Part shown: in pieces, positions 1-64,000 of the stretch | How positions within the stretch are numbered: position 1 is the first letter of the stretch | Layout: each line of letters starts with the position of its first letter | Virus record (IMG/VR): IMGVR_UViG_3300042511_000879 | Location: 124,001 to 188,000 of that record | Direction: 5' to 3' (one strand) | Length of the DNA: 64,000 nt | Notes under the pieces: model-generated | The model's database searches: none | Told to the model about the DNA's origin: nothing | What the model saw: the letters and a program-made list of their open reading frames with translations, nothing else | Made by a program: the position numbers and the translations under genes

Positions 1-747
1 TTTATTACATTCACCTGACATAATGGTTCCTTTTCTTCCCATTAGGTAATTTGCTGCTGCCGTCATTTCAGCAGAGAAGTATTTGCTTATATCAAATTTA
101 GGTTTTCCAGCAGAATATCCTGTTAGTTTATCGATTCTTGATAGCGTATCACTAATCTCTCTCCAAAATTCAAAGTTACTAACTTTTGATTTTACACCAG
201 CTCTAATCGCTGAATTTCCATTACTATAATCTTTAACTTCAAAAGCATCTTTGTTGTTAATAATAACATCATAGCTCTCTCCACCACCTTGAATTACTGC
301 ACCTTTAATTAACCATGCAATAAGGGCTTCTCCTTTTCCAAGTCCTGTTGGCTTTTGGTCGAATAATTTACCAAGTACTGAATTTCTGTTTGAATACATC
401 GAAACGGTTAAGTCCTTTGGTGCAATTGCTGAATATAAATATTTTGCTAGCTCTACTGACTCTTTTGGATTCAGTGATGCAAAATAATTTAGAATGAAAG
501 TTGTTGGAATTCCATTTGGATAGTTTTTTGCAAACTCTTTATAATCTACAATTTTTCCTTGTGAGTTAATTGCATTAATTAGAGCCATATTTCCATGAAG
601 AGAACCTGGATTATCTACCTCTCCTTGCATACTATCTGCATTAACCTTTTCATTTAATGTTAAATCAAAAGAATTCACTATTGCAGAATCTATTGATGTG
701 TTTAATGCCGCTTCAAAACGGGCTTTAAAATCTCCTACTGTACTCAT
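1..747 (-). CDS. Hypothetical protein, possible PD-(D/E)XK nuclease-like; 3' end runs off the window
   Basis: Hand translation gives an open frame from ATG at 747 to the window edge (MSTVGDFKARFEAALN...GLGKGEALIAWLIKGAVIQGGGESYDVIINNKDAFEVKDY). The GKGE...D...EVK pattern suggests a restriction-endonuclease-like fold. Not in the ORF track because it is truncated. Confidence 0.45.
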   Translation of the reverse strand, partial: MSTVGDFKARFEAALNTSIDSAIVNSFDLTLNEKVNADSMQGEVDNPGSLHGNMALINAINSQGKIVDYKEFAKNYPNGIPTTFILNYFASLNPKESVELAKYLYSAIAPKDLTVSMYSNRNSVLGKLFDQKPTGLGKGEALIAWLIKGAVIQGGGESYDVIINNKDAFEVKDYSNGNSAIRAGVKSKVSNFEFWREISDTLSRIDKLTGYSAGKPKFDISKYFSAEMTAAANYLMGRKGTIMSGECNK

Positions 748-753
748 AATTTT

Positions 754-1305
754 CTAGTGTTTAGCAAGATGTGTCTTGATCGTTGTACCAAGTTCACTCT
801 CTAGTTGTTTTATTAGTTTTATATTGTTTCTATCGTCGTCGAAGAACGTGATATCCGTGTAACCCTGGTCAATAAACCAGCGCATTGCATCCTGTTTTCT
901 TTGTTGTATGTTTCCGGTAAGTCCGTGAACTGGGTCATTAACTGCCCAAATTAGTTTTTTATCGATATGGAATCCTAAGTGAAAGCGGAACCATTCATAT
1001 ATCATCGATTGATTATCTCTAGCAGTAATAACTCCAATCGCAACTCCATTCTTGTAGTTTGTTGTAAGTACCTTAAAGTATTTATCGATTAATCGCCCAG
1101 CTTTCATAATCTCTAAGGATCTGAATTGGTCAAAGTTAACCAAGTGGTTTTGACCCTTCTCGTAAGAGTTAAACTCTTCTGGAGTCAGTTCAAAGGATTT
1201 TCCGGTCTTGGTATCAGTGACTACGATTTTAGCGGGTGTAATTGCTATTGTATCATCAATATCAAAAATAAGGATTTTATCAGTAGTATACTTTTCGTTT
1301 AACAT
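754..1305 (-). CDS. HAD-superfamily phosphatase
   Basis: Motif I FDIDDT, motif II ITAR, motif IV FFDD..N. Confidence 0.75.
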   Translation of the reverse strand: MLNEKYTTDKILIFDIDDTIAITPAKIVVTDTKTGKSFELTPEEFNSYEKGQNHLVNFDQFRSLEIMKAGRLIDKYFKVLTTNYKNGVAIGVITARDNQSMIYEWFRFHLGFHIDKKLIWAVNDPVHGLTGNIQQRKQDAMRWFIDQGYTDITFFDDDRNNIKLIKQLESELGTTIKTHLAKH

Positions 1306-1326
1306 GACATTTGATATTATTTAGTA

Positions 1327-1335
1327 TTATATATC
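1327..1335 (-). promoter_or_regulatory. Putative late promoter GATATATA(A), representative copy
   Basis: The same motif sits shortly upstream of starts at 4658, 23496, 27527, 28865, 29759, 29957, 32252, 37775 and 40819; T4-type TATAAATA at 22574-22587 and 40153. Confidence 0.6.
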
Positions 1336-1350
1336 AAATTTTAGTAATGT

Positions 1351-1581
1351 TTAAGCTTGCAAATCGATATTTGGCTCTTCTAAAAAGTCTTCATTGATAT
1401 TTTCAGCGTATTCATTGATATTTTCAATGTATACTATATTAAAAAAAGATAATCTTTGTTTTAATTCATTTAGTGAATTAAAATACTCTAGATGCGGCTG
1501 ACCTGTTTCTACTACCTGGCCTTCTAAAAGTTCTCCATAATGAAAAACATCGGTTTCGTTGTGCGCTAAAAAATATCTCAT
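1351..1581 (-). CDS. Hypothetical protein
   Basis: 76 aa ORF with 4-nt stop/start overlap with the upstream gene. Confidence 0.6.
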   Translation of the reverse strand: MRYFLAHNETDVFHYGELLEGQVVETGQPHLEYFNSLNELKQRLSFFNIVYIENINEYAENINEDFLEEPNIDLQA

Positions 1582-4373
1582 ATTTGTCCTCCATCTATTA
1601 TTGTCCAGTTATTTGGAGCTGATGTTAATATTGCTCTTTCTGGAGCTGCAGCTGCACTATATTTAGTTGTTCCAAAGCTAATTACTTTATTTGCAAGAAC
1701 TGGTCTAGATGACCAGCCTTCAAGTAAATTATCGTAGTCTGTAGTTGATAATCCTATTCCATCTGCGAAGGTTTCGTTTAATATAGTAGAAGAATTAAAT
1801 GAGGTTACCAATGAAACATTCCAAGAATTAAGATTTTGATTAAAACTAGCAGCGTTATAAAACATAGCAGTCATATCTGTAACTTTAGCAGTATTCCAAT
1901 TTCCAATGTTTTGGTTAAACTGGCTTACAGCGTTTCCTGTCTTATTAAAAAACATATATGACATATTAGTAGCCTCCAAAGTGTCCCATGCATTATATGT
2001 AGAAGCTCCAATAGTAACACTAAATGTTCTTAAATTTTGATTAAATAATGGTTGATTTTTAAACATATTTAAAAACGTTTTTACTTTTGATGTGTTAAAA
2101 TTTCTAATAGAATTAAATGAAGAATTATTAAATACTCCTTGTGCATCAGAATTTAATAAATTTGCATTAAACATACTCGACATATCTGTTACGTTTAGCG
2201 TGTCCCACGCAGTGTATGTAGAAGCTCCAACTGTTACTTGTTTTGTTCCTACGCTTTTATCATAAAGAATTTGTCCTCTAAACATGCTCTGCATTGTAGT
2301 AACTTTTGATGTGTTCCAATTATCTATATTCTGATTAAAAATTCCGGTATTACGATAAACACCAAAGACATTAGACATATTCGTTACATTTAATGTGTCC
2401 CATGCAGTATACGTAACGCCATTAATAGTAGTTACTGTTGTGTTTATATCGCGATTAAATAATGGTTGATTTTGAAACATTGCAGCAAATGTTGTTACTT
2501 TTGATGTATTCCAATTACCAATAGCTGAACTGCCTCCACTATTAAATACCCCGCTAAGTGTATTTGCTGTAGTATATGCATTAAGCATACCAGACATGTT
2601 TGTTACATTTAATGTGTCCCACGCAGTATACGTAACACCATTAATAGTAGATACCCTTGTTCCAATAGGTTGATTAAATGATTGTTGACAATTAAACAAA
2701 CTTGCCATTGTAGTAACCTTTGATGTGTTCCAGTGTTTAATTGAATCGCTTCCACCATTATTAAATGATCCCGCCCGTACTGAGCTATTACTGGTGAAAG
2801 CATTAGATAAACTCGTAACATTTTCAATATTCCATGCGGTATATGTATTACCGCCAACCGTTACTACTTTGGTTCCAACATCTTGATTAAAAAATGCCTG
2901 TCTTTGACAAAAAGCAACAAGTGTTGTAACTTTAGACGTATTCCAGTTTTTAATACTATTTGAGCCTCCATTATTAAATATCCCAAAAGAATCTGCGGTA
3001 TTTAAGAAAGAATTGAACATAAATGACATAGAAGTTACGTTTAACGTGTCCCATGCTGTGTAAGTAACACCATTTACGGTTACTACTTTGGTACCAATAT
3101 CATAATTAAACACTGGATTACCCGAAAACATAGAGTTCATTAATGTTACCTTAGACGTATTCCAATTCTTAATACTGTCTGAACCTCCATTATTAAACTT
3201 GCTAGGAGGTACAGCAACCCCTGTAGCAGCGGCACTTTGGAACATACTACTCATATCAGTTACATTTAAAGTATCCCAGGCAGTATAAGTAACGCCGTTC
3301 ACGGTTACAACTTTAGTTCCGATATCTTGATTAAACGCAGTATTTCTTGCAAACATTGCTGACATATTTGTAACTTTAGAAGTATTCCAGTTACTTATTG
3401 GCTGGTTAAATGACGTATAAGTTCCACCTGGCACCGTTCCATCTGCTCCAAACATAAACCTCATAGAAGTTGCGTTTGACGTGTCCCATTTATTAATATC
3501 GGGACTACCTCCGTTGTTAAACTTAGCAGCGTGTACAAACATTAATTCAAATGTAGTAACATTGGAAGTATTCCAATTACTGATATTGTCATCAAAATTA
3601 ATATTGCCATCAAAGACTGAAAACATGTTTGTAATACTTGATGTATTCCATTCATTAATCCGATTAACTCGTACTAAACGAGTACAAGAGTGAAGCAGTC
3701 GAAAAAAACTCGTCATTCCAGTTGTGTCAAGAACATCTCTTACATTATCCAGCATTAAATTACCACAACCCATAAATATGGCAGTGTTATCTCCTGGTCT
3801 TAAAGGACCCCACCATCCAATTGATAAAATCTTAAGTCTATCTCCAGTATTATTAAATGTCCATCCTGTTACAGTTCCTGCTATATAAACATTATATGTT
3901 CCTGTTGTTGCGTAAGTATGCGTTGTTTGTGCTTGGTCCCAGGTTGTTATTGTATCTGATGTTCCATCGCCCCAATAAACAGTACAATTGTAAGTACCGG
4001 TACTAACTAATGGTAATTTGAATTGTGCTGCAGTACTACTACCAGTCGATATGTTATCAGTTTTGATTACGAAATTAAAAGAATTTCTAATAGTAAAAAA
4101 GTTACTTGTAGATTTAACACTACCCTTGGAGTTGGTTGCTTTAACTACACATCTTAATATTCCATTACTAATGTCCGGAAGTGTGTAAGTGTTTGCAGTA
4201 GCTCCTGATATTGGGCTACCCTCTAAAAACCATTGGTATGTATATGTTGATGTTGGACCGTCAAATACACCATCAGTTACAGATAGCACTGAACCAATCG
4301 ATGTATTTCCACTTACTACCGGAGCGGCAATAAATTGTCCCTGTTTTTTTCTAGATGATATTATACGTCTCAT
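1578..4373 (-). CDS. DUF285/BspA-type leucine-rich-repeat surface or virion protein with N-terminal Ig/PKD-like domains
   Basis: Repeated WNTSKVT.M..MF...FN and WDTLNVT.MS.MF units; N-terminal YTYQW...GAT..TYTL and YWGDGT...HTY..GTY motifs. Confidence 0.8.
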   Translation of the reverse strand: MRRIISSRKKQGQFIAAPVVSGNTSIGSVLSVTDGVFDGPTSTYTYQWFLEGSPISGATANTYTLPDISNGILRCVVKATNSKGSVKSTSNFFTIRNSFNFVIKTDNISTGSSTAAQFKLPLVSTGTYNCTVYWGDGTSDTITTWDQAQTTHTYATTGTYNVYIAGTVTGWTFNNTGDRLKILSIGWWGPLRPGDNTAIFMGCGNLMLDNVRDVLDTTGMTSFFRLLHSCTRLVRVNRINEWNTSSITNMFSVFDGNINFDDNISNWNTSNVTTFELMFVHAAKFNNGGSPDINKWDTSNATSMRFMFGADGTVPGGTYTSFNQPISNWNTSKVTNMSAMFARNTAFNQDIGTKVVTVNGVTYTAWDTLNVTDMSSMFQSAAATGVAVPPSKFNNGGSDSIKNWNTSKVTLMNSMFSGNPVFNYDIGTKVVTVNGVTYTAWDTLNVTSMSFMFNSFLNTADSFGIFNNGGSNSIKNWNTSKVTTLVAFCQRQAFFNQDVGTKVVTVGGNTYTAWNIENVTSLSNAFTSNSSVRAGSFNNGGSDSIKHWNTSKVTTMASLFNCQQSFNQPIGTRVSTINGVTYTAWDTLNVTNMSGMLNAYTTANTLSGVFNSGGSSAIGNWNTSKVTTFAAMFQNQPLFNRDINTTVTTINGVTYTAWDTLNVTNMSNVFGVYRNTGIFNQNIDNWNTSKVTTMQSMFRGQILYDKSVGTKQVTVGASTYTAWDTLNVTDMSSMFNANLLNSDAQGVFNNSSFNSIRNFNTSKVKTFLNMFKNQPLFNQNLRTFSVTIGASTYNAWDTLEATNMSYMFFNKTGNAVSQFNQNIGNWNTAKVTDMTAMFYNAASFNQNLNSWNVSLVTSFNSSTILNETFADGIGLSTTDYDNLLEGWSSRPVLANKVISFGTTKYSAAAAPERAILTSAPNNWTIIDGGQI

Positions 4374-4618
4374 CCAAGTAATGGTGCTAAATAGTCTGCG
4401 ATTGCCGCTTCTGTTGCATATGGTACTGCAGCATCATCTTGAAAATCTGTAAAATTTATTATAGTCAGCGTGGAGATATTAGTAACTCCTGTGTGAATTA
4501 ATGTAACTGATGTTGCAGTAAACTCTAAAATTGAGTAAAGCGCTGCATTTCCATATGTAGTTGTTCCATCTGTTTCTATTCTTAGTTGATTATCAACCTT
4601 CCAAACTTTTGTTGCCAT
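4370..4618 (-). CDS. Hypothetical virion-region protein
   Basis: 82 aa ORF overlapping the next gene; GATATATAA motif upstream at 4658-4666. Confidence 0.6.
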   Translation of the reverse strand: MATKVWKVDNQLRIETDGTTTYGNAALYSILEFTATSVTLIHTGVTNISTLTIINFTDFQDDAAVPYATEAAIADYLAPLLG

Positions 4619-4685
4619 CTTTATTGTTTTAAGTATTTTTATAAAGTATTAATTAACTTATATATCTGTTTAATTCGATGTACGA

Positions 4686-5066
4686 TTATAGTATTATTGC
4701 ATTGCGAGGAGGATCAGGCACGGTCACTGTAATAGAAACTGGATTTTTTAGTGCTTCTATTTGATTTGCAATACTAGTTTCTATTGCTAATACCTTCTCT
4801 TCTCCCATTGCTGCTTTTGTCCAAGCAACTGTTTGCTCACTTGTAAGTTCATTAAAAGGTATAAAATCTGCAACGTTTTCTGTATTTAATATTTGCATTC
4901 CAAAACTAGATGCTGTAATTGGTGTTGTTGAGTAATTTATTCCTCCTATTACATTATAATGTACATTGTGTATTACATTAGTGTAATCTCCTAGCGTCGG
5001 ATATATGTCAACCCTATTGCAATTCCAATTGTAGATAATTTCTGAAATTTCGGTTTGTTCTGGCAT
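4686..5066 (-). CDS. Small tail-fibre-associated protein (DUF7936-like), paralog 1
   Basis: YNW...V.NVHY...FIPFNELT.E....W pattern shared with the adjacent gene. Confidence 0.5.
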   Translation of the reverse strand: MPEQTEISEIIYNWNCNRVDIYPTLGDYTNVIHNVHYNVIGGINYSTTPITASSFGMQILNTENVADFIPFNELTSEQTVAWTKAAMGEEKVLAIETSIANQIEALKNPVSITVTVPDPPRNAIIL

Positions 5067-5076
5067 TTTTGTTTAA

Positions 5077-5460
5077 TTATATATTTGATTCTATTATTGG
5101 AGAACTAAAAAGTGGTCCCATAATTGTGGTAGGACTAATTAATAAAGCTATTTTCCCCTCTAGATTTGTTTTCATCCAATCCAATTTAGATATTTGGGTT
5201 TCTTCTCCTGGTAGAGTTTCTGGTATGGCTCCTAAGATTGATTCTAACCAACCTTCTACATCTGATGTTGTTACATCATTATAAGGAGTAAAGTCTTCAG
5301 GATTTGGTTCTCCTATTGTGGTTACTCCATACATTTCAGATGTTATTCCATTTTCATCTGTAGCACGGTATCTCCAGTGAATATTTTGGATTACGTCCGA
5401 TAATCCGTCTAGGCTTACAGCTCTTTCTACAGCTGGAATTGTCCAATTAAATGTTATCAT
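5077..5460 (-). CDS. Small tail-fibre-associated protein (DUF7936-like), paralog 2
   Basis: FNW...VIQNIHWRY...FTPYNDVT...V.GW pattern. Confidence 0.5.
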   Translation of the reverse strand: MITFNWTIPAVERAVSLDGLSDVIQNIHWRYRATDENGITSEMYGVTTIGEPNPEDFTPYNDVTTSDVEGWLESILGAIPETLPGEETQISKLDWMKTNLEGKIALLISPTTIMGPLFSSPIIESNI

Positions 5461-5478
5461 TTTTATTATTTATTTTTA

Positions 5479-7239
5479 TTAATTAACGTGTGAATATTTG
5501 TAAATGTCTCCATTATAAACGCAGAAGTATACGTCGTATCCGGTTACAGTTGATACAATACAAGTATCTGTCCAATTTCTAGGTGTTAGTCCTAGGGCAG
5601 TAAATTGAGGGCCTTGACCACCACTACCAAAATCTCCAGGTCGGTATTGCCTAATGTCTCCAGTAGTTGTGGAACTTGATTCTCCAGTCCACATGTCGGT
5701 ATTTGGTGCTATACTAAATCTTTTTGAATATGAAAATATGCTCGCATATTCAAACGTTGATGAAGCTGCTGGTTTTACGTACATTCCGGAACTTCCTGCA
5801 CTAACATATATGTCTCCATTAGCTGCAGTGGCCATACCTTCCCAGTTTCTAATAGTCTGTCCTGTTGTTGTAAATGTTGTTGCTCCAGATGGTTGTTTAT
5901 AAATATCTCCACCATATACACTAGCATAAATATCCCCATTTGGTGTTGCTGTTATACCATTCCAGTTTCTAATAGTCTGTCCTGTTGCAGTAAATGTTGT
6001 TGCTCCACTTGCTTGCTTAAGTATATCTCCAGTATATAGTGCATAATACATGTCTCCATTGGGAGCACCTGCGAAACAACCTGCTCCGGGTATAGTCTGT
6101 CCTGTTGCTATAAATGTGCCACTAGCTGCGGATTTTTTATAGATAGCTCCAGTACTAATGGAAGCATATATATCTCCATTAGCCGCGTCTCCAATAGACG
6201 TCCATGTTCTAGAAGTTTGACCTAACGGAGAAAGACTTGGAGTACTCCAACTATTTCCTTGTGATATATAAAATGTAGCCGAAGCTGCGGATTCGTTACC
6301 TGATAAATCAACAGCAGTAACCCACCAAGTAATTGGGGCGCCACCACCAAAACCTCCAAAGAATGTATTGCTAATGCGCATTGCACTTTTTCCAACAAGA
6401 TAAGATCCTATGGTATCATAACGCGTCGGAAGAGAAATATTTCTTGGTCTAGTATATTTTCCTAAAGTAGAAAATAGTATAGGGAATATTTTAGGTACAA
6501 TATGAATTGTCTGTACTGTAAAACTTCCAGATTCCCTAACATATAGGTTATAGTGATGCAACATATCATTGTCAGTTGAAGGATCCCATGTAAAATCAAT
6601 ATACCTCGTAGTACCTCCAATTATAGACTTTGCTCCCGTAAAGTTAGGAGGTGTTGATGGAGCCACATTAGGACTTTCATAAACTGAAGTATAAATTCCT
6701 TGAATTATGCTAGATTCGTCTATATAATATATAAGGGGATTTGTCCCTCCTTGTCGTTGATACCATCCTTGAGAATATGTTTCTTCTACTCCAAACCCAG
6801 AAGCACCTCCAGTATTACTACCATATACTATTGAACCTACTACCGGTGGGTTATCTGTTACCCAAAATGATACAAAAAGCGAATCATTTTGAACTAATGG
6901 ACCGCCGTAATCGGTATGTTTATAAGAAACGTATTTGGCCACGATTGTATCTGCAACCGTAGAATATATCCATGAATTTGTTGGGTCTATATTTATTCCG
7001 TAATATACCAATGGAACTCCACTTGCCCAAGCACTTTTAGGAACTAATTGTAAACTCCCATACGTACTTAAATTACTTGCATTAAGGCTATATTTTGCCT
7101 GCATAGCAGTTTTATCCATACATTGATTAGCCGCAGGAAGTGTTGTAAAATGAGACTGACCCGACAGCAGAGGAATTCCACTCGTCGAGGCATCTAGATA
7201 ACTAACCATTTGATTACTTGCAACATCATTCCATGCCAT
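5479..7239 (-). CDS. Virion protein with FN3-like domain and C-terminal beta-propeller
   Basis: FN3-like P.TP.NF...FTWDPS.D...YNLY...VTAVDLSGNES; about 40-aa repeats TFTATGQTIRNW.G.A..PNGDIY. Confidence 0.65.
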   Translation of the reverse strand: MAWNDVASNQMVSYLDASTSGIPLLSGQSHFTTLPAANQCMDKTAMQAKYSLNASNLSTYGSLQLVPKSAWASGVPLVYYGINIDPTNSWIYSTVADTIVAKYVSYKHTDYGGPLVQNDSLFVSFWVTDNPPVVGSIVYGSNTGGASGFGVEETYSQGWYQRQGGTNPLIYYIDESSIIQGIYTSVYESPNVAPSTPPNFTGAKSIIGGTTRYIDFTWDPSTDNDMLHHYNLYVRESGSFTVQTIHIVPKIFPILFSTLGKYTRPRNISLPTRYDTIGSYLVGKSAMRISNTFFGGFGGGAPITWWVTAVDLSGNESAASATFYISQGNSWSTPSLSPLGQTSRTWTSIGDAANGDIYASISTGAIYKKSAASGTFIATGQTIPGAGCFAGAPNGDMYYALYTGDILKQASGATTFTATGQTIRNWNGITATPNGDIYASVYGGDIYKQPSGATTFTTTGQTIRNWEGMATAANGDIYVSAGSSGMYVKPAASSTFEYASIFSYSKRFSIAPNTDMWTGESSSTTTGDIRQYRPGDFGSGGQGPQFTALGLTPRNWTDTCIVSTVTGYDVYFCVYNGDIYKYSHVN

Positions 7240-9941
7240 TATTTCTCTAATTGTTTTATTCTGTTCTCCAATTCTTGTATCTTTGCAACCAGGACTTCAA
7301 TGTAATTTATTGTAAGCATTCCATCATCACCTTTATTAACCTGGTCAGGATATGTTTCTTGAACTTCTTGTGCAACATATCCTATATGTATCTTAGTATC
7401 TCGTCCATCCTTCCAGGTAAATTTAATAGTATCTCCATCTCTTTCAATAATATCTTTTAACCTAGCATCAGATGTATTAAAGAATCCAGGAGATGTAACA
7501 TTTGTTGAAAAGTACCCTGCTCCAGTTACATTTAGTTTGTATCCATTTGGGTTTGTATTTCCTATACCTACACCTGTCCCATTATCGTAAATTTGACTAT
7601 TTGCTAAACTATATCCATCTGTGTATTTTGATAAATAATTAGCTGTTCCTACTCCTGTAAATGCTACATCTTTAAATGAAGAATATGCTGTTGCAGATCC
7701 CCATGTCTGTTGCCAGATACGCATTCCTATTGCATCTTTTCTGAACATTACTAGGTTATCATTTCCTCCTGAAGAGTCTTGATATGATCTCAGATGTATG
7801 AAATCTGCATAAGGTCCAGTATTATTGTTTGCCCAAGAAGTGAATCCAAACTTAAGTCTGTTTGCTGTTGATTCACTTGGTGAAATTGTCCTATTATCCT
7901 CTCCAGTTAGTAGTCCCGAAGTTGTAGCCGTAGCAGAGTTTCCTGTAATATTAATACCCCAATCTCCTGATGCAACGCTTTTTATAGAAATCATCGCATT
8001 TGTAGGAGATACTGAACGATAATAATTATCTCCTTGTTTAGTAATAAATGAACTAATTGATGTTCCACTTCCTGGATTGCCATCATCAGACATATTTATA
8101 TAGTTACCATTAATATATCCATTACCATCTCTTACAACAATATAATTTCCTAATGTTGATGTAGATGCATGGTAATTATCAACAGTATCTGCATTAGTTG
8201 CATTAGTTGCTGTACCTGTTAAGGCTCCTATAAAGGTTGTTGCGGAAATATCTCCAATAATTTCTGTACTTCTCTTCGCAGGTAAGGGATTTGCTGCCCA
8301 TGCAATTGATGTAAAACTTGGTACAACTGTTGAATACATATCAAATAAAACATATGGAGTACTTGAATTTGAAGCCCATATATATACTCCTACCCAACCT
8401 CCTACTACCTCTATATTACCTATTCTTAAGTAATCCGCAGCTGACGCTACTGCTGCGGATAGTCGCGTTTGTCCTGAATTTATTGAAGTTGCGCCGAGTG
8501 ATGTATAAATACCGAATTCTATTTCAAGAACTCCCATAATAGGTGCCCAGTTCCAATCACCTCCTACTCGGATTCTACCTCCTGCAAAAGCGGCGCCAGC
8601 CGAAGTATTGTATAATCTTACAAACCATCTACCACTTCCGGCATCGTTTCCAATTCCAGGGTAAGGAAGTACTATTCTTCTAAAATAATGGCCTGTATCT
8701 AATTTAATACTTCCATGTAATACAGTTTCAACGGTACTTGAAGTACCTAAAACAATTTGATTATTTTTAGTTGTAATTGCCTGGTATCCTATAGCTACAC
8801 TATTAGTAACATTAGCTAACTGCCCAACAATACCTCCTGCCTCTGAACCAATAAAAGTGTTTTGAGACCCACTTATAATAAGCGAGCCTGATAAATTTCC
8901 AATGGCAGTATTGTTATTTCCTGTAACAATCTTTAAAGATTGATGCCCAATAGCTGTAGTGAAACTACTTCCAGTTGGTGTTTGAGATACTGCTTGATAT
9001 CCGAGTACTGTATTTTGATTTCCCGTGTTATCGAGTAATGTATTTAAACCAATTCCTATATTAGTAGCGGCATTATTACCACCTCTCCATATAGTAATTG
9101 TATTTACTATAATATTATCCGTAAAGTTTTTTAGTCCTGAAAATTGTTGGTTATTTATTGTAATTACTCCTCCAAAAGCGGTTGTAGCTGGTTGCAAGGT
9201 TAAAGTACCACTTATTAATGTAGCACCAGTTGCATTAGATGCCGTTGCTACCGAAGGAATAGGAGCTAGAGTTGATACACTTGGCGCACCTTGTTCTCCC
9301 ATAGGTCCAAAAACACAATTCTTTAGTCCATTTATCGATGATACATTAGCAAAACTAGAATCAAGATACAATGGAGCTCCAATTGCTCTTGGTACAATTC
9401 TTATAGTTACACCATCTTTCAAATATCTTATATTATAACCATCGTATGTAATTGATACTATAGTATCTGTTGTAAATGTAGAAGATGGATTAATGAATAC
9501 ATTACTTTCATAGATATACAAAATGTTTTCATTTATAAACCATGCATAATCAATAGATGTGTATGAAGAATTAAGTGTTGGATCACTATTTAATCCAACC
9601 ATTAAAGCAAGTCCTATAGTAGTTGTTAATTGAGTTGACATATAACATCCTCTAGCATATCCTTCCGCAGAATATACTTGTCCATCCCATTGACCGGCAT
9701 TACCTGCTGCTTTATAAAAAGCATTTGAATTTTCACCGTAAGTAACACCACCGCTAAATAATGGCGTCCAATTTGAAGTACCTCTAAACCCTTGGAAACC
9801 TTGTACTCCTTGGAAACCTTGGAAACCTCGTACTCCTTGGAAACCTTGGAAACCTCGTACTCCTTGATATCCTTGATATCCTTGATATCCTTGATATCCT
9901 TGAAAACCTTGTGTTAATCCGACGTATGGGTAATGTGCCAT
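7239..9941 (-). CDS. Tail fibre/spike with short collagen segment, YadA-like head repeats and C-terminal peptidase S74 intramolecular chaperone
   Basis: GxQ repeats at the N-terminus; NT.LGYQA/TAIG..S repeats; SDARLKDI...GYVAQEV...YPD.V...INY followed by a coiled coil. Confidence 0.8.
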   Translation of the reverse strand: MAHYPYVGLTQGFQGYQGYQGYQGYQGVRGFQGFQGVRGFQGFQGVQGFQGFRGTSNWTPLFSGGVTYGENSNAFYKAAGNAGQWDGQVYSAEGYARGCYMSTQLTTTIGLALMVGLNSDPTLNSSYTSIDYAWFINENILYIYESNVFINPSSTFTTDTIVSITYDGYNIRYLKDGVTIRIVPRAIGAPLYLDSSFANVSSINGLKNCVFGPMGEQGAPSVSTLAPIPSVATASNATGATLISGTLTLQPATTAFGGVITINNQQFSGLKNFTDNIIVNTITIWRGGNNAATNIGIGLNTLLDNTGNQNTVLGYQAVSQTPTGSSFTTAIGHQSLKIVTGNNNTAIGNLSGSLIISGSQNTFIGSEAGGIVGQLANVTNSVAIGYQAITTKNNQIVLGTSSTVETVLHGSIKLDTGHYFRRIVLPYPGIGNDAGSGRWFVRLYNTSAGAAFAGGRIRVGGDWNWAPIMGVLEIEFGIYTSLGATSINSGQTRLSAAVASAADYLRIGNIEVVGGWVGVYIWASNSSTPYVLFDMYSTVVPSFTSIAWAANPLPAKRSTEIIGDISATTFIGALTGTATNATNADTVDNYHASTSTLGNYIVVRDGNGYINGNYINMSDDGNPGSGTSISSFITKQGDNYYRSVSPTNAMISIKSVASGDWGINITGNSATATTSGLLTGEDNRTISPSESTANRLKFGFTSWANNNTGPYADFIHLRSYQDSSGGNDNLVMFRKDAIGMRIWQQTWGSATAYSSFKDVAFTGVGTANYLSKYTDGYSLANSQIYDNGTGVGIGNTNPNGYKLNVTGAGYFSTNVTSPGFFNTSDARLKDIIERDGDTIKFTWKDGRDTKIHIGYVAQEVQETYPDQVNKGDDGMLTINYIEVLVAKIQELENRIKQLEK

Positions 9942-9969
9942 TGTTTATTTTTATTATTTTTAAAAAGAC

Positions 9970-10073
9970 CGGAGGATAGGGAGGGATACGAACATCATTT
10001 TTCCCGAAGGAACAGTTACGAACAACTATGTTCCCAAAGGAACAAGAACGGACTTCTACCTCCCTATCCTCCG
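9970..10073 (-). ncRNA. Candidate structured RNA/DNA element: perfect 15-bp outer inverted repeat enclosing two tandem hairpin repeats
   Basis: CGGAGGATAGGGAGG (9970-9984) pairs with CCTCCCTATCCTCCG (10059-10073). Inside on the minus strand are TGTTCC-TTTG-GGAACA and TTCC-TTCG-GGAA hairpins, each followed by TGTTCGTA. GC-rich for an intergenic space. Confidence 0.5.
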
Positions 10074-10080
10074 ACTTATA

Positions 10081-13000
10081 TTATGGTAAGTGAGTTTCAA
10101 ACATACATTTTAATACAGTTGGCACATGTAGCGGATTAATAAATGCACATGGATTACCATATAATGCACTTGCGGCATAATCTAACATGAAAGGCGCTTT
10201 ATGATGTATAATTTTAATAACTCTACTTAATGGTCCGGAAACAATTTCACCATAATGTAAACCCGTGACAGGATTAATTGGACCTGCATTTCCATCCCAA
10301 GCAACATATCTAAATGCAACATACATAGGAATATAAACTGGAGAATATGCAAATCTAGATGTAGGCAGATTCTTCTGGGAACGCTTATTTGCCGATGGTA
10401 CATAAGTATAATAGTCAGCGTCCTGTCCTGATTGATCACGATACTTTACTAAAAACTCTTGCCATCTTCCTGAAATCATCGGAGCTAAATTTATATATTG
10501 GTTATGACCTGTTACTTCAAAATGATTAGGTCTATCAACTCCTATAAACCCGGTTGTGATATTATTCTGATGATTTCCAGATCGGTTCCAATAGTTATTT
10601 CCCCATGCAGGATATGGAAAACTTCCATTAGGGTACCATGGCGCCGGTACTATATAACCTCCACCTGGACGATAATTTGGTTTCTTATTTTTCTTTCTAT
10701 AAAGAACCATTTCTATATATATATTATCATATACATTAAATACTTCCGATGACAAATCTTGTGTAATTGCGTATGGTGCAGAATCTAATGTTAATACGCT
10801 TCCGGCGGAATTAGTTACCATATTAATGGAATTAATTACTATAGGATCACCTAACTTAATTGATGGCACTGGCAAATTTCCTTTACCAATTGTCCCTTTT
10901 TCTCCCATCGGTCCAAAAACCAAATTTATTAACTTTTTGGTTGATGATACGTAATAAAGACTAGAATCAAGATACAATGGAGCTCCAATTACTCTTGATA
11001 CAGTTCTTTGTACTACTCCATCTTTCCAATATCTTATATTATAACCATCATATGTTATACTTAATACGGTATTTGCGAAAGTTCCTCCATAAGTTATTGC
11101 ATCTCCATTAATATCAACAGTGACACTTCCATTTTCAATTATATAAAGATCACCTGCTGCGCAGTACCAACAATAATCGATACTAGTATAACTACTATTG
11201 GCTGTTGGATCGCTATTTAATCCAACCATAAGTTGTTCACCAGTATTACTTAATTGAGTTGATACATAAGCTCCTCTAGTATATCCTTCTAAAGAATATA
11301 CTTGTCCATCCCATTGAGCATCATTACCTGTTGCTTTATAGAAAGTATTTGAATTTTCTGCATAAGTTACTCCGCCATTGAATAATGGTGTCCAATTTGA
11401 TGAACCTCTAAAACCTTGGAAACCTTGGGCTCCTTGTATTCCCTGAGCACCTTGGAAACCTTGAGCACCTTGTATTCCTTGAGCACCTTGGAAACCTTGA
11501 GCACCTTGGAAACCTTGGGCTCCTCCGAGTGCAATACTACTCCTAAAACCAACAGTCCCATCACTTTCTTTTACAAGAATATCGGTTGTTGTTCCGGCTG
11601 GAACAGTTGTAATTTTAAGTTTTGCTCCTGTTGTAATGTTTTTGTCACCATCCCAAGTAAACGGTTTTTCAATTTCGCTACCTAGTCCTTGATCACCCCA
11701 TCTTGCACTTAAAAGTTTAATTGACGAAATCCGAATTGGAGCCGGAGTTGTAGCTGTAAGTGTTAAACGAGAATATGCATCTCCGCCATACCAATTAACA
11801 TAAAACCACGCAGCGATTGCATTATGATTATTTGTCGAAGTATGTCTTACTATCCAATTTATATTATCTGCAGAAGTTTCATATACAACATTTTTTATTG
11901 GTGCTGTAGCTGTATAAGTTGAACCAATAACTAACCATTCTCCTATTGACCACTCCATTCCTGTCCAATTCCATCTTACAGAAGTTACTGTAACTCCATC
12001 AGCAACTTCGATTGTTTGATTTTCTTTTTGCGCAAATACTTCTTTATTAAGCGTTGCTGCATTATATGTTACATTATTAGATGAAGTTGAAAATGTTGGT
12101 GAAAACCTAGAAAATGCAAATAAGTCATGCCATAAATAAGGTGATATTGGTGTTTGAGCTACTTGTGTCGTATCACTTGTTATTACCTTATTTGTTAATG
12201 TTCCGTTTTGTTTAAAATTATCAATTCCAAGTGCTATAATAGAACCAGCTCCATTAACTAGGTCAGTTCCATTAAATGTTAAATTAGCTTCAGCATTAGC
12301 AGTATTTGTACCACCATCTGAAGTTAAAACTCTATTATCTGATGGGTTTGTTATTGTTGTAAATCCAGGTCCTTGGAAACCTTGAGCGCCTTGGAAACCT
12401 TGGGCTCCTTGGAAACCTTGAGCACCTTGGAAACCTTGGGCTCCTTGTCTACCTTGAGCTCCTTGGAAACCTTGGGCACCTTGGAAACCTTGAGCACCTT
12501 GTATTCCTTGGGCTCCTTGGAAACCTTGAAAACCCTGGGCTCCTTGTATTCCTTGGGCTCCTTGGAAACCTTGGGCTCCTTGTCTACCTTGAGCTCCTTG
12601 GAAACCTTGGGCACCTTGGAAACCTTGGGCTCCTTGTATTCCTTGGGCACCTTGGAAACCTTGGGCACCTTGGAAACCTTGAGCACCTTGTATTCCTTGG
12701 GCACCTTGGAAACCTTGGGCTCCTTGTATTCCTTGGGCTCCTTGTATTCCCTGAGCACCTTGAAATCCTTGGGCACCTTGAAAACCTTGGGCTCCTTGTA
12801 TTCCCTGAGCACCTTGAAAACCTTGAACACCTTGGAAACCTTGGGCTCCTTGTATTCCTTGAGCACCTTGAAAACCTTGGAAACCTTGGGCTCCTTGTAT
12901 TCCCTGAGCACCTTGTATTCCCTGAGCACCTTGAAAACCTTGGGCACCTTGTATTCCTTGAGCACCTTGGAAACCTTGAGCTCCTTGGAAACCTTGAGCA

Positions 13001-16000
13001 CCTTGGAAACCTTGGGCTCCTTGTATTCCTTGGGCTCCTTGTATTCCTTGGGCACCTTGGAAACCTTGTATTCCCTGAGCACCTTGGAAACCTTGGGCTC
13101 CTTGTCTACCTTGGGCACCTTGAAAACCTTGGGCTCCTTGTATTCCTTGGGCTCCTTGGAAACCTTGGGCTCCTTGTATTCCTTGAGCACCTTGAAAACC
13201 TTGGAAACCTTGGGCTCCTTGTGGTCCTTGTTCTCCCATTGGTCCAAAAACAACATTCTTTAAACCATTAGGTGTACCATTAGTATATGATATTGTACGG
13301 AAGAAAGTAGAATCAAAATATAGAGCGTTACCTATTGCCCTTGCAACAGTTCGTTGTAGAATACCATCTTTCCAATATCTTACATTATAACCATCATATG
13401 TTATTTGTAAAATAGTATCTGATGTATATGCACCTAAAGCAACTATTACACCTCCACTTTCATAGATTTCTACACTATTGTATTCAGTGACATACCATGC
13501 ATAATTAATACCTGGAAAACTAGGCGATGCAGAAGGATTATCACTTAAACCAAATAGTATATAATTAAGATTTGATTGTGGTTGAGCCGATACATAACAT
13601 CCTCTAGTATAACCCTCTAATGAATATACTTCAGCATCAAAAATATCATCGTTACCTATTGCTTTATGAAATATATTTGAATTTGCACCATATACTGTGC
13701 CACCATTAAAAACAGGTGTCCAATTTGCTACTCCTCTAATTCCTTGGAAGCCTTGAGCACCTTGGAAACCTTGGGCTCCTTGTATTCCCTGAGCACCTTG
13801 AAAACCTTGGGCTCCTTGTATTCCCTGAGCACCTTGAAAACCTTGGGCTCCTTGTATTCCCTGAGCACCTTGAAAACCTTGGGCTCCTTGTATTCCTTGA
13901 GCTCCTTGAAAACCTTGAGCACCTTGAAAACCTTGGGCACCTTGGAAACCTTGAGCACCTTGTATTCCTTGAGCACCTTGAAAACCTTGTGCTCCTTGTC
14001 TACCTTGTGCTCCTTGTATTCCTTGAGCACCTTGAAAACCTTGAGCACCTTGAAAACCTTGTGCTCCTTGTATTCCTTGAGCACCTTGAAAACCTTGGGC
14101 TCCTTGTATTCCCTGAGCACCTTGGAAGCCTTGAGCACCTTGAAAACCTTGAAAACCTTGGGCACCTTGTATTCCTTGGGCACCTTGAAAACCTTGGGCT
14201 CCTTGTATTCCCTGGGCACCTTGAAAACCTTGGGCTCCTTGTATTCCTTGAGCACCTTGGAAGCCTTGAGCTCCTTGTATTCCTTGAGCACCTTGAAAAC
14301 CTTGGGCTCCTTGTATTCCTTGAGCACCTTGGAAGCCTTGAGCACCTTGAAAACCTTGAAAACCTTGGGCACCTTGTCTACCTTGGGCTCCTTGGAAACC
14401 TTGGGCTCCTTGTATTCCCTGAGCACCTTGAAAACCTTGGGCTCCTTGTATTCCTTGGGCACCTTGGATTCCTTGGGCACCTTGTATTCCTTGAGCACCT
14501 TGTATTCCTTGAGCACCTTGAGCACCTTGGAAACCTTGAGCACCTTGTATTCCTTGGGCACCTTGAGCACCTTGGAAACCTTGAGCACCTTGGAAACCTT
14601 GAGCACCTTGGAAACCTTGTACTCCTTGAGCACCTTGGAAACCTTGGGCACCTTGGAAACCTTGGATTCCTTGGGCACCTTGGATTCCTTGGGCACCTTG
14701 TATTCCTTGAGCACCTTGTATTCCTTGAGCACCTTGTATTCCTTGAGCACCTTGGAAACCTTGGGCACCTTGGAAACCTTGAGCACCTTGGAAACCTTGG
14801 GCACCTTGGATTCCTTGGGCACCTTGTATTCCCTGGGCACCTTGTATTCCCTGGGCACCTTGGAAACCTTGGGCACCTTGGATTCCTTGGGCACCTTGGA
14901 AACCTTGAGCACCTTGTATTCCTTGAGCACCTTGTATTCCTTGAGCACCTTGGATTCCTTGAGCACCTTGTATTCCCTGGGCACCTTGTATTCCTTGGGC
15001 ACCTTGGAAACCTTGAGCACCTTGTATTCCCTGGGCACCTTGTATTCCTTGAGCTCCTTGGATTCCTTGAGCACCTTGGATTCCTTGAGCACCTTGGATT
15101 CCTTGAGCACCTTGGATTCCTTGAGCACCTTGGATTCCCTGAGCACCTTGTATTCCTTGGGCACCTTGTATTCCTTGAGCACCTTGAAAACCTTGTGCTC
15201 CTTGTATTCCTTGAGCACCTTGAAAACCTTGAGCACCTTGAAAACCTTGTGCACCTTGAAAACCTTGAACACCTTGGAAACCTTGGGCTCCTTGTATTCC
15301 TTGAGCACCTTGAAAACCTTGGGCTCCTTGTATTCCTTGAGCACCTTGTATTCCTTGAGCACCTTGGAAACCTTGTACTCCTTGAGTTCCTTCAATACCT
15401 AATGATGTTACAACATAAGAATAGTATTGACTACCTTCTGTATAAAAAGTAACAGGATGATTACCTGAAGATTGATCGACTACATAGACATTAACAATCA
15501 TTCTATCCGTAGGATCAATTTGATATGATGCAGGTATTACTAAATCTACGTAATTTTCAACTGGTATAGTGGATTCAATCCAACCTATAAGTACTTGATT
15601 TGTTGATATTGGCGCTGCTGCGTATGGTGTACCGGTACTATCTGCTAGTTGTATAGTACAGAATGTATCTGTATTAAAACCAGTTGCTCCTTTTAAGAAA
15701 TGTAAATGAAATTTTTGAGGTCCTGGTGGAATAACATTAACTCCTAATCCACTTGCATCAGTAATATATGTTTGAACTAATACTGGAGTTGTTCCAGTAG
15801 TTGTTACTGTAATAGTTTGAACCGATCCAGTGGTTGGTAATGTACCTATTTGTTTATATTCTAAAGGTGTCTGTGTTACTGATTGATTAAAATAGTATAT
15901 CTGTCCGGATGAAACGCCTAATGGACCTTGGTCACCTTGAAAACCTTGAGCTCCTTGTATTCCCTGAGCACCTTGGAAACCTTGGGCACCTTGAAAACCT

Positions 16001-17172
16001 TGGGCACCTTGAAAACCTTGAAATCCTTGGGCTCCTTGTATTCCTTGGGCACCTTGAAAACCTTGGGCACCTTGAAAACCTTGAAATCCTTGGGCACCTT
16101 GAAAACCTTGGGCACCTTGAAAACCTTGAAATCCTTGGGCTCCTTGTATTCCCTGAGCACCTTGGAAACCTTGGGCACCTTGAAAACCTTGGGCACCTTG
16201 AAAACCTTGGGCACCTTGAAAACCTTGAAAACCTTGGGCACCTTGAAAACCTTGAAAACCTTGGGCTCCTTGTATTCCCTGAGCACCTTGGAAACCTTGG
16301 GCTCCTTGTATTCCCTGAGCTCCTTGTATTCCCTGAGCACCTTGTAATCCTTGGGCTCCTTGAAAACCTTGGGCTCCTTGAAAACCTTGTATTCCCTGAG
16401 CACCTTGAAAACCTTGGGCACCTTGTATTCCCTGGGCGCCTTGAAATCCTTGAGCACCTTGTATTCCTTGAGCACCTTGTATTCCCTGAGCACCTTGAAA
16501 ACCTTGGGCACCTTGGAAACCTTGGGCTCCTTGAAAACCTTGAGCACCTTGAAAACCTTGTATTCCTTGGGCTCCTTGTATTCCCTGAGCACCTTGAAAT
16601 CCTTGGGCTCCTTGTATTCCCTGGGCGCCTTGAAATCCTTGAGCACCTTGAAATCCTTGGGCTCCTTGTATTCCCTGAGCACCTTGAAAACCTTGGGCAC
16701 CTTGGAAACCTTGGGCTCCTTGTATTCCCTGGGCACCTTGTATTCCTTGGGCTCCTTGTATTCCCTGAGCACCTTGAAAACCTTGGGCACCTTGGAAACC
16801 TTGGGCTCCTTGTATTCCCTGGGCGCCTTGGAAACCTTGAGCACCTTGAAATCCTTGGGCTCCTTGTATTCCTTGGGCACCTTGAAAACCTTGGGCACCT
16901 TGAAAACCTTGGGCGCCTTGGAAACCTTGAGCACCTTGTCTACCTTGGGCACCTTGTATTCCTTGAGCACCTTGAAATCCTTGAGCACCAGTTCCTTGGA
17001 AGCCTTGAGCACCTTGGAAACCCTGAGGACCATTAGCTGGCCCTTGAGGACCTTGAGGTCCTGTGTCAACAGTTCCACCTAGATTTTTTAGTGAACCATA
17101 TTTGTCATGGACGAATACCGGACCTAGGTCTGTGCTGGAATTTCCATATTTATCTAGTCTTTGTATGTTCAT
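10081..17172 (-). CDS. Giant collagen-like (Gly-X-Gln) fibre protein, 2363 aa
   Basis: Four GAQ/GFQ/GIQ triplet blocks separated by globular domains. Confidence 0.85.
11404..11522 (-). repeat. Collagen block 4 (about 40 aa)
   Basis: Gly-X-Gln periodicity; boundaries approximate. Confidence 0.85.
12368..13235 (-). repeat. Collagen block 3 (about 290 aa)
   Basis: Gly-X-Gln periodicity; boundaries approximate. Confidence 0.9.
13738..15392 (-). repeat. Collagen block 2 (about 550 aa)
   Basis: Uninterrupted Gly-X-Gln periodicity; boundaries approximate. Confidence 0.9.
15921..17063 (-). repeat. Collagen block 1 (9-nt unit tandem repeat)
   Basis: GGTGCTCAA/GGTTTCCAA/GGAATACAA-type units; boundaries approximate. 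Confidence 0.9.
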
Positions 17173-17468
17173 GAAACTTCGGCTGATATGTAGTATGTGG
17201 TATTGGGTTGTGTAGATTCTAGGTGAATATAATCACCTTTTGCAAATTTATATTGAGTAACATCTCTAACTGAATCTCCATCATTTAAGATAAACTTGTA
17301 AAGAAGCGTTTCAATAGCCCCTGCAGCAGTATCAAGTCGGCTAACTGTAAGATTGTAACTCGCGGTTATATTATTGATAACTAGAAGAGAAATTATCATG
17401 CTATCGTAGGCGCAATTTATTTGAGTTCCGCCTGGAATATCAATGGTACCTTGAAATACTAAATTCAT
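17169..17468 (-). CDS. Hypothetical structural protein
   Basis: 99 aa ORF with ATGA overlap with the collagen gene; late-type motif upstream. Confidence 0.6.
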   Translation of the reverse strand: MNLVFQGTIDIPGGTQINCAYDSMIISLLVINNITASYNLTVSRLDTAAGAIETLLYKFILNDGDSVRDVTQYKFAKGDYIHLESTQPNTTYYISAEVS

Positions 17469-17522
17469 AATTTTTTCTTTTTTATTATATATTCGTAAAT
17501 CAGGAGGGACTCCTTATAAGGG

Positions 17523-18134
17523 TTAAGAGTCTATTGAAGATTTAATTTCTTTTTGTAGGGAATCTACTGTGCTTTTATCCTTTTTTAAGGATTTTACAAG
17601 GATTCTTTTAATATCAGAATCTGCCATTTTAATAAGTTTTTCAGTGGACTTCATTCTGGCATCAAGTTTAACAGTACTTACGTATTTTTGAAGAGTTTCA
17701 TTTTCCTGTCCAATAGCATCCATGTTATCAATGATTGCATTTTCTAGTTCGGTTAATGAATCCTCTTTAAGTTGAAATGCTGCACTACCGCTATTAGTAC
17801 TACTGCTACTATAAGAACTTGGACGTGATGTTTCAGAATATGTATATGGGTCCTCTTCTGCTGAAGCTTCAGCTTCAGCTTGAAGTTCCTCAATTTGGTC
17901 TTGTTCAATTTTTAACTTTCCAAGTTCAACTCTAACGTCAACCAATTTATCTGCTAATTGTCGAAGTTTTCTCTTTTTCATTGGATTTAAAAAAATACCC
18001 TTAATCCAATCAAAGAAACCCTCATTTATAAGTTGATTGATTTGTTCTTCATTCAGTTCGCCTTCATGAATTCTATGGATTTCTTGAACCATATCGCTCA
18101 TTTGGTACTCTTCAAATAATTTAACCTTTTTCAT
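17523..18134 (-). CDS. Putative internal head protein with capsid-targeting-like N-terminus
   Basis: Starts MKKVKLFEEY; INE|G site; coiled-coil body. Confidence 0.55.
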   Translation of the reverse strand: MKKVKLFEEYQMSDMVQEIHRIHEGELNEEQINQLINEGFFDWIKGIFLNPMKKRKLRQLADKLVDVRVELGKLKIEQDQIEELQAEAEASAEEDPYTYSETSRPSSYSSSSTNSGSAAFQLKEDSLTELENAIIDNMDAIGQENETLQKYVSTVKLDARMKSTEKLIKMADSDIKRILVKSLKKDKSTVDSLQKEIKSSIDS

Positions 18135-18797
18135 TTAGAATTGTGGAATTGCTCCAATTTTTTTAGCACGTTTTCTCCAAAGATCGACCACTTGTGTTCT
18201 CTCCGGTTGACTTAAACCTTGAGTATCTAAGTATCTATTTAGGGTATTTATCATTATTTCTCCGCGAACTTGAGATTCTAATCGGAGTCCTTCTAGATTT
18301 GCATCAATTTCTTTGGGTAGGATGAGGTAGGTTGATTGAGGTAAGAGCCCTTGGTGTATCAATTCACGTTCCATAGAATCATCACCAGATGGCTTGCCAG
18401 GTATGTAGTTTCCAATGCTCTCACCACCTTGGGTTATATGTTCTACTTCATGTCGGACAACATCAATAAGATGGAAATATAGTTCACTAAAGTATTCAGG
18501 AAGCCAAGCGGCTTCGATACCAAAATCAATAATTATAAATGGCGTTTGAGAGTTGTCATCATTGTCAAAGTCTCGACTATCGGCTCCTGTTGAATCAAAT
18601 GATGTGAATCCTAGGATTGGTTGTCCATTAACACTTCCAAAATAAATTGTAGCATCAATGTCGAATTCGGGTCCATTCGCTTTTACTTGTTTAAATAAGG
18701 TTGAATGGGTTTTGCCTAAATGATAGTCCAAATTCCATTGAGCAAAAATATCATTTGCTAACCTTAAAGACATTCGGTCAAGTGTTTTTTGAGTCAT
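18135..18797 (-). CDS. Zincin-like metallopeptidase
   Basis: HExxH motif (RHEVEH) with a downstream E..A motif. Confidence 0.6.
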   Translation of the reverse strand: MTQKTLDRMSLRLANDIFAQWNLDYHLGKTHSTLFKQVKANGPEFDIDATIYFGSVNGQPILGFTSFDSTGADSRDFDNDDNSQTPFIIIDFGIEAAWLPEYFSELYFHLIDVVRHEVEHITQGGESIGNYIPGKPSGDDSMERELIHQGLLPQSTYLILPKEIDANLEGLRLESQVRGEIMINTLNRYLDTQGLSQPERTQVVDLWRKRAKKIGAIPQF

Positions 18798-18872
18798 ATT
18801 CTTGTTTAATATTATATGAACCCATTCTAAAAAGTTTATCTATATTTTATAAAATTATATACGAAGATATTT

Positions 18873-19931
18873 TTAAAAACCACAGCTCGCACTAGTGTCT
18901 CCAATAACACCTTCTGTTGATATTTCGTATAAGCCACCGTCCCAATAAGTTCCAGACGCAGGATAGGCTTGAGTTTGATTTAATCCAAAATAAAGACCAC
19001 CTCCATTATAAGGAAATGTTAAAAGAGAATTAGTATATACGATATCTCCAGTAGAAAGTGCAGCTAGACTTTTTGCAGCAAAAAGAGGTTCAGTGACTTC
19101 ATACGGAGGAGCGCAGCCTGGGTTAGTTTCAAAAACGTTGTCGGATCCGCCAATGGGAGTCCTATAAAATTGATAAAATGCAGGAACTTCCAGTCGATTA
19201 ACTAATTTAATGTTACCTTGAGGCACTGAATTAACCTTGAATGTTGCACCCGGTGATATACTTAATACATATTGTCCTAATCCAGGAGTTCCAGTTTCTA
19301 CTACAAGGTATGGTGCCGTTCCGGAAATGTTCAATGCAGTGTAAAGAATAGAATCAGTAGGTGGCGATAGATATAAATAATCATAATTATAATCTACAAG
19401 TGCAAGTCGGATATCCGGTTGTGTGTTAAACGCATCAATAGCATTGGCATTTAAAGATATAGCATTCCATCCATCGGTTGGAGCTACTGGAGTTGCAATA
19501 TAATCGGTAGTATTACCGCTCATTGATCCACCTGTGTTGTATCCTGATATTTGGAAGAAATCAGCTGCTGAAATATTTGTGGTAGTTGATGGTTTATCTG
19601 CCTGCACTACCATAATATTATTAGCTAGATCTCCTCCAAAGTGTACCCATAATGTTGCAGAAGTGATTTGAGTTGTAAAGCCACTGTCCATTGTAGAAAA
19701 TGCCATAAAGTATCTACTAATTGCTGCTCGCCAATTGCCGAATGTGAAATTGTTCCAAGAAGCTCCAATGGAGTCTTGTACATCTTGATTAACTCTAGCA
19801 ATAGGAAGGTTACCATATCCATTATCACGGTTAGATAGCCATTGATTTTGGTCAAATTGTTCTCCAAAGGAATCTGAATCTTCAACTAAAATGCTTCCTC
19901 TAGTTGTCGCTGATGTTATATTATATTCCAT
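18873..19931 (-). CDS. Virion structural protein
   Basis: 352 aa, T/S/G/N-rich and beta-rich, adjacent to the collagen gene. Confidence 0.55.
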   Translation of the reverse strand: MEYNITSATTRGSILVEDSDSFGEQFDQNQWLSNRDNGYGNLPIARVNQDVQDSIGASWNNFTFGNWRAAISRYFMAFSTMDSGFTTQITSATLWVHFGGDLANNIMVVQADKPSTTTNISAADFFQISGYNTGGSMSGNTTDYIATPVAPTDGWNAISLNANAIDAFNTQPDIRLALVDYNYDYLYLSPPTDSILYTALNISGTAPYLVVETGTPGLGQYVLSISPGATFKVNSVPQGNIKLVNRLEVPAFYQFYRTPIGGSDNVFETNPGCAPPYEVTEPLFAAKSLAALSTGDIVYTNSLLTFPYNGGGLYFGLNQTQAYPASGTYWDGGLYEISTEGVIGDTSASCGF

Positions 19932-22567
19932 TATTCTAAAATTGATGATATTAGTTCAACCCAAGTTTGATCTGGATTAAAATAGATTGTTGATGTATTA
20001 TCTATATTATGTCCAATAATTCTAACTACATTACCTGAAGCAGTTGGGGCTGTTGCTGTAAATAATCCATCACTGGTAGACATGTATAGGGTTGATCCTG
20101 ATATTGAAGTAGTGTATGATGCTGCATTATATCTAGCATATCCTCTTATTAACATACCAGCTGCTGGATTTGTTCCGAGTGCTATAGCAAGCATTCCTAA
20201 CGAATGCGTAGTTGATGTTGAATTTGTTAATGTCCATGTTAATGATGAATTTAGGTAATATAATGATCCTGGCGTAAATCCTTGAGCACCAGTTCCAAAA
20301 TATGCAATTTCACCAGATGATGCAGGAGCAGCAGCAGGAGGTACATAATTTCCTCCGGTTCCTTGATAGCCTTGATATCCTTGAAAACCTTGAGCACCTT
20401 GGAATCCTTGAGCACCTTGGAAACCTTGAGCACCAGTTCCTTGGGCACCTTGGAAGCCTTGAGCACCTTGGAAGCCTTGAGCACCTTGGAAACCTTGAGC
20501 ACCTTGGAATCCTTGAGCACCAGTTCCTTGAGCACCTTGGAAACCTTGAGCACCAGTTCCTTGAGCACCTTGGAAGCCTTGAGCACCTTGGAATCCTTGA
20601 GCACCTTGGAAACCTTGAGCACCAGTTCCTTGAGCACCTTGGAATCCTTGAGCACCAGTTCCTTGAGCACCTTGGAATCCTTGAGCACCAGTTCCTTGGG
20701 CACCTTGGAATCCTTGGAAACCTCGATCACCTCGATCACCGGCTCTACTAAATGTAACCATTGCTCCTGTTCCTGGTACCATGGTACCAATACCTCCTAT
20801 ATAACTAACAGTTATGTAACCCATATTACTTACGCTAGTAGAAAGTATTTGATAATCTGCGTAATCGGAGGTTCTTCCTAAACGGCTAATTCGTAAATTA
20901 CCTTTAATTGGGTTCGTACTAGTACCCAATGCAGTTACCCAGCTAGTGGAACTTGCACCATCAGCATCAAAATTACTAGTAAAGATAGTTGTTGTAGTTG
21001 CAAATGTAGTGCCATTAAATCCAATACCCCCGGGCGGTGGAGATTGAAAAGTACCATAAAAATTAACAACAAACCTTAAACTATCTCCTCCATAATTTCC
21101 AAAACTTCCTTGTATTCCCTGAAAACCTTGGGCTCCTTGGAATCCTTGATCACCTTGGAAACCTTGGGCTCCTTGTATTCCTTGAGCACCTTGATATCCT
21201 TGATATCCTCGATCTCCAATGTCTCCTGTTCTTTGGAACGTAATATAAGCACGTTGGTCTGGAGGTGCAGTTCCACCAACAGGGCTAGAAATAAATGCAA
21301 TTGGAACGTCGAAATGGTCATTATGTTCAGTATGGTTACCTGTTATATTAAAAAGTGCATAAAGTAGAGGGTCAGTATATGAGGTTATTTTAAACGTACC
21401 TTTAATTTGAGAAGATGAGTCATCAATTGTCTGTAAGAATGATTGGATATCCACTGAGTTATAGTCTAAATATGAAATATACATCATTGTACCAAATTCA
21501 TTGATTCTTACATGTCCTGCAGTCAAATTTGTAGGATCAGTTGTAATATCATCATAATAAAACTCAAACGTTGCTCCACCAAAAGATCCTGGTTCACCTT
21601 GGTCTCCTTGTGTTCCTTGAAATCCTTGTACACCTTGTGCACCTTGAAATCCTTGAAATCCTCGAGGACCTGTTTTTGCATATGATACTATAAGTTCAGT
21701 ACCTACAGGCCAAGTTGTTCCAATAGCAGATACAGTTCCTCCAACGTATGATAATTCAATAGTACTATAAGTTCCAGTGCTTCCACCAGTTATTGTATAG
21801 TCTAAATATTCAGTTGTTCTGCCTGGTTTGGTAATTCTTAAACTTCCTCCAAGTGCAATCATTGAAGTAAACCATGCAGTTGCATTTGCATTATCATCAT
21901 CCGTATTGCTTGCAATAATAGTAAGAGTTGGGCTAGGAAGTGTTGTTGTATTACTAAATGTAATTGCTCCAAATCCCGCAGTAACTCCATTATAACTTCC
22001 TACTAAAAATCTTAAACTATCTCCACCATAATTTCCTACTGATCCTACAGATCCTTGATGTCCTTGTCTACCTTGAAAACCTTGATAACCTTGATAACCT
22101 TGGGCTCCAGGAGTTCCAGGGCTTCCAGGTGTACCTACAGCTGAAGCTCCTTGTGTTCCTTGAAAACCTTGCGTTCCTTGTCGACCTTGAGCACCTTGAA
22201 AACCTTGGAAACCTTGTCTACCTTGAGCTCCTTGTCGACCTTGAAATCCTTGGTCTCCTGTAGTTGTAGCAACTGCAGTAGGTACCCATACCCTGTCGCC
22301 AACGAGTGCTCCAGCTAGGATTAAAGCAGTATCACCCGAGGTTACAATATATAATTTAAGTACCTTTTCAACATCATTATCAATATCGATAGTTCCATCA
22401 TTATTAGTTCCCATTACTCTGAATCCATGAATAACTTGTCCAATTAAGTCCAAGTTGTAATCCATTTCTGGGTGAAATAAGGCTCTTCCAAGTTCTCCTG
22501 GATATAAAGGGTTATATTTACCCAATGGTCCTCGTTCTTCAGAATTTTGTAAATTATCTTGTGGCAT
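19931..22567 (-). CDS. Second collagen-like (Gly-X-Gln) fibre protein, 878 aa
   Basis: GxQ blocks including GAQGTGAQ variants, separated by GGDSLRF/GGATFEF domains; TATAAATA twice upstream (22574-22587). Confidence 0.8.
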   Translation of the reverse strand: MPQDNLQNSEERGPLGKYNPLYPGELGRALFHPEMDYNLDLIGQVIHGFRVMGTNNDGTIDIDNDVEKVLKLYIVTSGDTALILAGALVGDRVWVPTAVATTTGDQGFQGRQGAQGRQGFQGFQGAQGRQGTQGFQGTQGASAVGTPGSPGTPGAQGYQGYQGFQGRQGHQGSVGSVGNYGGDSLRFLVGSYNGVTAGFGAITFSNTTTLPSPTLTIIASNTDDDNANATAWFTSMIALGGSLRITKPGRTTEYLDYTITGGSTGTYSTIELSYVGGTVSAIGTTWPVGTELIVSYAKTGPRGFQGFQGAQGVQGFQGTQGDQGEPGSFGGATFEFYYDDITTDPTNLTAGHVRINEFGTMMYISYLDYNSVDIQSFLQTIDDSSSQIKGTFKITSYTDPLLYALFNITGNHTEHNDHFDVPIAFISSPVGGTAPPDQRAYITFQRTGDIGDRGYQGYQGAQGIQGAQGFQGDQGFQGAQGFQGIQGSFGNYGGDSLRFVVNFYGTFQSPPPGGIGFNGTTFATTTTIFTSNFDADGASSTSWVTALGTSTNPIKGNLRISRLGRTSDYADYQILSTSVSNMGYITVSYIGGIGTMVPGTGAMVTFSRAGDRGDRGFQGFQGAQGTGAQGFQGAQGTGAQGFQGAQGTGAQGFQGAQGFQGAQGFQGAQGTGAQGFQGAQGTGAQGFQGAQGFQGAQGFQGAQGFQGAQGTGAQGFQGAQGFQGAQGFQGYQGYQGTGGNYVPPAAAPASSGEIAYFGTGAQGFTPGSLYYLNSSLTWTLTNSTSTTHSLGMLAIALGTNPAAGMLIRGYARYNAASYTTSISGSTLYMSTSDGLFTATAPTASGNVVRIIGHNIDNTSTIYFNPDQTWVELISSILE

Positions 22568-22572
22568 ACGTT

Positions 22573-23082
22573 TTATTTATATTTATAGTATAGTTTCTTT
22601 AATTTTTCTACAGAATCTTGAAAATAGATTGAAATATATCCGCATTCAATATAGTTATATTGCAGTAAAATATATTCATTAAGTTTAAAACTATCAAAAA
22701 GTTCTTTAACTTCTATCATGTCAATTAAATATCCTTTATTTAGGTTTAAAATTGAAATTTTATTAACATTTGAAGTTTTTGTTACAAATTCTTCTCCTGA
22801 ATTATAGACTAAATTTTTATCTGTATCATTTTTATCAAAACTAAATGATTTTAATTCAAAAAGATTAAGTGACTTACAATCCAGATTTTCAAATCCTGAA
22901 GGACTTGCCCATCGCTCAATAAATGCTATTAGAACATCAATGTTCTCAAATTTAACAGTTTTAGTAATGTTGGTATGATGTTCCCTCATAGAAAAAAGCA
23001 TGTTAAAAACTGGACCTTCATTCTGTTGAATTTGGTCTAAGTATTTTAGGGCAATATTGAGAGATATTCTGTCAAGTATCAT
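22573..23082 (-). CDS. Hypothetical protein
   Basis: 169 aa ORF, tightly packed. Confidence 0.6.
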   Translation of the reverse strand: MILDRISLNIALKYLDQIQQNEGPVFNMLFSMREHHTNITKTVKFENIDVLIAFIERWASPSGFENLDCKSLNLFELKSFSFDKNDTDKNLVYNSGEEFVTKTSNVNKISILNLNKGYLIDMIEVKELFDSFKLNEYILLQYNYIECGYISIYFQDSVEKLKKLYYKYK

Positions 23083-23475
23083 TTATACGAAATATTTTCT
23101 CATTAGAAATGTAACTATTGCTCCACTTGCTGTTAATAAGGCAATAAGTACTTTAACAACTCCATTTTTCCATCTGACAAGAGATTTATGTTCTTCAATT
23201 AATTTATCACGCTCAACCTTCCATTCCTCTTGTTCTTGTCTAAATTCTGAATTCTTTTTATTTTCTACAATCACACCATCAAAGGGATTCAGGAGTTGTT
23301 TTTTCAATCCTCTAATCTCTTCTTTCATTTCATTTTGATTCTCCATCAATTTTTCTAATGTGTTCTCTATTTGAATATAATTAGGGTCTTCAATTCGTCT
23401 TTTGAATGAAGAAAATAAATCATACAGTTCAAGAATCATTTCTTGTGGGCTTTGGTCTTGCTTCATATACAGCAT
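23083..23475 (-). CDS. Coiled-coil protein with C-terminal transmembrane helix (holin/XhlA-like candidate)
   Basis: Heptad-rich body followed by VVKVLIALLTASGAIVTFLMRK. Confidence 0.5.
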   Translation of the reverse strand: MLYMKQDQSPQEMILELYDLFSSFKRRIEDPNYIQIENTLEKLMENQNEMKEEIRGLKKQLLNPFDGVIVENKKNSEFRQEQEEWKVERDKLIEEHKSLVRWKNGVVKVLIALLTASGAIVTFLMRKYFV

Positions 23476-23522
23476 TGGGTCTTTTTAGTCTATAATATAT
23501 ATCAAACTAAAAAGACCCAATG
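23473..23522 (-). promoter_or_regulatory. 17-bp hairpin masking the start codon, with a late promoter motif in the loop
   Basis: CATTGGGTCTTTTTAGT (23473-23489) pairs with ACTAAAAAGACCCAATG (23506-23522); GATATATA at 23496-23503. Confidence 0.7.
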
Positions 23523-23547
23523 TGGGTTTTACTATGTATTTATAGGA

Positions 23548-24018
23548 TTATTTATATAACTTTGCAGTAAAGTTACGGGCTCCTCTTGGAAGATTCTCGC
23601 CGTGAGGTCCTTTTGCTTTATAATCTTGTAGTAATTTAATGGCCTCTTCAGGTGATGTTGCTTCAACTTCCCAATCCCATTCCATTCCATTCGTATCATC
23701 GAAAAATACTGTGTAAATACTTTTCTTTGCTTCATCTATTCCAGAGCCAATTTCAGGAGTTCCATAGTGTGCAATCCATTCTTCTCTAGTCATGTTAGCA
23801 GCTTGAGCCTGCATTCCTAAGAAATCATATTCATGCATAATTGTTTCAGATTCTGTAACTTTATCATAAAGTTCAGTATCTCCATTCCATTTCCAATCAG
23901 CAGCATCAAAATCTTTAAGTTTCTTAGCTTTTTGATATTCTGAAGACGATAAATGGTCAGCATTAAGATTTATAGCACCTTCGCCAATAAACTCTTCGAA
24001 TAATTTTACTTTTTTCAT
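23548..24018 (-). CDS. Capsid-targeting-peptide protein (array gene 7)
   Basis: MKKVKLFEEFIGE|G; internal VTE|S and IDE|A. Confidence 0.65.
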   Translation of the reverse strand: MKKVKLFEEFIGEGAINLNADHLSSSEYQKAKKLKDFDAADWKWNGDTELYDKVTESETIMHEYDFLGMQAQAANMTREEWIAHYGTPEIGSGIDEAKKSIYTVFFDDTNGMEWDWEVEATSPEEAIKLLQDYKAKGPHGENLPRGARNFTAKLYK

Positions 24019-24025
24019 ATCTTTA

Positions 24026-24832
24026 TTAATTTTTTGGCCAGATCATTAGAGTTCCTGGATCGTTCCATTCTAACCACCAACCTGTTTTTTCAACTGTTGT
24101 TCTAAACTGTTTTAGTACTCCATTAGCATATTTTGATGAGTTGCTATAGTAATCAAAAATTGGATTACCTCCAAGTTCTTCTCCATTATCACCTGCGATC
24201 CAAATTCCTTCAGTTTGTCCGTTGAATTCTTCAGAAGTTCGGACAGTTCTAAGTTTGTATTTAGTTTCTAATAGGTTCATCAATTCGTCTCTAGTAGAAT
24301 CTTTTGCCTCATTCATAAATGATTCTGTAAGATTACCATCCTTGTCTATGGCATCTGAATAAAGATATTCTCCTTTGCCATTGTAAGTAACTGTTTTTGC
24401 TACATATTCTTTTGTCTCAGGATTCCAATAATGAGTTTTACCACCAGGTTCTGTCATTTTTTTCAGGACTCCATTTCTAGCATTACTAATTAGTGTTGCA
24501 TTAACCTTTGCAGTTAAGGTGTCGTGATTTGTTAATTTATCTTGGGAGGCTGCTGCTAAGGCTTCATTAGTAACTGATTCATTCCAAACAACCTGTCCTC
24601 CAGCATCTTCAATATGAAACTTGGCTCTTGGAAATTCTTTTTTAAGGGCTTCATATTTTGCAGGGATCAAGTCTTGAATTTTAATATTGTTCGACTGTCC
24701 AACTACTTTATTATACTCAATGGCTACAATCGACCATGGTCCACCATCTCCGGCTCTAACGCCTTTCATCATTTTACCCCAAGAAGTTGTGGCTTCTGCG
24801 ATATATTGTTCAAATAATTTTACTTTTTTCAT
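24026..24832 (-). CDS. Capsid-targeting-peptide protein (array gene 6)
   Basis: MKKVKLFEQYIAE|A; internal WNE|SVTNE|A and LTE|SFMNE|A. Confidence 0.65.
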   Translation of the reverse strand: MKKVKLFEQYIAEATTSWGKMMKGVRAGDGGPWSIVAIEYNKVVGQSNNIKIQDLIPAKYEALKKEFPRAKFHIEDAGGQVVWNESVTNEALAAASQDKLTNHDTLTAKVNATLISNARNGVLKKMTEPGGKTHYWNPETKEYVAKTVTYNGKGEYLYSDAIDKDGNLTESFMNEAKDSTRDELMNLLETKYKLRTVRTSEEFNGQTEGIWIAGDNGEELGGNPIFDYYSNSSKYANGVLKQFRTTVEKTGWWLEWNDPGTLMIWPKN

Positions 24833-25194
24833 AGTGAATAAAAAGGTCCTTTGTTTATTTTTTTAAGATATGTCATTTCAGAGTCAGTCAATTTAGATGC
24901 AATTAACTTTTGCCATTGTCCTCTTTGTTTTGTACGAGGTAGTAATAAAAATTGTTTAATGTCCTCATCACTTTCTAGACGTGAAACAATTTTAGTAACG
25001 GCAGCATCCGATTTCCATTTTTTATATTGGTCTTTCCAAGACGTTGAGTTTTGAAAGTCTTGTCCTGCGTCAGTTCCTAACCACATTGCAAAAATCCATG
25101 GAGAAAACCATGTAAGTCCCCAAGCAACTGGTAAAAGAGTATCTATTAGATTAGCCTCGTTAACAAATTCTTCGTATAGTTTTACATGTTTCAT
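24829..25194 (-). CDS. Capsid-targeting-peptide protein (array gene 5)
   Basis: MKHVKLYEEFVNE|A; start placed at the second ATG (ATGA overlap); hydrophobic segment follows. Confidence 0.65.
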   Translation of the reverse strand: MKHVKLYEEFVNEANLIDTLLPVAWGLTWFSPWIFAMWLGTDAGQDFQNSTSWKDQYKKWKSDAAVTKIVSRLESDEDIKQFLLLPRTKQRGQWQKLIASKLTDSEMTYLKKINKGPFYSL

Positions 25195-25958
25195 TTCCAT
25201 TTTAAGTTTAATTCATCAGTCATTGCATCCATTAAATCATTAAATTTAGACGGATCTTTCATTACTGCTTTTATCTTAGTTTTTATCTCATCATCAGATA
25301 GTTTCAAATTTCTTACCCAACCTTTAGCATCAGCTAGATTCATTGGGTCTTTAAAGAAATCTTTTATATTGGTAGATTCGTTAACTGTAGATTCATGAAC
25401 ACCTGGTCCATTTTCTATTTTCTCTAATGAAACCCAATATACTTTATCATTTCCGTAATTGTCTACAAAACTGGATTCTACGCCTGTCCATCTTTTAATA
25501 AATTTACCTAAACCTGATTGAGGTCCTCCGTATTTATCGTCTTTTACTTTAACCATTAAATATTCCTCATTACTTGAGGGTCTCTTTGATGGGGCCTTAA
25601 ACTCTACAACATTGAATTGTTTTCTGATTAAAGTTTCCAGTTTTTTAATATCGCTATCAATTCCATTATTAGATTCCTTAATTGGAATTTCCGGCATGTA
25701 TTTATATTTTTGGTATTGATTGTTTGAAAGCTCTGTAGCCTTAATGTACTTTTCTAACTGATCGACTGTATTAAATATACGTCCACCTGCATCAATATCA
25801 TAACCTTTGTAGTATTGGTTATATTTGGCAGCAAGTTTTCCACCATTCATTTTCTCCCATTCTTTCTTAAAAAGAATTTGGTCGTTTCCAACAATTTCAT
25901 TTGGAAATACATCCTTACCTTCAGTAATGTACTGCTCGAATAATTTTACTTTTTTCAT
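25191..25958 (-). CDS. Capsid-targeting-peptide protein (array gene 4)
   Basis: MKKVKLFEQYITE|G; internal IKE|S and VHE|STVNE|S. Confidence 0.65.
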   Translation of the reverse strand: MKKVKLFEQYITEGKDVFPNEIVGNDQILFKKEWEKMNGGKLAAKYNQYYKGYDIDAGGRIFNTVDQLEKYIKATELSNNQYQKYKYMPEIPIKESNNGIDSDIKKLETLIRKQFNVVEFKAPSKRPSSNEEYLMVKVKDDKYGGPQSGLGKFIKRWTGVESSFVDNYGNDKVYWVSLEKIENGPGVHESTVNESTNIKDFFKDPMNLADAKGWVRNLKLSDDEIKTKIKAVMKDPSKFNDLMDAMTDELNLKWK

Positions 25959-25967
25959 ACTAATGAA

Positions 25968-26342
25968 TTATACTCGAGAAACCCAAGTATATATGTTTTT
26001 GTTAGGAACTCCTAATAGAGTATCTCGAACTTCCATTCTAATTAAATAATCTTTATCTGTTTTACCATCAATAAACTTACAAGTGATTACATCACCGGTT
26101 TTAGCTTTTGATAGGTCCAAAGATGCAATGTCTCTAACACTGAATCCTGCTGATTCAGGTGATTTACCTTTCTCCCAGAAACTAACTAATGCCTGTGCCG
26201 CTTTAGTTGAATCATTATTTGCTTTTACAGTATTGTTTGAACCAATACTTGGTATGGTAACTTCTTCCCAGTAGGTTGCACCACTCATTTTCTCTTTTTT
26301 TGATTCATTTACAAATCCTTCGAATGTAGATATGTGTTTCAT
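25968..26342 (-). CDS. Capsid-targeting-peptide protein (array gene 3)
   Basis: MKHISTFEGFVNE|S; start reassigned to the internal ATG just after the upstream stop. Confidence 0.6.
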   Translation of the reverse strand: MKHISTFEGFVNESKKEKMSGATYWEEVTIPSIGSNNTVKANNDSTKAAQALVSFWEKGKSPESAGFSVRDIASLDLSKAKTGDVITCKFIDGKTDKDYLIRMEVRDTLLGVPNKNIYTWVSRV

Positions 26343-26343
26343 A

Positions 26344-26814
26344 TTATTGTACTTGTATATTTGTTCTAATTGATAATCCTGAATAACCATTCCAGATTCC
26401 AATGTTAAAGTCTGGTATAATTTTTTCAATTTTCTTTAAATTACCAATATGTATTGCGGTCATTGGTAATTCTATAAACCAAACTCCATAATTTGTAGTT
26501 GCAGTTAATTGATATTTTTTCATACCAATTCCAATAAGACTATCAATTATCTTTTGAACCTCTTCTGGATATACTTCAGACTTTGCCTCGTTTGTAAGAC
26601 TTTCATTTTCATTCCAAATAGTTTGTAACCAAGCCTCTAAACTTTTGAGTTCTTTAACTGACTTTGGTTTGCCATATTCGTCCATAAAAGCCTTTCTGAA
26701 TCCCGTGAAAGAATCTGCCTCTTGAGCCATGATATGAATATCTCCAATACTGGATTCATAAATAAAGGATTGAGACTCTCCTAAGAACTCGTTAAATAGT
26801 TGCATATGTTTCAT
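26344..26814 (-). CDS. Capsid-targeting-peptide protein (array gene 2)
   Basis: MKHMQLFNEFLGE|S; internal IYE|S and ENE|SLTNE|A. Confidence 0.65.
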   Translation of the reverse strand: MKHMQLFNEFLGESQSFIYESSIGDIHIMAQEADSFTGFRKAFMDEYGKPKSVKELKSLEAWLQTIWNENESLTNEAKSEVYPEEVQKIIDSLIGIGMKKYQLTATTNYGVWFIELPMTAIHIGNLKKIEKIIPDFNIGIWNGYSGLSIRTNIQVQ

Positions 26815-26816
26815 GA

Positions 26817-27503
26817 TTATTCTATTGATGTTACATCTTTTTCTAAGTTTTCAGTTGAAAACTCGATAGGTAATGAAACGTAACTCTTTTTAGTATCGCC
26901 ATAAGGGGCTGCAAAAATCTTTCCGGAAGAGATTCCAGAAGTTTTAGTAACTTTCCATGTTTCACCATCTTTAAAGTTTAGAATAGTACCAACTTTAATG
27001 TCTTTAACATTGATTCCTTCGCTAACTTCTGATTCATTAACTTCAAATCCATCTGATTGGATTGCTTTCTTAGCCTTACGCAATTCAACTGCATTTTTGG
27101 CTTTAACCATCATCTCTTCAGAATCTATTCCAGGCTCTGCAATCGCATCAACTCCAGCATCATGTAAAATGTTTTGAACGTATTCTACGTCATCCTCATC
27201 GGTATTGTAATTAAAAGAGAATGAATATTCTTTAGCTTCATTTAAGTTTCTTTCAAAGATTAAACCCGGGTCTTGTAATGCACTACTACCAGAAATATTT
27301 TTGGCAATAGCCATAATAACATCTTCATATCTTTTTTTAGTTAATGATTCGCTATGTTCTGTATTTAATACAGGTGCAATCTGTTTAACTAATTTATCTA
27401 TTAAAGATGTATCAATTTTAGACTTCCTTGAATTAATACTTTTATTAGAAACTGATATCATAGCTTCATTTAAGAATTCTTCGAATAATTGTGTATATTT
27501 CAT
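26817..27503 (-). CDS. Capsid-targeting-peptide protein (array gene 1)
   Basis: MKYTQLFEEFLNE|A; internal LNE|A and VNE|SEVSE|G; GATATATAA upstream at 27527-27535. Confidence 0.65.
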   Translation of the reverse strand: MKYTQLFEEFLNEAMISVSNKSINSRKSKIDTSLIDKLVKQIAPVLNTEHSESLTKKRYEDVIMAIAKNISGSSALQDPGLIFERNLNEAKEYSFSFNYNTDEDDVEYVQNILHDAGVDAIAEPGIDSEEMMVKAKNAVELRKAKKAIQSDGFEVNESEVSEGINVKDIKVGTILNFKDGETWKVTKTSGISSGKIFAAPYGDTKKSYVSLPIEFSTENLEKDVTSIE

Positions 27504-27526
27504 ATTATTAATATATTATATTTTGT

Positions 27527-27982
27527 TTATATATCAAGATTTTCAAGATAGTTTATAATCTCGGTCCAATCCTCAAATCCTGGTTGTCCAAACTGAATCC
27601 ATTCTCCACGGAATTCGGCAGCGCCATTATTTGGACGGTCGTCGATTAAGAAATCACCAATACAAAGGTCTTTACGATGTGAGATAATTAACCTCTTGTG
27701 CGCATATTTACCAAGATTCTTTTGTACCCATCTTCTTTTAGATGAGAAACTTGTTGGATTGCTCCAAGGTGCAGTTGTTAGGAAATAGATGTCAAATTTA
27801 TCCCATAGGTATTTGACTGCTTCAATAGCACCTGGAATAGGTTCTGGTTCTTCAAAAAGTTCTTTGTCAATTGAAGTTAACCTCCCAAGTTTTTCAACGG
27901 CATTGGGTCCATGTCTCTTGATTGCATGACTCTCTAAGTCTACCATTACTCCATCAAGGTCAATATAAAGTATTTTTTTCAT
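27527..27982 (-). CDS. 5'(3')-deoxyribonucleotidase (NT5C, HAD family)
   Basis: IDLDGVM, P.PGAIEA, FLTTAPW.N...K..WV, GDFLIDD motifs. Confidence 0.9.
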   Translation of the reverse strand: MKKILYIDLDGVMVDLESHAIKRHGPNAVEKLGRLTSIDKELFEEPEPIPGAIEAVKYLWDKFDIYFLTTAPWSNPTSFSSKRRWVQKNLGKYAHKRLIISHRKDLCIGDFLIDDRPNNGAAEFRGEWIQFGQPGFEDWTEIINYLENLDI

Positions 27983-27998
27983 AGTGTTTTAATTATAA

Positions 27999-28040
27999 TG
28001 TAAATATAAACAAAAAACCTGACACGGTAAAATGTCAGGT
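27999..28040 (-). promoter_or_regulatory. Early-type promoter cassette 1, with terminator-like hairpin
   Basis: TTTTACCG-N16-TATATTTACA; the upstream box lies in the loop of ACCTGACA/TGTCAGGT followed by a T tract. Confidence 0.75.
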
Positions 28041-28060
28041 TAATTATTTTTGTTAAAGTT

Positions 28061-28303
28061 TTAATATTTATCGTTACGTCTTCTTTCGTCTCTTTTATAC
28101 AATCTTCGAAAAACCATAGATAGCCCAAAGAATGATCCCGCAATACAATACAAAGCGAAATTCGCCCATAGCAAACTTCCAGTCATCCCTATCAGCCAAT
28201 ATTGGACGGCGTCGAACCCCAAAGGGTTGAAAAACAGGGCTAACATCATGCACCATGTCGCCAGGTTTGATTTGGTTATTTTTATTTTTTGTATAAGTTT
28301 CAC
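28061..28303 (-). CDS. Small membrane protein
   Basis: Two hydrophobic segments; preferred over the overlapping 28095-28316 frame. Confidence 0.5.
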   Translation of the reverse strand: MKLIQKIKITKSNLATWCMMLALFFNPLGFDAVQYWLIGMTGSLLWANFALYCIAGSFFGLSMVFRRLYKRDERRRNDKY

Positions 28304-28345
28304 TATCGGGGTCCATAATTATTAATTTAGTTAAAATACTGAATA

Positions 28346-28840
28346 TTAAACGAAATATATTTCTTCGAAGTGAAGAACATCAAGTTTATTATTAACATTA
28401 ATTAATTCTAATGCATTAATTAAGTCAGAATATTCAATAACAGAATCTGTTTGAATTTGTCTAAAACCTTGTAAGAAATCAAAGGTTGCCAAATCAATTG
28501 CAAAAATTGATTGAGAATCTTTCATATATTTATTAAAAAGGTCCAGTTCTAATTGGTAAGCTTTTTCAACAATATCAACTAGACTTGTAAATTTAAAATT
28601 AGGTTCAACCTTTGGTAAGGCAGGAACACAATTCCAATCTACTAAATACTTTTGTAATTTTTGAGCATGTTCTAATTCTGATGCAGTTTCACCAGCAAAG
28701 AAAGCTGTTGCATTTTTGTAGTTTTTATCAGCACACCAGTTGTGAGCAGCGTTGTAAAAATAATGTGCAGTGTACTCATCACCAATTCGGGCATTAAGAG
28801 TATTTACTACCACGTCACTAAGAGTCATTGGATTTACCAT
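28346..28840 (-). CDS. ftnA: Ferritin
   Basis: LN.RI.DEY.A..FY..A..WC; A..FF..E...E..HA..L..YL; F.QIQ..S..E ferroxidase-type pattern. Confidence 0.85.
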   Translation of the reverse strand: MVNPMTLSDVVVNTLNARIGDEYTAHYFYNAAHNWCADKNYKNATAFFAGETASELEHAQKLQKYLVDWNCVPALPKVEPNFKFTSLVDIVEKAYQLELDLFNKYMKDSQSIFAIDLATFDFLQGFRQIQTDSVIEYSDLINALELINVNNKLDVLHFEEIYFV

Positions 28841-28875
28841 AAAATTTATTATATTTTTTATAGGTTATATATCCA

Positions 28876-29445
28876 TTAATTAAAAAGTTTCTTTAGGCTA
28901 CGACTTTCTACAATTTGTTTAACTTTATTAACATACCCAGGGTCTTCTGCATAACTTGCATCCAAATATTGATAGTACTCCGATTCACTTTTAATATTTC
29001 CTAAGTACCTACTCTGATAGAATGCATAATCATAGACACTTTCTCTCCACGAATTATATTCAGCATGGTTAAGATTGGTCCCAATTGATGTGGTTATCCT
29101 GGATTTGGCCTCTCGCATACCAAAGAGATTATTGTTCTCAAGGAAAACTTCGCTCTTCCATTGGCCAGTTTCTATCATCGATTGTGCCATAGGAATCCAT
29201 GGATATCTTACGTTTAAGTCAGCAAGCATAGTAGCCATCTTCTCTTTACTAAATGCATCCTTTTCATTAATGAGGGTGATTCTCTCCTCTGATGTTAAAT
29301 TTTGAATAGAATTACTGAGTCCAATCTGGTACGCGATAAAACTCGCGCTAATAAACATAATTAAAAAGATGGTTCCAATCTTAAAATAAATAGATGTTCT
29401 AATCCTTTTAAATGCTAAAGAATCTTTGCAATAAGTGTAAATCAT
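28876..29445 (-). CDS. GH73 glucosaminidase-family peptidoglycan hydrolase with N-terminal membrane anchor
   Basis: AQSMIETG..KS....NNLFGM; W.ESV.DY; YA.DP.Y..K; hydrophobic segment at about aa 22-42. Confidence 0.85.
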   Translation of the reverse strand: MIYTYCKDSLAFKRIRTSIYFKIGTIFLIMFISASFIAYQIGLSNSIQNLTSEERITLINEKDAFSKEKMATMLADLNVRYPWIPMAQSMIETGQWKSEVFLENNNLFGMREAKSRITTSIGTNLNHAEYNSWRESVYDYAFYQSRYLGNIKSESEYYQYLDASYAEDPGYVNKVKQIVESRSLKKLFN

Positions 29446-29467
29446 AATTTAGTGTTTAATATTAATA

Positions 29468-29501
29468 TGTAAATATAAACAAAAAACCTGACACGGTAAA
29501 A
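29468..29501 (-). promoter_or_regulatory. Early-type promoter cassette 2
   Basis: TTTTACCG-N16-TATATTTACA. Confidence 0.75.
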
Positions 29502-29523
29502 CTTTTATTGAATTATTTTCAAT

Positions 29524-29551
29524 AAAAAAAGCGTACCATAAGATACGCTTT
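29524..29551 (-). terminator. Intrinsic terminator
   Basis: AAAGCGTA-TCTTATGG-TACGCTTT followed by a T tract on the minus strand. Confidence 0.75.
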
Positions 29552-29558
29552 AATTCTT

Positions 29559-29726
29559 TTAACCCGGACCGCCAACTCCAAACATTACCAAGTCTTCCGA
29601 TTCATAGTAATCTAAATCAAAATAATCGCAGTCAAAACGGACTACTTCATTAATTTGATCCTCGTTAATCTTTTCTTTAACCCTTGGAATGTCTATCAAA
29701 GTGGCTTCTGCTTCGATAAACTCCAT
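29559..29726 (-). CDS. Small acidic protein (55 aa), not in the ORF track
   Basis: Hand translation MEFIEAEATLIDIPRVKEK...FGVGGPG*; GATATATAA upstream, terminator downstream. Confidence 0.55.
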   Translation of the reverse strand: MEFIEAEATLIDIPRVKEKINEDQINEVVRFDCDYFDLDYYESEDLVMFGVGGPG

Positions 29727-29758
29727 TGTATTAAGATATTTTAGGTTTTAGTACCAGT

Positions 29759-29953
29759 TTATATATCGCCTTTAATTCGGTCTTCCCAGTAAGATGCATA
29801 ATCTGCAACAGTTCCTTTGAATTGTCGAATTTTTACCAGTCTTGGGTCTTCGCCATCTCCTGGTTCGACTGGATTAATTTCATTATTAGGTTGAATATCC
29901 TCTAAGCCGATTGTTTTGGCCTCGTCAATTGTAAATTCTTTAAATGTTTTCAT
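29759..29953 (-). CDS. Small internal-head-protein-like ORF
   Basis: MKTFKEFTIDE|A, nearly identical to the T4 IPI N-terminus (MKTFKEFT); GATATATAA directly upstream. Confidence 0.6.
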   Translation of the reverse strand: MKTFKEFTIDEAKTIGLEDIQPNNEINPVEPGDGEDPRLVKIRQFKGTVADYASYWEDRIKGDI

Positions 29954-29963
29954 TAATTATATA

Positions 29964-30281
29964 TCACGATATGTAATTTAATAAAATGTAACTTAATTTA
30001 TATCCTACAAAGGCTCCAATCGCTGATGGTATTGGAAACACTATTAGTTTTCCAAAATCTGTAACATATTTAGGTCTATTTAAAATCTTACCCATAAAAG
30101 AATAGTATGTCAAATAACCTAGTATAACTGCAATGTCGGTTTTGGTTGCAATAAATACTACTAAGGTGGCTCCAATAAAAGCAAATATAAAGTTATCTCT
30201 GACCCCTTCCCAAATTTCTTTATTGGTGGCTTCTTTCCACTCCTTAACTATTTTACGGACTTTTGCTTTATGTTCTTTCAT
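29964..30281 (-). CDS. Membrane protein
   Basis: Three hydrophobic segments. Confidence 0.6.
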   Translation of the reverse strand: MKEHKAKVRKIVKEWKEATNKEIWEGVRDNFIFAFIGATLVVFIATKTDIAVILGYLTYYSFMGKILNRPKYVTDFGKLIVFPIPSAIGAFVGYKLSYILLNYIS

Positions 30282-30282
30282 A

Positions 30283-30483
30283 CTATGGATGATAATTGTA
30301 GTTAGTATAATCAGTAGTAGTAGTGGCTTGATAACTTAAATTTATGTTTTCTTCCATTTTTAATATCATACCTACTAAAGTTTCAGGTTGTTCCTTGATT
30401 AGTTTAATTAAAGTTTTTGATGTAATGTTTTCAAAGATTTGAACACCATTGTCAGATTTTGCCTTAAGTTCATATACTACCAT
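30283..30483 (-). CDS. Hypothetical protein
   Basis: 66 aa ORF, tightly packed. Confidence 0.5.
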   Translation of the reverse strand: MVVYELKAKSDNGVQIFENITSKTLIKLIKEQPETLVGMILKMEENINLSYQATTTTDYTNYNYHP

Positions 30484-30486
30484 AAA

Positions 30487-31704
30487 TTAGTTACTTAGTG
30501 GTGCTTTAATTTCTGCGTGTGATTGATAGTTCTCAACAGTAAAATCACCTCTATCATATGTGAATATTCCGCCACCTATTCTCATTTTATTGTTTGGGTT
30601 TATTTTTAACGTCGGTAATGGAAAAGGTTCACTAGTACTGTATGGAATGTTATAAGTTTCAAAATACTCACTCATACCCCCACCAAATGGCATTAATTCA
30701 TCAACTGCTTTATTGTATTGTTCCTCACCCATTTTGTCTTTTAGCATTTCTGCCCTTTCTGGGAATTTTAATTCTCTTCCTATTTGTTTCTTTGCTTGTT
30801 CAATATGATTTGAATAAAGGTGAACATCGCCAAGATTTCCAATTAACTGATCAGGAACCATATTGACCTCTTTTGCCAAGATTTCTAATAGGAGTCCATA
30901 ACTTGTAATGTTGAATGGTAAACCTAAGAATGTATCTACTGAACGTTGATTCCACATTAGGGAGATTGCTCTGGTTGGGATTCCAGTTAAATCATTACCT
31001 TCCATATTTACTGAATCATAACCATATCTTTTCCAATATAAATCTTCTCTTTCACCTTCACTCAACTCTCTTGTATAAACTTGAATTCCATAATGACAAG
31101 GTGGAAGAACCATTTGGTCTAATTCTCCAACATTCCAAGCATTGACCATTAATCGTCTTGAGTCTGGATTTGTTTTAAGATCGTTGATTAGATTTTGGAT
31201 TTGGTCTACCCATACGTTCCCAATAAAGATTTCACCTGTTTCTGAGTTCATGGTAGGTTTTACATCCCATTTTCTCCATTGCTTACCATAAATAGGCCCC
31301 AACTCACCCCACATCTTTCCAAACTCATTATCTGTTTTAATTTTGTTGATGAACTCTTCTTGCGTTAATGATTCTACCTGACCAGTCATTCCCATTGTAA
31401 TTGAATATCTCTTATAACAGTCTCCATCCCAAATATGGCAATTATTATCAACCAAATACTTAATATTTGTATCACCTCGTAAGAACCAAAGAAGTTCTGT
31501 TACGATTGTTTTGAATGGCATCTTTTTAGTTGTAAGTAGTGGAAACCCTTCGGACATTTTGTGTCTTATTTGGCGTCCAAAAACTGAGACCGTTCCTGTA
31601 CCTGTCCTGTCACCTTTAACTACTCCATTGTCTAATATGTCTTGGAGCAGGTTGGTGTATTGCTTGTCTAAAGTATTATTTTTTATCGCATTTATTTTTT
31701 CCAT
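30487..31704 (-). CDS. thyA: Thymidylate synthase
   Basis: DRTGTGT, FPLLTTKK, ELLWFLRG, GPIYGKQWR, PDSRR, LPPCH, QRSVD.FLGLPFN, GDVHLY.NH. Start set at the MEKIN ATG; contains lineage-specific insertions. Confidence 0.95.
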   Translation of the reverse strand: MEKINAIKNNTLDKQYTNLLQDILDNGVVKGDRTGTGTVSVFGRQIRHKMSEGFPLLTTKKMPFKTIVTELLWFLRGDTNIKYLVDNNCHIWDGDCYKRYSITMGMTGQVESLTQEEFINKIKTDNEFGKMWGELGPIYGKQWRKWDVKPTMNSETGEIFIGNVWVDQIQNLINDLKTNPDSRRLMVNAWNVGELDQMVLPPCHYGIQVYTRELSEGEREDLYWKRYGYDSVNMEGNDLTGIPTRAISLMWNQRSVDTFLGLPFNITSYGLLLEILAKEVNMVPDQLIGNLGDVHLYSNHIEQAKKQIGRELKFPERAEMLKDKMGEEQYNKAVDELMPFGGGMSEYFETYNIPYSTSEPFPLPTLKINPNNKMRIGGGIFTYDRGDFTVENYQSHAEIKAPLSN

Positions 31705-32236
31705 GGTCTCTACTAATAACGGTTTTTGTTGTAAATTTTCCACATATACTACATGTAGCACAGTTTTTTTCTTTATTTTTTGGTTTTTTTAGTGACTCTA
31801 TATGTGTATTACTTAAAGGTTTTCCTTTTTTAGTTTTTGAAGTTGATTCACTTCTTTTTTTAATTCTTTCAGGTGAATCTTTTTGTTTACTTCTAGCAAT
31901 ACTTAATTTTTTTCTGTGCTCGTCTGTAAATATAACACCTTTTTTAAAACCTCCAGTATTACCTCCATCTCCTTGCTCAGGTATTAAATTTGCAAATTCT
32001 TTACTATTAACAACATCCCATAATTTTGAATAATACAAACCCATTTGTATTAATTTTTCTTTATCTTCAGTTTCAAATAAAATTGTTGTTTTTATATCAT
32101 TAGATGATATGTTATGTGTTTTTAAATGTCTTTTCCATACGGTGCCACTTCCCTTATATTTATAAGGATCGGTATTTACACATTTTCCTAGATATTTTAA
32201 ACCTAATGGTGATTCTTTTAAATATAATATTATCAT
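31676..32236 (-). CDS. Free-standing GIY-YIG homing endonuclease
   Basis: ILYL...KYLG...Y.GSG..WK.H...E; NUMOD3-like HRKKLS; C-terminal CxxC. Confidence 0.85.
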   Translation of the reverse strand: MIILYLKESPLGLKYLGKCVNTDPYKYKGSGTVWKRHLKTHNISSNDIKTTILFETEDKEKLIQMGLYYSKLWDVVNSKEFANLIPEQGDGGNTGGFKKGVIFTDEHRKKLSIARSKQKDSPERIKKRSESTSKTKKGKPLSNTHIESLKKPKNKEKNCATCSICGKFTTKTVISRDHGKNKCDKK

Positions 32237-32273
32237 GATAAATTGTTTTATTTATATATCACGATAATATTAT
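32224..32273 (-). promoter_or_regulatory. Hairpin masking the endonuclease start codon, with overlapping late promoter
   Basis: ATAATATTATCATGAT (32224-32239) and ATCACGATAATATTAT (32258-32273) pair over 16 bp with one G-U; GATATATAA at 32252-32260. Confidence 0.7.
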
Positions 32274-32285
32274 CTAAATTGTTCA

Positions 32286-32684
32286 TTACAATATGTCTTT
32301 ATATGAATCTGTTTCTTTTAATATTGCGTCAAATGAGATTAAATTATCAACCCTAACTGTATTATCTTCAAGGACATGTCCTATCATCCTAGGTCTAAAT
32401 ACAATATCATCTAATAGAGTTTTTAACTCCTTTCCCCTGGGCGTATCGAGGACTTTGATTTCTGCAAAAAGAGTATCTCCTTCCACTTGAAGGTTTTCGA
32501 CTTGATGCGAAACTCTTTCTAAAGAGGTAAAAGAAGTACTTTCAGGATAACCAAGTTCTCCAAACATTTGAACTCCATTCGAAACTTTCTGTTTAAATTG
32601 AGCAACCATTTGTTCTAAACATTCATCAGTGTACATTCTACCATTAAGATTAACCGTGTTGGATTTTAATACTGATGTTTTCAT
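32286..32684 (-). CDS. T4 gp21-like prohead protease paralog, catalytic residues altered
   Basis: NLNGRMY, GELGYP (gp21 GELNHP), VSH, DTPRG, FRPRMIG (gp21 GVSSRGLG). Confidence 0.7.
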   Translation of the reverse strand: MKTSVLKSNTVNLNGRMYTDECLEQMVAQFKQKVSNGVQMFGELGYPESTSFTSLERVSHQVENLQVEGDTLFAEIKVLDTPRGKELKTLLDDIVFRPRMIGHVLEDNTVRVDNLISFDAILKETDSYKDIL

Positions 32685-33395
32685 TCATTTAACTATTTGA
32701 GTTGGAAGTTCTAATTTAAGAAATTTGTAAAGTGCCTCTTGAGATGGTCTGGCATTCTCATGTTGGTGTGGTATAATCCAAGCCTTTCCGTCATAATTAA
32801 CAATAGGCTTTGGCGTAATCATATACTCTAAAATTCCAACAGCATTTGTAGTAACTACGTCTTGATGCTTTTCATTAACAATTGTAAATCTACCATCCAG
32901 TAAATCATACACTCTGAAAAGGTCACCTTCAAAGTTTAAGAGACTTAAACGAGGACAGTGCGTCGTATGCACATAATTGGCCTTTGATTTATCAAGTTCT
33001 TTGATTTTAGTTGCAACTTTTAATATTGCTGAATTGATATGCTTTTGCTTTTCTTCATACATTTTTACAATATCTTCACGTCTTCCATCATCAAGAAGGG
33101 TTTTAAAAACTAATTTTTCAATCTTGCTAATTAACTTTGATTTGATGCTCATTGGAGCCGATTCTACTGGAAGGAATATCAATTCCTCAATTTCGTATTT
33201 GTCAAATTTAAGTTTGAATTTAACCGAACGTGAGTATTTTTCAATAACTTCTAAATCAACGTTCATATAAACTACAGGGCCAAGTTTAACCCACAACACC
33301 CTTCCACCTTCTTGGGGTTTTGGCAATTGAACCTTTACACTAGAACCAATAACATTGTCTAGCATAAATTCAATATATTTCTTATTTAGTTCCAT
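32685..33395 (-). CDS. Hypothetical protein
   Basis: 236 aa ORF. Confidence 0.6.
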   Translation of the reverse strand: MELNKKYIEFMLDNVIGSSVKVQLPKPQEGGRVLWVKLGPVVYMNVDLEVIEKYSRSVKFKLKFDKYEIEELIFLPVESAPMSIKSKLISKIEKLVFKTLLDDGRREDIVKMYEEKQKHINSAILKVATKIKELDKSKANYVHTTHCPRLSLLNFEGDLFRVYDLLDGRFTIVNEKHQDVVTTNAVGILEYMITPKPIVNYDGKAWIIPHQHENARPSQEALYKFLKLELPTQIVK

Positions 33396-33611
33396 CTAGC
33401 TATTGATTTGCTCGTTGTCAGTCCCTTTGTCAAATCTTCCTAAGAAGTACTTATATGCTTTGTACCCGCAATACGCAAACCATGAAACAATAAAGAATTC
33501 TATTGCAGGACCTGGGTAATTTGTAAATACCCATAGAAAGGCACTAACTATGAACATTAAGACTCCAATAGAGCCAATTGCGGCAAAGATTGCCTTGATT
33601 TTGTTAATCAT
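33396..33611 (-). CDS. Small membrane protein
   Basis: Two hydrophobic segments. Confidence 0.55.
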   Translation of the reverse strand: MINKIKAIFAAIGSIGVLMFIVSAFLWVFTNYPGPAIEFFIVSWFAYCGYKAYKYFLGRFDKGTDNEQINS

Positions 33612-33628
33612 TATATAAAGTTTTAAAA

Positions 33629-33937
33629 TTAAACACTCTCGTTATCGGTAAAATCTTTTAGGTCTTTGATTTCTTGTTGCAATTCAGTTACTCTCCATTC
33701 ATAATCAAAAAGTTCATCTGTAGTAATCTTGCCATGTTTGCATAATTTTCTTGCAGCAGCAAGTTCCTTTTTTGCAGATTGTAGCATTTTATATAGATGA
33801 GAATCTGATTGCTTGTAAGATTCAGTGTCCTTATTAACTTTAATAATTTCAGGAGTCTTTTCTTTATTAATTACATTAAATGAAAATTGTTTGAAGCAAC
33901 TTAAGAATTCTTTGACGGTAGTTTTAATGCTGTCCAT
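33629..33937 (-). CDS. Hypothetical protein
   Basis: 102 aa ORF. Confidence 0.55.
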   Translation of the reverse strand: MDSIKTTVKEFLSCFKQFSFNVINKEKTPEIIKVNKDTESYKQSDSHLYKMLQSAKKELAAARKLCKHGKITTDELFDYEWRVTELQQEIKDLKDFTDNESV

Positions 33938-34006
33938 TCGTTAGATTTATAATTTATATAGGTTTGGTCCTATTTGTTTCATTATATTTATTAACGATTT
34001 AAAAAC

Positions 34007-34033
34007 AAAAAAGACCTTAATTACTTAAGGTCT
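34007..34033 (-). terminator. Intrinsic terminator
   Basis: AGACCTTAA-GTAA-TTAAGGTCT followed by TTTTT on the minus strand. Confidence 0.8.
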
Positions 34034-34059
34034 CCTAAAAATCTAATCCGGTCTGATTC

Positions 34060-34344
34060 TTATATAGAACCAGGCTGTAGTACTGAAATTGCTTTAGCAA
34101 TCATAACTGAATCTCTTACAGTAAGAGCTCCAGAAGATTGTGCCATTTGAGCAGCTTGGATTAATACATTTACTGCACCATTTTGGTCCATACCTTCAAT
34201 TTGATCGAAGATTGGGATGATTTCTTCAACACCAAGTCCATTTGTTGGGTTCTCAGCTTGAGGTCCTTCATTTACTAGAGCTGAATCTGGTCCAAATACT
34301 CTTTCAGATTCTGGATTTTGGTCTAATACACTTTGTTTTTCCAT
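34060..34344 (-). CDS. Hypothetical protein
   Basis: 94 aa ORF. Confidence 0.55.
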   Translation of the reverse strand: MEKQSVLDQNPESERVFGPDSALVNEGPQAENPTNGLGVEEIIPIFDQIEGMDQNGAVNVLIQAAQMAQSSGALTVRDSVMIAKAISVLQPGSI

Positions 34345-34399
34345 TTTGATTTGTTTTGATTTAAAATTATTATATAATATTTTTTAGGTTTGTTTCACC

Positions 34400-35296
34400 C
34401 TATAGTGATTTTAACATTTTAATTAATTCCGGCTGCGGTGACATGTCAGTCTTGTCGCGTCTTGTGTTTGTATGAGTCAACATCCCTTTCACCTTTCCGG
34501 CCCATGCATCTTTATTAAATTCAAATGCTTCATTTGGTGTTTTAGTGGTTAACCATTCAACAAGTCCTTTTTTGATATTAATACCATTACGGTCTTTAAT
34601 GAATAGTATAAGTTCTCTAAGTGCCTCGATTTGAGCCTCTGAATATTTATGGTGATATTGTGAACCTCTAAATTTGAATCCTAAGTCACAAACCTGGTCT
34701 GGATGTACAATTGTTCCAACATAAGTTTTAAATACATTTCCAACCTTTGTTAAAGGTCCAAAGTTACATACTTCAATCCCAACTGAATTATTATGCATAC
34801 TTTGAGAACCATTATCTCCTAAGTGGGCTGCAAATCCTCCATCTGGCATGCATTTTACAATAACACCATCGTATTTTGTACTTTTACCATTAACTGAAGG
34901 TCCTCCAATTAAAAACTCTGTTGCAATTTTACCTCTAGTATCATCATTCCATTGGTCTACTACGGCAATTGGATTTTCTCCTCCGGCAGTATGATGCAGG
35001 AATAAGTACTCAGGTTTATTAGGACCTGCATGGTACTCATCTTTGTCAAGATAATAAATATCGAAGGCATTTAATGTAATTTCACTGTCCAAATGTTTTT
35101 CAAGTTCAGCACCAAAAATTAATTTCTGCGTGGTTGGACCAACGAGTCCATCAATTGCCAATCCATGGCTCCCTTGAAAGTTCTTAACTGCTAAATCTGT
35201 TCCAGGTCCAAAGGTTCCATCAACTTTAACACCTAAGGCTTTTTGTAGCAACTTAACGTCTTCGCCACTATCTCCTCTTTTTAATAAATTTCTCAT
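34400..35296 (-). CDS. Endolysin: peptidoglycan-binding domain plus N-acetylmuramoyl-L-alanine amidase (Amidase_2)
   Basis: LLKRG..GEDVK.LQ..L....DG.FGP.T..AV..FQ..HGL..DG.VGP.T; LHHTAG; H.G; IGIEVCN; HT..R.DK.D. Confidence 0.9.
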   Translation of the reverse strand: MRNLLKRGDSGEDVKLLQKALGVKVDGTFGPGTDLAVKNFQGSHGLAIDGLVGPTTQKLIFGAELEKHLDSEITLNAFDIYYLDKDEYHAGPNKPEYLFLHHTAGGENPIAVVDQWNDDTRGKIATEFLIGGPSVNGKSTKYDGVIVKCMPDGGFAAHLGDNGSQSMHNNSVGIEVCNFGPLTKVGNVFKTYVGTIVHPDQVCDLGFKFRGSQYHHKYSEAQIEALRELILFIKDRNGINIKKGLVEWLTTKTPNEAFEFNKDAWAGKVKGMLTHTNTRRDKTDMSPQPELIKMLKSL

Positions 35297-35718
35297 TCTA
35301 ATATGTTTTTTAAATTATCTATACATTCTTGTACTTGGTTATAAATTGCATCAGGATTCTTATGTTCAAAAATACATCTATAAACTGTTTTATTAGACAT
35401 AAGATGAACTAATTCACATCTCATAATAAACTTTGGTTTTTTAAGTAGAAGTGGCTGTAAGTGAATTACATTCCAAATTTGGCTCTTGGCCTCTCCAATA
35501 AATCCACACTCAGTTACAACATTTGCAGTTAGTAAATACTCGTCACTTGATATTGAAGCAAATTTCTGAAGTTCTTTAATACCATTTGCAATTAAATAAA
35601 GCCTATATGCAGTTTGATAGGTTGAATCAAGAACTGCACGTAATGTTGTTGCATCTATTTTCTTACTAATGTATGGTTTTGGTAGTTTTACTTTTTCAAA
35701 TAGGACTTCAATTAGCAT
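35293..35718 (-). CDS. Hypothetical protein
   Basis: 141 aa ORF overlapping both neighbours. Confidence 0.55.
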   Translation of the reverse strand: MLIEVLFEKVKLPKPYISKKIDATTLRAVLDSTYQTAYRLYLIANGIKELQKFASISSDEYLLTANVVTECGFIGEAKSQIWNVIHLQPLLLKKPKFIMRCELVHLMSNKTVYRCIFEHKNPDAIYNQVQECIDNLKNILE

Positions 35719-36515
35719 ACATTTTTTTCTTTAATAGATACAAAGTTTCTATGCGCGTTGTCATACACTTGCATAACATCAGGTGCGGTTACTGCTCGGG
35801 TTTCTCCAGTTCTAGCTATTAATCCGGATTCATCATTAACAATTATACGATCGATTTCGATAGGAGCACCTACTATTCCGTCGTACACATCTTCAATTAA
35901 ATCCTCTTCATCAATAAAATCTTCAAGAGAAGCCCTTTCCCATTCATCCATCTCTTCTTGTAAGTCATCATAAGATTCTACAACATTTCTCATTGATTCA
36001 ACCTGCTCTTCTACACTAACCTCTTCATGAAGTACTTCTAAGTCTTCAACCTGGGTTGGTGTTGTGACATCCTCTGGTTTAATATAGTCTACCAATGATT
36101 TTATAAACCCAAGTGCTACAAGCGGTAAGATTGCTCCAGAAACACCTGCAAGTAATCTTTTTTGTGCTATAGGTTCCCATTCTACGAGGTTAAATAATTC
36201 TACCCATCCCTGATAATCTTTAATGTTTGTATATGCGTAGTACATATTTCCTTGCATTTGCATTCCAGTGATTAAAATAAATAGACCCCATACTATGGTT
36301 TTATTCATTTTATCTAAGGTAATTAATGCAGCTAGAGATGCAGCAGCTCCTAATTCAAATCCAACTGCTAATGATATTGCTAACCATTCTGGATTTGATA
36401 GCCTAAAAAAGTCAACTACGTGTATTGTTGATATAATACTCACTAATAAATAAAGTGAAACGAATGTTCCAATTATAAATGTGTTAACTGTCTTGCTCTT
36501 TGTTGATTTCATCAT
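35712..36515 (-). CDS. Multi-pass membrane protein with acidic C-terminal tail
   Basis: Four hydrophobic helices in the first 140 aa. Confidence 0.65.
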   Translation of the reverse strand: MMKSTKSKTVNTFIIGTFVSLYLLVSIISTIHVVDFFRLSNPEWLAISLAVGFELGAAASLAALITLDKMNKTIVWGLFILITGMQMQGNMYYAYTNIKDYQGWVELFNLVEWEPIAQKRLLAGVSGAILPLVALGFIKSLVDYIKPEDVTTPTQVEDLEVLHEEVSVEEQVESMRNVVESYDDLQEEMDEWERASLEDFIDEEDLIEDVYDGIVGAPIEIDRIIVNDESGLIARTGETRAVTAPDVMQVYDNAHRNFVSIKEKNVC

Positions 36516-36708
36516 CTTCTTGTTTTTTATAAAAAATCTTATTAACTAAAAGATCCGGATTATCTAAGGTCTCAGCTCGACCGGCACATCCACAATCTTC
36601 ATAACCCAGGGCCTTTGCAATCCTGTCGGCTGCAATGTCGGCTCTAACAAACCTGGCAGCTTTTGACAGGTCAGTTCCGAATCCGTGGGTTTTTTTCTCG
36701 ATAGCCAT
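36484..36708 (-). CDS. Small protein with DCGC motif
   Basis: G.G....DCGC..R...LD pattern seen in phage structural regions. Confidence 0.5.
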   Translation of the reverse strand: MAIEKKTHGFGTDLSKAARFVRADIAADRIAKALGYEDCGCAGRAETLDNPDLLVNKIFYKKQEDDEINKEQDS

Positions 36709-36998
36709 TACTTAGATTTCTGCAATACTTCTATTTCTGCTTCGATTTGATTTTGTCTTTGAACATCCAGAATTTTTCTATCCGTTGCTTGTATCATTCG
36801 CTTCTCAGCGTTTAATCCTTCAATTTTAACATCTTTTGATGTTGGAAGTTGATTGATAATTTCAGTGTTTGCCTTATTAACTTTCTTTAAGGTTGTTACC
36901 TCAGAGTCAATACTACATGATTTAAAATATACAAGTACTAGTAGCACTGCAATAACTTTAAGACCATGTGTTGCAAAAAATTGATTAATTTTGTTCAT
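36708..36998 (-). CDS. Membrane-anchored coiled-coil protein (spanin-like candidate)
   Basis: Hydrophobic N-terminus ending FKSC, then a coiled coil. Confidence 0.45.
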   Translation of the reverse strand: MNKINQFFATHGLKVIAVLLVLVYFKSCSIDSEVTTLKKVNKANTEIINQLPTSKDVKIEGLNAEKRMIQATDRKILDVQRQNQIEAEIEVLQKSK

Positions 36999-37071
36999 AA
37001 TTGTTAATTTTGTTATTTATTATTTATCTCTTTTATTTTTGCAGGAGTTAGGGATTATATTAAGAATCGGT

Positions 37072-37746
37072 CTATTGTTTCTTTTTACAATTGTCAAAAT
37101 GCCATCTAACCATTGCTGCTTTATTGCCAATTCTATTACAATGTATGCATTTTGCAGTTTTCACAATTGATTGACCTTTAATCCAACCTTTAGGTACTTC
37201 ATCAATATTTTTGAATCTCCTATTCTCTTTGGTATTTGGGTCATGATAAACATTTACTCCTGTATTTAATTCTCTTAAATATTCTTTAAACTCTTCAGAG
37301 GGTTTATAATCAAACTCTAATTGTTTTTTCTTGATTTTAGCTTTGGTTTCTTCAGACATTTTATTTCCCTTACAATAAGTATTTCCAAGATGTGCTTGCC
37401 TTAACTTTTCTCTAGTTTCTAATGAATATGGGCCATTCCAATCAAATCCGGAGCTTGTTTGCTTTGATTTATTGTAAAAAGATTCATTTATTCCTACATT
37501 AAATTTAGTATGTAGTTTAATCTCAAGTTGCATTGCTTCTTTTCGTGAATTAAACACAGAGACAATAACATATTTATAATCTTGAGGATTGTTCTTCTGG
37601 TCATTTCTGAATTCTTTGTCTGATGCGCTTGAAAAATACTTGACACCTAAATCTTTACATGGCTCTATATTTGAACTCCTTGTGCCGTAATAATGTTTGT
37701 TGAGTTTTGTGTTGGTAATCCTATACACATAGTGATATTTGTTCAT
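37072..37746 (-). CDS. Free-standing GIY-YIG homing endonuclease
   Basis: HYVYRITN...YYGTR, Y.SS, E..L; NUMOD3-like SLETREKLR/MSEETKAKI; C-terminal CIHC...RWHFDNC; GATATATA at 37775-37782. Confidence 0.85.
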   Translation of the reverse strand: MNKYHYVYRITNTKLNKHYYGTRSSNIEPCKDLGVKYFSSASDKEFRNDQKNNPQDYKYVIVSVFNSRKEAMQLEIKLHTKFNVGINESFYNKSKQTSSGFDWNGPYSLETREKLRQAHLGNTYCKGNKMSEETKAKIKKKQLEFDYKPSEEFKEYLRELNTGVNVYHDPNTKENRRFKNIDEVPKGWIKGQSIVKTAKCIHCNRIGNKAAMVRWHFDNCKKKQ

Positions 37747-37876
37747 AATTTTAAAATATATTTAGTCGTTATAATATATATCTTTATTTTTTATGAAGCT
37801 TAAAAGAAAGGTCCTTGGATATGAACATGAAATAAGAGAACGACCAAATATATCTTTCTACCAAAGACCTTATAAA

Positions 37877-38983
37877 TTATTTGTTATTTATTTCTTTTAT
37901 CTTTTCAGGTGTTAATGCCTTTAAGAATTCAACATATAATCGTATGGCATATTTAACATCGTTCTTGTGACACATTTCTACAGTGGTATGCATGTATCTT
38001 AGTGGAGTTGCCAAGATTGCAGTTGGTGTACCCTCTAAAAAGAAGGACATTGTATCATTACCCATTGAACCGACTGTTAATTGAACTGGAATCTTAGCCT
38101 CTTTTGCAACCTCTCTTAACATTTTGTTAATTTTTCGGTGATTTTGTGCAGTGTACTCTAAACATGGACCTTCTCCACCTTTATTATCTCCATCTTTTGC
38201 TTTATCTATTTTAGGAGTATCAGTTGCATGGCAAACATCATGCACTAGGGCCAAATCAGCTTTAAGTGTTTTTGCAATTAAAGTGGCTCCATGTAATCCT
38301 ACCTCCTCTTGAACTGAATTAACTACATATAAATCATAAGGTAAATATGCATCCTCTTCTACCAGTTTTCTTAGGGCTTCAGCAATAATATAACCACCAA
38401 TCTTGTTGTCTAATGAACGTCCAACATAATAGTTTCCAATCTCTTCTAATTGAGTGTCAAATGTGATTAAGTTTCCAATTTCAACTCCAGCTTTTACAAC
38501 AGCCTCCTTGTCTTTAAGACCCATATCAACCCATAGTTCCTCTGGACTGTAACCCATCGAAGTGTATTCTTTTCGGGTATGAATTGCTGGCCATCCAAAA
38601 AGTCCTCTTAATTTTCTACCATCATGAGTGTGTATCATTACCGTTTTAGAAGGTGCAATCATATTGTCGCTTCCACCATGTCTTTTTACCCGGATCATTC
38701 CATCACTGTCGATGTTTGTAATAATCCATGCAATTTCATCACAATGCGCTTCAATTACAACTTTAGGAGTCCATGGCTCTAAACCTTGTCCAGATTTTGT
38801 TTTTCCGCGGAAGACTGCATAAGCCGTACCATACGCATCAATTTTTACATTTCCATTTACTAATGGTCTAACATAATCCAACCAGATCTTTTGACCCTCT
38901 CCTTCTTGGGCTACTGGAGCGTACGCATTAAGGTAGTTATATAAGAACTCCTTATTTTTCTTCAATTGTTTTGTTTTCTTCAT
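37877..38983 (-). CDS. M42-family metallo-aminopeptidase
   Basis: AHCDEI, LDNKIGG, QEEVGL.GA, DV.HA.D, YMHTTVE metal-ligand motifs. Confidence 0.9.
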   Translation of the reverse strand: MKKTKQLKKNKEFLYNYLNAYAPVAQEGEGQKIWLDYVRPLVNGNVKIDAYGTAYAVFRGKTKSGQGLEPWTPKVVIEAHCDEIAWIITNIDSDGMIRVKRHGGSDNMIAPSKTVMIHTHDGRKLRGLFGWPAIHTRKEYTSMGYSPEELWVDMGLKDKEAVVKAGVEIGNLITFDTQLEEIGNYYVGRSLDNKIGGYIIAEALRKLVEEDAYLPYDLYVVNSVQEEVGLHGATLIAKTLKADLALVHDVCHATDTPKIDKAKDGDNKGGEGPCLEYTAQNHRKINKMLREVAKEAKIPVQLTVGSMGNDTMSFFLEGTPTAILATPLRYMHTTVEMCHKNDVKYAIRLYVEFLKALTPEKIKEINNK

Positions 38984-39716
38984 TATATTGATTTAATCGT
39001 TTCATAAATTCTTTAAAGTAATGTTTTATGTCACTTTGTGTTAGTGTAAATATTTGGGGTTTGTCTTCTAGTTCATTAGCAATCCATACTTCTCCTCCAC
39101 TCGGTACATTTCCAGTACGTTCCCAAAATGCGATTGCATATCCTGCGACTTGAAGGAAATAATCTTCTATCCACTCGTCCCGTTTAGGCTTTCGACTATT
39201 CTTATAGTCTATGATTAAGATTTTGTTTCCAACCATTTCGGAAGCATTATCAAGAGTTCCGGCGTAACCTCGGCCTGACCATATAAATTTCTCAGCGGCA
39301 AGTACCTTAACAACCCTATCAAAAAAATCAGGATGGTGTGTCCAGAACTTCAGAAAGAATTCCCAACCAGCCTTCAACCATGTTTCCCCTAAGGGATCCT
39401 CATTGAACTGGTTGACTTCAATATCCGTCTTTGATATGAATATCAATTGAGATAGTCGTTGATTCGGTGTACCTTGGAGTCCTTTGTATAATTCTAGAAG
39501 ACGGTGCATTATAGTTCCTCGATTCATCGATAGATTTGAGATTCTATCTGCTTCCTCATGTCCAATCTTGTTTCGCCATTCATCAAGTCCACTTTGGTCT
39601 TTTGTATTTCCAAGAATTGTCGTCATACTTGGATAGGTTCCAAGTACAAGTCCATTTGTGGTTACTCTGTAATATCTACGGCCATTGATTTCTACCCGTT
39701 CAATAGATTCTTCCAT
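38952..39716 (-). CDS. PD-(D/E)XK exonuclease (lambda-exo/MGME1-like)
   Basis: YPSMTTIL, RGTIMH..LE, E, YAGTLD, IIDYKNS, Y.LQ..GY; start set at MEESIE (TAATG overlap). Confidence 0.8.
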   Translation of the reverse strand: MEESIERVEINGRRYYRVTTNGLVLGTYPSMTTILGNTKDQSGLDEWRNKIGHEEADRISNLSMNRGTIMHRLLELYKGLQGTPNQRLSQLIFISKTDIEVNQFNEDPLGETWLKAGWEFFLKFWTHHPDFFDRVVKVLAAEKFIWSGRGYAGTLDNASEMVGNKILIIDYKNSRKPKRDEWIEDYFLQVAGYAIAFWERTGNVPSGGEVWIANELEDKPQIFTLTQSDIKHYFKEFMKRLNQYNEENKTIEEK

Positions 39717-40138
39717 TAAAACATGGAAATTATCCAATTGATAAAATATCCAACTCCTGTTAGGATTCCGGCAAATAATAAGTTTCTGACAACGGCAGTC
39801 CATGTAAAGTAATCATTGTCAGGATACAGTACAACAAGATACTGTGCACTTCCTTCAATTTTACTTATTTCAGGGTATGAAAGGTCTGAAAGTCCGTATT
39901 TGATTAGAATATCATTGATAGGTCCCAATTGTTGAAATACTATCGATTGTTGTACCAAGTCTGGTTGACCTAAAAACTCATTTTGAATTTCTACAACACC
40001 ATAGATTCGACCAATCATGTCAACTCTAAGTCCGGCAGCGGTAAGTTCTGGCTCAACGGCCTTAACTGCTTTATAAAATTTTCTTGTAATCCATGCCTCT
40101 TTAAAGAATCGAGGCCAATATAATAGTGCATTTTTCAT
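39716..40138 (-). CDS. Hypothetical protein with C-terminal transmembrane helix
   Basis: 140 aa; TATAAATA upstream at 40153-40160. Confidence 0.6.
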   Translation of the reverse strand: MKNALLYWPRFFKEAWITRKFYKAVKAVEPELTAAGLRVDMIGRIYGVVEIQNEFLGQPDLVQQSIVFQQLGPINDILIKYGLSDLSYPEISKIEGSAQYLVVLYPDNDYFTWTAVVRNLLFAGILTGVGYFINWIISMF

Positions 40139-40189
40139 AGTGCTAATTTTTATATTTATATTCTATATTTTAGATTTGTTTCTAAATTA

Positions 40190-40217
40190 AAAAAGGGACC
40201 CTTTACAGAGTCCCTTT
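40190..40217 (-). terminator. Intrinsic terminator after the RNA cluster
   Basis: AAAGGGAC...GTCCCTTT followed by TTT on the minus strand. Confidence 0.75.
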
Positions 40218-40221
40218 AGTT

Positions 40222-40450
40222 TTGGGTAGGTCAGAGGCCTTCTGCCTACCGAGACCTTGTCGTTGCCACAACAGCAGAGCGTACCAAGACACTTTGTTTT
40301 TAGAAGGTCACCAACATCACCTTCAGTGGTAGCTTTAGGAATACTTATCTATTCCAAGGTTTCGAATTCTTTTATGTCTTGTTCTGAAAGACTCAACGAC
40401 TGTTTCATCGTTACCGCACGCCACTACTTGATACCTCAACGCGAACTGGT
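40222..40450 (-). ncRNA. Candidate multi-stem structured ncRNA between tRNA-Leu and the terminator
   Basis: Minus-strand stems AACGA/TCGTT, GTCTT/AAGAC, GGAATA/TATTCC, GAAGGT/ACCTTC, GTTG/CAAC, long-range GAAACCTTG/CAAGGTCTC, terminal GGTAGG-CAGA/TCTG-CCTACC; no long ORF. Confidence 0.5.
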
Positions 40451-40460
40451 TTTAAGATTG

Positions 40461-40539
40461 TAGGCCGAAAGGGAGTCGAACCCTCACGCATAAGCGTCAC
40501 CGTTTAAGGATGATGTGTCTACCATTCCACCACCGGCCT
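40461..40539 (-). tRNA. trnL: tRNA-Leu(TAA), CCA not encoded
   Basis: Full cloverleaf: AGGCCGG/TCGGCCT, D-arm GTGGAATGGTAGACAC, TCATC-CTTAAAC-GGTGA, variable arm CGC-TTAT-GCG, GAGGG-TTCGACT-CCCTT; followed by A-CAA. Confidence 0.9.
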
Positions 40540-40547
40540 AAATTTAC

Positions 40548-40604
40548 AGGATAACTGTTTGTTTGAATTACAGTCAAAGTTTTTTAGTTTGCTGAACGTA
40601 TCCT
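40548..40604 (-). ncRNA. Armless tRNA-like element (acceptor-like stem plus GTA anticodon arm)
   Basis: AGGATAC-GTTCAGCAAACTAAAAAAC-TTTGA-CTGTAAT-TCAAA-CAAACA-GTTATCCT. Confidence 0.55.
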
Positions 40605-40617
40605 TTAAAATATTGTT

Positions 40618-40794
40618 TTAAGCATTTTTAGCTTCAGAGATATGAGTTCTCACATCTTGAGCCAAAGTCTTAATAGTTTGCATTGCTTTACGAACTCTTG
40701 TTCCAGCAGCGCCATTTTGTTTTTCTTCAAATTTAGCAGCATCTACTCTAATAGAATCAACAGCCTCTACGATTTGATTTAATAAATCTTCCAT
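40618..40794 (-). CDS. Histone H1-like nucleoid protein (Hc1 family, Bacteroidota type), 58 aa, not in the ORF track
   Basis: Hand translation MEDLLNQIVEAVDSIRVDAAKFEEKQNGAAGTRVRKAMQTIKTLAQDVRTHISEAKNA*; N.AAGTR.RK signature; GATATATAA at 40819-40827. Confidence 0.8.
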   Translation of the reverse strand: MEDLLNQIVEAVDSIRVDAAKFEEKQNGAAGTRVRKAMQTIKTLAQDVRTHISEAKNA

Positions 40795-40843
40795 TGTTAT
40801 AGTTTTTAAATTTAGATGTTATATATCCCTTTTAAATAATGTT

Positions 40844-41056
40844 TCAAAAATTAGATGGTTTTCCATCAACTAAGATTGAAATAACCGGCTCATCGCTATT
40901 TGATGTTATGTATTTAACATAGGCCTTTGGGTTCTTAATGTTATCATACACTTTAATTCTGGTTGCATAATGAACCTCAACTACACTTCCACCTGGGATG
41001 GCTGATTGCGGGTTAGTTCGGAATTCTTGTCCGACAAATACTTTATTCTTTTCCAT
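40844..41056 (-). CDS. Hypothetical protein
   Basis: 70 aa ORF, tightly packed. Confidence 0.55.
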   Translation of the reverse strand: MEKNKVFVGQEFRTNPQSAIPGGSVVEVHYATRIKVYDNIKNPKAYVKYITSNSDEPVISILVDGKPSNF

Positions 41057-41285
41057 TTATTACTACTTTTCTAATTCTGTTAAATAATTTTTCAAGGTCT
41101 TCTATAGAATCTACTGACCATTTTTTGGTTTTAAGGACAAAGAAACAATCATTATCTCGGTCAATTCCAAGACTTGAACGGGCTTCGATTTCTAGGAATT
41201 CAAACTCATCAGGGTCAGATATACAATTACCATCTTGTGAGAAACGGAATGATGCCTCTTCTAATATTAATCCTTGTTCTTCCAT
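41043..41285 (-). CDS. Hypothetical protein
   Basis: 80 aa ORF. Confidence 0.55.
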   Translation of the reverse strand: MEEQGLILEEASFRFSQDGNCISDPDEFEFLEIEARSSLGIDRDNDCFFVLKTKKWSVDSIEDLEKLFNRIRKVVINGKE

Positions 41286-41286
41286 G

Positions 41287-41502
41287 TTATTTCTTTTGTT
41301 TTAATTTCATGCTCTTAGGCTCACTAATAATTTTTAGGTATGATGCCTTGTCTTTTAGACACTTTGTACAATAAGGCGCATAATATTCGTCATGATTATC
41401 TTCGACTCCTCGATGCGATTTCCTGGAAACTGTGTAAAGGTCCTTGCTAGGAAAATCATCCAAGCAGTTTGTACATATTGTAAGTGATACTTCTCTTGCC
41501 AT
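41287..41502 (-). CDS. Small zinc-finger-like protein
   Basis: CTNC...CTKC. Confidence 0.55.
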   Translation of the reverse strand: MAREVSLTICTNCLDDFPSKDLYTVSRKSHRGVEDNHDEYYAPYCTKCLKDKASYLKIISEPKSMKLKQKK

Positions 41503-41503
41503 A

Positions 41504-41836
41504 TTATTCGGTATAAAATGATTTAACTTTCTTTACATATCCTTGTTTGTAGCCAACAATAGTTCCTTCATCGTTTTCCTCATAACTCCAAGTAGGAACA
41601 GGTTCGGTGTTGAGATATGAACGTAGGTCTCGATGATGTACCTTTCCATGAATTGCATTATGCGCCGGATGTGACTCAATGAATGCTCCATCCATACGAT
41701 TCCAAAATACTTTAGATTGGTGTGGACTTCCAGTCTCCCAAGGTAACCAAACCTCAACAGTATCTCCATCATAAATCATTTTGCCAAAAGAATCTCTTCC
41801 TATCCAATATGCTTTCTTATAGTGTCTAATTGTCAT
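41504..41836 (-). CDS. YopX-like phage protein
   Basis: G.D..GKMIYDGDTV pattern. Confidence 0.4.
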   Translation of the reverse strand: MTIRHYKKAYWIGRDSFGKMIYDGDTVEVWLPWETGSPHQSKVFWNRMDGAFIESHPAHNAIHGKVHHRDLRSYLNTEPVPTWSYEENDEGTIVGYKQGYVKKVKSFYTE

Positions 41837-41841
41837 CTTAA

Positions 41842-42087
41842 TTATTTTGCATAGTTACGGTCTAAAAGGTCATGCCATGTTAGTACTCCAACCAAATGCG
41901 GAAGTGAATATGAATCAGTGTTCATTTCCCAATTTCCATCAAAATTAGTGAATTGAACCATATAACAGTCCTCTAGAATTGTTATTAAACATTTATCGTT
42001 GGCCCATTTATTAGGACCAACATTCTTAAATGAGTTTCTCTCTAAGAAACGTTCCGCGTAAGGATTAACAATCTCTTCCATTTTCAT
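41842..42087 (-). CDS. Hypothetical protein
   Basis: 81 aa ORF. Confidence 0.5.
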   Translation of the reverse strand: MKMEEIVNPYAERFLERNSFKNVGPNKWANDKCLITILEDCYMVQFTNFDGNWEMNTDSYSLPHLVGVLTWHDLLDRNYAK

Positions 42088-43354
42088 ATATTGCTTTTAC
42101 GGTTGGAAATCTTAAAGATATTCCGCCATTTTGATTTTTTGTCTCTTCGAAGTACTGAACTGTTATTTGTTTTCCAAGAATTTCGTTAGGATTCTCGAAG
42201 TAGAATCTTTTTTGTTCGTGAGAGAACCCACTACCAACTTGAACTCTATAACCTTTATGCTCAATTACAACATTTCGCATCATCATCTCTGCAACCTCTT
42301 TACCATCTACGATAACTCTATTGACTGCATATTCGATGTCAACTACAACATATTCTGCATCGTAGAATTGTTTTACCTTAAGTACATCGTTACTACGTTT
42401 TCCTTGGTAAGGAGCATCTTTACGTAACATTAGTCCTTCCCATCCATTTTCTTTTGCCTGAACTACATGATACGTTAGCATTCTCTCATCTAATAAGATA
42501 GTCTGGGGTAGGTAGTCAATTTTGGTAAATTCTCTTTGAAAGAAAAGGTTATCCAATTGAACATTTCGGATTCCAAAGGTTGTAGTACCTTCTTTGTTAA
42601 TGAATTCCTCCATGGTTAAAAGGTCAAACATATAAAAGAATGGATTTTCAATTGTATGGTCTTTACGTTTGATTTCTTTAATGATACCTTGGAAGTTTTC
42701 ATTTCCATTAGCATCCAATATACAGATTTCTCCATCAATAACCATATTCTTTAGGCCTAATGAGATAATCTCAGCGTCCAGGTTCTTAAGAGTCATAAAC
42801 TCATTTCCAGCTCTAGAGAAATATGTAGGTTCTCCATCTTCATTAATGATACAAATACATCTACATCCGTCCAATTTACGACTTACAAACCAAATATCAT
42901 CAAAGTCTACCTTCTTTGCCGTTTTCTCATCGTAAGAATTAGCCAATGCAACATCGAATGTAGGAATCAACCCTGGAATCACTTTGTTAATCATAGATGT
43001 TGTCGAACGGGTCTTAAGGTTTCTATCAATTATATTAAAAATCAACTCCTCGTAATCCCTATTTGCTTCGATGAACCCATTAACACAACTAATTGCAGTA
43101 TGTCCGGTAATGTTACGGTCATTCAAATCATCAAGCAATTGTGATAGGTTCGGATAGTTTTGTTTTACCAAGTTAGAATTCTTTTTGCAATTCTCTGAGG
43201 AGACACCATACTGTTTAAAAGTATTATAGGTGTAATTAAGAGCAAGAAGTACTGAATCGTTTTTGGCATACTTTTTAAGTACGTTTAATTTGTCAGTATT
43301 AGAGTTAGTTTGATTCGACTCAGTAACGAAATCTTGAATGTCTTGTAAGTTCAT
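42065..43354 (-). CDS. lig: ATP-dependent DNA ligase
   Basis: KLDGCR (motif I), FSRAG, IDGEI, FDLL, EGLMLR, KVK, VGSGF, SLRFP; start at MNLQDIQ after the promoter cassette. Confidence 0.95.
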   Translation of the reverse strand: MNLQDIQDFVTESNQTNSNTDKLNVLKKYAKNDSVLLALNYTYNTFKQYGVSSENCKKNSNLVKQNYPNLSQLLDDLNDRNITGHTAISCVNGFIEANRDYEELIFNIIDRNLKTRSTTSMINKVIPGLIPTFDVALANSYDEKTAKKVDFDDIWFVSRKLDGCRCICIINEDGEPTYFSRAGNEFMTLKNLDAEIISLGLKNMVIDGEICILDANGNENFQGIIKEIKRKDHTIENPFFYMFDLLTMEEFINKEGTTTFGIRNVQLDNLFFQREFTKIDYLPQTILLDERMLTYHVVQAKENGWEGLMLRKDAPYQGKRSNDVLKVKQFYDAEYVVVDIEYAVNRVIVDGKEVAEMMMRNVVIEHKGYRVQVGSGFSHEQKRFYFENPNEILGKQITVQYFEETKNQNGGISLRFPTVKAIYENGRDC

Positions 43355-43372
43355 ATTTGTTTTAATTAGATA

Positions 43373-43406
43373 TGTAAATATAATCAATATATTTCAATCG
43401 GTAAAA
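43373..43406 (-). promoter_or_regulatory. Early-type promoter cassette 3
   Basis: TTTTACCG-N16-TATATTTACA upstream of the ligase. Confidence 0.75.
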
Positions 43407-43435
43407 CTTTTTGATAAAAAGTTATTAACAATTTG

Positions 43436-43501
43436 TAGTCAGGACAGGAATCGAACCTGCAACGCGAAACTTAATTCGTCTTAGCCTACTTTCACCTGAC
43501 T
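43436..43501 (-). ncRNA. tRNA-like element A (degenerate D and anticodon arms)
   Basis: Acceptor AGTCAGG/CCTGACT and T-arm GCAGG-TTCGATT-CCTGT intact; 66 nt. Confidence 0.6.
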
Positions 43502-43559
43502 TCCGTTCTAATGGAGGCATCGCACCTCAAAGACTGTTCATAAACTAGTTTAATTAGCG

Positions 43560-43645
43560 TAGTCAGGACAGGATTCGAACCTGTATGAGTTTCTTTCACC
43601 TCCACTCCATATAGAGTTGCGTCTCTCCAATTCCGCCACCTGACC
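43560..43645 (-). ncRNA. tRNA-like element B (class II-like, aberrant anticodon loop)
   Basis: GGTCAGG/CCTGACT, D-arm GCGGAATTGGAGAGACGC, ACTC-TATATG-GAGT, variable arm, ACAGG-TTCGAAT-CCTGT. Confidence 0.65.
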
Positions 43646-43806
43646 TTTTGCAATTATGGTTGATTAGACCTCATGAAGTTTATTGCCCTCCAAGCCCAGT
43701 TTCCGTAACGGCGCAACTGAATTTCAAAACCCGCTCTTGCCTCACGCCCAAGAGTATGTCGGTACGTTTTATAGATACGCACATCATCTGAGTAATCAAC
43801 TCATTG

Positions 43807-43924
43807 TGGTCAGTGTAGGATTCGAACCTACAAGTAATGGAAGTTCCTCAACCTCTCCTCTATGTTCAGTGACTTTGCGTCCTGCCCTTTGTTTTATACT
43901 TTGGTGCCATTTCTCCACCTGACT
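43807..43924 (-). ncRNA. tRNA-like element C with a long central insertion
   Basis: GTCAG/CTGAC acceptor and TGTAGG-TTCGAAT-CCTACA T-arm; about 118 nt. Confidence 0.55.
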
Positions 43925-44081
43925 CCTTCGCTAATGTTAAAAACTGATCCAATCCTCCTAAAAATCATTAACTTGCTACTTACTCTATAATAGGCTCGCC
44001 CGTCCCGTTTTAAATATAAGTTTACCTGAAACTTCAGTGAGTTGTTGATTGACCACTCCCACCTACTCAAGTAGTTTTTAG

Positions 44082-44142
44082 TAGAGAGGGAAGATTCGAA
44101 CTTCCTGTGTTGGCACTGCCCACTTTAACCAGACCTCTCCTA
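44082..44142 (-). ncRNA. tRNA-like element D (shortened)
   Basis: GGAGAG/CTCTCT acceptor and GGAAG-TTCGAAT-CTTCC T-arm; only about 28 nt between them. Confidence 0.5.
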
Positions 44143-44167
44143 GCTCTGCAGAGCCGTTTTATTTTTG

Positions 44168-44251
44168 AAATCGGTAAGGGATTCGAACCCCTATCCGGAC
44201 TTACCGTCCATGTTAACCCTAGCAGGAATACTCCTGTTACACCAACCGATT
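44168..44251 (-). ncRNA. tRNA-like element E (hairpin inserted in D-loop, 5-nt anticodon loop)
   Basis: AATCGGT/ACCGATT perfect acceptor; GTGT/ACAT D-stem with CAGGA-GTAT-TCCTG insert; GGAC-GGTAA-GTCC; AGGGG-TTCGAAT-CCCTT. Confidence 0.6.
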
Positions 44252-44473
44252 AATTTACCAACCTTGGTCTTTCTTATTAACTAACAGGATTTCTCACATT
44301 AGAAGAACAAGAGCAGGGTTACTGATTGAGTGCAATGGGCGACGTCTTCCTACTGTTAACCCTTGTTCGGAAATTATGCGCTCTACCTCTCAATTAACAG
44401 CGAGCATTGGTAAATCTAAAGAACCTGACCTGACCTTCCAGATAGTACATGTCACAATTAATTTGGCGCCGTG

Positions 44474-44689
44474 TTATGTAGCAGGTTCTTCATTATCCAT
44501 GGATTCAATTAACTCATCATACTTGCCTGAGTGATAATCTTCTACCATTTGTTGAATTCTTAAATCTCTTGATTCAACACCTTTTCTTAGTTTTTCAAGC
44601 TGTTCCGGTGTTGGATTGTTATTTACTGTATAGATAACACCAATATCATCTAATTTATCAGTAATTTCCTTAGCATCAAACTTTTTCAT
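44474..44689 (-). CDS. Hypothetical protein
   Basis: 71 aa ORF. Confidence 0.5.
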   Translation of the reverse strand: MKKFDAKEITDKLDDIGVIYTVNNNPTPEQLEKLRKGVESRDLRIQQMVEDYHSGKYDELIESMDNEEPAT

Positions 44690-44701
44690 ATCTCTTTTCT
44701 A

Positions 44702-45283
44702 TTATATCATTACATCAACAAATTGTTTCTTCCAATCTAACCAAGGTTCAGAGGTTACTCCGAAGTGAGTTAAATATTTCCAATGCATAAACAATTTGCG
44801 TTCATTCCAATCTTTATAATTCTTAATCAAGGCATCCTGTCTGTCCAATTCTTGTTTATATGCTTCTGATTTTTTTGCAAGAGCCGTAAAACTGCTATCA
44901 AGTTTTGCAAGACGTTTTACCACTTTCTCGGTTGGAAGACCCTGTACTGCTAGAGTTACTATCAATTCCTTCAAGTTAACAATTTTATCCACCATTGAAT
45001 TAAGGGTCGGAACTGTTGCATTATAAGAGGTCTTTGCAGATTCTCTTGACCTTTGAAACCCTTCAAAGTTTCTTTGTAATTCTCCGTCTTCAATGTCTTC
45101 GTTTATCAGGGCTTCTGGGTCGATTCCATAGAATTGATCGAATTGTTCTCCTCCAGGAAGAGGTGCCTTTGATGCATGTTCAGCAACTTCTATTGATTTG
45201 GCTGCTGAAAGAACTGCAACGTAACAATTAGCTCTTTGAGTTTCTAAAAGCTCTTTGACTTGTTTTTCTGTGAATAGTTTCAT
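44702..45283 (-). CDS. Coiled-coil hypothetical protein
   Basis: 193 aa ORF. Confidence 0.55.
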   Translation of the reverse strand: MKLFTEKQVKELLETQRANCYVAVLSAAKSIEVAEHASKAPLPGGEQFDQFYGIDPEALINEDIEDGELQRNFEGFQRSRESAKTSYNATVPTLNSMVDKIVNLKELIVTLAVQGLPTEKVVKRLAKLDSSFTALAKKSEAYKQELDRQDALIKNYKDWNERKLFMHWKYLTHFGVTSEPWLDWKKQFVDVMI

Positions 45284-45284
45284 A

Positions 45285-45620
45285 TTATTTTCTTAAATAT
45301 TTTCGGAAATTTGTAGTTGCTCTAACGATTATATCGATTCTGCTCTCAGGGTTCATTTCCATAATACGTTCAACACAATCATAAAATTTACCAGGAGTGT
45401 ATGTTGATTCTCTTTTGACCTTTCTAGTTTTGTTCAATTGATATATTGTACTTTGTCCATATCCACGATAACTTAAACCAGAATATTTACGGCGGACATA
45501 TCCACTTTCATAACTTAAATAATCACACCCAGTAATTGGGTCATGAAAACATTGAGTTCCATTATTTGCCTGTCTTTCGGTTGTTAATTCAATTAGCCCG
45601 ATTGCTGATGTTTTTGTCAT
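45285..45620 (-). CDS. Hypothetical protein
   Basis: 111 aa ORF. Confidence 0.55.
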   Translation of the reverse strand: MTKTSAIGLIELTTERQANNGTQCFHDPITGCDYLSYESGYVRRKYSGLSYRGYGQSTIYQLNKTRKVKRESTYTPGKFYDCVERIMEMNPESRIDIIVRATTNFRKYLRK

Positions 45621-45626
45621 GATATA

Positions 45627-45929
45627 TTATTTTAAGTTAAAAAATCTTTTAAATCTGTTTTGGATTGAATAGTACTCTGGTGTTTCTGTTTCAATAACGA
45701 ATCTTCTTTTTTTCTTATCTGATAAATTATCAAAATCCATCCAGTTACTAATCATATCAGCCATTTCGCATATACCAGCGCTCTTAGCTCTTATTGTAAG
45801 TAATTTGTAGAAGTCTTCAGGACTTGTTTTTGTATAATCCACTAGTGTAGAAATCTTAGGTTCTTTAGCAACATAAGGTTTTTGATTTCTTAATAATTGT
45901 GAAGCGGCAATTGCAGAATATGGAAACAT
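45627..45929 (-). CDS. Hypothetical protein
   Basis: First gene after a promoter cassette. Confidence 0.55.
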   Translation of the reverse strand: MFPYSAIAASQLLRNQKPYVAKEPKISTLVDYTKTSPEDFYKLLTIRAKSAGICEMADMISNWMDFDNLSDKKKRRFVIETETPEYYSIQNRFKRFFNLK

Positions 45930-45954
45930 AATAGTTCTTTGTTTTAATTAGATA

Positions 45955-46013
45955 TGTAAATATAATCAATAGTTTTGAATCCGGAAACTATTTTGTGTTA
46001 AATTTATGTTAAA
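45955..46013 (-). promoter_or_regulatory. Early-type promoter cassette 4
   Basis: TTTAACATAAATTTAAC box, TTTCCGG, TATATTTACA. Confidence 0.75.
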
Positions 46014-46444
46014 ATTTCACAATATGTTTCGTAGTCAATATTCTTAGAAGTGTGCGAAATCTTTTTCATAGTTCGGGCTCTTTCCAAGATTCGTGCAACA
46101 ATTAATTGATCAGCCTCTTGGTCTTCCGGCCAGTCATTGTATAACCATTTGAACTCCTTTATTTCGTCTAACTGCCATTCAATTGTGGCATTCATCCCTC
46201 GATTAATCAGTTCACTTCTAAGAGCATTAAACCTGAGATGGATATACAACAATTTGTCATAAAAGAATGTAACGTGTCCACTTCCAAGTGTAAAAGATTG
46301 TTGAATATTACCTAACATCGACTTTCCCTCTTTCCTGGCCCTTTTAATTGCAAGAGCATTAGTCCTCAGGATTTCTCGATACTCTGCAACAAGGTGCTGG
46401 TCGCATAATTTTATCGGTCGGATATGTGCATTAATTCGTGTCAT
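46004..46444 (-). CDS. denV: Pyrimidine-dimer DNA glycosylase (T4 endonuclease V family)
   Basis: MTRIN...L.DQHL.AEYRE; F.LG.GHV.FFYDKL.Y...R...L..E...RG. Confidence 0.9.
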   Translation of the reverse strand: MTRINAHIRPIKLCDQHLVAEYREILRTNALAIKRARKEGKSMLGNIQQSFTLGSGHVTFFYDKLLYIHLRFNALRSELINRGMNATIEWQLDEIKEFKWLYNDWPEDQEADQLIVARILERARTMKKISHTSKNIDYETYCEILT

Positions 46445-46445
46445 A

Positions 46446-46682
46446 TTAATCTCCTGAATCTACAGTATGAATTACAGTGTAGGTCTGGTCTTCAATAAGG
46501 ACATCAAACCCATACTCATTATAACATCTGCCTAAGTTTCTTTGAGTTCCCGAACCAGGTACTTTGAATTCTTGCAGGGCTCGATAATCTTCACCCGTTT
46601 GTTTGTTCCATCCATTTGCGGTGCCTAAATTAATTACACCATCTTTTGCCTGTTTTACTAATTGTAGTTGTTGGTAGTTCAT
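46446..46682 (-). CDS. Hypothetical protein
   Basis: First gene after a promoter cassette. Confidence 0.55.
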   Translation of the reverse strand: MNYQQLQLVKQAKDGVINLGTANGWNKQTGEDYRALQEFKVPGSGTQRNLGRCYNEYGFDVLIEDQTYTVIHTVDSGD

Positions 46683-46702
46683 ATTTTTGGTTTTAATTAT
46701 AG

Positions 46703-46761
46703 TGTAAATATAAACAAAAAACCCCAGACTAAAAAATCTGGAGTGTTAAAATTATGTTAAA
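46703..46761 (-). promoter_or_regulatory. Early-type promoter cassette 5, with hairpin
   Basis: TTTAACATAATTTTAAC box; CTCCAGA/TCTGGGG stem; TATATTTACA. Confidence 0.75.
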
Positions 46762-46767
46762 GTTTTG

Positions 46768-46932
46768 TTAACCTAAAAATTCTTCGTCTTCATCGAAATC
46801 AAGAAGATTATCCGTCTTAGTCTCTTTTTTAATCTCATTTCCATTATCATCTAAATGAGGAGCCCTATGTAATTCGTATGCTACATATATACCTACAATT
46901 ACAAAATAAATTATAACTGCTAGTCCCACCAT
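46768..46932 (-). CDS. Small single-pass membrane protein (54 aa), not in the ORF track
   Basis: Hand translation MVGLAVIIYFVIVGIYVAYELHRAPHLDD...EEFLG*. Confidence 0.5.
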   Translation of the reverse strand: MVGLAVIIYFVIVGIYVAYELHRAPHLDDNGNEIKKETKTDNLLDFDEDEEFLG

Positions 46933-47555
46933 CGTTCGATATTTTGTTCCATTAATTTGAATAACAATTTTCTTGCTCGGTCATGATTAATGTGTCCGAT
47001 GTTCATTGCAATTATTTGTTTGTCCTCTTCGCGACCCTTTCTACCAAAAACTCCTTCTCCGTTTAGAACCTTTTTATAAATCAGTGGATATTTCTTAAAG
47101 TAGTCATCAAAGTTCTCTTCTAATAATTTGGACTCCCAAGAAGATAGGGTTGGTTTGTCCGGAACAGGTTCAAACCAATGTTTTGTTTTGTGATAGTCGG
47201 AGTACTCAGAACTATAAAACTCGTCTTGAACCAGTCCCATTAACTTAACGCATAATCTCATAGTACGGGCATCCTCTTGGGCTCTGGTATGTAAATCTCT
47301 ACGACCAATGTAATCAGCCTGTGCTGAAATTTTATGTTTCATTATCTCAAAGATATAGTGAGAATCCCAGTGACGGTCCTTCCAAATAATAGGCAACCAA
47401 TACCAAACGCTTTTTATTCCTCGTTTAAATGTTGTATGCATATACCTACCATCATGATTCCACCAAATCGGAATGTATCGAAGTTTTTTTACAATCCAAG
47501 GTTTTTTGGCTCTTTCATCTGCCCATTGGTCAAAAATGTCTAATTCTGGTTCCAT
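46920..47555 (-). CDS. Conserved phage hypothetical protein
   Basis: W.PIIWKDR.WD..Y pattern and WWD C-terminus. Confidence 0.6.
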   Translation of the reverse strand: MEPELDIFDQWADERAKKPWIVKKLRYIPIWWNHDGRYMHTTFKRGIKSVWYWLPIIWKDRHWDSHYIFEIMKHKISAQADYIGRRDLHTRAQEDARTMRLCVKLMGLVQDEFYSSEYSDYHKTKHWFEPVPDKPTLSSWESKLLEENFDDYFKKYPLIYKKVLNGEGVFGRKGREEDKQIIAMNIGHINHDRARKLLFKLMEQNIERWWD

Positions 47556-47559
47556 ATCT

Positions 47560-47994
47560 TTATATTAATTTTAGTGCTTCAAATAATCCTTCCTCAAGGG
47601 CATCTTCCCATTTTCGGTGAAGTCCCCAATCAACTCCATTTGGAAGATTCTGCCAATCCCATTCCTCAGCTGCTAAATTCATTGGATTGCCAATAAATCT
47701 ACTAATCATGTAGCAAAATTTAGGAGCGGAGGTCTGGTCAATATCTACGTCTACATAGATTTGATGTACTTTTCGCAACCATTTTTGCAATAAGGCCTGA
47801 GTCGGCGCAGAATATCTTAAAGAATCATAATCAATATGGTCATCTTCATAATCAAATGGAGACTCGTTAACAATATCGTAATAATTGCCAAATTCTCCTT
47901 TTAAATCATAAGCATTATTAACAGGTACATTAAATCCCTTTTCTTTAGATAATTGGGCTACTTCGAATGTTATATATTGTTCTTCCATTACCAA
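47560..47994 (-). CDS. Conserved phage hypothetical protein
   Basis: FE.A.L.KEKGF...SAPTQ.LLQKWLR..H pattern. Confidence 0.6.
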   Translation of the reverse strand: MVMEEQYITFEVAQLSKEKGFNVPVNNAYDLKGEFGNYYDIVNESPFDYEDDHIDYDSLRYSAPTQALLQKWLRKVHQIYVDVDIDQTSAPKFCYMISRFIGNPMNLAAEEWDWQNLPNGVDWGLHRKWEDALEEGLFEALKLI

Positions 47995-48182
47995 TCCTCT
48001 TCGTGACTTATATCTAATGTTGTTCCAGTTTTATGGCTCTTAACCACTACTCCCATACCCATTCCATACGGGGTGAATGTATAATCATAGTGACCGTACT
48101 CTCCAAAGAGTTCTTTAATCTTTGCTTGCCATTCTTGGAGTTCCGCCTCCTGTCTTTCGGTTAATGTAAAACTTCTTGTCAT
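47988..48182 (-). CDS. Hypothetical protein
   Basis: 64 aa ORF with overlaps. Confidence 0.5.
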   Translation of the reverse strand: MTRSFTLTERQEAELQEWQAKIKELFGEYGHYDYTFTPYGMGMGVVVKSHKTGTTLDISHEEDW

Positions 48183-48859
48183 AGCTCATAACACGTTCTA
48201 AGTAACATTACTACATCCATTGCATCTTCGACTGCATTGTGAGTTACCACACCATCGATTCCTGCACGTTTTTTACATTCGTCCAATCCTGGAACGCTCT
48301 CATCGTTAATCCAATCAACAAATAGGATTCCTGGGTCCAATACTCTACTACGAATTGAAAAGACTTGTTTCCATCTTGGAAGTTTCTCTAAGAATTTCTT
48401 GTCAAATCCTGCAAAGTTTTTACCAGCACATGTCAAGTAGGTTTTTACCATATTTGAACCTAAAATTGGATATGGAATACCATCGACTATTTTCATTTGT
48501 TTATTTAAAAAGTTAGGGTCTAAATCAACCAAACCATTTCTATAACAAAATTGATATAGTGCCTCTACTACCTCATCTTCATGATAAAACTTGGCTCCAA
48601 ATGATTCCTCAACCAGTTTCTTTTCATCTTCGGTACGGGCTTCAGAATAGTCCTTCATCGCCTGAATTAAATCCTTGTTTAAATTTAAGGCAAAGATACT
48701 ACCATAAACACTTTCGCGTTTTATAACCGCGTGGAATTTTGGTAGGTCTTCGAATGGAAGTTGATTTAAAGTGTCTTCAATCACTGCTCCTATTGAAAGG
48801 ATTTGATTAAATTCAGAGTCTAATCCTGTAGTTTCGATATCGATGGAAATGTACTTCAT
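48179..48859 (-). CDS. DEDDh 3'-5' exonuclease (DnaQ/oligoribonuclease-like)
   Basis: IDIETTG, G.NF.GFD, H.A..DA. Confidence 0.85.
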   Translation of the reverse strand: MKYISIDIETTGLDSEFNQILSIGAVIEDTLNQLPFEDLPKFHAVIKRESVYGSIFALNLNKDLIQAMKDYSEARTEDEKKLVEESFGAKFYHEDEVVEALYQFCYRNGLVDLDPNFLNKQMKIVDGIPYPILGSNMVKTYLTCAGKNFAGFDKKFLEKLPRWKQVFSIRSRVLDPGILFVDWINDESVPGLDECKKRAGIDGVVTHNAVEDAMDVVMLLRTCYEL

Positions 48860-49071
48860 AATCCTTTTTCTTTTTTATATATTTCTAATAGTTTTTTATA
48901 AGAATAGTTAGGAGATTTATTTACCTCATTAAATATACACCATTCTGCAAACTCAATAGCAAATTCACCTGCTAGCCTTTCATGTTCAATAGCAACTTCC
49001 TCTACAGTACCTTCATAATGCTCTTCAACATCATTAATAAACCATTGTTGGAATCTTTCGTTTAGTGTCAT
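48856..49071 (-). CDS. Hypothetical protein
   Basis: 71 aa ORF. Confidence 0.5.
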   Translation of the reverse strand: MTLNERFQQWFINDVEEHYEGTVEEVAIEHERLAGEFAIEFAEWCIFNEVNKSPNYSYKKLLEIYKKEKGL

Positions 49072-49080
49072 AATTATATC

Positions 49081-49443
49081 TTAAATTCGTGAAAAGTTTA
49101 CAAATTCTGTCGCCTTTCTGGCATCATTGAATATCTTTAAGGCACTTTTCATGCTTACTTTTCTACCTGTTCTGGTAGTTAATAGTTCGAATCCTGACTC
49201 TTCGAATCGGTCATCAACTCCCCAAAATAAATAATAGTTCGATACCTTTTGGCCAGTCTTCTTATTATAAGAAGTCTTGTAGGTTGTTTTTTCAAACCTA
49301 CCCCATTTTGGTGAAACGTATGGTCTTTGTGTTGATGCTCCAAGCGCAATTACACTTGGAAGTTCTTTGCCATCTTCTAATCGCTGGAAGCTCATTAAGA
49401 TTTCTACCGTTTTAAGGTCTTTATGTACTATGAAATTTCCCAT
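49081..49443 (-). CDS. Hypothetical protein
   Basis: 120 aa ORF. Confidence 0.55.
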   Translation of the reverse strand: MGNFIVHKDLKTVEILMSFQRLEDGKELPSVIALGASTQRPYVSPKWGRFEKTTYKTSYNKKTGQKVSNYYLFWGVDDRFEESGFELLTTRTGRKVSMKSALKIFNDARKATEFVNFSRI

Positions 49444-49444
49444 C

Positions 49445-49666
49445 TTATTCCTCTAGTTTTACAAATTCATATGTACCCTTAATCAAACTGTTTAGGGCAA
49501 TTCCTTGCGATTCGGCGTTCGCAAATTCTTGATAGACCCCTGCAGGTACCTCAATATATCTGTAAGTCGCATGGCCAAAAACCACATAAAGGTTTTTACT
49601 CTCATACTCGTATGTCGATGCTTTAATCGTGGACGAATCATAAATGTTTGTTTGTGTTTTAATCAT
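49445..49666 (-). CDS. KTSC-domain protein
   Basis: SS.I....Y......L.V.F....Y.Y..VP..VY..F..A.S.G...N..IK. Confidence 0.85.
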   Translation of the reverse strand: MIKTQTNIYDSSTIKASTYEYESKNLYVVFGHATYRYIEVPAGVYQEFANAESQGIALNSLIKGTYEFVKLEE

Positions 49667-49853
49667 TTTCTTGTTCTTTTGCTACTAAATTTCTATGTTT
49701 TTCAGTAAGTGTCACTACTAATTCTTTGTAGGTGTCGACCGCGTCGTTTGCATTAACTGTTTTAGCTCTGATCAAGTCTAATGTCTTAGCATCTTTAATC
49801 ATGATTGTGTCTACACTTAATTCTACCAAAATACTTCCAATTACTGTTTTCAT
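49659..49853 (-). CDS. Hypothetical protein
   Basis: First gene after a promoter cassette. Confidence 0.5.
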   Translation of the reverse strand: MKTVIGSILVELSVDTIMIKDAKTLDLIRAKTVNANDAVDTYKELVVTLTEKHRNLVAKEQEND

Positions 49854-49887
49854 GTGATTTGTTTTTAAATTGTTGTTTTAATTATAA

Positions 49888-49946
49888 TGTAAATATAATC
49901 AATATGTATGATTCCGGAAAATCAGGAGTGTTAAAATTATGTTAAA
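49888..49946 (-). promoter_or_regulatory. Early-type promoter cassette 6
   Basis: TTTAACATAATTTTAAC box; TTTTCCGG-N16-TATATTTACA. Confidence 0.75.
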
Positions 49947-50532
49947 GTTTATTGAGTGGATATTCATTGTTCTCGCATTCGTCCCGTTCAGGGTGCCACT
50001 GAACTGCCCAAATCCTCTTCTCTAAGTCTTGAAATCCTTCAACAGTACCATCAGTAGCCCTGTGGGTAATCTCAAAGTTCAATGGAACCCAACGACAGTG
50101 CTGGTGGTGACGTGAATTAACGGTCTTTGAATCTCCATCAATATCATATATTTGATGAAACTGGGATAGTCTAAATGAATGATCGTCATCGTCGTCAAAT
50201 GTATCATTGAGATGATTTTCAGTAAGATGTTCGGATATATTTTCAACCTCTCCGCCAAAGTAAACATTTAAGAGTTGCATTCCTCGACAAATTCCAATAA
50301 TTGGTTGGCCATTTTCAAGGGCACTAGTAATCCATTCGGTTTCTCTAGCATCTCTTTTAGGACTTTTACCAATATCTCCACCTCCGCAAAGTATTAATGG
50401 AGCATCGATGTTTTTACATTCGGTTCCTAAGAAATATGGTTTAAAACCATTTTCAATTAACCATTCGCGGTACATCTGCTTTTCAAGTTCTCCATATGGC
50501 GGAGCCACTAATACTTTAGGTGTTTTAATCAT
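49942..50532 (-). CDS. Class I glutamine amidotransferase / peptidase C26 (PuuD-like)
   Basis: GG.DI, GICRGMQ.LNV..GG, VNS.HHQ, DG.VE, VQWHPE. Confidence 0.85.
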   Translation of the reverse strand: MIKTPKVLVAPPYGELEKQMYREWLIENGFKPYFLGTECKNIDAPLILCGGGDIGKSPKRDARETEWITSALENGQPIIGICRGMQLLNVYFGGEVENISEHLTENHLNDTFDDDDDHSFRLSQFHQIYDIDGDSKTVNSRHHQHCRWVPLNFEITHRATDGTVEGFQDLEKRIWAVQWHPERDECENNEYPLNKL

Positions 50533-50936
50533 TAAAATGTGTTATTATAAACCTGTCGGCCTTCAGCATGTTCATCACATAGGGTTGCAAGCCAACTTCC
50601 ACCTCTGAGTTCTCCTAGTTCTCCGCACTTTTCACAAGTAATATATGAGGCATCTTCAGCCAAACGGATTCGACTGTAAACATCTTCACTAACTCCATTT
50701 GTATAGAATCGTAGTCCTCCAAACTTTTCTTTAACTTGACAAATCTGTTTGTCCCATCCAAGTTCAATAAGGTCTACTATAAGTCTCTTTAAGATTCCTA
50801 GCCAACCATTATCTACGGCAAAGTAACCTCTAGCAGTAATGGGATCCCGTCCAGTGTAGTAACCATTTTCAAGTCCTCCGATGCCTTTTAAAAAAGCCTC
50901 AAAGTCCTCATCGGTCATATAGTTATTGTTCTTCAT
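50532..50936 (-). CDS. Conserved phage protein with zinc-ribbon C-terminus
   Basis: GW..I...QVKEKFGGLRFY...CE.CG...W..TLC..H. Confidence 0.65.
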   Translation of the reverse strand: MKNNNYMTDEDFEAFLKGIGGLENGYYTGRDPITARGYFAVDNGWLGILKRLIVDLIELGWDKQICQVKEKFGGLRFYTNGVSEDVYSRIRLAEDASYITCEKCGELGELRGGSWLATLCDEHAEGRQVYNNTF

Positions 50937-51307
50937 TATTTTATTTGGCTATAAAGTTTGGTTAATATTGTCTCTTTTTTACCACGGATTACCTCTTCAA
51001 GGTCTGTTCGCTGTTTCGATACTTCCTCTCTGATTCTTTTAACAGCTCTTTCCGTTACTTTTGCATTCAGATTTAATGGATAGATTTGTTTTGTGTTAAC
51101 AATTTCTGCCTTTTCGGCATCGATAATTAGGTCAAGGTGAAGCGATGGTACTTGGATATAAAATTTTGCCACATCCGGATCTTTAAGAGGTGTTTCAGCC
51201 TTAGGGTGATACAACAACTTTAGAATATTTCGGTAACCTCTTAAGTCTTCCGAAGATAATTCTTGTCTAAATTTTTTAGCAAATTTAATCTTAGTTCTTC
51301 TAAACAT
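50936..51307 (-). CDS. Hypothetical protein
   Basis: 123 aa ORF. Confidence 0.55.
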   Translation of the reverse strand: MFRRTKIKFAKKFRQELSSEDLRGYRNILKLLYHPKAETPLKDPDVAKFYIQVPSLHLDLIIDAEKAEIVNTKQIYPLNLNAKVTERAVKRIREEVSKQRTDLEEVIRGKKETILTKLYSQIK

Positions 51308-51313
51308 AACCTT

Positions 51314-51889
51314 TTATTTTAAAAATTGTAAAATCTTTTCTTTAACACCTTGCTGTTTAATTCCTTCTGCCATTTTTGGAGTATTAACAAAGTTAGATAG
51401 TCCCCATACTTGTTCCTTTCCATGAGAATCCGCTTCTCCTAATTCTAAGTCATCAACGCAAACCCAATTGGTAATTTCTGGATGATCGGTTAGATATTGT
51501 CGAACTTCGATAGAACGCTGCTGTTCGTACATTGTTCTTCGGGTCCATTCAAATTCATCTGGTTTATCACAACCAATATATCTTTTAGTGAATGCGATAG
51601 GTTTCTTTAAGATTCCCTGTGATTCGTAGTATTCTCCAATTTCCTCTAAGTTTGCATGTAACCTCCAGTCGGAACTTACTACTATTTCGGCACAAGTCTC
51701 TTCCAAGATTTGGTTTAATACCTTAATTGCTTTTTTATCAAAGTTGTCAAATCGTATGTCAACCGGAGCTATAGTATCGCTAGTCGCTTCAGGATTAAGT
51801 TTTTTGTACTTAGCCCATTTCTTTGAACGACCTCCCCAGTTATTATCTAGGCATATTACTCCGTCATTGTCTAAAAATATTACTTTCAT
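51314..51889 (-). CDS. HAD phosphatase of the 'Swiss Army Knife RNA repair-like' type
   Basis: VIFLDNDGVI, IVVSSDWR, WVCVDD, EGI. Confidence 0.75.
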   Translation of the reverse strand: MKVIFLDNDGVICLDNNWGGRSKKWAKYKKLNPEATSDTIAPVDIRFDNFDKKAIKVLNQILEETCAEIVVSSDWRLHANLEEIGEYYESQGILKKPIAFTKRYIGCDKPDEFEWTRRTMYEQQRSIEVRQYLTDHPEITNWVCVDDLELGEADSHGKEQVWGLSNFVNTPKMAEGIKQQGVKEKILQFLK

Positions 51890-51890
51890 C

Positions 51891-52115
51891 CTAGTTTCTA
51901 ATTAATTCTATTTTTGTATTCTTGTAGTGCTCTACTAGTTTATCTTTAAGATGTCTTTTAACTTCCCAACTTAAATCTGTTTGGGTTGAAAGCCATTTAT
52001 GGTACAAATCTATTAAATTTCTGGAACGAATTATCTGTTGCATTGTAGTGCATGAATTAATCGTTTTAACTATCCATTCCTCGATTTCCATTGGTGTATT
52101 TCCTTCTGCTGCCAT
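51891..52115 (-). CDS. Hypothetical protein
   Basis: 74 aa ORF. Confidence 0.5.
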   Translation of the reverse strand: MAAEGNTPMEIEEWIVKTINSCTTMQQIIRSRNLIDLYHKWLSTQTDLSWEVKRHLKDKLVEHYKNTKIELIRN

Positions 52116-52116
52116 A

Positions 52117-52323
52117 CTATAATTTTGTTAGTGGTACCCATTGTCCGTCTTTAAACTTATGTGGGATTCCGTTAATAGTTCTGAATTGTGAATGAGGGTC
52201 TACATTGATTTCCTCTTTCTTGAGTTTTCCAAGTACGTTTTCAAAGTCCTCTTGGGATGTCCTCCGTCTTACCGTACTTGGGTCAACTTTCTTCTTTCTA
52301 CGAGGTCCATTATAATATGCCAT
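52117..52323 (-). CDS. Small basic protein
   Basis: Start reassigned to MAYYNGPRRKKK. Confidence 0.5.
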   Translation of the reverse strand: MAYYNGPRRKKKVDPSTVRRRTSQEDFENVLGKLKKEEINVDPHSQFRTINGIPHKFKDGQWVPLTKL

Positions 52324-52325
52324 AG

Positions 52326-52730
52326 TTATACAGTATGTTCGATTCTTACACGGATGCAATTCTGAGGCAATCTATGAATATGTCTATAGTTATTAATATA
52401 ACCCATCATATTTGCACTACCAACTGCATTTGCAGAGTGTATTACAACATCAACAACATTAGCTCCATCCAACCATTGATTGACCAACCATTTAGTGCAA
52501 TCCATTCCAGTCTTTTCTGTAATATTATCATAGTTCAATTCGTAATTGTGGTACACATTTTTATGCCATTCGGCCATTGCAGTGTCTCCTAGGTCATGGT
52601 CTAATGAAATCAAGTCAATATTTTCAAGTCCAATTTCGGTAACTTTTTCTACAAATTCATCGTAACTTCTAACAACAACCCAGTCTTTTTCAACCGGTGT
52701 TCTTACGTCATCTAAATATACTCTAATCAT
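52326..52730 (-). CDS. Cyclic-phosphate-processing receiver domain protein
   Basis: YLDDVRTP, VRSYDEF, ISLDHDLG, TG.D, IHSAN.VG..NM. Confidence 0.75.
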   Translation of the reverse strand: MIRVYLDDVRTPVEKDWVVVRSYDEFVEKVTEIGLENIDLISLDHDLGDTAMAEWHKNVYHNYELNYDNITEKTGMDCTKWLVNQWLDGANVVDVVIHSANAVGSANMMGYINNYRHIHRLPQNCIRVRIEHTV

Positions 52731-52753
52731 TTTGCGTTTGTTTTAATTTGATA

Positions 52754-52812
52754 TGTAAATATAATCAATAAGTTTGAATCGGGAAAACTTTAACTGTTAA
52801 AATTATGTTAAA
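52754..52812 (-). promoter_or_regulatory. Early-type promoter cassette 7
   Basis: TTTAACATAATTTTAAC box; TTTTCCCG-N16-TATATTTACA. Confidence 0.75.
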
Positions 52813-54043
52813 GTTTTAATTTTGTAAGTATTCCTAAACCGTGAGATTCTTCATAATTATAGAAATTAAGATTGTATTTAATACTTAAATCTTCGCATGC
52901 CTTATACACTTCTGGAAAGGACAAGGTATCATGAAAAACGGTAATTTCTGCATGTTGAACACACCATTCCCCGCACTTGTAAGTATCTTCGTATGTGTGT
53001 ATAATATCAACATGAGCCATATTATATACTTCAGGATTATCTTTAATATAATCCTCGTATGAACTTCTAATAAGATTTATATTTGTAAATTCCGCAAGAT
53101 TTGATTTAGTAGCCTCAAGCATATCTTCTCTTAATCCAGCGTGTATGTCTCCAACGAAGGTATCGACCCCGTCTACTGTATTAAAGTAATTTGCAAAGGC
53201 AGATGTTGAATATCCAAATTCAACGCCGAATTCGATCGCTTTTTCTGTTTTTATACCTGATCTTTTTATTAAATCTTGCAAGATTGTTGGTATATTTCCC
53301 CAAGCTGTTGGTTGTTGGGTTGCCAACTTTGGCCATTCTCTAGTTTGAGGAGTAAAAATAGTGTGCATACTTTTGTTTTTTATATATTTATTAATAGTTG
53401 TTTCAATTAGCGGAGGATATACCGATCCACATTCGAATGTAGATTCAAAGTTTGCTTCTACGGAACCTATCCAAAATTCTTCTAGGTATATATTGGTAGT
53501 ATCGATTAAAAAATCAGCATTTAAGTTTCTTAAATGCTTATGGGTTGCCCACCAATAATTTCCACTAAAATGTGGATCATACCCTTCGTCATGTCGTCTG
53601 TAATTAGGGCCAATAGCGTCATATCCATCGTCTAGCATTTGGATATTAGGTAGCCAGTCGCAAAATGTAACCCAGTCACATGAATTTCTCCAATCATCTT
53701 GAAATATTTCGCGGGTAGTAACGCCCTTTGAATGAAAATAGCAATAATATCCTTCAACTTCATCTGCCATTTTTTTAAGATTTAGCAGTGTTATTTTAGA
53801 TTCTCGATAATCACTTGGATATTGTGATTTATCAATTTCAATGACAGTTGGAATTATCTTTTTATAGTCTTTAACAATATCTAAAAGCCATTGAATTCTG
53901 TCTCCATGTGGCGATGCTATATGCAATTGTATTGAATCGCATGCATCGTATAAACCACCTAAAAATAACTTAGTCAATTGGTCTTGGATTATACTTTTGT
54001 AATTACCATCTAGATATGTGTGATAAAAAACAATTTTTTTCAT
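52808..54043 (-). CDS. Two-domain protein: glycosyltransferase-like (YFHSKG) plus class I SAM-dependent methyltransferase
   Basis: N-half YCYFHSKG...HFSGNYWWA...E.WIG; C-half IEFGVEFGYS, VDTF, HVDIIHTYE, FHDT. Confidence 0.6.
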   Translation of the reverse strand: MKKIVFYHTYLDGNYKSIIQDQLTKLFLGGLYDACDSIQLHIASPHGDRIQWLLDIVKDYKKIIPTVIEIDKSQYPSDYRESKITLLNLKKMADEVEGYYCYFHSKGVTTREIFQDDWRNSCDWVTFCDWLPNIQMLDDGYDAIGPNYRRHDEGYDPHFSGNYWWATHKHLRNLNADFLIDTTNIYLEEFWIGSVEANFESTFECGSVYPPLIETTINKYIKNKSMHTIFTPQTREWPKLATQQPTAWGNIPTILQDLIKRSGIKTEKAIEFGVEFGYSTSAFANYFNTVDGVDTFVGDIHAGLREDMLEATKSNLAEFTNINLIRSSYEDYIKDNPEVYNMAHVDIIHTYEDTYKCGEWCVQHAEITVFHDTLSFPEVYKACEDLSIKYNLNFYNYEESHGLGILTKLKL

Positions 54044-54327
54044 TTCTTTAAATCTTTTAAATAGTTAACAAGTTCTTGTAGTTTGTCGGCATCTTTTGGA
54101 TTAAATATAAATTCATCGAATGCTCCGTAGTTGCATTGTCTTCCAAAAATGTATTTTAATCCGTACTTAACTCGTTCCAAAAATGGTCTTTTAGTTAAAT
54201 GTATATGAAAGTAACATGTTGGATATCTGTGTCCTTCAACCTCATCCTCATCATATAAGATAATAAGTTGATGGTCAGTCGAGTGACATGCACATATTAA
54301 AATTTCTTTGTCTTCAAGTTGTTTCAT
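54040..54327 (-). CDS. Conserved phage hypothetical protein
   Basis: C.C....H...ERVKYG.KYIFG....YGAFDE. Confidence 0.55.
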   Translation of the reverse strand: MKQLEDKEILICACHSTDHQLIILYDEDEVEGHRYPTCYFHIHLTKRPFLERVKYGLKYIFGRQCNYGAFDEFIFNPKDADKLQELVNYLKDLKK

Positions 54328-54346
54328 AAGTATTATATTTAAAAAA

Positions 54347-54601
54347 CTAGTTTTGTTTATAAACTCTTTTGTAAGCTCCGTAAATCCAACTATAGATTAT
54401 CATGATTGCACAGAAAGAATCTAAGATCGCTATAATCCATTTTACAAAGTCTGGTGTTGGGAATGTATCTGGACCTAACAATATTAATACACCAAACCCG
54501 GTAAATACCCAAACTAATCCTAGAAAACCGGCAACTATTCCTGCGATAAACGTAACTGTCGGTCCAACCAATTCCCAAATAAATTCTAAAAACTTTTTCA
54601 T
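54347..54601 (-). CDS. Small membrane protein
   Basis: Two hydrophobic segments. Confidence 0.55.
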   Translation of the reverse strand: MKKFLEFIWELVGPTVTFIAGIVAGFLGLVWVFTGFGVLILLGPDTFPTPDFVKWIIAILDSFCAIMIIYSWIYGAYKRVYKQN

Positions 54602-54603
54602 AA

Positions 54604-55344
54604 TTATATTTTTTCAAAAGTTGGTTTCAGCCACATCCCATTTTTAAAGATTAAATCTAAGAATCCTGGAATATCTTGGTCAACGTCAGCAAGTAGTCTA
54701 AAACTTCTTGGAGTATCATGTTTCATCATTTTTATGATTTCCTCTCTGATTCTCTCTCCACTTACAGTTTGTTCTAGTTTCTGTAAAATGTTTGGTTGCT
54801 TCATCGCATTCCAAATATCAGCGTGCATTTGAAAATCTTTAGTGATAGTAAATCTTAGTGCTCTTAGCAAACGAAGTGGGTCATCCATTAGGGTAGCGCT
54901 AGCGTGCATCGGAGTTCTTAAAATTCCAGCCTTTAAGTCCTCTACTCCACCGAATAGGTCAATAAGATTACCATCAACATCTTCTGCAAGGGCGTTTAGG
55001 GTAAAATCTCTACGAATTAAATCGTCTTCCAATGTTCCAAGTTCTAGGATAGGTCTACGGGTTCCTTCAACATATCCAACCTCTTTACGGGCCATTACAA
55101 AATCTGCAACCAGTCCGGCGAACTGATGGTCTTTTGGAAACTTAGCACGAATCGTAAAACAATCTGGAGTACTTAAGAAGATTTCAAAACCTTGGTCCGT
55201 CATCCAGTTTGTCATGATTTGAAAACCATCCTCAACCGTAAAACCTTTAGTATCTTCCAACACGAAAGTGAAATCTATATCTTTAGAGTCCAATCCAAGG
55301 AATTTATCTCGAATACATCCTCCAACACGGTAAATCTTTGCCAT
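54604..55344 (-). CDS. cca: tRNA nucleotidyltransferase (CCA-adding, class II), short form
   Basis: VGGCIRD, KDIDF, ARKE, EDDLIRRDFTLNAL, D.FGG..DL, DDPLR.LRA.RF, ER..EE..K. Confidence 0.85.
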   Translation of the reverse strand: MAKIYRVGGCIRDKFLGLDSKDIDFTFVLEDTKGFTVEDGFQIMTNWMTDQGFEIFLSTPDCFTIRAKFPKDHQFAGLVADFVMARKEVGYVEGTRRPILELGTLEDDLIRRDFTLNALAEDVDGNLIDLFGGVEDLKAGILRTPMHASATLMDDPLRLLRALRFTITKDFQMHADIWNAMKQPNILQKLEQTVSGERIREEIIKMMKHDTPRSFRLLADVDQDIPGFLDLIFKNGMWLKPTFEKI

Positions 55345-55366
55345 AATTTGTTTGTTTTAATTATAA

Positions 55367-55425
55367 TGTAAATATAAACAAAAAACTCCAGACCGTAAAA
55401 TCTGGAGTGTTAAAATTATGTTAAA
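55367..55425 (-). promoter_or_regulatory. Early-type promoter cassette 8, with terminator hairpin
   Basis: Box; ACTCCAGA-TTTTACGG-TCTGGAGT-TTTTT; TATATTTACA. Confidence 0.8.
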
Positions 55426-55888
55426 GTTTTTGATTAATCTTTGTGGTTAGTGCGCCAATCGCATCGTCTAGATTTTCAAAGATTGGAATGTTATATCGAG
55501 TACATACAATGTCGACATTTCCTTTTCGCCAAAACCCTTTAGGACAACATACGATAATATTATCTCTGACATGTAAACCTAATTCTAGGAGACTAATTGG
55601 ACTCTTAGTTTCTGGAGAGAAGTACATGAAGATTATATCTGCATTTTCAAGACTATTCATTTCCCAGTTTACTTGTTGGTTAAATTGAGGATTTGATTGT
55701 TCTTGAGTCCAGCTAGCATCCCAATCATCACGTCTTGGATTGTAAAGTGTTACATTGGTATTAATGTAATTGTTCTCGATTCTCTTTTGCCAATCTTCTG
55801 CCTTTCCCATTTCTATAGAACCGGCTAAAAATACTGAACATTTATTTTCTTGGTTTTGGTACCTGCTATTTGGTTTAATTACTTGCAT
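55421..55888 (-). CDS. Nucleoside 2-deoxyribosyltransferase-like protein
   Basis: VFLAGSI, YNPRR.DW, QV.WE...L..AD.I, SPISLLELG. Confidence 0.85.
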   Translation of the reverse strand: MQVIKPNSRYQNQENKCSVFLAGSIEMGKAEDWQKRIENNYINTNVTLYNPRRDDWDASWTQEQSNPQFNQQVNWEMNSLENADIIFMYFSPETKSPISLLELGLHVRDNIIVCCPKGFWRKGNVDIVCTRYNIPIFENLDDAIGALTTKINQKL

Positions 55889-55890
55889 AC

Positions 55891-56604
55891 TTATATTATT
55901 TTAATTGCGTTGTGTTTTTTAATTTTAAATGATTGTCGAAGTTTTTCCTCTTCTTCATTATAATGGTAACCCCATCCCAGTTTTATGTTATCTTCCGATA
56001 GTCTTGAACGGAATAGACGGTATCGATTAACCATATAGTCCTCTCCAATATATTTATAATGCAGTAGGTTATATTGATTTAATGAATATGTAACATCACC
56101 CCGAGGGGCTGCCTCATGGCATCCTGGATAGAAATTGATTTCAGAGATTTTGCTTTTATCAAATGCAATACTTTTATTATAATAATGAGTATACTCACCA
56201 TATTGTAAGGTATCAATGCTAATATCTGCTGGGTCTTCGGACATATTAACCATATTCCAACCGGTAAATTTTATTATTGATGTTCCCAGTCCAGATTCAT
56301 ATTCTAATTGTTCTCTAGTAATGAGACCAAGTTCATCAGCATCACAGACAATATTCCAGTCGGTTTTTGAATCTTTCCAGCAATTGTTTTTAATTTCTAG
56401 ATTTTTTCTATCAGAAAAATTATCTCCAGTGTCGTATTGAATAACCTCACAATTAAATTCTTTTGCAATTTCTACAGTTCTGTCCGTTGATTGGTTATTG
56501 TATACAACAATTCGGCAGTCCGGAAATGATGCTCTATAATGTTTAATAAAAAACGGTAGCATAAGTTCTTCATTATATGCTACCGTGTAAATTGTTATTT
56601 GCAT
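55891..56604 (-). CDS. Glycosyltransferase family 2-like protein
   Basis: YNEE..LPFFI.HY, .YNN.STD.T, W.IVCDADE, LLHYKY. Confidence 0.75.
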   Translation of the reverse strand: MQITIYTVAYNEELMLPFFIKHYRASFPDCRIVVYNNQSTDRTVEIAKEFNCEVIQYDTGDNFSDRKNLEIKNNCWKDSKTDWNIVCDADELGLITREQLEYESGLGTSIIKFTGWNMVNMSEDPADISIDTLQYGEYTHYYNKSIAFDKSKISEINFYPGCHEAAPRGDVTYSLNQYNLLHYKYIGEDYMVNRYRLFRSRLSEDNIKLGWGYHYNEEEEKLRQSFKIKKHNAIKII

Positions 56605-56870
56605 TCGTGTATTGGATTTTTACAATTTCCTTTATGTGAACCCCATCGAGAACTTCCCGAACCTGCAACTATATACTCGCAACCTTCAAGAGTATAAACT
56701 CTATAGCGTTGATCGTAATATTTTGAAGTACTATCTAATTCGTAACGACTAGCACTAGTATTTTGATGTGGGTCTTTATAATTATCTGGTTTGCAACTAG
56801 TAACCATAAAGATTACTAGTGCAGCCAAAATTACTATTATTAAAGGTACTGGTGAGTACTGTCTATTCAT
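56595..56870 (-). CDS. Lipoprotein
   Basis: Signal peptide with lipobox VTSC. Confidence 0.6.
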   Translation of the reverse strand: MNRQYSPVPLIIVILAALVIFMVTSCKPDNYKDPHQNTSASRYELDSTSKYYDQRYRVYTLEGCEYIVAGSGSSRWGSHKGNCKNPIHECK

Positions 56871-58399
56871 TATAGATTAGTTAAACGTTTTCTAATTTCT
56901 GTAAGAGTTGTTTGGTTTTCAAATTGACCATTCAAATAGATAGTTTTTAACAATCCAGACTTTTCATCTTCCCAAGTACATTGGTCTTCTAGTATGTAGA
57001 AATTATCTTCTACAGCTCCAGCAACTCTTAATAAACCTTTTGCAGATTTTTTAACTCCATCATCAGTGATTGGGTCTTTAAAGATTTCTCTTCCAACTCC
57101 ATCAACTTCTACATAGGTGGCTTTCATTGCAAAACCAAAAGTATCTCTAGTGTTATATTGGTATGTAAAACTTCCAACACCTAATACAATGTTTGTACTT
57201 GCAAAACCTTTTGCCTCTAATCTTGTGAAGATTTGTTCAGCACGGTCTAATGTAATACTGTCTCCGTAGATTGCTCCAATATGAGGGTCTAATACTTTAT
57301 AACCTTGGTCGTTAATAGTTCCACCGAATACATCCCAAAGTAATTCAATAACACCTTTTACTTCTGGTTTGTTTAAATATTCATCAGTAGGATTAACTTC
57401 TGCTACTCCACCTAAGTAAGCAACTACGTCATTATCGCTATGAACATTTGTTTTGATTATATTAGCACCGCAAATAATATCTACAGGGTCTCCTGAGTCA
57501 GGACGAATAACTAATTTACCATCTCTTGCAAGGATTTCCTCTTTTAAGGTAACGATATGTTCAGTACAAACTTTCCATAAGTCCCATGTGTCAGAAACTA
57601 CTGAAAGAATTCCTGTTGGATATGTCTCCAATAATCTACGGAAGGTTCCAATCTCATCATCTTTACTTCCAGCACACATTACTGAGTGCTCTGTTGCATT
57701 TACCGAACCAGATACAAATCCAGTTTCATTGTAATATTTACGGGCTCCAAAGATTGCAGGTAAACTATCTGAACCAGAGAAACTTGTTAAGTGTCCTAAT
57801 CCTGAAGAGATTGTAGCATCTATAGAGTCCATACCTCTCATTGAGAAATCATGGGCTTGCCAATCTACGAACCAACCTTTTTCGGCATCAGTTTTTAATT
57901 GCCATTCTGTAAATAATTTACGGTAAGCATGGGAAATAGTTGCACTTGTCATTGGTTTCCATAACAAGTTAGAAATAACTGTCTCCAAGTAATTGGTAAT
58001 CCAATAGAAATCTGGATGTGTGTTGTAAATTGTCAAGACAGGTACTCTCATTGGTACTGTAGCTCCTTCCTCAATCGATTTAACTGCGATTGGTAGGTAA
58101 CCCAAATCATGTAGGGCTTCAAAGTGGCTAACATCGTAGTCAGTATTTAAGTACATTGACAATTCGTTTTTCATTTCGCCACAAACTTTGTCTTTTGGTT
58201 TGCTAAAGAAATCTTTGTCAAAAGCCTCGTGGATTTGTTTCATTACCATTTGTTGGCCGAAACTTACTAGTTGGTTGCAACCTTTAGGAGCATATTTATT
58301 ACTACGAGGAGTAAAGTTCGAATAGACCAACGTAGTCCCTTTTGGATATTGTTGGTGATGTCCTGTTTTGTAACCGTCTGTTAAAAATAATGGGTTCAT
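56870..58399 (-). CDS. nadV: Nicotinamide phosphoribosyltransferase-like (NAMPT/NadV; possible Namat)
   Basis: TDGYK..H..QYP, LE, HDFS.RG, GSD, ATEHSV, SVVSDTWD, IRPDSGDP, IYGDSIT, GVGS, RDT.GFA.KAT, KDP.TD...K.SAKG. Confidence 0.9.
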   Translation of the reverse strand: MNPLFLTDGYKTGHHQQYPKGTTLVYSNFTPRSNKYAPKGCNQLVSFGQQMVMKQIHEAFDKDFFSKPKDKVCGEMKNELSMYLNTDYDVSHFEALHDLGYLPIAVKSIEEGATVPMRVPVLTIYNTHPDFYWITNYLETVISNLLWKPMTSATISHAYRKLFTEWQLKTDAEKGWFVDWQAHDFSMRGMDSIDATISSGLGHLTSFSGSDSLPAIFGARKYYNETGFVSGSVNATEHSVMCAGSKDDEIGTFRRLLETYPTGILSVVSDTWDLWKVCTEHIVTLKEEILARDGKLVIRPDSGDPVDIICGANIIKTNVHSDNDVVAYLGGVAEVNPTDEYLNKPEVKGVIELLWDVFGGTINDQGYKVLDPHIGAIYGDSITLDRAEQIFTRLEAKGFASTNIVLGVGSFTYQYNTRDTFGFAMKATYVEVDGVGREIFKDPITDDGVKKSAKGLLRVAGAVEDNFYILEDQCTWEDEKSGLLKTIYLNGQFENQTTLTEIRKRLTNL

Positions 58400-58403
58400 A
58401 GTA

Positions 58404-58649
58404 TTAATATTTAGATATTGTTCTTAAATAAATTGCTTGTTGTCTAATTCCATACTCTCGGGTAAGTAAGCGGTCTGCATAATCATCACGCATAACAACC
58501 ATAACATTATTAGACATTTCAGTTGCATCATGAAAACTATCTCTTCCTAGTATCATTCCTAAAGAATCTGCAAAGGATAGAATTAAATCTGCTAATTGTT
58601 TTGCATTTTTACATTGATTAACTGCTTCCCATTTTTGTAATTCTGTCAT
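58404..58649 (-). CDS. Hypothetical protein
   Basis: First gene after a promoter cassette. Confidence 0.5.
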   Translation of the reverse strand: MTELQKWEAVNQCKNAKQLADLILSFADSLGMILGRDSFHDATEMSNNVMVVMRDDYADRLLTREYGIRQQAIYLRTISKY

Positions 58650-58671
58650 AGTGTATCTGTTTTAATTATAA

Positions 58672-58730
58672 TGTAAATATAATCAATAGTTTTAAATCGG
58701 TAAAATTGGGAGTGTTAAAATTATGTTAAA
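58672..58730 (-). promoter_or_regulatory. Early-type promoter cassette 9
   Basis: Box; TTTTACCG-N16-TATATTTACA. Confidence 0.75.
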
Positions 58731-58920
58731 TTTCTTCAGGGTCTGGTAAACCTTCTACAATTGTAAACATAATTGGAAATGCCCATGCAAGCCTATTGGT
58801 TGCTCCATAATCTCCAGTCCAAAAGCAATAAGAACTATGTTCAATTGTCATTTCTCGGCATTCAATTTTTTGTATGGTAGTATTACCATCGTGCTTGTGT
58901 ATTACTTTATAATTTCTCAT
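58726..58920 (-). CDS. Hypothetical protein
   Basis: 64 aa ORF. Confidence 0.5.
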   Translation of the reverse strand: MRNYKVIHKHDGNTTIQKIECREMTIEHSSYCFWTGDYGATNRLAWAFPIMFTIVEGLPDPEEI

Positions 58921-59555
58921 GGTTTATAAATTACAACTGACACTTGCATGTCCCTTAATTCTGTTTGAATAATGTTTTTAATCCTGTTCCAATCTCCACC
59001 AGCCAGTCCGGCTCCAATTTTTGGAAGTCCAATACGTTTACCTGCAAAAGTCTTATTGATTTTACGTAGACAAAGCGCAAGTGCCTCATAATCAATTGGC
59101 TTGGCAACACCATCTTTATGGTTAGCACCATAATTGTACTGTGTGTATGAATTCACAACTATAATATCTTTAACACCTGGTTGACCTGATGACTTTGAGT
59201 TCATTGGAACTGCAACTCCGGGTTCTGTAACCGATGGATGCTTAAACCATAGATATTGGTGTTGATAATCAATAGTACCAAGTTTATTAATGTCTCCACG
59301 ATTTTTGGTTTTTACCAAATGCTCGTAACCCTCGTCGTCATACTCAATATATTGAGTTAGTTCCATTTCAAATTCATCGCATCCAAACGCATCTGCCATT
59401 TGAGGCGCTATTCCGGCGCCCATAGTACAAAAACAATTACACCCATGGGTGATTACATCAAATGTACCCTGTTTTGCCAAACGGATTAGGTCACCTTGGA
59501 TTTCTTGATAGTTTGTTCCCATCGCTGATACTATTTGTTCGTTCAAATATCCCAT
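58917..59555 (-). CDS. Macro domain protein (ADP-ribose binding/hydrolase)
   Basis: GDL, HGCNCF..MGAGIA, N.YTQ, DY.AL..CL, IGLPKIGAGLAGGDW. Confidence 0.85.
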   Translation of the reverse strand: MGYLNEQIVSAMGTNYQEIQGDLIRLAKQGTFDVITHGCNCFCTMGAGIAPQMADAFGCDEFEMELTQYIEYDDEGYEHLVKTKNRGDINKLGTIDYQHQYLWFKHPSVTEPGVAVPMNSKSSGQPGVKDIIVVNSYTQYNYGANHKDGVAKPIDYEALALCLRKINKTFAGKRIGLPKIGAGLAGGDWNRIKNIIQTELRDMQVSVVIYKP

Positions 59556-60058
59556 TATGCAAATCTAAATTGTTTAAGGAAATCTCTTAGGAATATGATT
59601 TGGTCTGCTTCCTCTTCAGTTTCGGCAAAATTCATCTTCCATTCATAAAATTGTTTTTCAAGACTTCTACCTCCTAGTTTTTCTTCTATAGCATCTCCTT
59701 CATAATCTGGCCAAGCAACTTTATCATATACTCTATCATCAACTAAGAAAACTACGGCAGTTAATTGGTCTCCCAAATCTGGTTCGTGGAATTCTCCAAT
59801 ACGGATGCATTGGTCATATAATGTAAAATAATGATTGTTAAGAGTTCCTTTGATAAAAGCCGTATTGTTAGTAGTACCTCCATTTAGAATTATAAAGGTC
59901 TTGTCTCTTCGGGCCCATGTCTGGTACTCTGGAGTCTCTGAGAATTCAAGTCCGTATTCAACAACAGCATGACCGAACTGGATGCCTTGCTGAATTGGAC
60001 TAATATTGTAAGGAACTAGTCCGTACATTCTAAATTCTCTATTGTCTCTATTGTTCAT
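59555..60058 (-). CDS. Peptidyl-tRNA hydrolase 2-like protein
   Basis: MY.LV...IS.IQ..IQ.GHA..EY...F.EPD.....TAV. Confidence 0.5.
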   Translation of the reverse strand: MNNRDNREFRMYGLVPYNISPIQQGIQFGHAVVEYGLEFSETPEYQTWARRDKTFIILNGGTTNNTAFIKGTLNNHYFTLYDQCIRIGEFHEPDLGDQLTAVVFLVDDRVYDKVAWPDYEGDAIEEKLGGRSLEKQFYEWKMNFAETEEEADQIIFLRDFLKQFRFA

Positions 60059-60242
60059 CAGTTGCTTTCTTAATTTCTTCAGTTAATATCCTTTCTAGTT
60101 CGGTAGTTGCATCAATTCCAAGATGCTGAAAGAATTCTGATTCTACTACTTCTACCGTTTGTAGTTCATATTTAGAGCCTAAAATTGGGTCCTGAACTAA
60201 TACTAATTGCTCTACAAATATTGTTTTTGGTTTTTTTGACAT
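60048..60242 (-). CDS. Hypothetical protein
   Basis: 64 aa ORF. Confidence 0.45.
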   Translation of the reverse strand: MSKKPKTIFVEQLVLVQDPILGSKYELQTVEVVESEFFQHLGIDATTELERILTEEIKKATDEQ

Positions 60243-60243
60243 G

Positions 60244-61116
60244 TTATATTACGTTAAATTGTGTTGTGTTTGTTTTTTGTTCATATTCATTATCTGCAAC
60301 ATTTCTATGAGAATTTGTAGTATAAATGCCTTCGAAGTATTTGTTTAATTCTCCAAATCCGGTGCTAAAAATACCATGAGTTACTACTAGATAAACTTTA
60401 GCAGTTGGTCTGCTTCCTTTGATTGCTTTTGCAAGTTCAATAAAGGTTCTACCACCATCGCAGATATCATCAATGATAACATATTTTAAGTCATCGTGTT
60501 GATTCAATGTAGGAATCTCAGTTCTTAGAATATTTCCACTTCGCATATCACGGACCTTAGTTGCGGTAATAATATTTTCAATTCCAAACTTCTTTGCAAC
60601 ATCATAGATTTTTTTGTAGGCTCCAGCATCTGGACTTACTAAACAAATTCTGTCTTGGGCACCAATCTTATTATCAATCTTTGATAGTGCATGTTTTGCA
60701 AGTGTGTGATTATCTACCTTCTCGTAGTTATTCAAACATGCTTCTAAAACATCTGAATGAGGGTCTAATGTAATTACTGTTACAAAGTTTAAGGAATTGA
60801 TAATTGGGCAAATAACTTGCTTTAAGTAATTAACTCCGCCTTCAACAAATTTACGGTCTGAACGGGCTCCTATAAAATAAGGAACATAAAGTGCAATTTC
60901 TCTGGTTGGTTTAATATTACGAACGGCTGCAGTTGCGCAAATAATCAGTTCTAAGTCTTTAAAGGTATTTAAACGTGAATTGATTTTCACAGCGTCTTCG
61001 TATCTTAATAAGTCTTTCCAATCCGTAAGGTCTACTGTTTGCTGACCGTCAGGAAATTGACTAATTTTGTATTTAATCTGTGATTTTTCTGGGTTAACCA
61101 AGTCTAATATTATCAT
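60244..61116 (-). CDS. prs: Ribose-phosphate pyrophosphokinase-like (Prs; possible Adps)
   Basis: F.DG.Q, VPY..GARSDR, LDPHS, SPDAGA..K, K.RD, IIDDICDGG.TF, VTHG.FS. Confidence 0.85.
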   Translation of the reverse strand: MIILDLVNPEKSQIKYKISQFPDGQQTVDLTDWKDLLRYEDAVKINSRLNTFKDLELIICATAAVRNIKPTREIALYVPYFIGARSDRKFVEGGVNYLKQVICPIINSLNFVTVITLDPHSDVLEACLNNYEKVDNHTLAKHALSKIDNKIGAQDRICLVSPDAGAYKKIYDVAKKFGIENIITATKVRDMRSGNILRTEIPTLNQHDDLKYVIIDDICDGGRTFIELAKAIKGSRPTAKVYLVVTHGIFSTGFGELNKYFEGIYTTNSHRNVADNEYEQKTNTTQFNVI

Positions 61117-61139
61117 CTGATATGTTGTTTTTAATTATA

Positions 61140-61173
61140 TGTAAATATAAACAAAAGTTTTTAATCGGTAAAA
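61140..61173 (-). promoter_or_regulatory. Early-type promoter cassette 10
   Basis: TTTTACCG-N16-TATATTTACA upstream of the prs-like gene. Confidence 0.75.
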
Positions 61174-61190
61174 CTTTAATCAATTTATTT

Positions 61191-61559
61191 TTAAAACTTA
61201 TTAACAATTATTCTGGCAGCAACTCGGGTTCCTGTTATAGTTTCATCAATTGACCATTCGAATAGGTCGCTCTTCATAATTTGGTCGCAAATTTCACGTT
61301 TCATTCCATACTTAACAGAATCAAGTGCGAATCCGGGTCTCATTGCCTCTCCAGCTCCATATGTTTTGTCATATTGATTCATGTATTTTTCGGATTGGAT
61401 AACAACTGGTTTGCCATGTCGAATATCATATACGATATTAGTATTTTTAGACTCTTTAATAATCTTACGGCTAAACATACTATAGATTGCTCCAAGAGGT
61501 CCGGTTAACAAAAAGGTTTTTAGGTCAACTTCACGATTTAATAGTTCTTTAATCTTCAT
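61191..61559 (-). CDS. Hypothetical protein
   Basis: 122 aa ORF. Confidence 0.55.
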   Translation of the reverse strand: MKIKELLNREVDLKTFLLTGPLGAIYSMFSRKIIKESKNTNIVYDIRHGKPVVIQSEKYMNQYDKTYGAGEAMRPGFALDSVKYGMKREICDQIMKSDLFEWSIDETITGTRVAARIIVNKF

Positions 61560-62023
61560 TAGCTACGGTATCTTAATTCATTTTGACGGTAAACGCTCAA
61601 CACTGAACCCTGCCCGTGCGTGATTGCGAATTGGTACCCATAAAAATCATAAACCATTGAAGAGAAGTTCTCGGTTAGACCATCGATTGGGTCTATTTCA
61701 ACACCTTCTTTTGATGCAATTTCCCACATTAAATTCATAAGGTGTAGGGGTCTTTCAGCGTATGTTGAGTAGTGTCTTGCATCATATTTCTCCTGCTTCA
61801 CTAAAATGTCCAACATTAAATAATCAAAGGTAGAATCGTCACAAACACCATACATTTCTAATAACCTCTTGGCTCTTGCCTGTTCGATAGCGTCCCGTTG
61901 GGCAAGTTTATTAAAATAGTCTTCCATCGATTTTTGTCCTTCTGGACTCTTCATATATTCTAATCCTTGCTTAAGTGTTTCGTTTGCGTTCATATTTTTA
62001 TATTTTAAATAGGTGACATGCAT
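61559..62023 (-). CDS. Hypothetical protein (start may be at MNANE, 61993)
   Basis: ORF with HGQG motif. Confidence 0.55.
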   Translation of the reverse strand: MHVTYLKYKNMNANETLKQGLEYMKSPEGQKSMEDYFNKLAQRDAIEQARAKRLLEMYGVCDDSTFDYLMLDILVKQEKYDARHYSTYAERPLHLMNLMWEIASKEGVEIDPIDGLTENFSSMVYDFYGYQFAITHGQGSVLSVYRQNELRYRS

Positions 62024-62234
62024 TAACAGAACGTCTTCTTGTTTCTGTACTAAATGATTCAGTTATCTTTCCCCAAAGACCTCTACGTTCTTGCACATTG
62101 TTCAATGTTACTTTAAGTTCATTTACCCTTTCGACAGTTCCTACAACTATAGTAACATGTCCGCTACTTTGTTGTGAATATCCGTATCTTTGTCCAATTT
62201 CAATTGGATTTCCTAGTGCGTCTGTTGCTTCCAT
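61998..62234 (-). CDS. Hypothetical protein
   Basis: D..G.PI..G..Y pattern of small phage SH3-like proteins. Confidence 0.5.
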   Translation of the reverse strand: MEATDALGNPIEIGQRYGYSQQSSGHVTIVVGTVERVNELKVTLNNVQERRGLWGKITESFSTETRRRSVNACHLFKI

Positions 62235-62236
62235 GT

Positions 62237-62530
62237 TTAAATTTTAAATCGTTTCATTAACTTTAGTTTGTCAATTTCAGCACCCATTGCTTCTAATGAT
62301 TTTGTATCATAGATAACCTCATTAGTTTTTGAGTCCATCATTACTCTATCATATTCTCCAGTTTCTTTACTTCTTGTAACAAAACAATAGATATTTTTTA
62401 GGGCATCTTTAAAAATACCATTATCGGTTTGGGCGTAATTGGTGGTTGTTTTATCATGGAACCATTCATGTGTTCCAGACTCAAAATATAAGCCATCGAT
62501 TTCTAAGAATTGGTTTCTACTATTCATCAT
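62237..62530 (-). CDS. Hypothetical protein
   Basis: 97 aa ORF. Confidence 0.55.
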   Translation of the reverse strand: MMNSRNQFLEIDGLYFESGTHEWFHDKTTTNYAQTDNGIFKDALKNIYCFVTRSKETGEYDRVMMDSKTNEVIYDTKSLEAMGAEIDKLKLMKRFKI

Positions 62531-62663
62531 CGTCAGATTTTGAAGACCATTGTGGAGTAAATATTAGTGCCCATAACGGCAATCCTGAACTTGTAAAATA
62601 ACATGCACCTCCGATTAAACCAAAGAATGCTATGTATATAAGTGCTATTGAAATGTATTTCAT
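62520..62663 (-). CDS. Small membrane protein (47 aa), not in the ORF track
   Basis: Hand translation MKYISIALIYIAFFGLIGGACYFTSSGLPLWALIFTPQWSSKSDDDE*. Confidence 0.5.
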   Translation of the reverse strand: MKYISIALIYIAFFGLIGGACYFTSSGLPLWALIFTPQWSSKSDDDE

Positions 62664-62667
62664 AATT

Positions 62668-63204
62668 TTATTTGTTATGGTTCCAATCTATTTTAGGACA
62701 ATATTTATTATACGATGCTTTAACAAAACTTACAATAATCGAATCTTGTTCTTCTACAATAGGATTCCAAATTCGGTAGCCGTGTTCATCATATTTAATG
62801 TTTCGGTTTTTCCATAGTTTTGTTAAATAGTTATAAGCAGTAGCAATTCCAATTCCAAAAGAAAGTACCCATCCCATTCCTCCGATTACAATTGAATGAT
62901 AATATAAGGTGTCTTTAACAGGTTCTACAAAGAGTAAACCAACCCATGATACCATACATATTAGAATAAATAAAATAAACCACGCAATAAATCCTAGACC
63001 TGCACGTTCTCCAGTCGAATGCGTTTGGCTTCTATCTAGTCTCTCCATAATAATTACAGGAAGGGATAGAATCGAATATGGTAGGATAAACGTCCACATT
63101 AGGACAAGTTTCCAGAAGTATGGACATAAGGATTCTGGCATTCTAGAAGTTCCATAGAACCATCTGTACAATTGTGCTGTGTTTGAATTGATGTTTAATT
63201 TCAT
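62668..63204 (-). CDS. Membrane protein
   Basis: Three hydrophobic segments; LCPYFWKLV and K.CP.I.W motifs. Confidence 0.6.
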   Translation of the reverse strand: MKLNINSNTAQLYRWFYGTSRMPESLCPYFWKLVLMWTFILPYSILSLPVIIMERLDRSQTHSTGERAGLGFIAWFILFILICMVSWVGLLFVEPVKDTLYYHSIVIGGMGWVLSFGIGIATAYNYLTKLWKNRNIKYDEHGYRIWNPIVEEQDSIIVSFVKASYNKYCPKIDWNHNK

Positions 63205-63208
63205 AGTT

Positions 63209-63619
63209 TTATTTGTTAATGATTACGTGAAAGTTTTTGTCTGAACTTAGGATTAAGTCATCTACATAAGTTTGAGCCTCATTATTCGAGTCGAATGTTT
63301 TTCCAAAAGATTGTTTGTAACCTAGTCGGATTTCAACATGAGATTTATTGTAAATCCTTTTGTTGGTTTCATCAATTCGATATGATGAATAACCTTCAAA
63401 ATATGATGTTTTAGTTCTATCCCACTGCCATTTTTCATTTCCTGCACAATCTTTGTATTCGTTCCAACCTGCTGGAATTGCCTTATTAGTACCAATTGGA
63501 ATTCCTAAGAACATCTTAGGTGTTGCAGGAATCTCTGGATACCATCGGTAAGCCGTTTCTCTTTCTAGTGTTAAAGTAATTGATTCTACTTTGTCTAATT
63601 CAAAATAATGTTTTTGCAT
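63209..63619 (-). CDS. Hypothetical protein
   Basis: 136 aa ORF. Confidence 0.55.
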   Translation of the reverse strand: MQKHYFELDKVESITLTLERETAYRWYPEIPATPKMFLGIPIGTNKAIPAGWNEYKDCAGNEKWQWDRTKTSYFEGYSSYRIDETNKRIYNKSHVEIRLGYKQSFGKTFDSNNEAQTYVDDLILSSDKNFHVIINK

Positions 63620-63620
63620 C

Positions 63621-63866
63621 TTAATAGGTATTAGTTATTTGTGTTGTTAGTATATGTGTGTCTCTTTCTTGCGACCCGATTCCTAATGATATTGATTTTC
63701 CATAAGCCATTGCTTTAATCTGATCATCTTTTTCATCAAAGATAAATCTGACAAATCCGGCTCCAGTTGCTATTTCGTTGTGTCCAACCATATCTTTATG
63801 TTGGATAGCTGCTGAGAATATGATGGCACATCCATCAACAATTACGTATTTTGCGGCGCTTAACAT
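63621..63866 (-). CDS. Conserved phage hypothetical protein
   Basis: KY.IV....I.F.....H......GAGF...YG.S.SL. Confidence 0.55.
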   Translation of the reverse strand: MLSAAKYVIVDGCAIIFSAAIQHKDMVGHNEIATGAGFVRFIFDEKDDQIKAMAYGKSISLGIGSQERDTHILTTQITNTY

Positions 63867-64000
63867 TACTTTACTTCTATAATGTTAGGGTATGAACTCA
63901 AAAAACCGATACGGTAACCCGATGTTTTGAAGGTATACGTAGAATCTTGTCTCAGTTTACCATACTCGTCGCTTGAATAAAAATTACCGCGGAAAAGGTC
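63866..64000 (-). CDS. 3' end of a gene starting beyond the window
   Basis: Open frame DLFRGNFYSSDEYGKL...GYRIGFLSSYPNIIEVK*. Confidence 0.55.
   Translation of the reverse strand, partial: DLFRGNFYSSDEYGKLRQDSTYTFKTSGYRIGFLSSYPNIIEVK

What the first reader, a model, noticed from the sequence alone, without database searches (positions are those of the whole stretch)
32286..32684. Prohead-protease paralog with both catalytic residues replaced (pseudoprotease)
Seen: the 132-aa ORF aligns by eye with T4 gp21 (N.NGR.Y, GELGYP, VSH, DTPRG, R..G.V). The histidine of GEL.HP is Tyr, and GVSSRG (catalytic Ser) reads VFRPRM. Established: these His and Ser residues are the gp21 (MEROPS S77) catalytic residues. 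Inference: an intact but inactive copy, separate from the head gene cluster, could be a decoy, inhibitor or timing regulator of head maturation, or a reader of the E|A-tagged cargo described above.
Basis: partly seen in the sequence, partly recalled or inferred. Interest (0 to 1): 0.6.

Follow-up and report, generated by a model that had tools for sequence, protein, structure and literature searches.

The report
Dead, shortened copy of prohead protease
A large freshwater phage carries, far from its head genes, a small, well-conserved protein with the fold of the capsid-maturation protease but without the residues that cut; it probably binds rather than cleaves, and what it binds is still unknown.

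Summary
Window 32286..32684 (-) encodes an intact 132-aa protein. It passes the Pfam threshold for Peptidase_S77 (T4 gp21). Its AlphaFold model superposes on T4 gp21 (5JBL) at Z 13.8, rmsd 2.1 A over 123 residues. T4 His85 is Tyr46 here, and Ser140 is Arg97 (Ser141 is Pro98).

The phage's working protease keeps both residues. It is the N-terminal domain of a 640-aa protease-scaffold fusion between the portal and major capsid genes, 84 kb away.

The short form is not decay. About 20 intact orthologue clusters share Tyr (Trp in one member) and FRPR, with dN/dS 0.12-0.31, similar to neighbouring genes. All short forms make one clade, including copies in 595-735 kb uncultured phages.

It is an accessory gene. 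A close relative with the same gene order lacks exactly this gene. It always lies among early-type auxiliary genes near thyA, never among head genes.

Function is inferred only: a non-cleaving binder of the protease or its recognition segments. Similar short protease paralogues of unknown function were reported in phiKZ-like phages in 2017. Verdict: a new variant of a known kind, moderately interesting.

The parts
32286..32684 (-). CDS of the 132-aa short gp21-like protein (P0001), a stand-alone core of the prohead-protease fold
   Evidence: ORF list and translation. PF03420 32.9 bits against cut-off 27. AF2 model pLDDT 89.5. 5JBL Z 13.8, rmsd 2.1 A over 123 residues. dN/dS 0.12-0.31.
32547..32549 (-). 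Codon TAT = Tyr46, at the position of the catalytic His (T4 gp21 His85)
   Evidence: Alignment with T4 gp21 and active proteases. Tyr in 17 of 18 rows of the short-family alignment A2 and Trp in P0021. Outside A2, Met in L008 and His in L016. Codon read.
32391..32399 (-). Codons for Phe96-Arg97-Pro98 (FRP of the invariant FRPR motif), replacing V-S-S of VSSRG. Arg97 sits at the nucleophile position (T4 Ser140).
   Evidence: Alignments. Column statistics: S to R and S to P in 100% of the short family. Codons read.
32328..32330 (-). Codon GAC = Asp119, aligned with T4 gp21 Asp168. This is the likely third catalytic residue, and it is retained.
   Evidence: Alignment. Asp in 94% of the short family and 100% of the active proteases. 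The identity of the third catalytic residue rests on the statement in PMC5694885 that the gp21 triad is His/Ser/Asp, plus alignment.
32685..33395 (-). Upstream 236-aa gene of unknown function whose TGA stop abuts the ATG of the short gene. Probably co-transcribed, but not a conserved partner.
   Evidence: ORFs. Homologues precede the short gene only in the window's own clade, and other clades have an unrelated ~130-aa gene (hhalign probability 0.1%). It is present in G004, which lacks the short gene.

Best explanation
SHOWN. The gene encodes a stand-alone, shortened core of the prohead (capsid-maturation) serine-protease fold of the T4 gp21 / MEROPS S77 type. The general base His is replaced by Tyr and the nucleophile Ser by Arg. 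The N-terminal ~40 and C-terminal ~40 residues of gp21 are absent. It is kept intact under purifying selection. It belongs to an old clade of such short forms in large freshwater and other uncultured phages. It is an accessory gene, present or absent between close relatives, and it lies among early-type auxiliary genes near thyA, 84 kb from the head module that holds the active protease-scaffold fusion.

INFERRED. It cannot cleave. Yet it keeps many residues that are conserved around the active-site region of real proteases: N-x-N-G, Y18, F-G-E-L-G-x-P, S-H, D-T-P-x-G, Arg99, Gly102 and Asp119. The likeliest mode of action is therefore binding without cutting. It would bind either the short I/L-x-E-type segments that gp21-type proteases recognise, acting as a substrate trap, or the protease domain itself.

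INFERRED CONSEQUENCE. It lacks the C-terminal part, which in related proteases is thought to carry the enzyme into the prohead. It would therefore act in the cytoplasm. There it could limit or redirect cleavage outside the prohead, for example premature or off-target cleavage of phage proteins, or of host proteins that respond to phage protease activity.

CONFIDENCE. The stated confidence of 0.45 is for the whole statement including the inferred mechanism. The shown part alone I would put at about 0.9.
For: Homology and fold: PF03420 above threshold, PHROG 207 at E 1.2e-20, AF2 model pLDDT 89.5 and pTM 0.82, Foldseek best hit 5JBL at E 9e-6, and VIA-align Z 13.8 with rmsd 2.1 A over 123 residues, against Z 5-7 for herpesvirus proteases.

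Loss of catalytic residues: alignments. H to Y, S to R, S to P and R13 to L affect columns that are 100% conserved in the active proteases; the R, P and L replacements are in 100% of the short family and Tyr in 94%.

Retained non-catalytic motifs.

Active enzyme elsewhere.

Selection: ten intact orthologues give NG86 dN/dS of 0.12-0.31 at dS 0.09-0.8. Neighbouring genes give 0.06-0.53.

One clade: 19 short forms group at 97/94 support.

Accessory status: in G004 the 236-aa gene abuts thyA with an 8-nt gap and no short gene. G005 also lacks it although thyA is present.

Context: never in head modules.

Precedents: the C-terminal region of the giant-phage protease is inferred to target it to the prohead, and it is missing from the paralogue gp117 (PMC5694885). 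T4 gp21 activity in the cytoplasm is sensed by CBASS through cleavage of an I/LxE-bearing loop (PMC12991175).
Against: No binding partner has been shown. The single co-folding job with the phage's own protease domain gave no verdict, which counts neither way. The retained motifs could be purely structural, such as turns and Gly/Pro positions, rather than ligand-binding. I could not inspect the model coordinates to place them on the cleft. Absence from a close relative whose protease domain is 96% identical shows that head maturation does not need it. Expression and its timing are unknown. The only RNA-library match is a 195-nt contig in the upstream gene, and it may be DNA carry-over. The short family evolves much faster than the protease domain: 48-89% identity among the orthologues, against 89-99% among the top 120 protease homologues. 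That fits a conflict or accessory role as well as, or better than, a housekeeping regulator.
Confidence: 0.45

Rival explanations
1. Counter-defence protein. The dead protease core is made in the cytoplasm to blunt host immunity that is triggered by prohead-protease activity. It would occupy the host 'tripwire' loops without cutting them, or hold free active protease until it is inside the prohead.
For: T4 gp21 activity is sufficient to activate CBASS by cleaving a CD-NTase loop that carries an I/LxE motif. About 24% of CBASS operons have such loops (PMC12991175). Prohead-protease mutations allow escape from type I CBASS (title and abstract of bioRxiv 10.1101/2023.05.21.541620). The gene is accessory, evolves fast and lies among auxiliary early-type genes, which is the usual profile of anti-defence genes.
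Against: There is no direct evidence at all. The host is unknown, so its defence repertoire is unknown. No known anti-defence family matches. A protease mimic need not bind the substrates of the real enzyme.
Confidence: 0.15
2. Exapted fold with a function unrelated to proteolysis or to the head. The protease core is reused as a small binding or structural module for some other phage or host target.
For: The new invariant residues are specific to the short family: FRPR, Tyr46, Leu13 and the C-terminal D-S-Y/F. Longer members carry a conserved acidic-aromatic tail, DPYGEENW. Many 124-150-aa uncharacterised proteins with this fold occur in unrelated jumbo and T4-like phages, and several phages hold two or three of them. 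There is no conserved gene partner.
Against: A large share of the residues conserved in real proteases is still kept. That is unexpected if the old site were irrelevant.
Confidence: 0.25
3. A decaying duplicate or fragment of the protease gene with no function. Its truncation might be linked to the neighbouring homing endonuclease.
For: It is shorter than gp21 at both ends and lacks the catalytic residues. A homing-endonuclease gene sits immediately downstream.
Against: About 20 intact clusters of nearly the same length go down to 48% identity, or 40% for a 166-aa member. dN/dS is 0.12-0.31. The fold prediction is confident. Relatives have the same 132-aa gene without the endonuclease (L022, L025). 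An endonuclease 84% identical sits by thyA in L003, where the short gene is 3 kb away. So the endonuclease goes with thyA, not with this gene.
Confidence: 0.03
4. Still an active peptidase that uses a different catalytic set, for example the conserved Ser59-His60 pair or Asp119.
For: Ser59, His60 and Asp119 are invariant or nearly so.
Against: Ser59-His60 are equally conserved in the active proteases, where they are not the catalytic dyad, and T4 gp21 itself lacks them. The nucleophile position holds Arg followed by Pro, invariantly.
Confidence: 0.03

Closest known systems
T4 gp21 prohead protease (MEROPS S77, Pfam PF03420, PDB 5JBL)
   Same: Same fold: Z 13.8, rmsd 2.1 A, model 1-124 on gp21 40-173. 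Sequence match above the Pfam threshold. Shared motifs N-x-N-G..Y, GELGxP, DTPxG, R..G and the Asp aligned with T4 D168.
   Different: His85 is Tyr and Ser140 is Arg. There is no N-terminal ~40 residues, which in gp21 include the self-cleaved segment that blocks the active site (PMC9958956). There is no C-terminal ~40 residues. It is not in the head gene cluster, and it is dispensable in a close relative.
Short paralogues of the prohead protease in phiKZ-like giant phages: SPN3US gp117, PhiPA3 gp143 (136 aa), 201phi2-1 gp206 (145 aa). Reported in Front Microbiol 2017, PMC5694885. Function unknown.
   Same: A second, short protease-like gene apart from the real protease. The C-terminal prohead-targeting part is missing. 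PhiPA3 gp143 aligns GELGYP with CEFGHP, FRPR with YRLG, and ISFDAI with ITFDVL. 201phi2-1 gp206 appears among structural matches to the model (B3FJ68). It is not annotated as a virion protein, although its neighbours are.
   Different: Those proteins derive from the S80 (phiKZ gp175) type (Pfam S80 E 5.3e-6). The profile comparison with the short family here is weak (E 0.019, probability 2.5%), so common descent of the short forms is not shown. gp117 is reported to keep the Ser and Asp, and gp143 keeps the His. Here both His and Ser are gone.
The phage's own protease-scaffold fusion (P0056, 640 aa, genome 139642-141564) and similar fusions in Tenacibaculum phages PTm1 and pT24
   Same: Homologous protease core, 29-30% identity. 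It is the weakly supported sister group of the short clade in the tree (87/81).
   Different: It keeps His and Ser, carries a ~450-aa scaffold-like extension, sits between the portal and the major capsid protein, and is very strongly conserved (89-99% identity over the top 120 homologues).
Herpesvirus assemblin proteases (for example HCMV, VZV, PRV pUL26N)
   Same: Distantly the same fold class (Z 5-7).
   Different: No sequence similarity. They are much larger, catalytically active and dimeric.
T4 Inh (minor head protein, inhibitor of the gp21 protease)
   Same: A phage-encoded modulator of the prohead protease, as annotated in the T4 record. It is a functional analogue only if the inhibitor reading is right.
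   Different: It was not compared in detail here. It is listed only as the known precedent that phages encode a protease inhibitor. Homology was not tested.

Membership tests
Peptidase S77 / PF03420 (T4 gp21-type prohead protease) | Sequence match to the family profile above the curated threshold | tested here: met
   32.9 bits against cut-off 27, E 5.9e-8, residues 5-90 on profile 50-136 of 198.
Peptidase S77 / PF03420 (T4 gp21-type prohead protease) | gp21 / herpesvirus-protease fold | tested here: met
   AF2 pLDDT 89.5. 5JBL at Foldseek E 9e-6. VIA-align Z 13.8, rmsd 2.1 A, 123 residues aligned.
Peptidase S77 / PF03420 (T4 gp21-type prohead protease) | Catalytic histidine (T4 His85, GELxHP) | tested here: not met
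   Tyr46. Tyr in 94% of the short family; His in 100% of the active set.
Peptidase S77 / PF03420 (T4 gp21-type prohead protease) | Nucleophile serine (T4 Ser140, VSSRG) | tested here: not met
   Arg97, followed by Pro98. Both are invariant in the short family.
Peptidase S77 / PF03420 (T4 gp21-type prohead protease) | Third catalytic residue (Asp) | tested here: inconclusive
   Asp119 aligns with T4 Asp168 and is conserved. I could not read the structure paper to confirm which Asp completes the triad. PMC5694885 says only His/Ser/Asp.
Peptidase S77 / PF03420 (T4 gp21-type prohead protease) | Full-length architecture with the N-terminal segment and the C-terminal region | tested here: not met
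   The protein covers only gp21 40-173. The VADPSAP block and the following helices are absent.
Peptidase S77 / PF03420 (T4 gp21-type prohead protease) | Gene in the head module beside portal, scaffold and major capsid genes | tested here: not met
   It lies 84 kb from the head module. In all relatives it lies near thyA, DHFR, cupin and cREC_REC genes.
Peptidase S77 / PF03420 (T4 gp21-type prohead protease) | Proteolytic activity after Glu in I/L-x-E motifs | not testable with these tools
   Needs a biochemical assay.
Short prohead-protease paralogues of giant phages (SPN3US gp117 group) | Second, shorter protease-like gene besides the bona fide protease, lacking the C-terminal targeting region | tested here: met
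   Description of gp117 in PMC5694885.
Short prohead-protease paralogues of giant phages (SPN3US gp117 group) | Demonstrable sequence relationship to gp143, gp206 or gp117 | tested here: inconclusive
   hhalign A2 against A7: E 0.019, probability 2.5%. A3 against A7: E 0.0034, probability 9%. gp143 matches S80, not S77. There is structural similarity to 201phi2-1 proteins.
Pseudoenzyme (pseudoprotease) in the general sense | Enzyme fold kept, catalytic residues lost, gene maintained by purifying selection | tested here: met
T4 gp68 prohead core protein (141 aa, encoded next to gene 21) | Sequence similarity | tested here: not met
   BLASTP gives no alignment. hhalign probability 0.2%. No Pfam S77 hit for gp68.

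The most novel reading that the evidence does not exclude
The short dead protease is an anti-immunity factor aimed at host systems that detect phage prohead-protease activity, such as CBASS CD-NTases with protease-cleavable activation loops. As a non-cutting copy of the protease core it would cover the host tripwire loop, or sequester stray active protease in the cytoplasm. The infection could then reach head maturation without setting off the alarm. The same logic could explain the recurrent short protease paralogues in phiKZ-like and other jumbo phages.
Probability: 0.13. Interest if true: 0.85.

Novelty: new variant of a known kind. Interest (0 to 1): 0.55.

Why it matters
Prohead proteases are among the most conserved parts of tailed-phage and herpesvirus assembly. 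A widespread, selected, catalytically dead and shortened copy means that large phages use this fold for something other than cutting. Similar short paralogues were noted in phiKZ-like phages in 2017 and have stayed unexplained. Here a second, S77-derived family shows the same pattern with clearer inactivation, clear purifying selection and clear accessory status.

Prohead-protease activity has recently been reported as a trigger of CBASS immunity. That makes a non-cutting protease mimic a concrete, cheaply testable candidate for a regulator of off-target proteolysis, or for a new kind of anti-defence protein. If instead it only fine-tunes head maturation, it is a modest addition to phage assembly biology.

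Tried and rejected
(1) Co-folding of the 132-aa protein with residues 1-190 of the phage's own protease (complex prediction): no verdict (score 0.08, mark 0.34). It is evidence neither for nor against binding.

(2) T4 gp68, the 141-aa core protein encoded next to gene 21, as a possible known counterpart: no similarity. Dropped.

(3) A conserved upstream partner gene: the upstream genes fall into two unrelated families (hhalign probability 0.1%). Dropped.

(4) Timing from T4-type late promoters: TATAAATA occurs 44 times on both strands of the 34% GC genome, not above my rough chance estimate of about 66, and is not placed before head genes. Sigma-70-like sites are no more frequent than in shuffles. 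No timing inference is possible.

(5) Expression from public RNA runs: only one exact 195-nt contig, at 32690-32877 in the upstream gene, in a sediment metatranscriptome. The other RNA-library matches are diverged thyA pieces from other organisms. Transcription is not demonstrated.

(6) Homing-endonuclease involvement in the truncation: rejected. Relatives have the same gene without the endonuclease, and the endonuclease travels with thyA.

(7) The metagenome contigs and viral contigs pattern scans for more orthologue DNA gave few new loci. Orthologue DNA was taken by exact look-up instead.

(8) The structure paper on gp21 (PMC5093050) and Liu & Mushegian 2004 are not held. The numbering His85/Ser140 rests on my knowledge of MEROPS S77 and on the alignment to the T4 sequence.

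(9) The big representative search was not run. The word search and family scans had settled the identity.

Full report
WHAT IS THERE. Window 32286..32684 on the minus strand is an intact 132-aa ORF (P0001). Its ATG directly follows the TGA stop of a 236-aa upstream gene. It matches Pfam Peptidase_S77, the T4 gp21 prohead protease family, at E 5.9e-8 and 32.9 bits against a curated cut-off of 27. The match covers residues 5-90 on profile positions 50-136 of 198. It also matches PHROG 207 'head maturation protease' at E 1.2e-20.

FOLD. An AlphaFold2 model built on a 44-sequence alignment is confident (mean pLDDT 89.5, pTM 0.82). Foldseek against the PDB puts T4 gp21 (5JBL) first at E 9e-6, and the next unrelated hits are at E > 0.03. 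VIA-align gives Z 13.8, rmsd 2.1 A over 123 residues, with model residues 1-124 on gp21 residues 40-173. Herpesvirus proteases follow at Z 5-7. So the protein is the core of the gp21 fold, and it lacks about 40 residues at each end of the 212-aa T4 enzyme.

CATALYTIC RESIDUES. I aligned P0001 with the T4 gp21 sequence from NC_000866, with active gp21-like proteases from metagenomes, and with the phage's own protease. T4 His85 (GELNHP) corresponds to Tyr46 (GELGYP). T4 Ser140-Ser141-Arg142 (VSSRG) corresponds to Arg97-Pro98-Arg99 (FRPR). T4 Asp168 corresponds to Asp119, which is kept. In a column-by-column comparison, four columns that are 100% conserved in 26 active proteases carry a different residue in the short family: Arg to Leu in N-R-N-G, His to Tyr, Ser to Arg and Ser to Pro. 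Three of the replacements are in 100% of the short family and Tyr is in 94%. Many other conserved positions are kept: Asn12, Asn14, Gly15, Tyr18, Phe41-Gly-Glu-Leu-Gly45, Pro47, Ser59-His60, Thr81, Gly84, Lys88, Asp92, Arg99, Gly102 and Asp119. The numbering of the catalytic His and Ser is from my knowledge of MEROPS S77. The papers that would confirm it are not held. PMC5694885 confirms that the gp21 triad is His/Ser/Asp.

THE REAL PROTEASE. The window is bases 24942-88941 of a 234,467-bp virus record. That record has 34% GC, and 285 of the 297 ORFs I called lie on one strand. The only other S77 match is at 141160-141504, inside a 640-aa ORF (P0056). Its N-terminal ~190 residues are a protease domain with GELDHP and ISSRAAG intact. 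The remainder is a long acidic, repeat-containing, scaffold-like region. It lies between the portal gene (PHROG 213, E 1.7e-69) and the major capsid gene (PHROG 138, E 5.7e-41). The short gene sits at genome position 57227-57625, 84 kb away.

NOT A DECAYING COPY. The word search found about 20 clusters of 132-139-aa proteins, going down to 48% identity, or 40% for a 166-aa member. After them come ordinary ~215-aa gp21 homologues at 32-39% identity. In the 18-row short-family alignment, 17 rows have Tyr at the His position and P0021 has Trp; all 18 have F-R-P at the Ser site, and the following Arg99 is Ser in P0021. I took the DNA of ten intact orthologues from public contigs and computed Nei-Gojobori dN/dS. 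Pairs that are not saturated give 0.12-0.31: window against L022 gives 0.14 at dS 0.71, L025 against L022 gives 0.12, L027 against L005 gives 0.14, and L026 against L003 gives 0.19. Neighbouring genes compared between the same contigs give 0.06-0.53.

AN OLD, SEPARATE CLADE. In a maximum-likelihood tree of 40 protease cores, all 19 short forms make one group (support 97/94). This group includes the copies in uncultured 735-kb and 595-kb phages (LR756501 and LR756511) and two IMG/VR contigs. It is joined only weakly (87/81, long branches) to the lineage of this phage's own protease. Within the clade the His position varies. It is Tyr in most members, Trp in P0021 and Met in the 595-kb phage. 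It is His in one contig (L016) that nests beside Tyr-bearing sequences. The nucleophile position is Arg in every member except the outlying L017, where it is Ala (VASRA). So this is not a recent duplicate of the resident protease, to which it is 29-30% identical.

ACCESSORY GENE IN AN AUXILIARY REGION. In every contig examined, the short gene lies among small genes of unknown function plus thyA, DHFR, a cupin, cREC_REC, HAD_SAK_2 and sometimes a ClpP-like gene. It is never beside head genes. In the window, its neighbours are two cell-wall hydrolases, thyA, two homing-endonuclease-like genes, an M42 aminopeptidase and a PD-(D/E)XK nuclease. The gene immediately upstream belongs to two unrelated families in different clades, so there is no conserved partner. 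The protease-scaffold fusion is very common and very conserved: 5,328 homologues, with the top 120 at 89-99% identity in the protease domain. The short gene is found in far fewer clusters.

The decisive case is the IMG/VR record G004 (199.7 kb, protease domain 96% identical). It has the same gene order as the window over at least 20 kb, but the 236-aa gene ends 8 nt before thyA, with no short gene between them. G005 also has thyA and no short gene. Eight other long relatives hold no short gene either, but they lack the relevant part of the genome and are uninformative.

The homing endonuclease between the short gene and thyA in the window is absent in L022 and L025, where the short gene's stop abuts thyA. 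An endonuclease 84% identical sits by thyA in L003, where the short gene is 3 kb away. The endonuclease therefore goes with thyA.

HABITAT AND LINEAGE. Near-identical DNA occurs in lake-water and freshwater metagenomes from 18 studies. The major capsid protein is closest to an uncultured 462-kb phage (52% identity) and then to Lak phages of Prevotella (38%). Tenacibaculum phages are among the capsid matches too, and they have the same protease-scaffold fusion. A Bacteroidota host is a reasonable guess, but it is not shown.

COMPARISON WITH WHAT IS KNOWN. A 2017 study of Salmonella phage SPN3US reported a diverged second homologue of the prohead protease, which the authors called unprecedented in the literature. 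It is SPN3US gp117, with counterparts in PhiPA3 (gp143, 136 aa), 201phi2-1 (gp206, 145 aa) and Erwinia phages. These are shorter than the protease and lack the C-terminal part that the authors infer targets the enzyme to the prohead. Their function is unknown (PMC5694885).

I fetched gp143 and gp206. gp143 matches Pfam Peptidase_S80 (E 5.3e-6), not S77. The profile comparison with the short family here is weak (E 0.019, probability 2.5%). Even so, the alignment pairs GELGYP with CEFGHP, FRPR with YRLG and ISFDAI with ITFDVL.

A structure search of viral models finds many uncharacterised 124-150-aa proteins with this fold in jumbo and T4-like phages. Examples are 201phi2-1 (two), Phabio (three), Yersinia fHe-Yen9-04, Klebsiella Eowyn, and Aeromonas 65.2 and AS-szw. 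The ESM Atlas lists 18 clusters without a common Pfam family among the 30 feature hits; the three shown are 130-137 aa with 55-140 members each.

Short stand-alone protease cores are therefore a recurrent feature of large phages. The family here is an S77-derived version with unambiguous loss of both His and Ser. T4 gp68 is not related.

HOW IT PROBABLY WORKS. This part is inference. Arg and Pro occupy the nucleophile site and Tyr replaces the general base, so cleavage is very unlikely. Many protease-conserved residues are retained, the new residues are invariant, and selection is purifying. Together these point to a binding function at or near the old active site. The candidates are the I/L-x-E-type segments that gp21-type enzymes recognise, or the protease domain itself.

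The protein lacks the C-terminal region, it is encoded far from the head genes, and a close relative does without it. It is therefore unlikely to be an integral part of the maturation machinery. It more likely acts in the cytoplasm as a modulator.

A 2026 preprint shows that T4 gp21 activity is sufficient to switch on CBASS by cutting an exposed CD-NTase loop (PMC12991175). That gives one concrete setting in which a non-cutting protease mimic would pay. It is my most novel reading, at roughly 13%.

The one co-folding job gave no verdict. Public RNA data do not show whether or when the gene is expressed.

VERDICT. The 'pseudoprotease' label is supported by fold, residues and selection. It is a new variant of a kind already noted, and unexplained, in phiKZ-like phages. 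It is moderately interesting, and simple experiments could decide between the readings.

Noticed in passing
window 31676..32236 (-): Homing-endonuclease-like gene (PHROG 314, E 1.3e-8) wedged between the short gene and thyA, overlapping the 5' end of the thyA ORF. It is absent in relatives L022 and L025. An 84% identical copy sits just upstream of thyA in the otherwise different contig L003. It looks like a thyA-associated mobile endonuclease.
   Followed up: partly
window 30487..31761 (-); L005 1634-3481: The thymidylate synthase is unusually long (405-436 aa in this phage group). In L005 it is called as two pieces (110 and 338 aa) with a 54-aa ORF between them. That suggests an insertion, an intron or a split gene.
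   Followed up: no
genome G000:C1:139642-141564 (outside the window; L029 10643-12565, -): The active prohead protease is fused to a ~450-aa acidic scaffold-like region. That region contains a near-perfect internal duplication of the segment AGIPAE...DVVDADGNVITGKPEDV. Some sources mislabel homologues as 'methyl-accepting chemotaxis protein'. Tenacibaculum phages PTm1 and pT24 have the same fusion.
   Followed up: partly
whole genome G000 (234,467 bp): By simple ORF calling, 285 of 297 ORFs lie on the minus strand. GC is 34%. The T4 late-promoter word TATAAATA is not enriched.
   Followed up: partly
window 37877..38983 (-) and 37072..37746 (-): A phage-encoded M42 glutamyl aminopeptidase (PF05343, E 6.6e-69) lies next to a second endonuclease-like gene with a NUMOD3 motif. 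An aminopeptidase with a preference for acidic N-termini is curious in a phage whose protease type cuts after Glu.
   Followed up: no
L007 2956-3492, L016 3983-4489, P0021: Longer members of the short family (166-178 aa), including the copy in a 735-kb phage, share a conserved C-terminal tail, (E/L)DPYGEENW. The 132-aa forms lack it. It may be a docking motif.
   Followed up: no
L016 (IMGVR_UViG_3300028283_000011) 3983-4489: One member keeps His at the catalytic-His position (GELGHP) while still having FRPR at the Ser site. It nests beside Tyr-bearing sequences in the tree. Tyr and His differ by a single base change, so this may be a reversal.
   Followed up: partly
L023 1974-2537; L024 600-1163: A ClpP-like protease gene (PF00574) lies about 1-2 kb upstream of the short gp21-like gene in two related contigs.
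   Followed up: no
window 34009..34036 (-): The best terminator-like hairpin in the region (12-bp stem followed by a T run) lies between the 94-aa and 102-aa genes. It could mark the start of the transcription unit that runs 102 aa, 71 aa, 236 aa, short gene.
   Followed up: no
window 32690..32877: A 195-nt contig with no mismatches lies in the upstream 236-aa gene, in a sediment metatranscriptome library (run X20). It may be transcript or carried-over DNA. Nothing from that run covers the short gene itself.
   Followed up: partly

What the first reader, a model, noticed from the sequence alone, without database searches (positions are those of the whole stretch)
56870..61116. NAMPT-like + macro domain + PRS-like cluster resembling the NARP1 NAD+ reconstitution anti-defence pathway
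Seen: a 509-aa NAMPT/NadV homolog and a 290-aa Prs homolog lie 1.8 kb apart with a macro-domain gene between them, and no NMN adenylyltransferase is present in the window. Established: phage NARP1 uses a Prs homolog (Adps; ADPR to ADPR-PP) and a NAMPT homolog (Namat; ADPR-PP plus nicotinamide to NAD+) to rebuild NAD+ destroyed by Thoeris, DSR and SIR2-type defences. Macro domains bind or release ADP-ribose. Inference: this could be NARP1 in a Bacteroidota phage, extended by a macro domain that frees protein- or DNA-bound ADP-ribose as substrate and may counter DarT-type toxins.
Basis: partly seen in the sequence, partly recalled or inferred. Interest (0 to 1): 0.7.

Follow-up and report, generated by a model that had tools for sequence, protein, structure and literature searches.

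The report
Phage NAD+ rebuilding operon (NARP1-AP)
This lake-water jumbo phage carries the already described three-enzyme pathway that rebuilds NAD+ from the fragments left by bacterial NAD+-destroying defences, and a fourth, uncharacterised enzyme gene travels with the pathway in phages and in Bacteroidota chromosomes.

Summary
On the minus strand lie a 290-aa Prs-like gene (60244-61116), a 212-aa macro-domain gene (58917-59555) and a 509-aa NAMPT-like gene (56870-58399). No NMN adenylyltransferase gene is in the window.

The two core enzymes are NARP1 enzymes, not housekeeping Prs and NadV:
- The NAMPT homologue has the Namat adenine-clamp motif GSFTYQYNTRD. It scores 517 bits against SpbetaL1 Namat and about 220 against Nampt. 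It falls on the Namat side of a 100/100 tree split.
- The Prs homologue has the Adps-type PP loop DDICDGGRTF and fails every curated Prs model.

The macro protein is a homologue of Adpp, the ADPR-1''-phosphate phosphatase of Vibrio phage Gary. The trio is therefore NARP1-AP, described in a January 2026 preprint: a new member of a known kind.

One lead goes beyond the finding. A nucleoside-2-deoxyribosyltransferase-like gene (PF15891, 55421-55888) ends the same gene string. It stays linked to NARP1 and NARP2 genes in many phages. In Bacteroidota chromosomes it sits inside NrtR-regulated Adps-Namat operons. I found no paper that makes this link.

The parts
60244..61116 (-). Adps-like gene (290 aa, P0002): PRPS-fold ADP-ribose pyrophosphokinase, first step of NARP1
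   Evidence: phrog_619 7e-69. Below the cutoff of every NCBIfam Prs model, for example 86 against 113 bits for TIGR01251. phmmer scores: 111, 103 and 98 bits to ICP1, Gary and Felixounavirus Adps, against 41 bits to E. coli Prs. PP loop DDICDGGRTF. Equivalents of F18, R87, F92, H121, D161, K185, D212, D213, D216 and F221 are kept, and there is no Prs C-terminal extension.
60048..60242 (-). Small ORF, 64 aa, unknown
   Evidence: No family hit. Partly conserved in close relatives only.
59555..60058 (-). 167-aa PTH2-like hydrolase (P0003); a variable passenger between Adps and the macro gene
   Evidence: phrog_3668 'hydrolase' 2e-17. Atlas feature search points to PF01981 PTH2 clusters. Present in only 11 of 75 related loci and not next to NARP1 in cultured phages.
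58917..59555 (-). Adpp-like macro-domain protein (212 aa, P0004): predicted ADPR-1''-phosphate phosphatase
   Evidence: phrog_335 'phosphatase' 3e-41. BLASTP 3e-18 to the Vibrio phage Cody Adpp. 35% identity to the characterised Gary Adpp, with invariant H.CNC..MG.G.A, KLG, N.Y.QY and G.P.IG.GLAGGD blocks. Fold matches: TARG1 5.6e-7, Poa1p 1.2e-6.
58726..58920 (-). Small ORF, 64 aa, unknown
   Evidence: No family hit. Kept in a few close relatives.
58404..58649 (-). Small ORF, 81 aa, unknown, conserved directly upstream of Namat
   Evidence: tblastn matches at 45-100% identity just upstream of Namat in more than 15 related contigs. No family hit.
56870..58399 (-). Namat-like gene (509 aa, P0001): nicotinamide ADP-ribose transferase, second step of NARP1
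   Evidence: Best PDB hits are 9W5X and 9W5W, SpbetaL1 Namat, at 517 bits; Nampt scores 217-227 bits. SCH motif GSFTYQYNTRD. The residues that contact NAD+ are conserved when read from the alignment. 100/100 tree split from Nampt.
56595..56870 (-). 91-aa ORF with a lipoprotein-type signal; role unknown
   Evidence: Sequence read. Conserved after Namat in many relatives.
55891..56604 (-). 237-aa family-2 glycosyltransferase-like ORF; a variable passenger
   Evidence: Pfam Glyco_tranf_2_4 2.9e-10. Present only in the closest relatives.
55421..55888 (-). 155-aa nucleoside 2-deoxyribosyltransferase-like protein (P0006, PF15891); last gene of the string and a candidate further accessory enzyme
   Evidence: Pfam 1.4e-33. 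PDB 4MCJ 3.8e-28, uncharacterised. Model pLDDT 92.8; fold next nearest to the MilB and Rcl nucleotide N-glycosidases. Linked to Adps, Namat or Nampt in 47 of 75 phage loci and 18 of 80 bacterial loci. Control bait.
55385..55408 (-). Terminator-like hairpin (10-bp stem plus T run) 13 nt after the NDT-like gene
   Evidence: It is the strongest of seven terminator-like sites in the 12 kb scanned, and seven is no more than the shuffled expectation (5.5 +/- 2.7). It suggests the co-directional gene string ends here (inference).

Best explanation
The locus is a NARP1-AP NAD+ reconstitution module in a roughly 234-kb lake-water jumbo phage.

Proposed mechanism, inferred from homology to characterised enzymes and not assayed here:
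1. When a host defence cleaves NAD+, the Adps homologue transfers pyrophosphate from ATP to ADP-ribose, giving ADPR-PP.
2. The Namat homologue joins ADPR-PP to nicotinamide and regenerates NAD+.
3. The macro protein (Adpp homologue) removes the 1''-phosphate from ADPR-1''-phosphate, the product of RES-type NAD+ phosphorolysis. That product then also enters the pathway.

The genes sit in one co-directional string together with variable passenger genes. The string ends with a PF15891 NDT-like gene and a terminator-like hairpin. The module resembles the NrtR-regulated Adps-Namat operons of Bacteroidota chromosomes. The NDT-like protein is probably a further enzyme that feeds an NAD+-derived N-glycoside into the same pathway; this last point is weaker.
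For: Namat:
- The motif GSFTYQYNTRD fits the published consensus GS-X-Phi-X-Phi-X-Phi-TRD exactly and is identical to that of SpbetaL1 Namat.
- Every Namat-clade ORF in hand has this motif type. The Nampt-type enzymes (RB16, Aeromonas phage 31 NadV) have GMGGGLLQ...RD.
- In the alignment D13, Y15, F189, S190, R192, D215, A242, the catalytic His, R306, D308, G360, D361 and G390-D400 are conserved. R40 is replaced by K35-Y36, a variant the paper describes.
- An IQ-TREE split with 100/100 support puts the window protein with the ICP1, Gary, Cody and Felixounavirus Namats.

Adps: as listed under parts.

Adpp. The Adps-macro-Namat order is kept across relatives, including a tight three-gene operon in L011, and it is the architecture of the characterised Gary operon.

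Other NAD+ routes were not found in the record: no Nudix, no PnuC, no NatV-like gene.

The NDT-like link.
Against: - No enzyme was assayed and no transcript data exist; only DNA runs hold the locus.
- The macro fold search cannot separate a Poa1p-type phosphatase from TARG1- or DarG-type glycohydrolases.
- Identity to the characterised Adpp is only about 30-35%, and P0004 carries two insertions that Adpp lacks.
- The three genes are not contiguous; five unrelated ORFs are interleaved.
- Namat enzymes keep some PRPP activity in vitro, so some NMN formation cannot be excluded.
- The virus record is about 77% complete, so absent genes may lie in the missing part.
- The terminator-like site is a consensus match only.
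Confidence: 0.78

Rival explanations
1. The module is NARP1, but the macro protein is not an ADPR-1''-phosphate phosphatase. It would instead remove ADP-ribose from protein or DNA (anti-DarT, TARG1- or DarG-like) or deacetylate O-acetyl-ADPR.
For: Fold matches to TARG1 and the DarG macro domain are as good as those to Poa1p. There is a weak local match to the NCBIfam DarG model. A relative (L008) and the Bacteroidota operons carry a NADAR domain in the same module, so reversal of ADP-ribosylation is a theme in this neighbourhood.
Against: The DarG model scores 33 bits against a cutoff of 250 and covers only residues 165-212. The protein is a clear homologue of the biochemically characterised Adpp and occupies the same operon position. 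No DarT-related signal was seen.
Confidence: 0.13
2. The locus is ordinary nicotinamide salvage. A Prs makes PRPP, a NadV makes NMN, and an NMNAT encoded elsewhere finishes NAD+ (NARP2-like).
For: Generic Pfam and NCBIfam names (NAPRTase, PRK09198, Pribosyltran) fit. A HIGH-family nucleotidyltransferase domain with GRFQPFTLGH and ISATAVR motifs exists at about 177 kb. Its best PDB matches are NadM-type NMNATs (2QJO 3.9e-4, 1F9A 1.2e-3).
Against: The Namat clamp motif, the Adps PP loop, the failed Prs cutoffs and the tree placement all argue against it. The distant domain scores 26-29 bits against NMNAT models whose cutoffs are 127-409. It is fused to an RNA-ligase-like N-terminal domain. Sources mostly name its homologues 'cytidyltransferase-like'. 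The record holds no Nudix domain.
Confidence: 0.04
3. The chemistry is the same, but the main role is not counter-defence. The module would be an auxiliary metabolic operon taken from Bacteroidota, where NrtR-controlled Adps-Namat operons recycle ADP-ribose by-products. The phage would use it to keep NAD+ up, or to recycle by-products of its own RNA-repair enzymes.
For: Chromosomal operons of the form NrtR, Adps-like, NADAR, Tpt1, Metallophos, NDT-like, Namat-like and Macro occur in Bacteroidota. nrtR-prs-nadV operons have been known since 2008 (PMC2330246). The phage neighbourhood is rich in tRNA and RNA repair genes: a CCA-adding enzyme, cREC, a PTH2-like protein and RNA ligases, with Thg1-like and HAD_SAK_2 genes in relatives.
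Against: The phage has no Tpt1 and no NrtR-type Nudix domain. Characterised phage NARP1 and NARP1-AP operons act as counter-defence. In L086 the NDT-like gene sits next to the anti-Pycsar gene Apyc1.
Confidence: 0.05

Closest known systems
NARP1-AP of Vibrio phage Gary (Adps, Adpp, Namat); bioRxiv 10.64898/2026.01.28.702374
   Same: It has the same three protein families in the same order. The Namat clamp motif type, the Adps PP-loop type and the conserved blocks of the Adpp macro domain are shared.
   Different: The Gary operon is three contiguous genes. Here five extra ORFs are interleaved or appended. The macro protein is 212 aa against 158, with two insertions. Identities to the characterised proteins are 33-35% (Adps, to ICP1; Adpp, to Gary) and 44% (Namat, to Gary). 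The phage lineage is different: a lake-water jumbo phage with PAU-, PTm1- and Lak-like terminase relatives.
Core NARP1 of Bacillus phage SpbetaL1, Escherichia phage Bas63 and Vibrio phage ICP1 (Osterman et al. 2024; PMC12774641; PMC13586617)
   Same: The Namat SCH motif is identical to that of SpbetaL1 (517-bit PDB hit). The Adps catalytic and acceptor residues match ICP1 Adps.
   Different: Those systems have two genes and lack the macro and NDT-like genes. The SCL loop here has Lys-Tyr where SpbetaL1 has Arg40.
NARP2 of Vibrio phage KVP40 (Nampt plus NatV, an NMNAT-Nudix fusion)
   Same: It also rebuilds NAD+ with a NAMPT-family enzyme. NDT-like and macro genes also accompany NARP2-type loci in some IMG/VR phages (L076).
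   Different: The window enzyme lacks the Nampt-type GMGGxLLQ segment and lies across a 100/100 split from the Nampt clade. No NatV-like gene or Nudix domain is in the record.
RyDEP-extended NARP1 of mycobacteriophage DyoEdafos (bioRxiv 10.64898/2026.05.28.727677)
   Same: The logic is the same: an accessory enzyme inserted in the NARP1 operon converts another NAD+-derived molecule into ADPR.
   Different: No RyR-domain protein is in this genome. The accessory enzymes here are a macro-domain protein and possibly the NDT-like protein.
NrtR-regulated prs-nadV operons of bacteria (Rodionov et al. 2008, PMC2330246) and bacterial NARP1 homologues (PMC12774641)
   Same: Bacteroidota chromosomal operons carry an Adps-type PP loop, a Namat-type motif, a PF15891 gene directly upstream of Namat, and a macro gene.
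   Different: The bacterial operons have the ADPR-sensing repressor NrtR, Tpt1, a metallophosphoesterase and a canonical PF01661 macro domain. The phage has none of these and uses the Adpp-type macro domain.

Membership tests
Namat (NARP1 step 2) | SCH adenine-clamp motif GS-X-Phi1-X-Phi2-X-Phi3-TRD with aromatic X (PMC12774641) | tested here: met
   The protein has GSFTYQYNTRD, identical to SpbetaL1 Namat. The motif separates all Namat-type from Nampt-type ORFs in hand.
Namat (NARP1 step 2) | SCL loop supplies a stacking residue: Arg at position 3, or Lys/Tyr followed by a stacking residue | tested here: inconclusive
   The alignment puts K35-Y36 opposite SpbetaL1 R40-V41. This fits the Lys-then-stacker variant, but the loop is 2 residues longer and no complex structure was modelled.
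Namat (NARP1 step 2) | Conserved Nampt-like catalytic core: F189, R192, D215, catalytic His, R306, D308 | tested here: met
   All are conserved in the alignment to 9W5X.
Namat (NARP1 step 2) | Falls in the Namat clade, separate from Nampt, and is encoded with an Adps | tested here: met
   100/100 split. An Adps-type gene lies 1.8 kb upstream.
Namat (NARP1 step 2) | Prefers ADPR-PP over PRPP and makes NAD+ directly | not testable with these tools
   This needs an enzyme assay.
Adps (NARP1 step 1) | PRPS fold with the remodelled donor-binding PP loop (ICP1 C215-S220 region, DDIC/SDGGxxF) | tested here: met
   The window has DDICDGGRTF, identical to Felixounavirus Adps. E. coli Prs has DDMIDTGGTL.
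Adps (NARP1 step 1) | Catalytic Lys185 and acceptor residues F18, R87, F92, H121, D161, D212, D213, D216 | tested here: met
   All aligned positions are conserved in A1. F92 is aromatic here but Val in E. coli Prs.
Adps (NARP1 step 1) | Loss of the C-terminal alpha11-alpha12 regulatory and filament module of PRPS | tested here: met
   P0002 ends with the phage Adps sequences, about 20 residues before the E. coli Prs C-terminus.
Adps (NARP1 step 1) | Converts ADPR plus ATP to ADPR-PP | not testable with these tools
   This needs LC-MS.
Canonical ribose-phosphate diphosphokinase (Prs) | Reaches the curated cutoff of a Prs family model | tested here: not met
   The best score is TIGR01251 at 86.4 bits against a cutoff of 113. 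All 11 Prs models are below cutoff.
Adpp (NARP1-AP phosphatase) | Poa1p-like macro-domain protein homologous to Vibrio phage Gary KNV71_gp137 | tested here: met
   BLASTP 3e-18 to the Cody orthologue. 35% identity to Gary Adpp with shared invariant blocks. Poa1p is among the top fold hits.
Adpp (NARP1-AP phosphatase) | Encoded within or next to the Adps-Namat operon | tested here: met
   It lies between Adps and Namat here and in most relatives.
Adpp (NARP1-AP phosphatase) | Dephosphorylates ADPR-1''-phosphate to ADPR | not testable with these tools
   This needs an enzyme assay. The residues mutated in the preprint appear only in a figure that is not held.
NARP2 | Nampt-type enzyme (GMGGxLLQ segment) plus an NMNAT (NatV or NadM-Nudix) in the genome | tested here: not met
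   The motif is Namat-type. There is no Nudix domain. The only HIGH-family domain is fused to an RNA-ligase-like domain and lies far below the NMNAT cutoffs. The record is about 77% complete.
NARP3 | PnuC-like nicotinamide riboside transporter plus a NadR-like enzyme | tested here: not met
   No PF04973 match in the record.
DarG-type antitoxin macro domain | Reaches the NCBIfam DarG equivalog cutoff | tested here: not met
   33 bits against a cutoff of 250, covering residues 165-212 only.

The most novel reading that the evidence does not exclude
The PF15891 nucleoside-2-deoxyribosyltransferase-like protein (55421-55888) is an undescribed enzyme of extended NAD+ reconstitution. It would be an N-glycosidase, or a base-exchange enzyme, that converts an NAD+-derived N-glycoside into ADP-ribose or ribose-5-phosphate. 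Candidate substrates are a base-exchanged ADPR conjugate such as a Thoeris signal, deamido-NAD, or damaged NAD. This would widen the range of defence products that NARP1 and NARP2 can recycle, as Adpp and RyDEP do. The same enzyme would serve the NrtR-regulated ADPR-recycling operons of Bacteroidota.
Probability: 0.3. Interest if true: 0.75.

Novelty: new member of a known kind. Interest (0 to 1): 0.5.

Why it matters
The finding as given adds one more NARP1-AP carrier: an uncultured freshwater jumbo phage, probably of Bacteroidota. It confirms that the published sequence rules (the Namat clamp motif and the Adps PP loop) cleanly sort distant homologues.

The added value is the neighbourhood. 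A PF15891 gene stays linked to Adps-Namat or Nampt in many gene orders. At 55-70% bait identity it is linked in 72% of loci, against 12% for a neighbouring control gene. It also sits inside Bacteroidota operons that collect several enzymes acting on ADP-ribose derivatives (NADAR, Tpt1, a metallophosphoesterase and a macro domain).

This gives a concrete, testable candidate for a further 'funnel' enzyme in the NAD+ arms race. It also links phage NARP1 to a chromosomal pathway whose purpose has been an open question since the prs-nadV operons were described in 2008.

Tried and rejected
Things that could not be done:
No host-clade Prs or NadV set could be drawn, so the Adps side rests on one canonical Prs (E. 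coli), the PDB PRPS hits and the NCBIfam cutoffs rather than a broad tree.
- The PDB copy holds no Adps structure. P0002 hits only PRPS, at about 1e-11.
It was redone with IMG/VR rows only.

Searches of the 234-kb record that found nothing:
- RyR (RyDEP), Nudix, NADAR, Thg1, Tpt1, PnuC.
- Pfam Macro at E <= 0.001. The macro gene is too divergent for that model.

Uninformative results:
- The sigma-70 promoter scan found 63 sites against 54.5 +/- 7.4 expected.
- Rfam found nothing in 50-64 kb.
- Sequencing-run search returned only lake-water DNA runs and no usable RNA, so co-transcription is untested and read laying was not used.
- A FastTree of the 155-aa NDT-like family is too poorly resolved to date gene transfers.

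Considered and rejected:
- The 167-aa ORF as a pathway member. It is variable, and in cultured phages it is not next to NARP1.
- The 623-aa protein as NatV.
- NDT-like homologues in cultured Caulobacter, Xanthomonas and Brevundimonas jumbo phages are not next to NAD genes, so the link is not universal.

No complex prediction was sent, because published pull-downs show no stable Adps-Namat complex.

Full report
**Observation**

The window is bases 24942-88941 of a 234,467-bp IMG/VR virus record that CheckV estimates to be 77% complete. Every sizeable ORF between 52 and 64 kb is on the minus strand.
- 60244-61116, 290 aa: Pfam Pribosyltran and Pribosyl_synth; phrog_619 'ribose-phosphate pyrophosphokinase' 7e-69.
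- 58917-59555, 212 aa: Pfam Macro at only E 5e-4, below the gathering score; phrog_335 'phosphatase' 3e-41.
- 56870-58399, 509 aa: NAPRTase 6.6e-38 and NAMPT_N; phrog_448 4.5e-191.

The only cytidylyltransferase-superfamily match in the record lies at 177 kb, outside the window. The window is clearly phage. It holds a 2,363-aa collagen-like tail fibre, other tail proteins, a thymidylate synthase, an ATP-dependent DNA ligase and three tRNAs. Near-identical DNA occurs in many lake-water metagenomes.

**The NAMPT homologue is a Namat**

The structural paper on SpbetaL1 Namat (PMC12774641) defines a 'selectivity clamp' that makes the enzyme prefer ADPR-PP over PRPP. The conserved half of the clamp is the motif GS-X-Phi-X-Phi-X-Phi-TRD, with aromatic X.
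- The window protein reads GSFTYQYNTRD.
- Its best solved relatives are 9W5X and 9W5W, the SpbetaL1 Namat structures, at 517 bits. Xanthomonas and human Nampt score 217-227 bits.
- Reading that alignment with the paper's numbering, D13, Y15, F189, S190, R192, D215, A242, the catalytic His, R306, D308, G360, D361 and G390-D400 are conserved. A362 is Ser. R40 of the variable loop is replaced by K35-Y36, the 'Lys then stacking residue' variant that the paper describes for Bas63.
The motif sorts them without exception. ICP1, Gary, Cody, a Felixounavirus and all close relatives have GS[FY]T[YL]Q.[NV]TRD. RB16, Aeromonas phage 31 NadV and four IMG/VR sequences have GMGG[GA]LLQ...RD.
- An IQ-TREE of 46 sequences splits these two groups with 100/100 support. 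The window protein is on the Namat side.

**The Prs homologue is an Adps**

- It fails the curated cutoff of all eleven NCBIfam Prs models; the best is 86 bits against 113.
- It hits solved PRPS enzymes only at about 1e-11.
- It scores 111, 103 and 98 bits against the Adps of ICP1 (structurally and enzymatically characterised, PMC13586617), Gary and a Felixounavirus, and 41 bits against E. coli Prs.
- In alignment A1 it keeps the equivalents of F18, R87, F92, H121, D161, K185, D212, D213, D216 and F221 of ICP1 Adps.
- Its PP loop, DDICDGGRTF, is the phage type. ICP1 has DDICDGAASF and E. coli Prs has DDMIDTGGTL.
- It lacks the C-terminal extension that PRPS uses for regulation and filament formation.

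**The macro protein**

The preprint of Osterman et al. (10.64898/2026.01.28.702374) reports several points:
- 15% of NARP1 phages carry a macro-domain gene in the operon.
- The Vibrio phage Gary protein (Adpp, KNV71_gp137) dephosphorylates ADPR-1''-phosphate, the product of the RES-domain defence aRES.
- Plain NARP1 fails against aRES, while the three-gene NARP1-AP succeeds.

I fetched the Gary and Cody operons. The window protein matches the Cody Adpp at 3e-18. It aligns to Gary Adpp at 35% identity, with shared invariant blocks H.CNC..MG.G.A, KLG, N.Y.QY and G.P.IG.GLAGGD. It is longer because of two insertions. An AlphaFold model (pLDDT 78) matches TARG1, Poa1p, BT1257 and DarG macro domains about equally well. 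The fold therefore places it in the right macro clade but cannot fix the substrate. The DarG equivalog model scores 33 bits against a cutoff of 250. I therefore read the trio as NARP1-AP. The phosphatase activity is inferred from homology and operon position.

**Other NAD+ routes**

The record has no Nudix domain, no PnuC and no RyR-domain protein.

The single HIGH-family domain is the C-terminus of a 623-aa protein. It has NadM-like motifs (GRFQPFTLGH, ISATAVR), and its best PDB hits are NadM-type NMNATs at 4e-4 and 1e-3. However:
- it scores 26-29 bits against NMNAT models whose cutoffs are 127-409;
- its N-terminal 400 residues look like an RNA ligase in the atlas feature search;
- its homologues are mostly named only 'cytidyltransferase-like'.

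It is not a NatV- or NadR-type partner. A residual NMNAT activity cannot be excluded.

**Anatomy and conservation**

Sixteen IMG/VR relatives found with Adps (58-100% identity) keep Adps and Namat together.
- Most keep the macro gene. L011 is a tight Adps-macro-Namat operon.
- The 167-aa PTH2-like ORF, the GT2-like ORF and two small ORFs are variable passengers.
- The 81-aa ORF upstream of Namat is widely kept.
- Relatives insert other genes between the macro gene and Namat: Thg1-like, HAD_SAK_2, NADAR and an AAA/BCS1 ATPase.
- One relative has a group I intron in Namat.
- A terminator-like hairpin at 55408-55385 follows the last gene of the string.

**The extra lead**

The last gene (55421-55888) is a PF15891 'nucleoside 2-deoxyribosyltransferase-like' protein (1.4e-33).

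*Links in phages*
- Used as bait, it returned 75 IMG/VR loci. 47 of them have Adps, Namat or Nampt within 6 kb, in at least seven gene orders. These include Adps-NDT-Namat, Adps-NDT-macro-Namat and Adps-macro-NDT-Namat.
- It also sits in NARP2-type loci. In L076 the order is NatV-like NMNAT-Nudix ... macro-NDT-Nampt. In L086 it sits next to the anti-Pycsar gene Apyc1.

*Control bait*
- I baited with the neighbouring CCA-adding enzyme gene.
- At 55-70% bait identity, NAD genes lie within 6 kb in 6 of 49 control loci, against 33 of 46 NDT-baited loci.
- Inside the control set, 16 of 18 loci with the NDT-like gene have NAD genes, and 16 of 20 loci with NAD genes have the NDT-like gene.

*Bacterial genomes*
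- The family has at least 526 relatives in bacterial genomes.
- In 18 of the best 80, an Adps-type Prs (DDICDGGRTF) and a Namat-type enzyme (GIGSYTYEYVTRD) flank it. 17 of the 18 are Bacteroidota, including the isolate Chitinophaga rupis DSM 21039.
- One such operon reads NrtR, Adps-like, NADAR, Tpt1/KptA, metallophosphoesterase, NDT-like, Namat-like, Macro.
- NrtR is the ADPR-sensing repressor of the 'prs-nadV' operons described in 2008, whose logic was then called unexpected (PMC2330246).

*Fold and limits*
- The P0006 model (pLDDT 92.8) matches the uncharacterised Parabacteroides protein 4MCJ. The next matches are the nucleotide N-glycosidases MilB and Rcl, YtoQ and true NDTs.
- Homologues in cultured Caulobacter, Xanthomonas and Brevundimonas jumbo phages are not next to NAD genes.
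- I found no paper linking this family to NARP.

*Reading*
My reading is an inference. The accessory enzymes of these operons all turn ADP-ribose derivatives into free ADP-ribose, and the NDT-like protein is one more such enzyme, acting on an N-glycosidic bond.

**Host**

The terminase is most similar (30-45%) to those of uncultured huge phages, Sphingomonas phage PAU, Tenacibaculum phages PTm1 and PTm5, a Flavobacterium phage and the Lak phages. Together with the shared module in Bacteroidota chromosomes, this makes a Bacteroidota host plausible but unproven.

**Verdict**

The NARP1 reading is well supported. The macro 'extension' is the published NARP1-AP, so the finding is a new member of a known kind. 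The PF15891 link is, as far as I could search, new and directly testable.

Noticed in passing
L001:1333-3204 (minus); G000:C1 about 176.0-178.1 kb, outside the window: A 623-aa fusion protein. The N-terminal part looks like an RNA ligase (atlas feature search). The C-terminal part is a NadM-like HIGH nucleotidyltransferase domain with GRFQPFTLGH and ISATAVR motifs. Its best PDB hits are NadM-type NMNATs at about 1e-3, far below the NMNAT family cutoffs.
   Followed up: partly
window 52326-52730, 54604-55344, 59555-60058 (all minus); L008:8275-11548; L009:9117-9920: The NAD+ module sits among tRNA and RNA repair-type genes: cREC_REC, a CCA-adding tRNA nucleotidyltransferase and a PTH2-like hydrolase. 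Relatives insert Thg1-like, HAD_SAK_2 and NADAR genes between the macro gene and Namat. The region may be a combined repair and counter-defence island.
   Followed up: partly
L092:8324-8665; L021:6450-7311 and 10213-11127: The Namat gene of L092 is split by a group I intron (Rfam RF00028, 70.8 bits) that is followed by a 308-aa ORF. In L021 (the same contig as L056) both Adps and Namat are split by inserts of about 0.9 kb that did not reach any Rfam threshold.
   Followed up: partly
L126:2637-8465 (a Bacteroidia MAG); the same order occurs in more than 10 Bacteroidota genomes, e.g. L117, L132, L153, L166: A chromosomal operon: NrtR, Adps-like, NADAR, Tpt1/KptA, metallophosphoesterase, PF15891 NDT-like, Namat-like, Macro. 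It looks like an ADPR-sensing operon that collects enzymes acting on ADP-ribose derivatives and feeds them to a bacterial NARP1.
   Followed up: partly
L086:5995-7250: The NDT-like gene is immediately followed by a homologue of the anti-Pycsar protein Apyc1 (Pfam 2.1e-22). A Nudix protein and a Nampt lie 3 kb upstream.
   Followed up: no
window 58404-58649 (minus): An 81-aa ORF with no family match is kept directly upstream of Namat in more than 15 related contigs, even where the other small ORFs are lost.
   Followed up: no
window 56595-56870 (minus): A 91-aa ORF after Namat begins with a lipoprotein-type signal (hydrophobic stretch ending ..VTSC). It is conserved in many relatives.
   Followed up: no
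window 10081-17172 (minus): A 2,363-aa collagen-repeat tail-fibre gene coincides with a GC rise to 0.43-0.45, against about 0.33 elsewhere. Long spurious ORFs overlap it on both strands.
   Followed up: no
G000:C1:108427-109020 (L105), outside the window: A separate 377-aa RNA ligase (PF09414, 1.1e-17). The record has no Tpt1/KptA.
   Followed up: no
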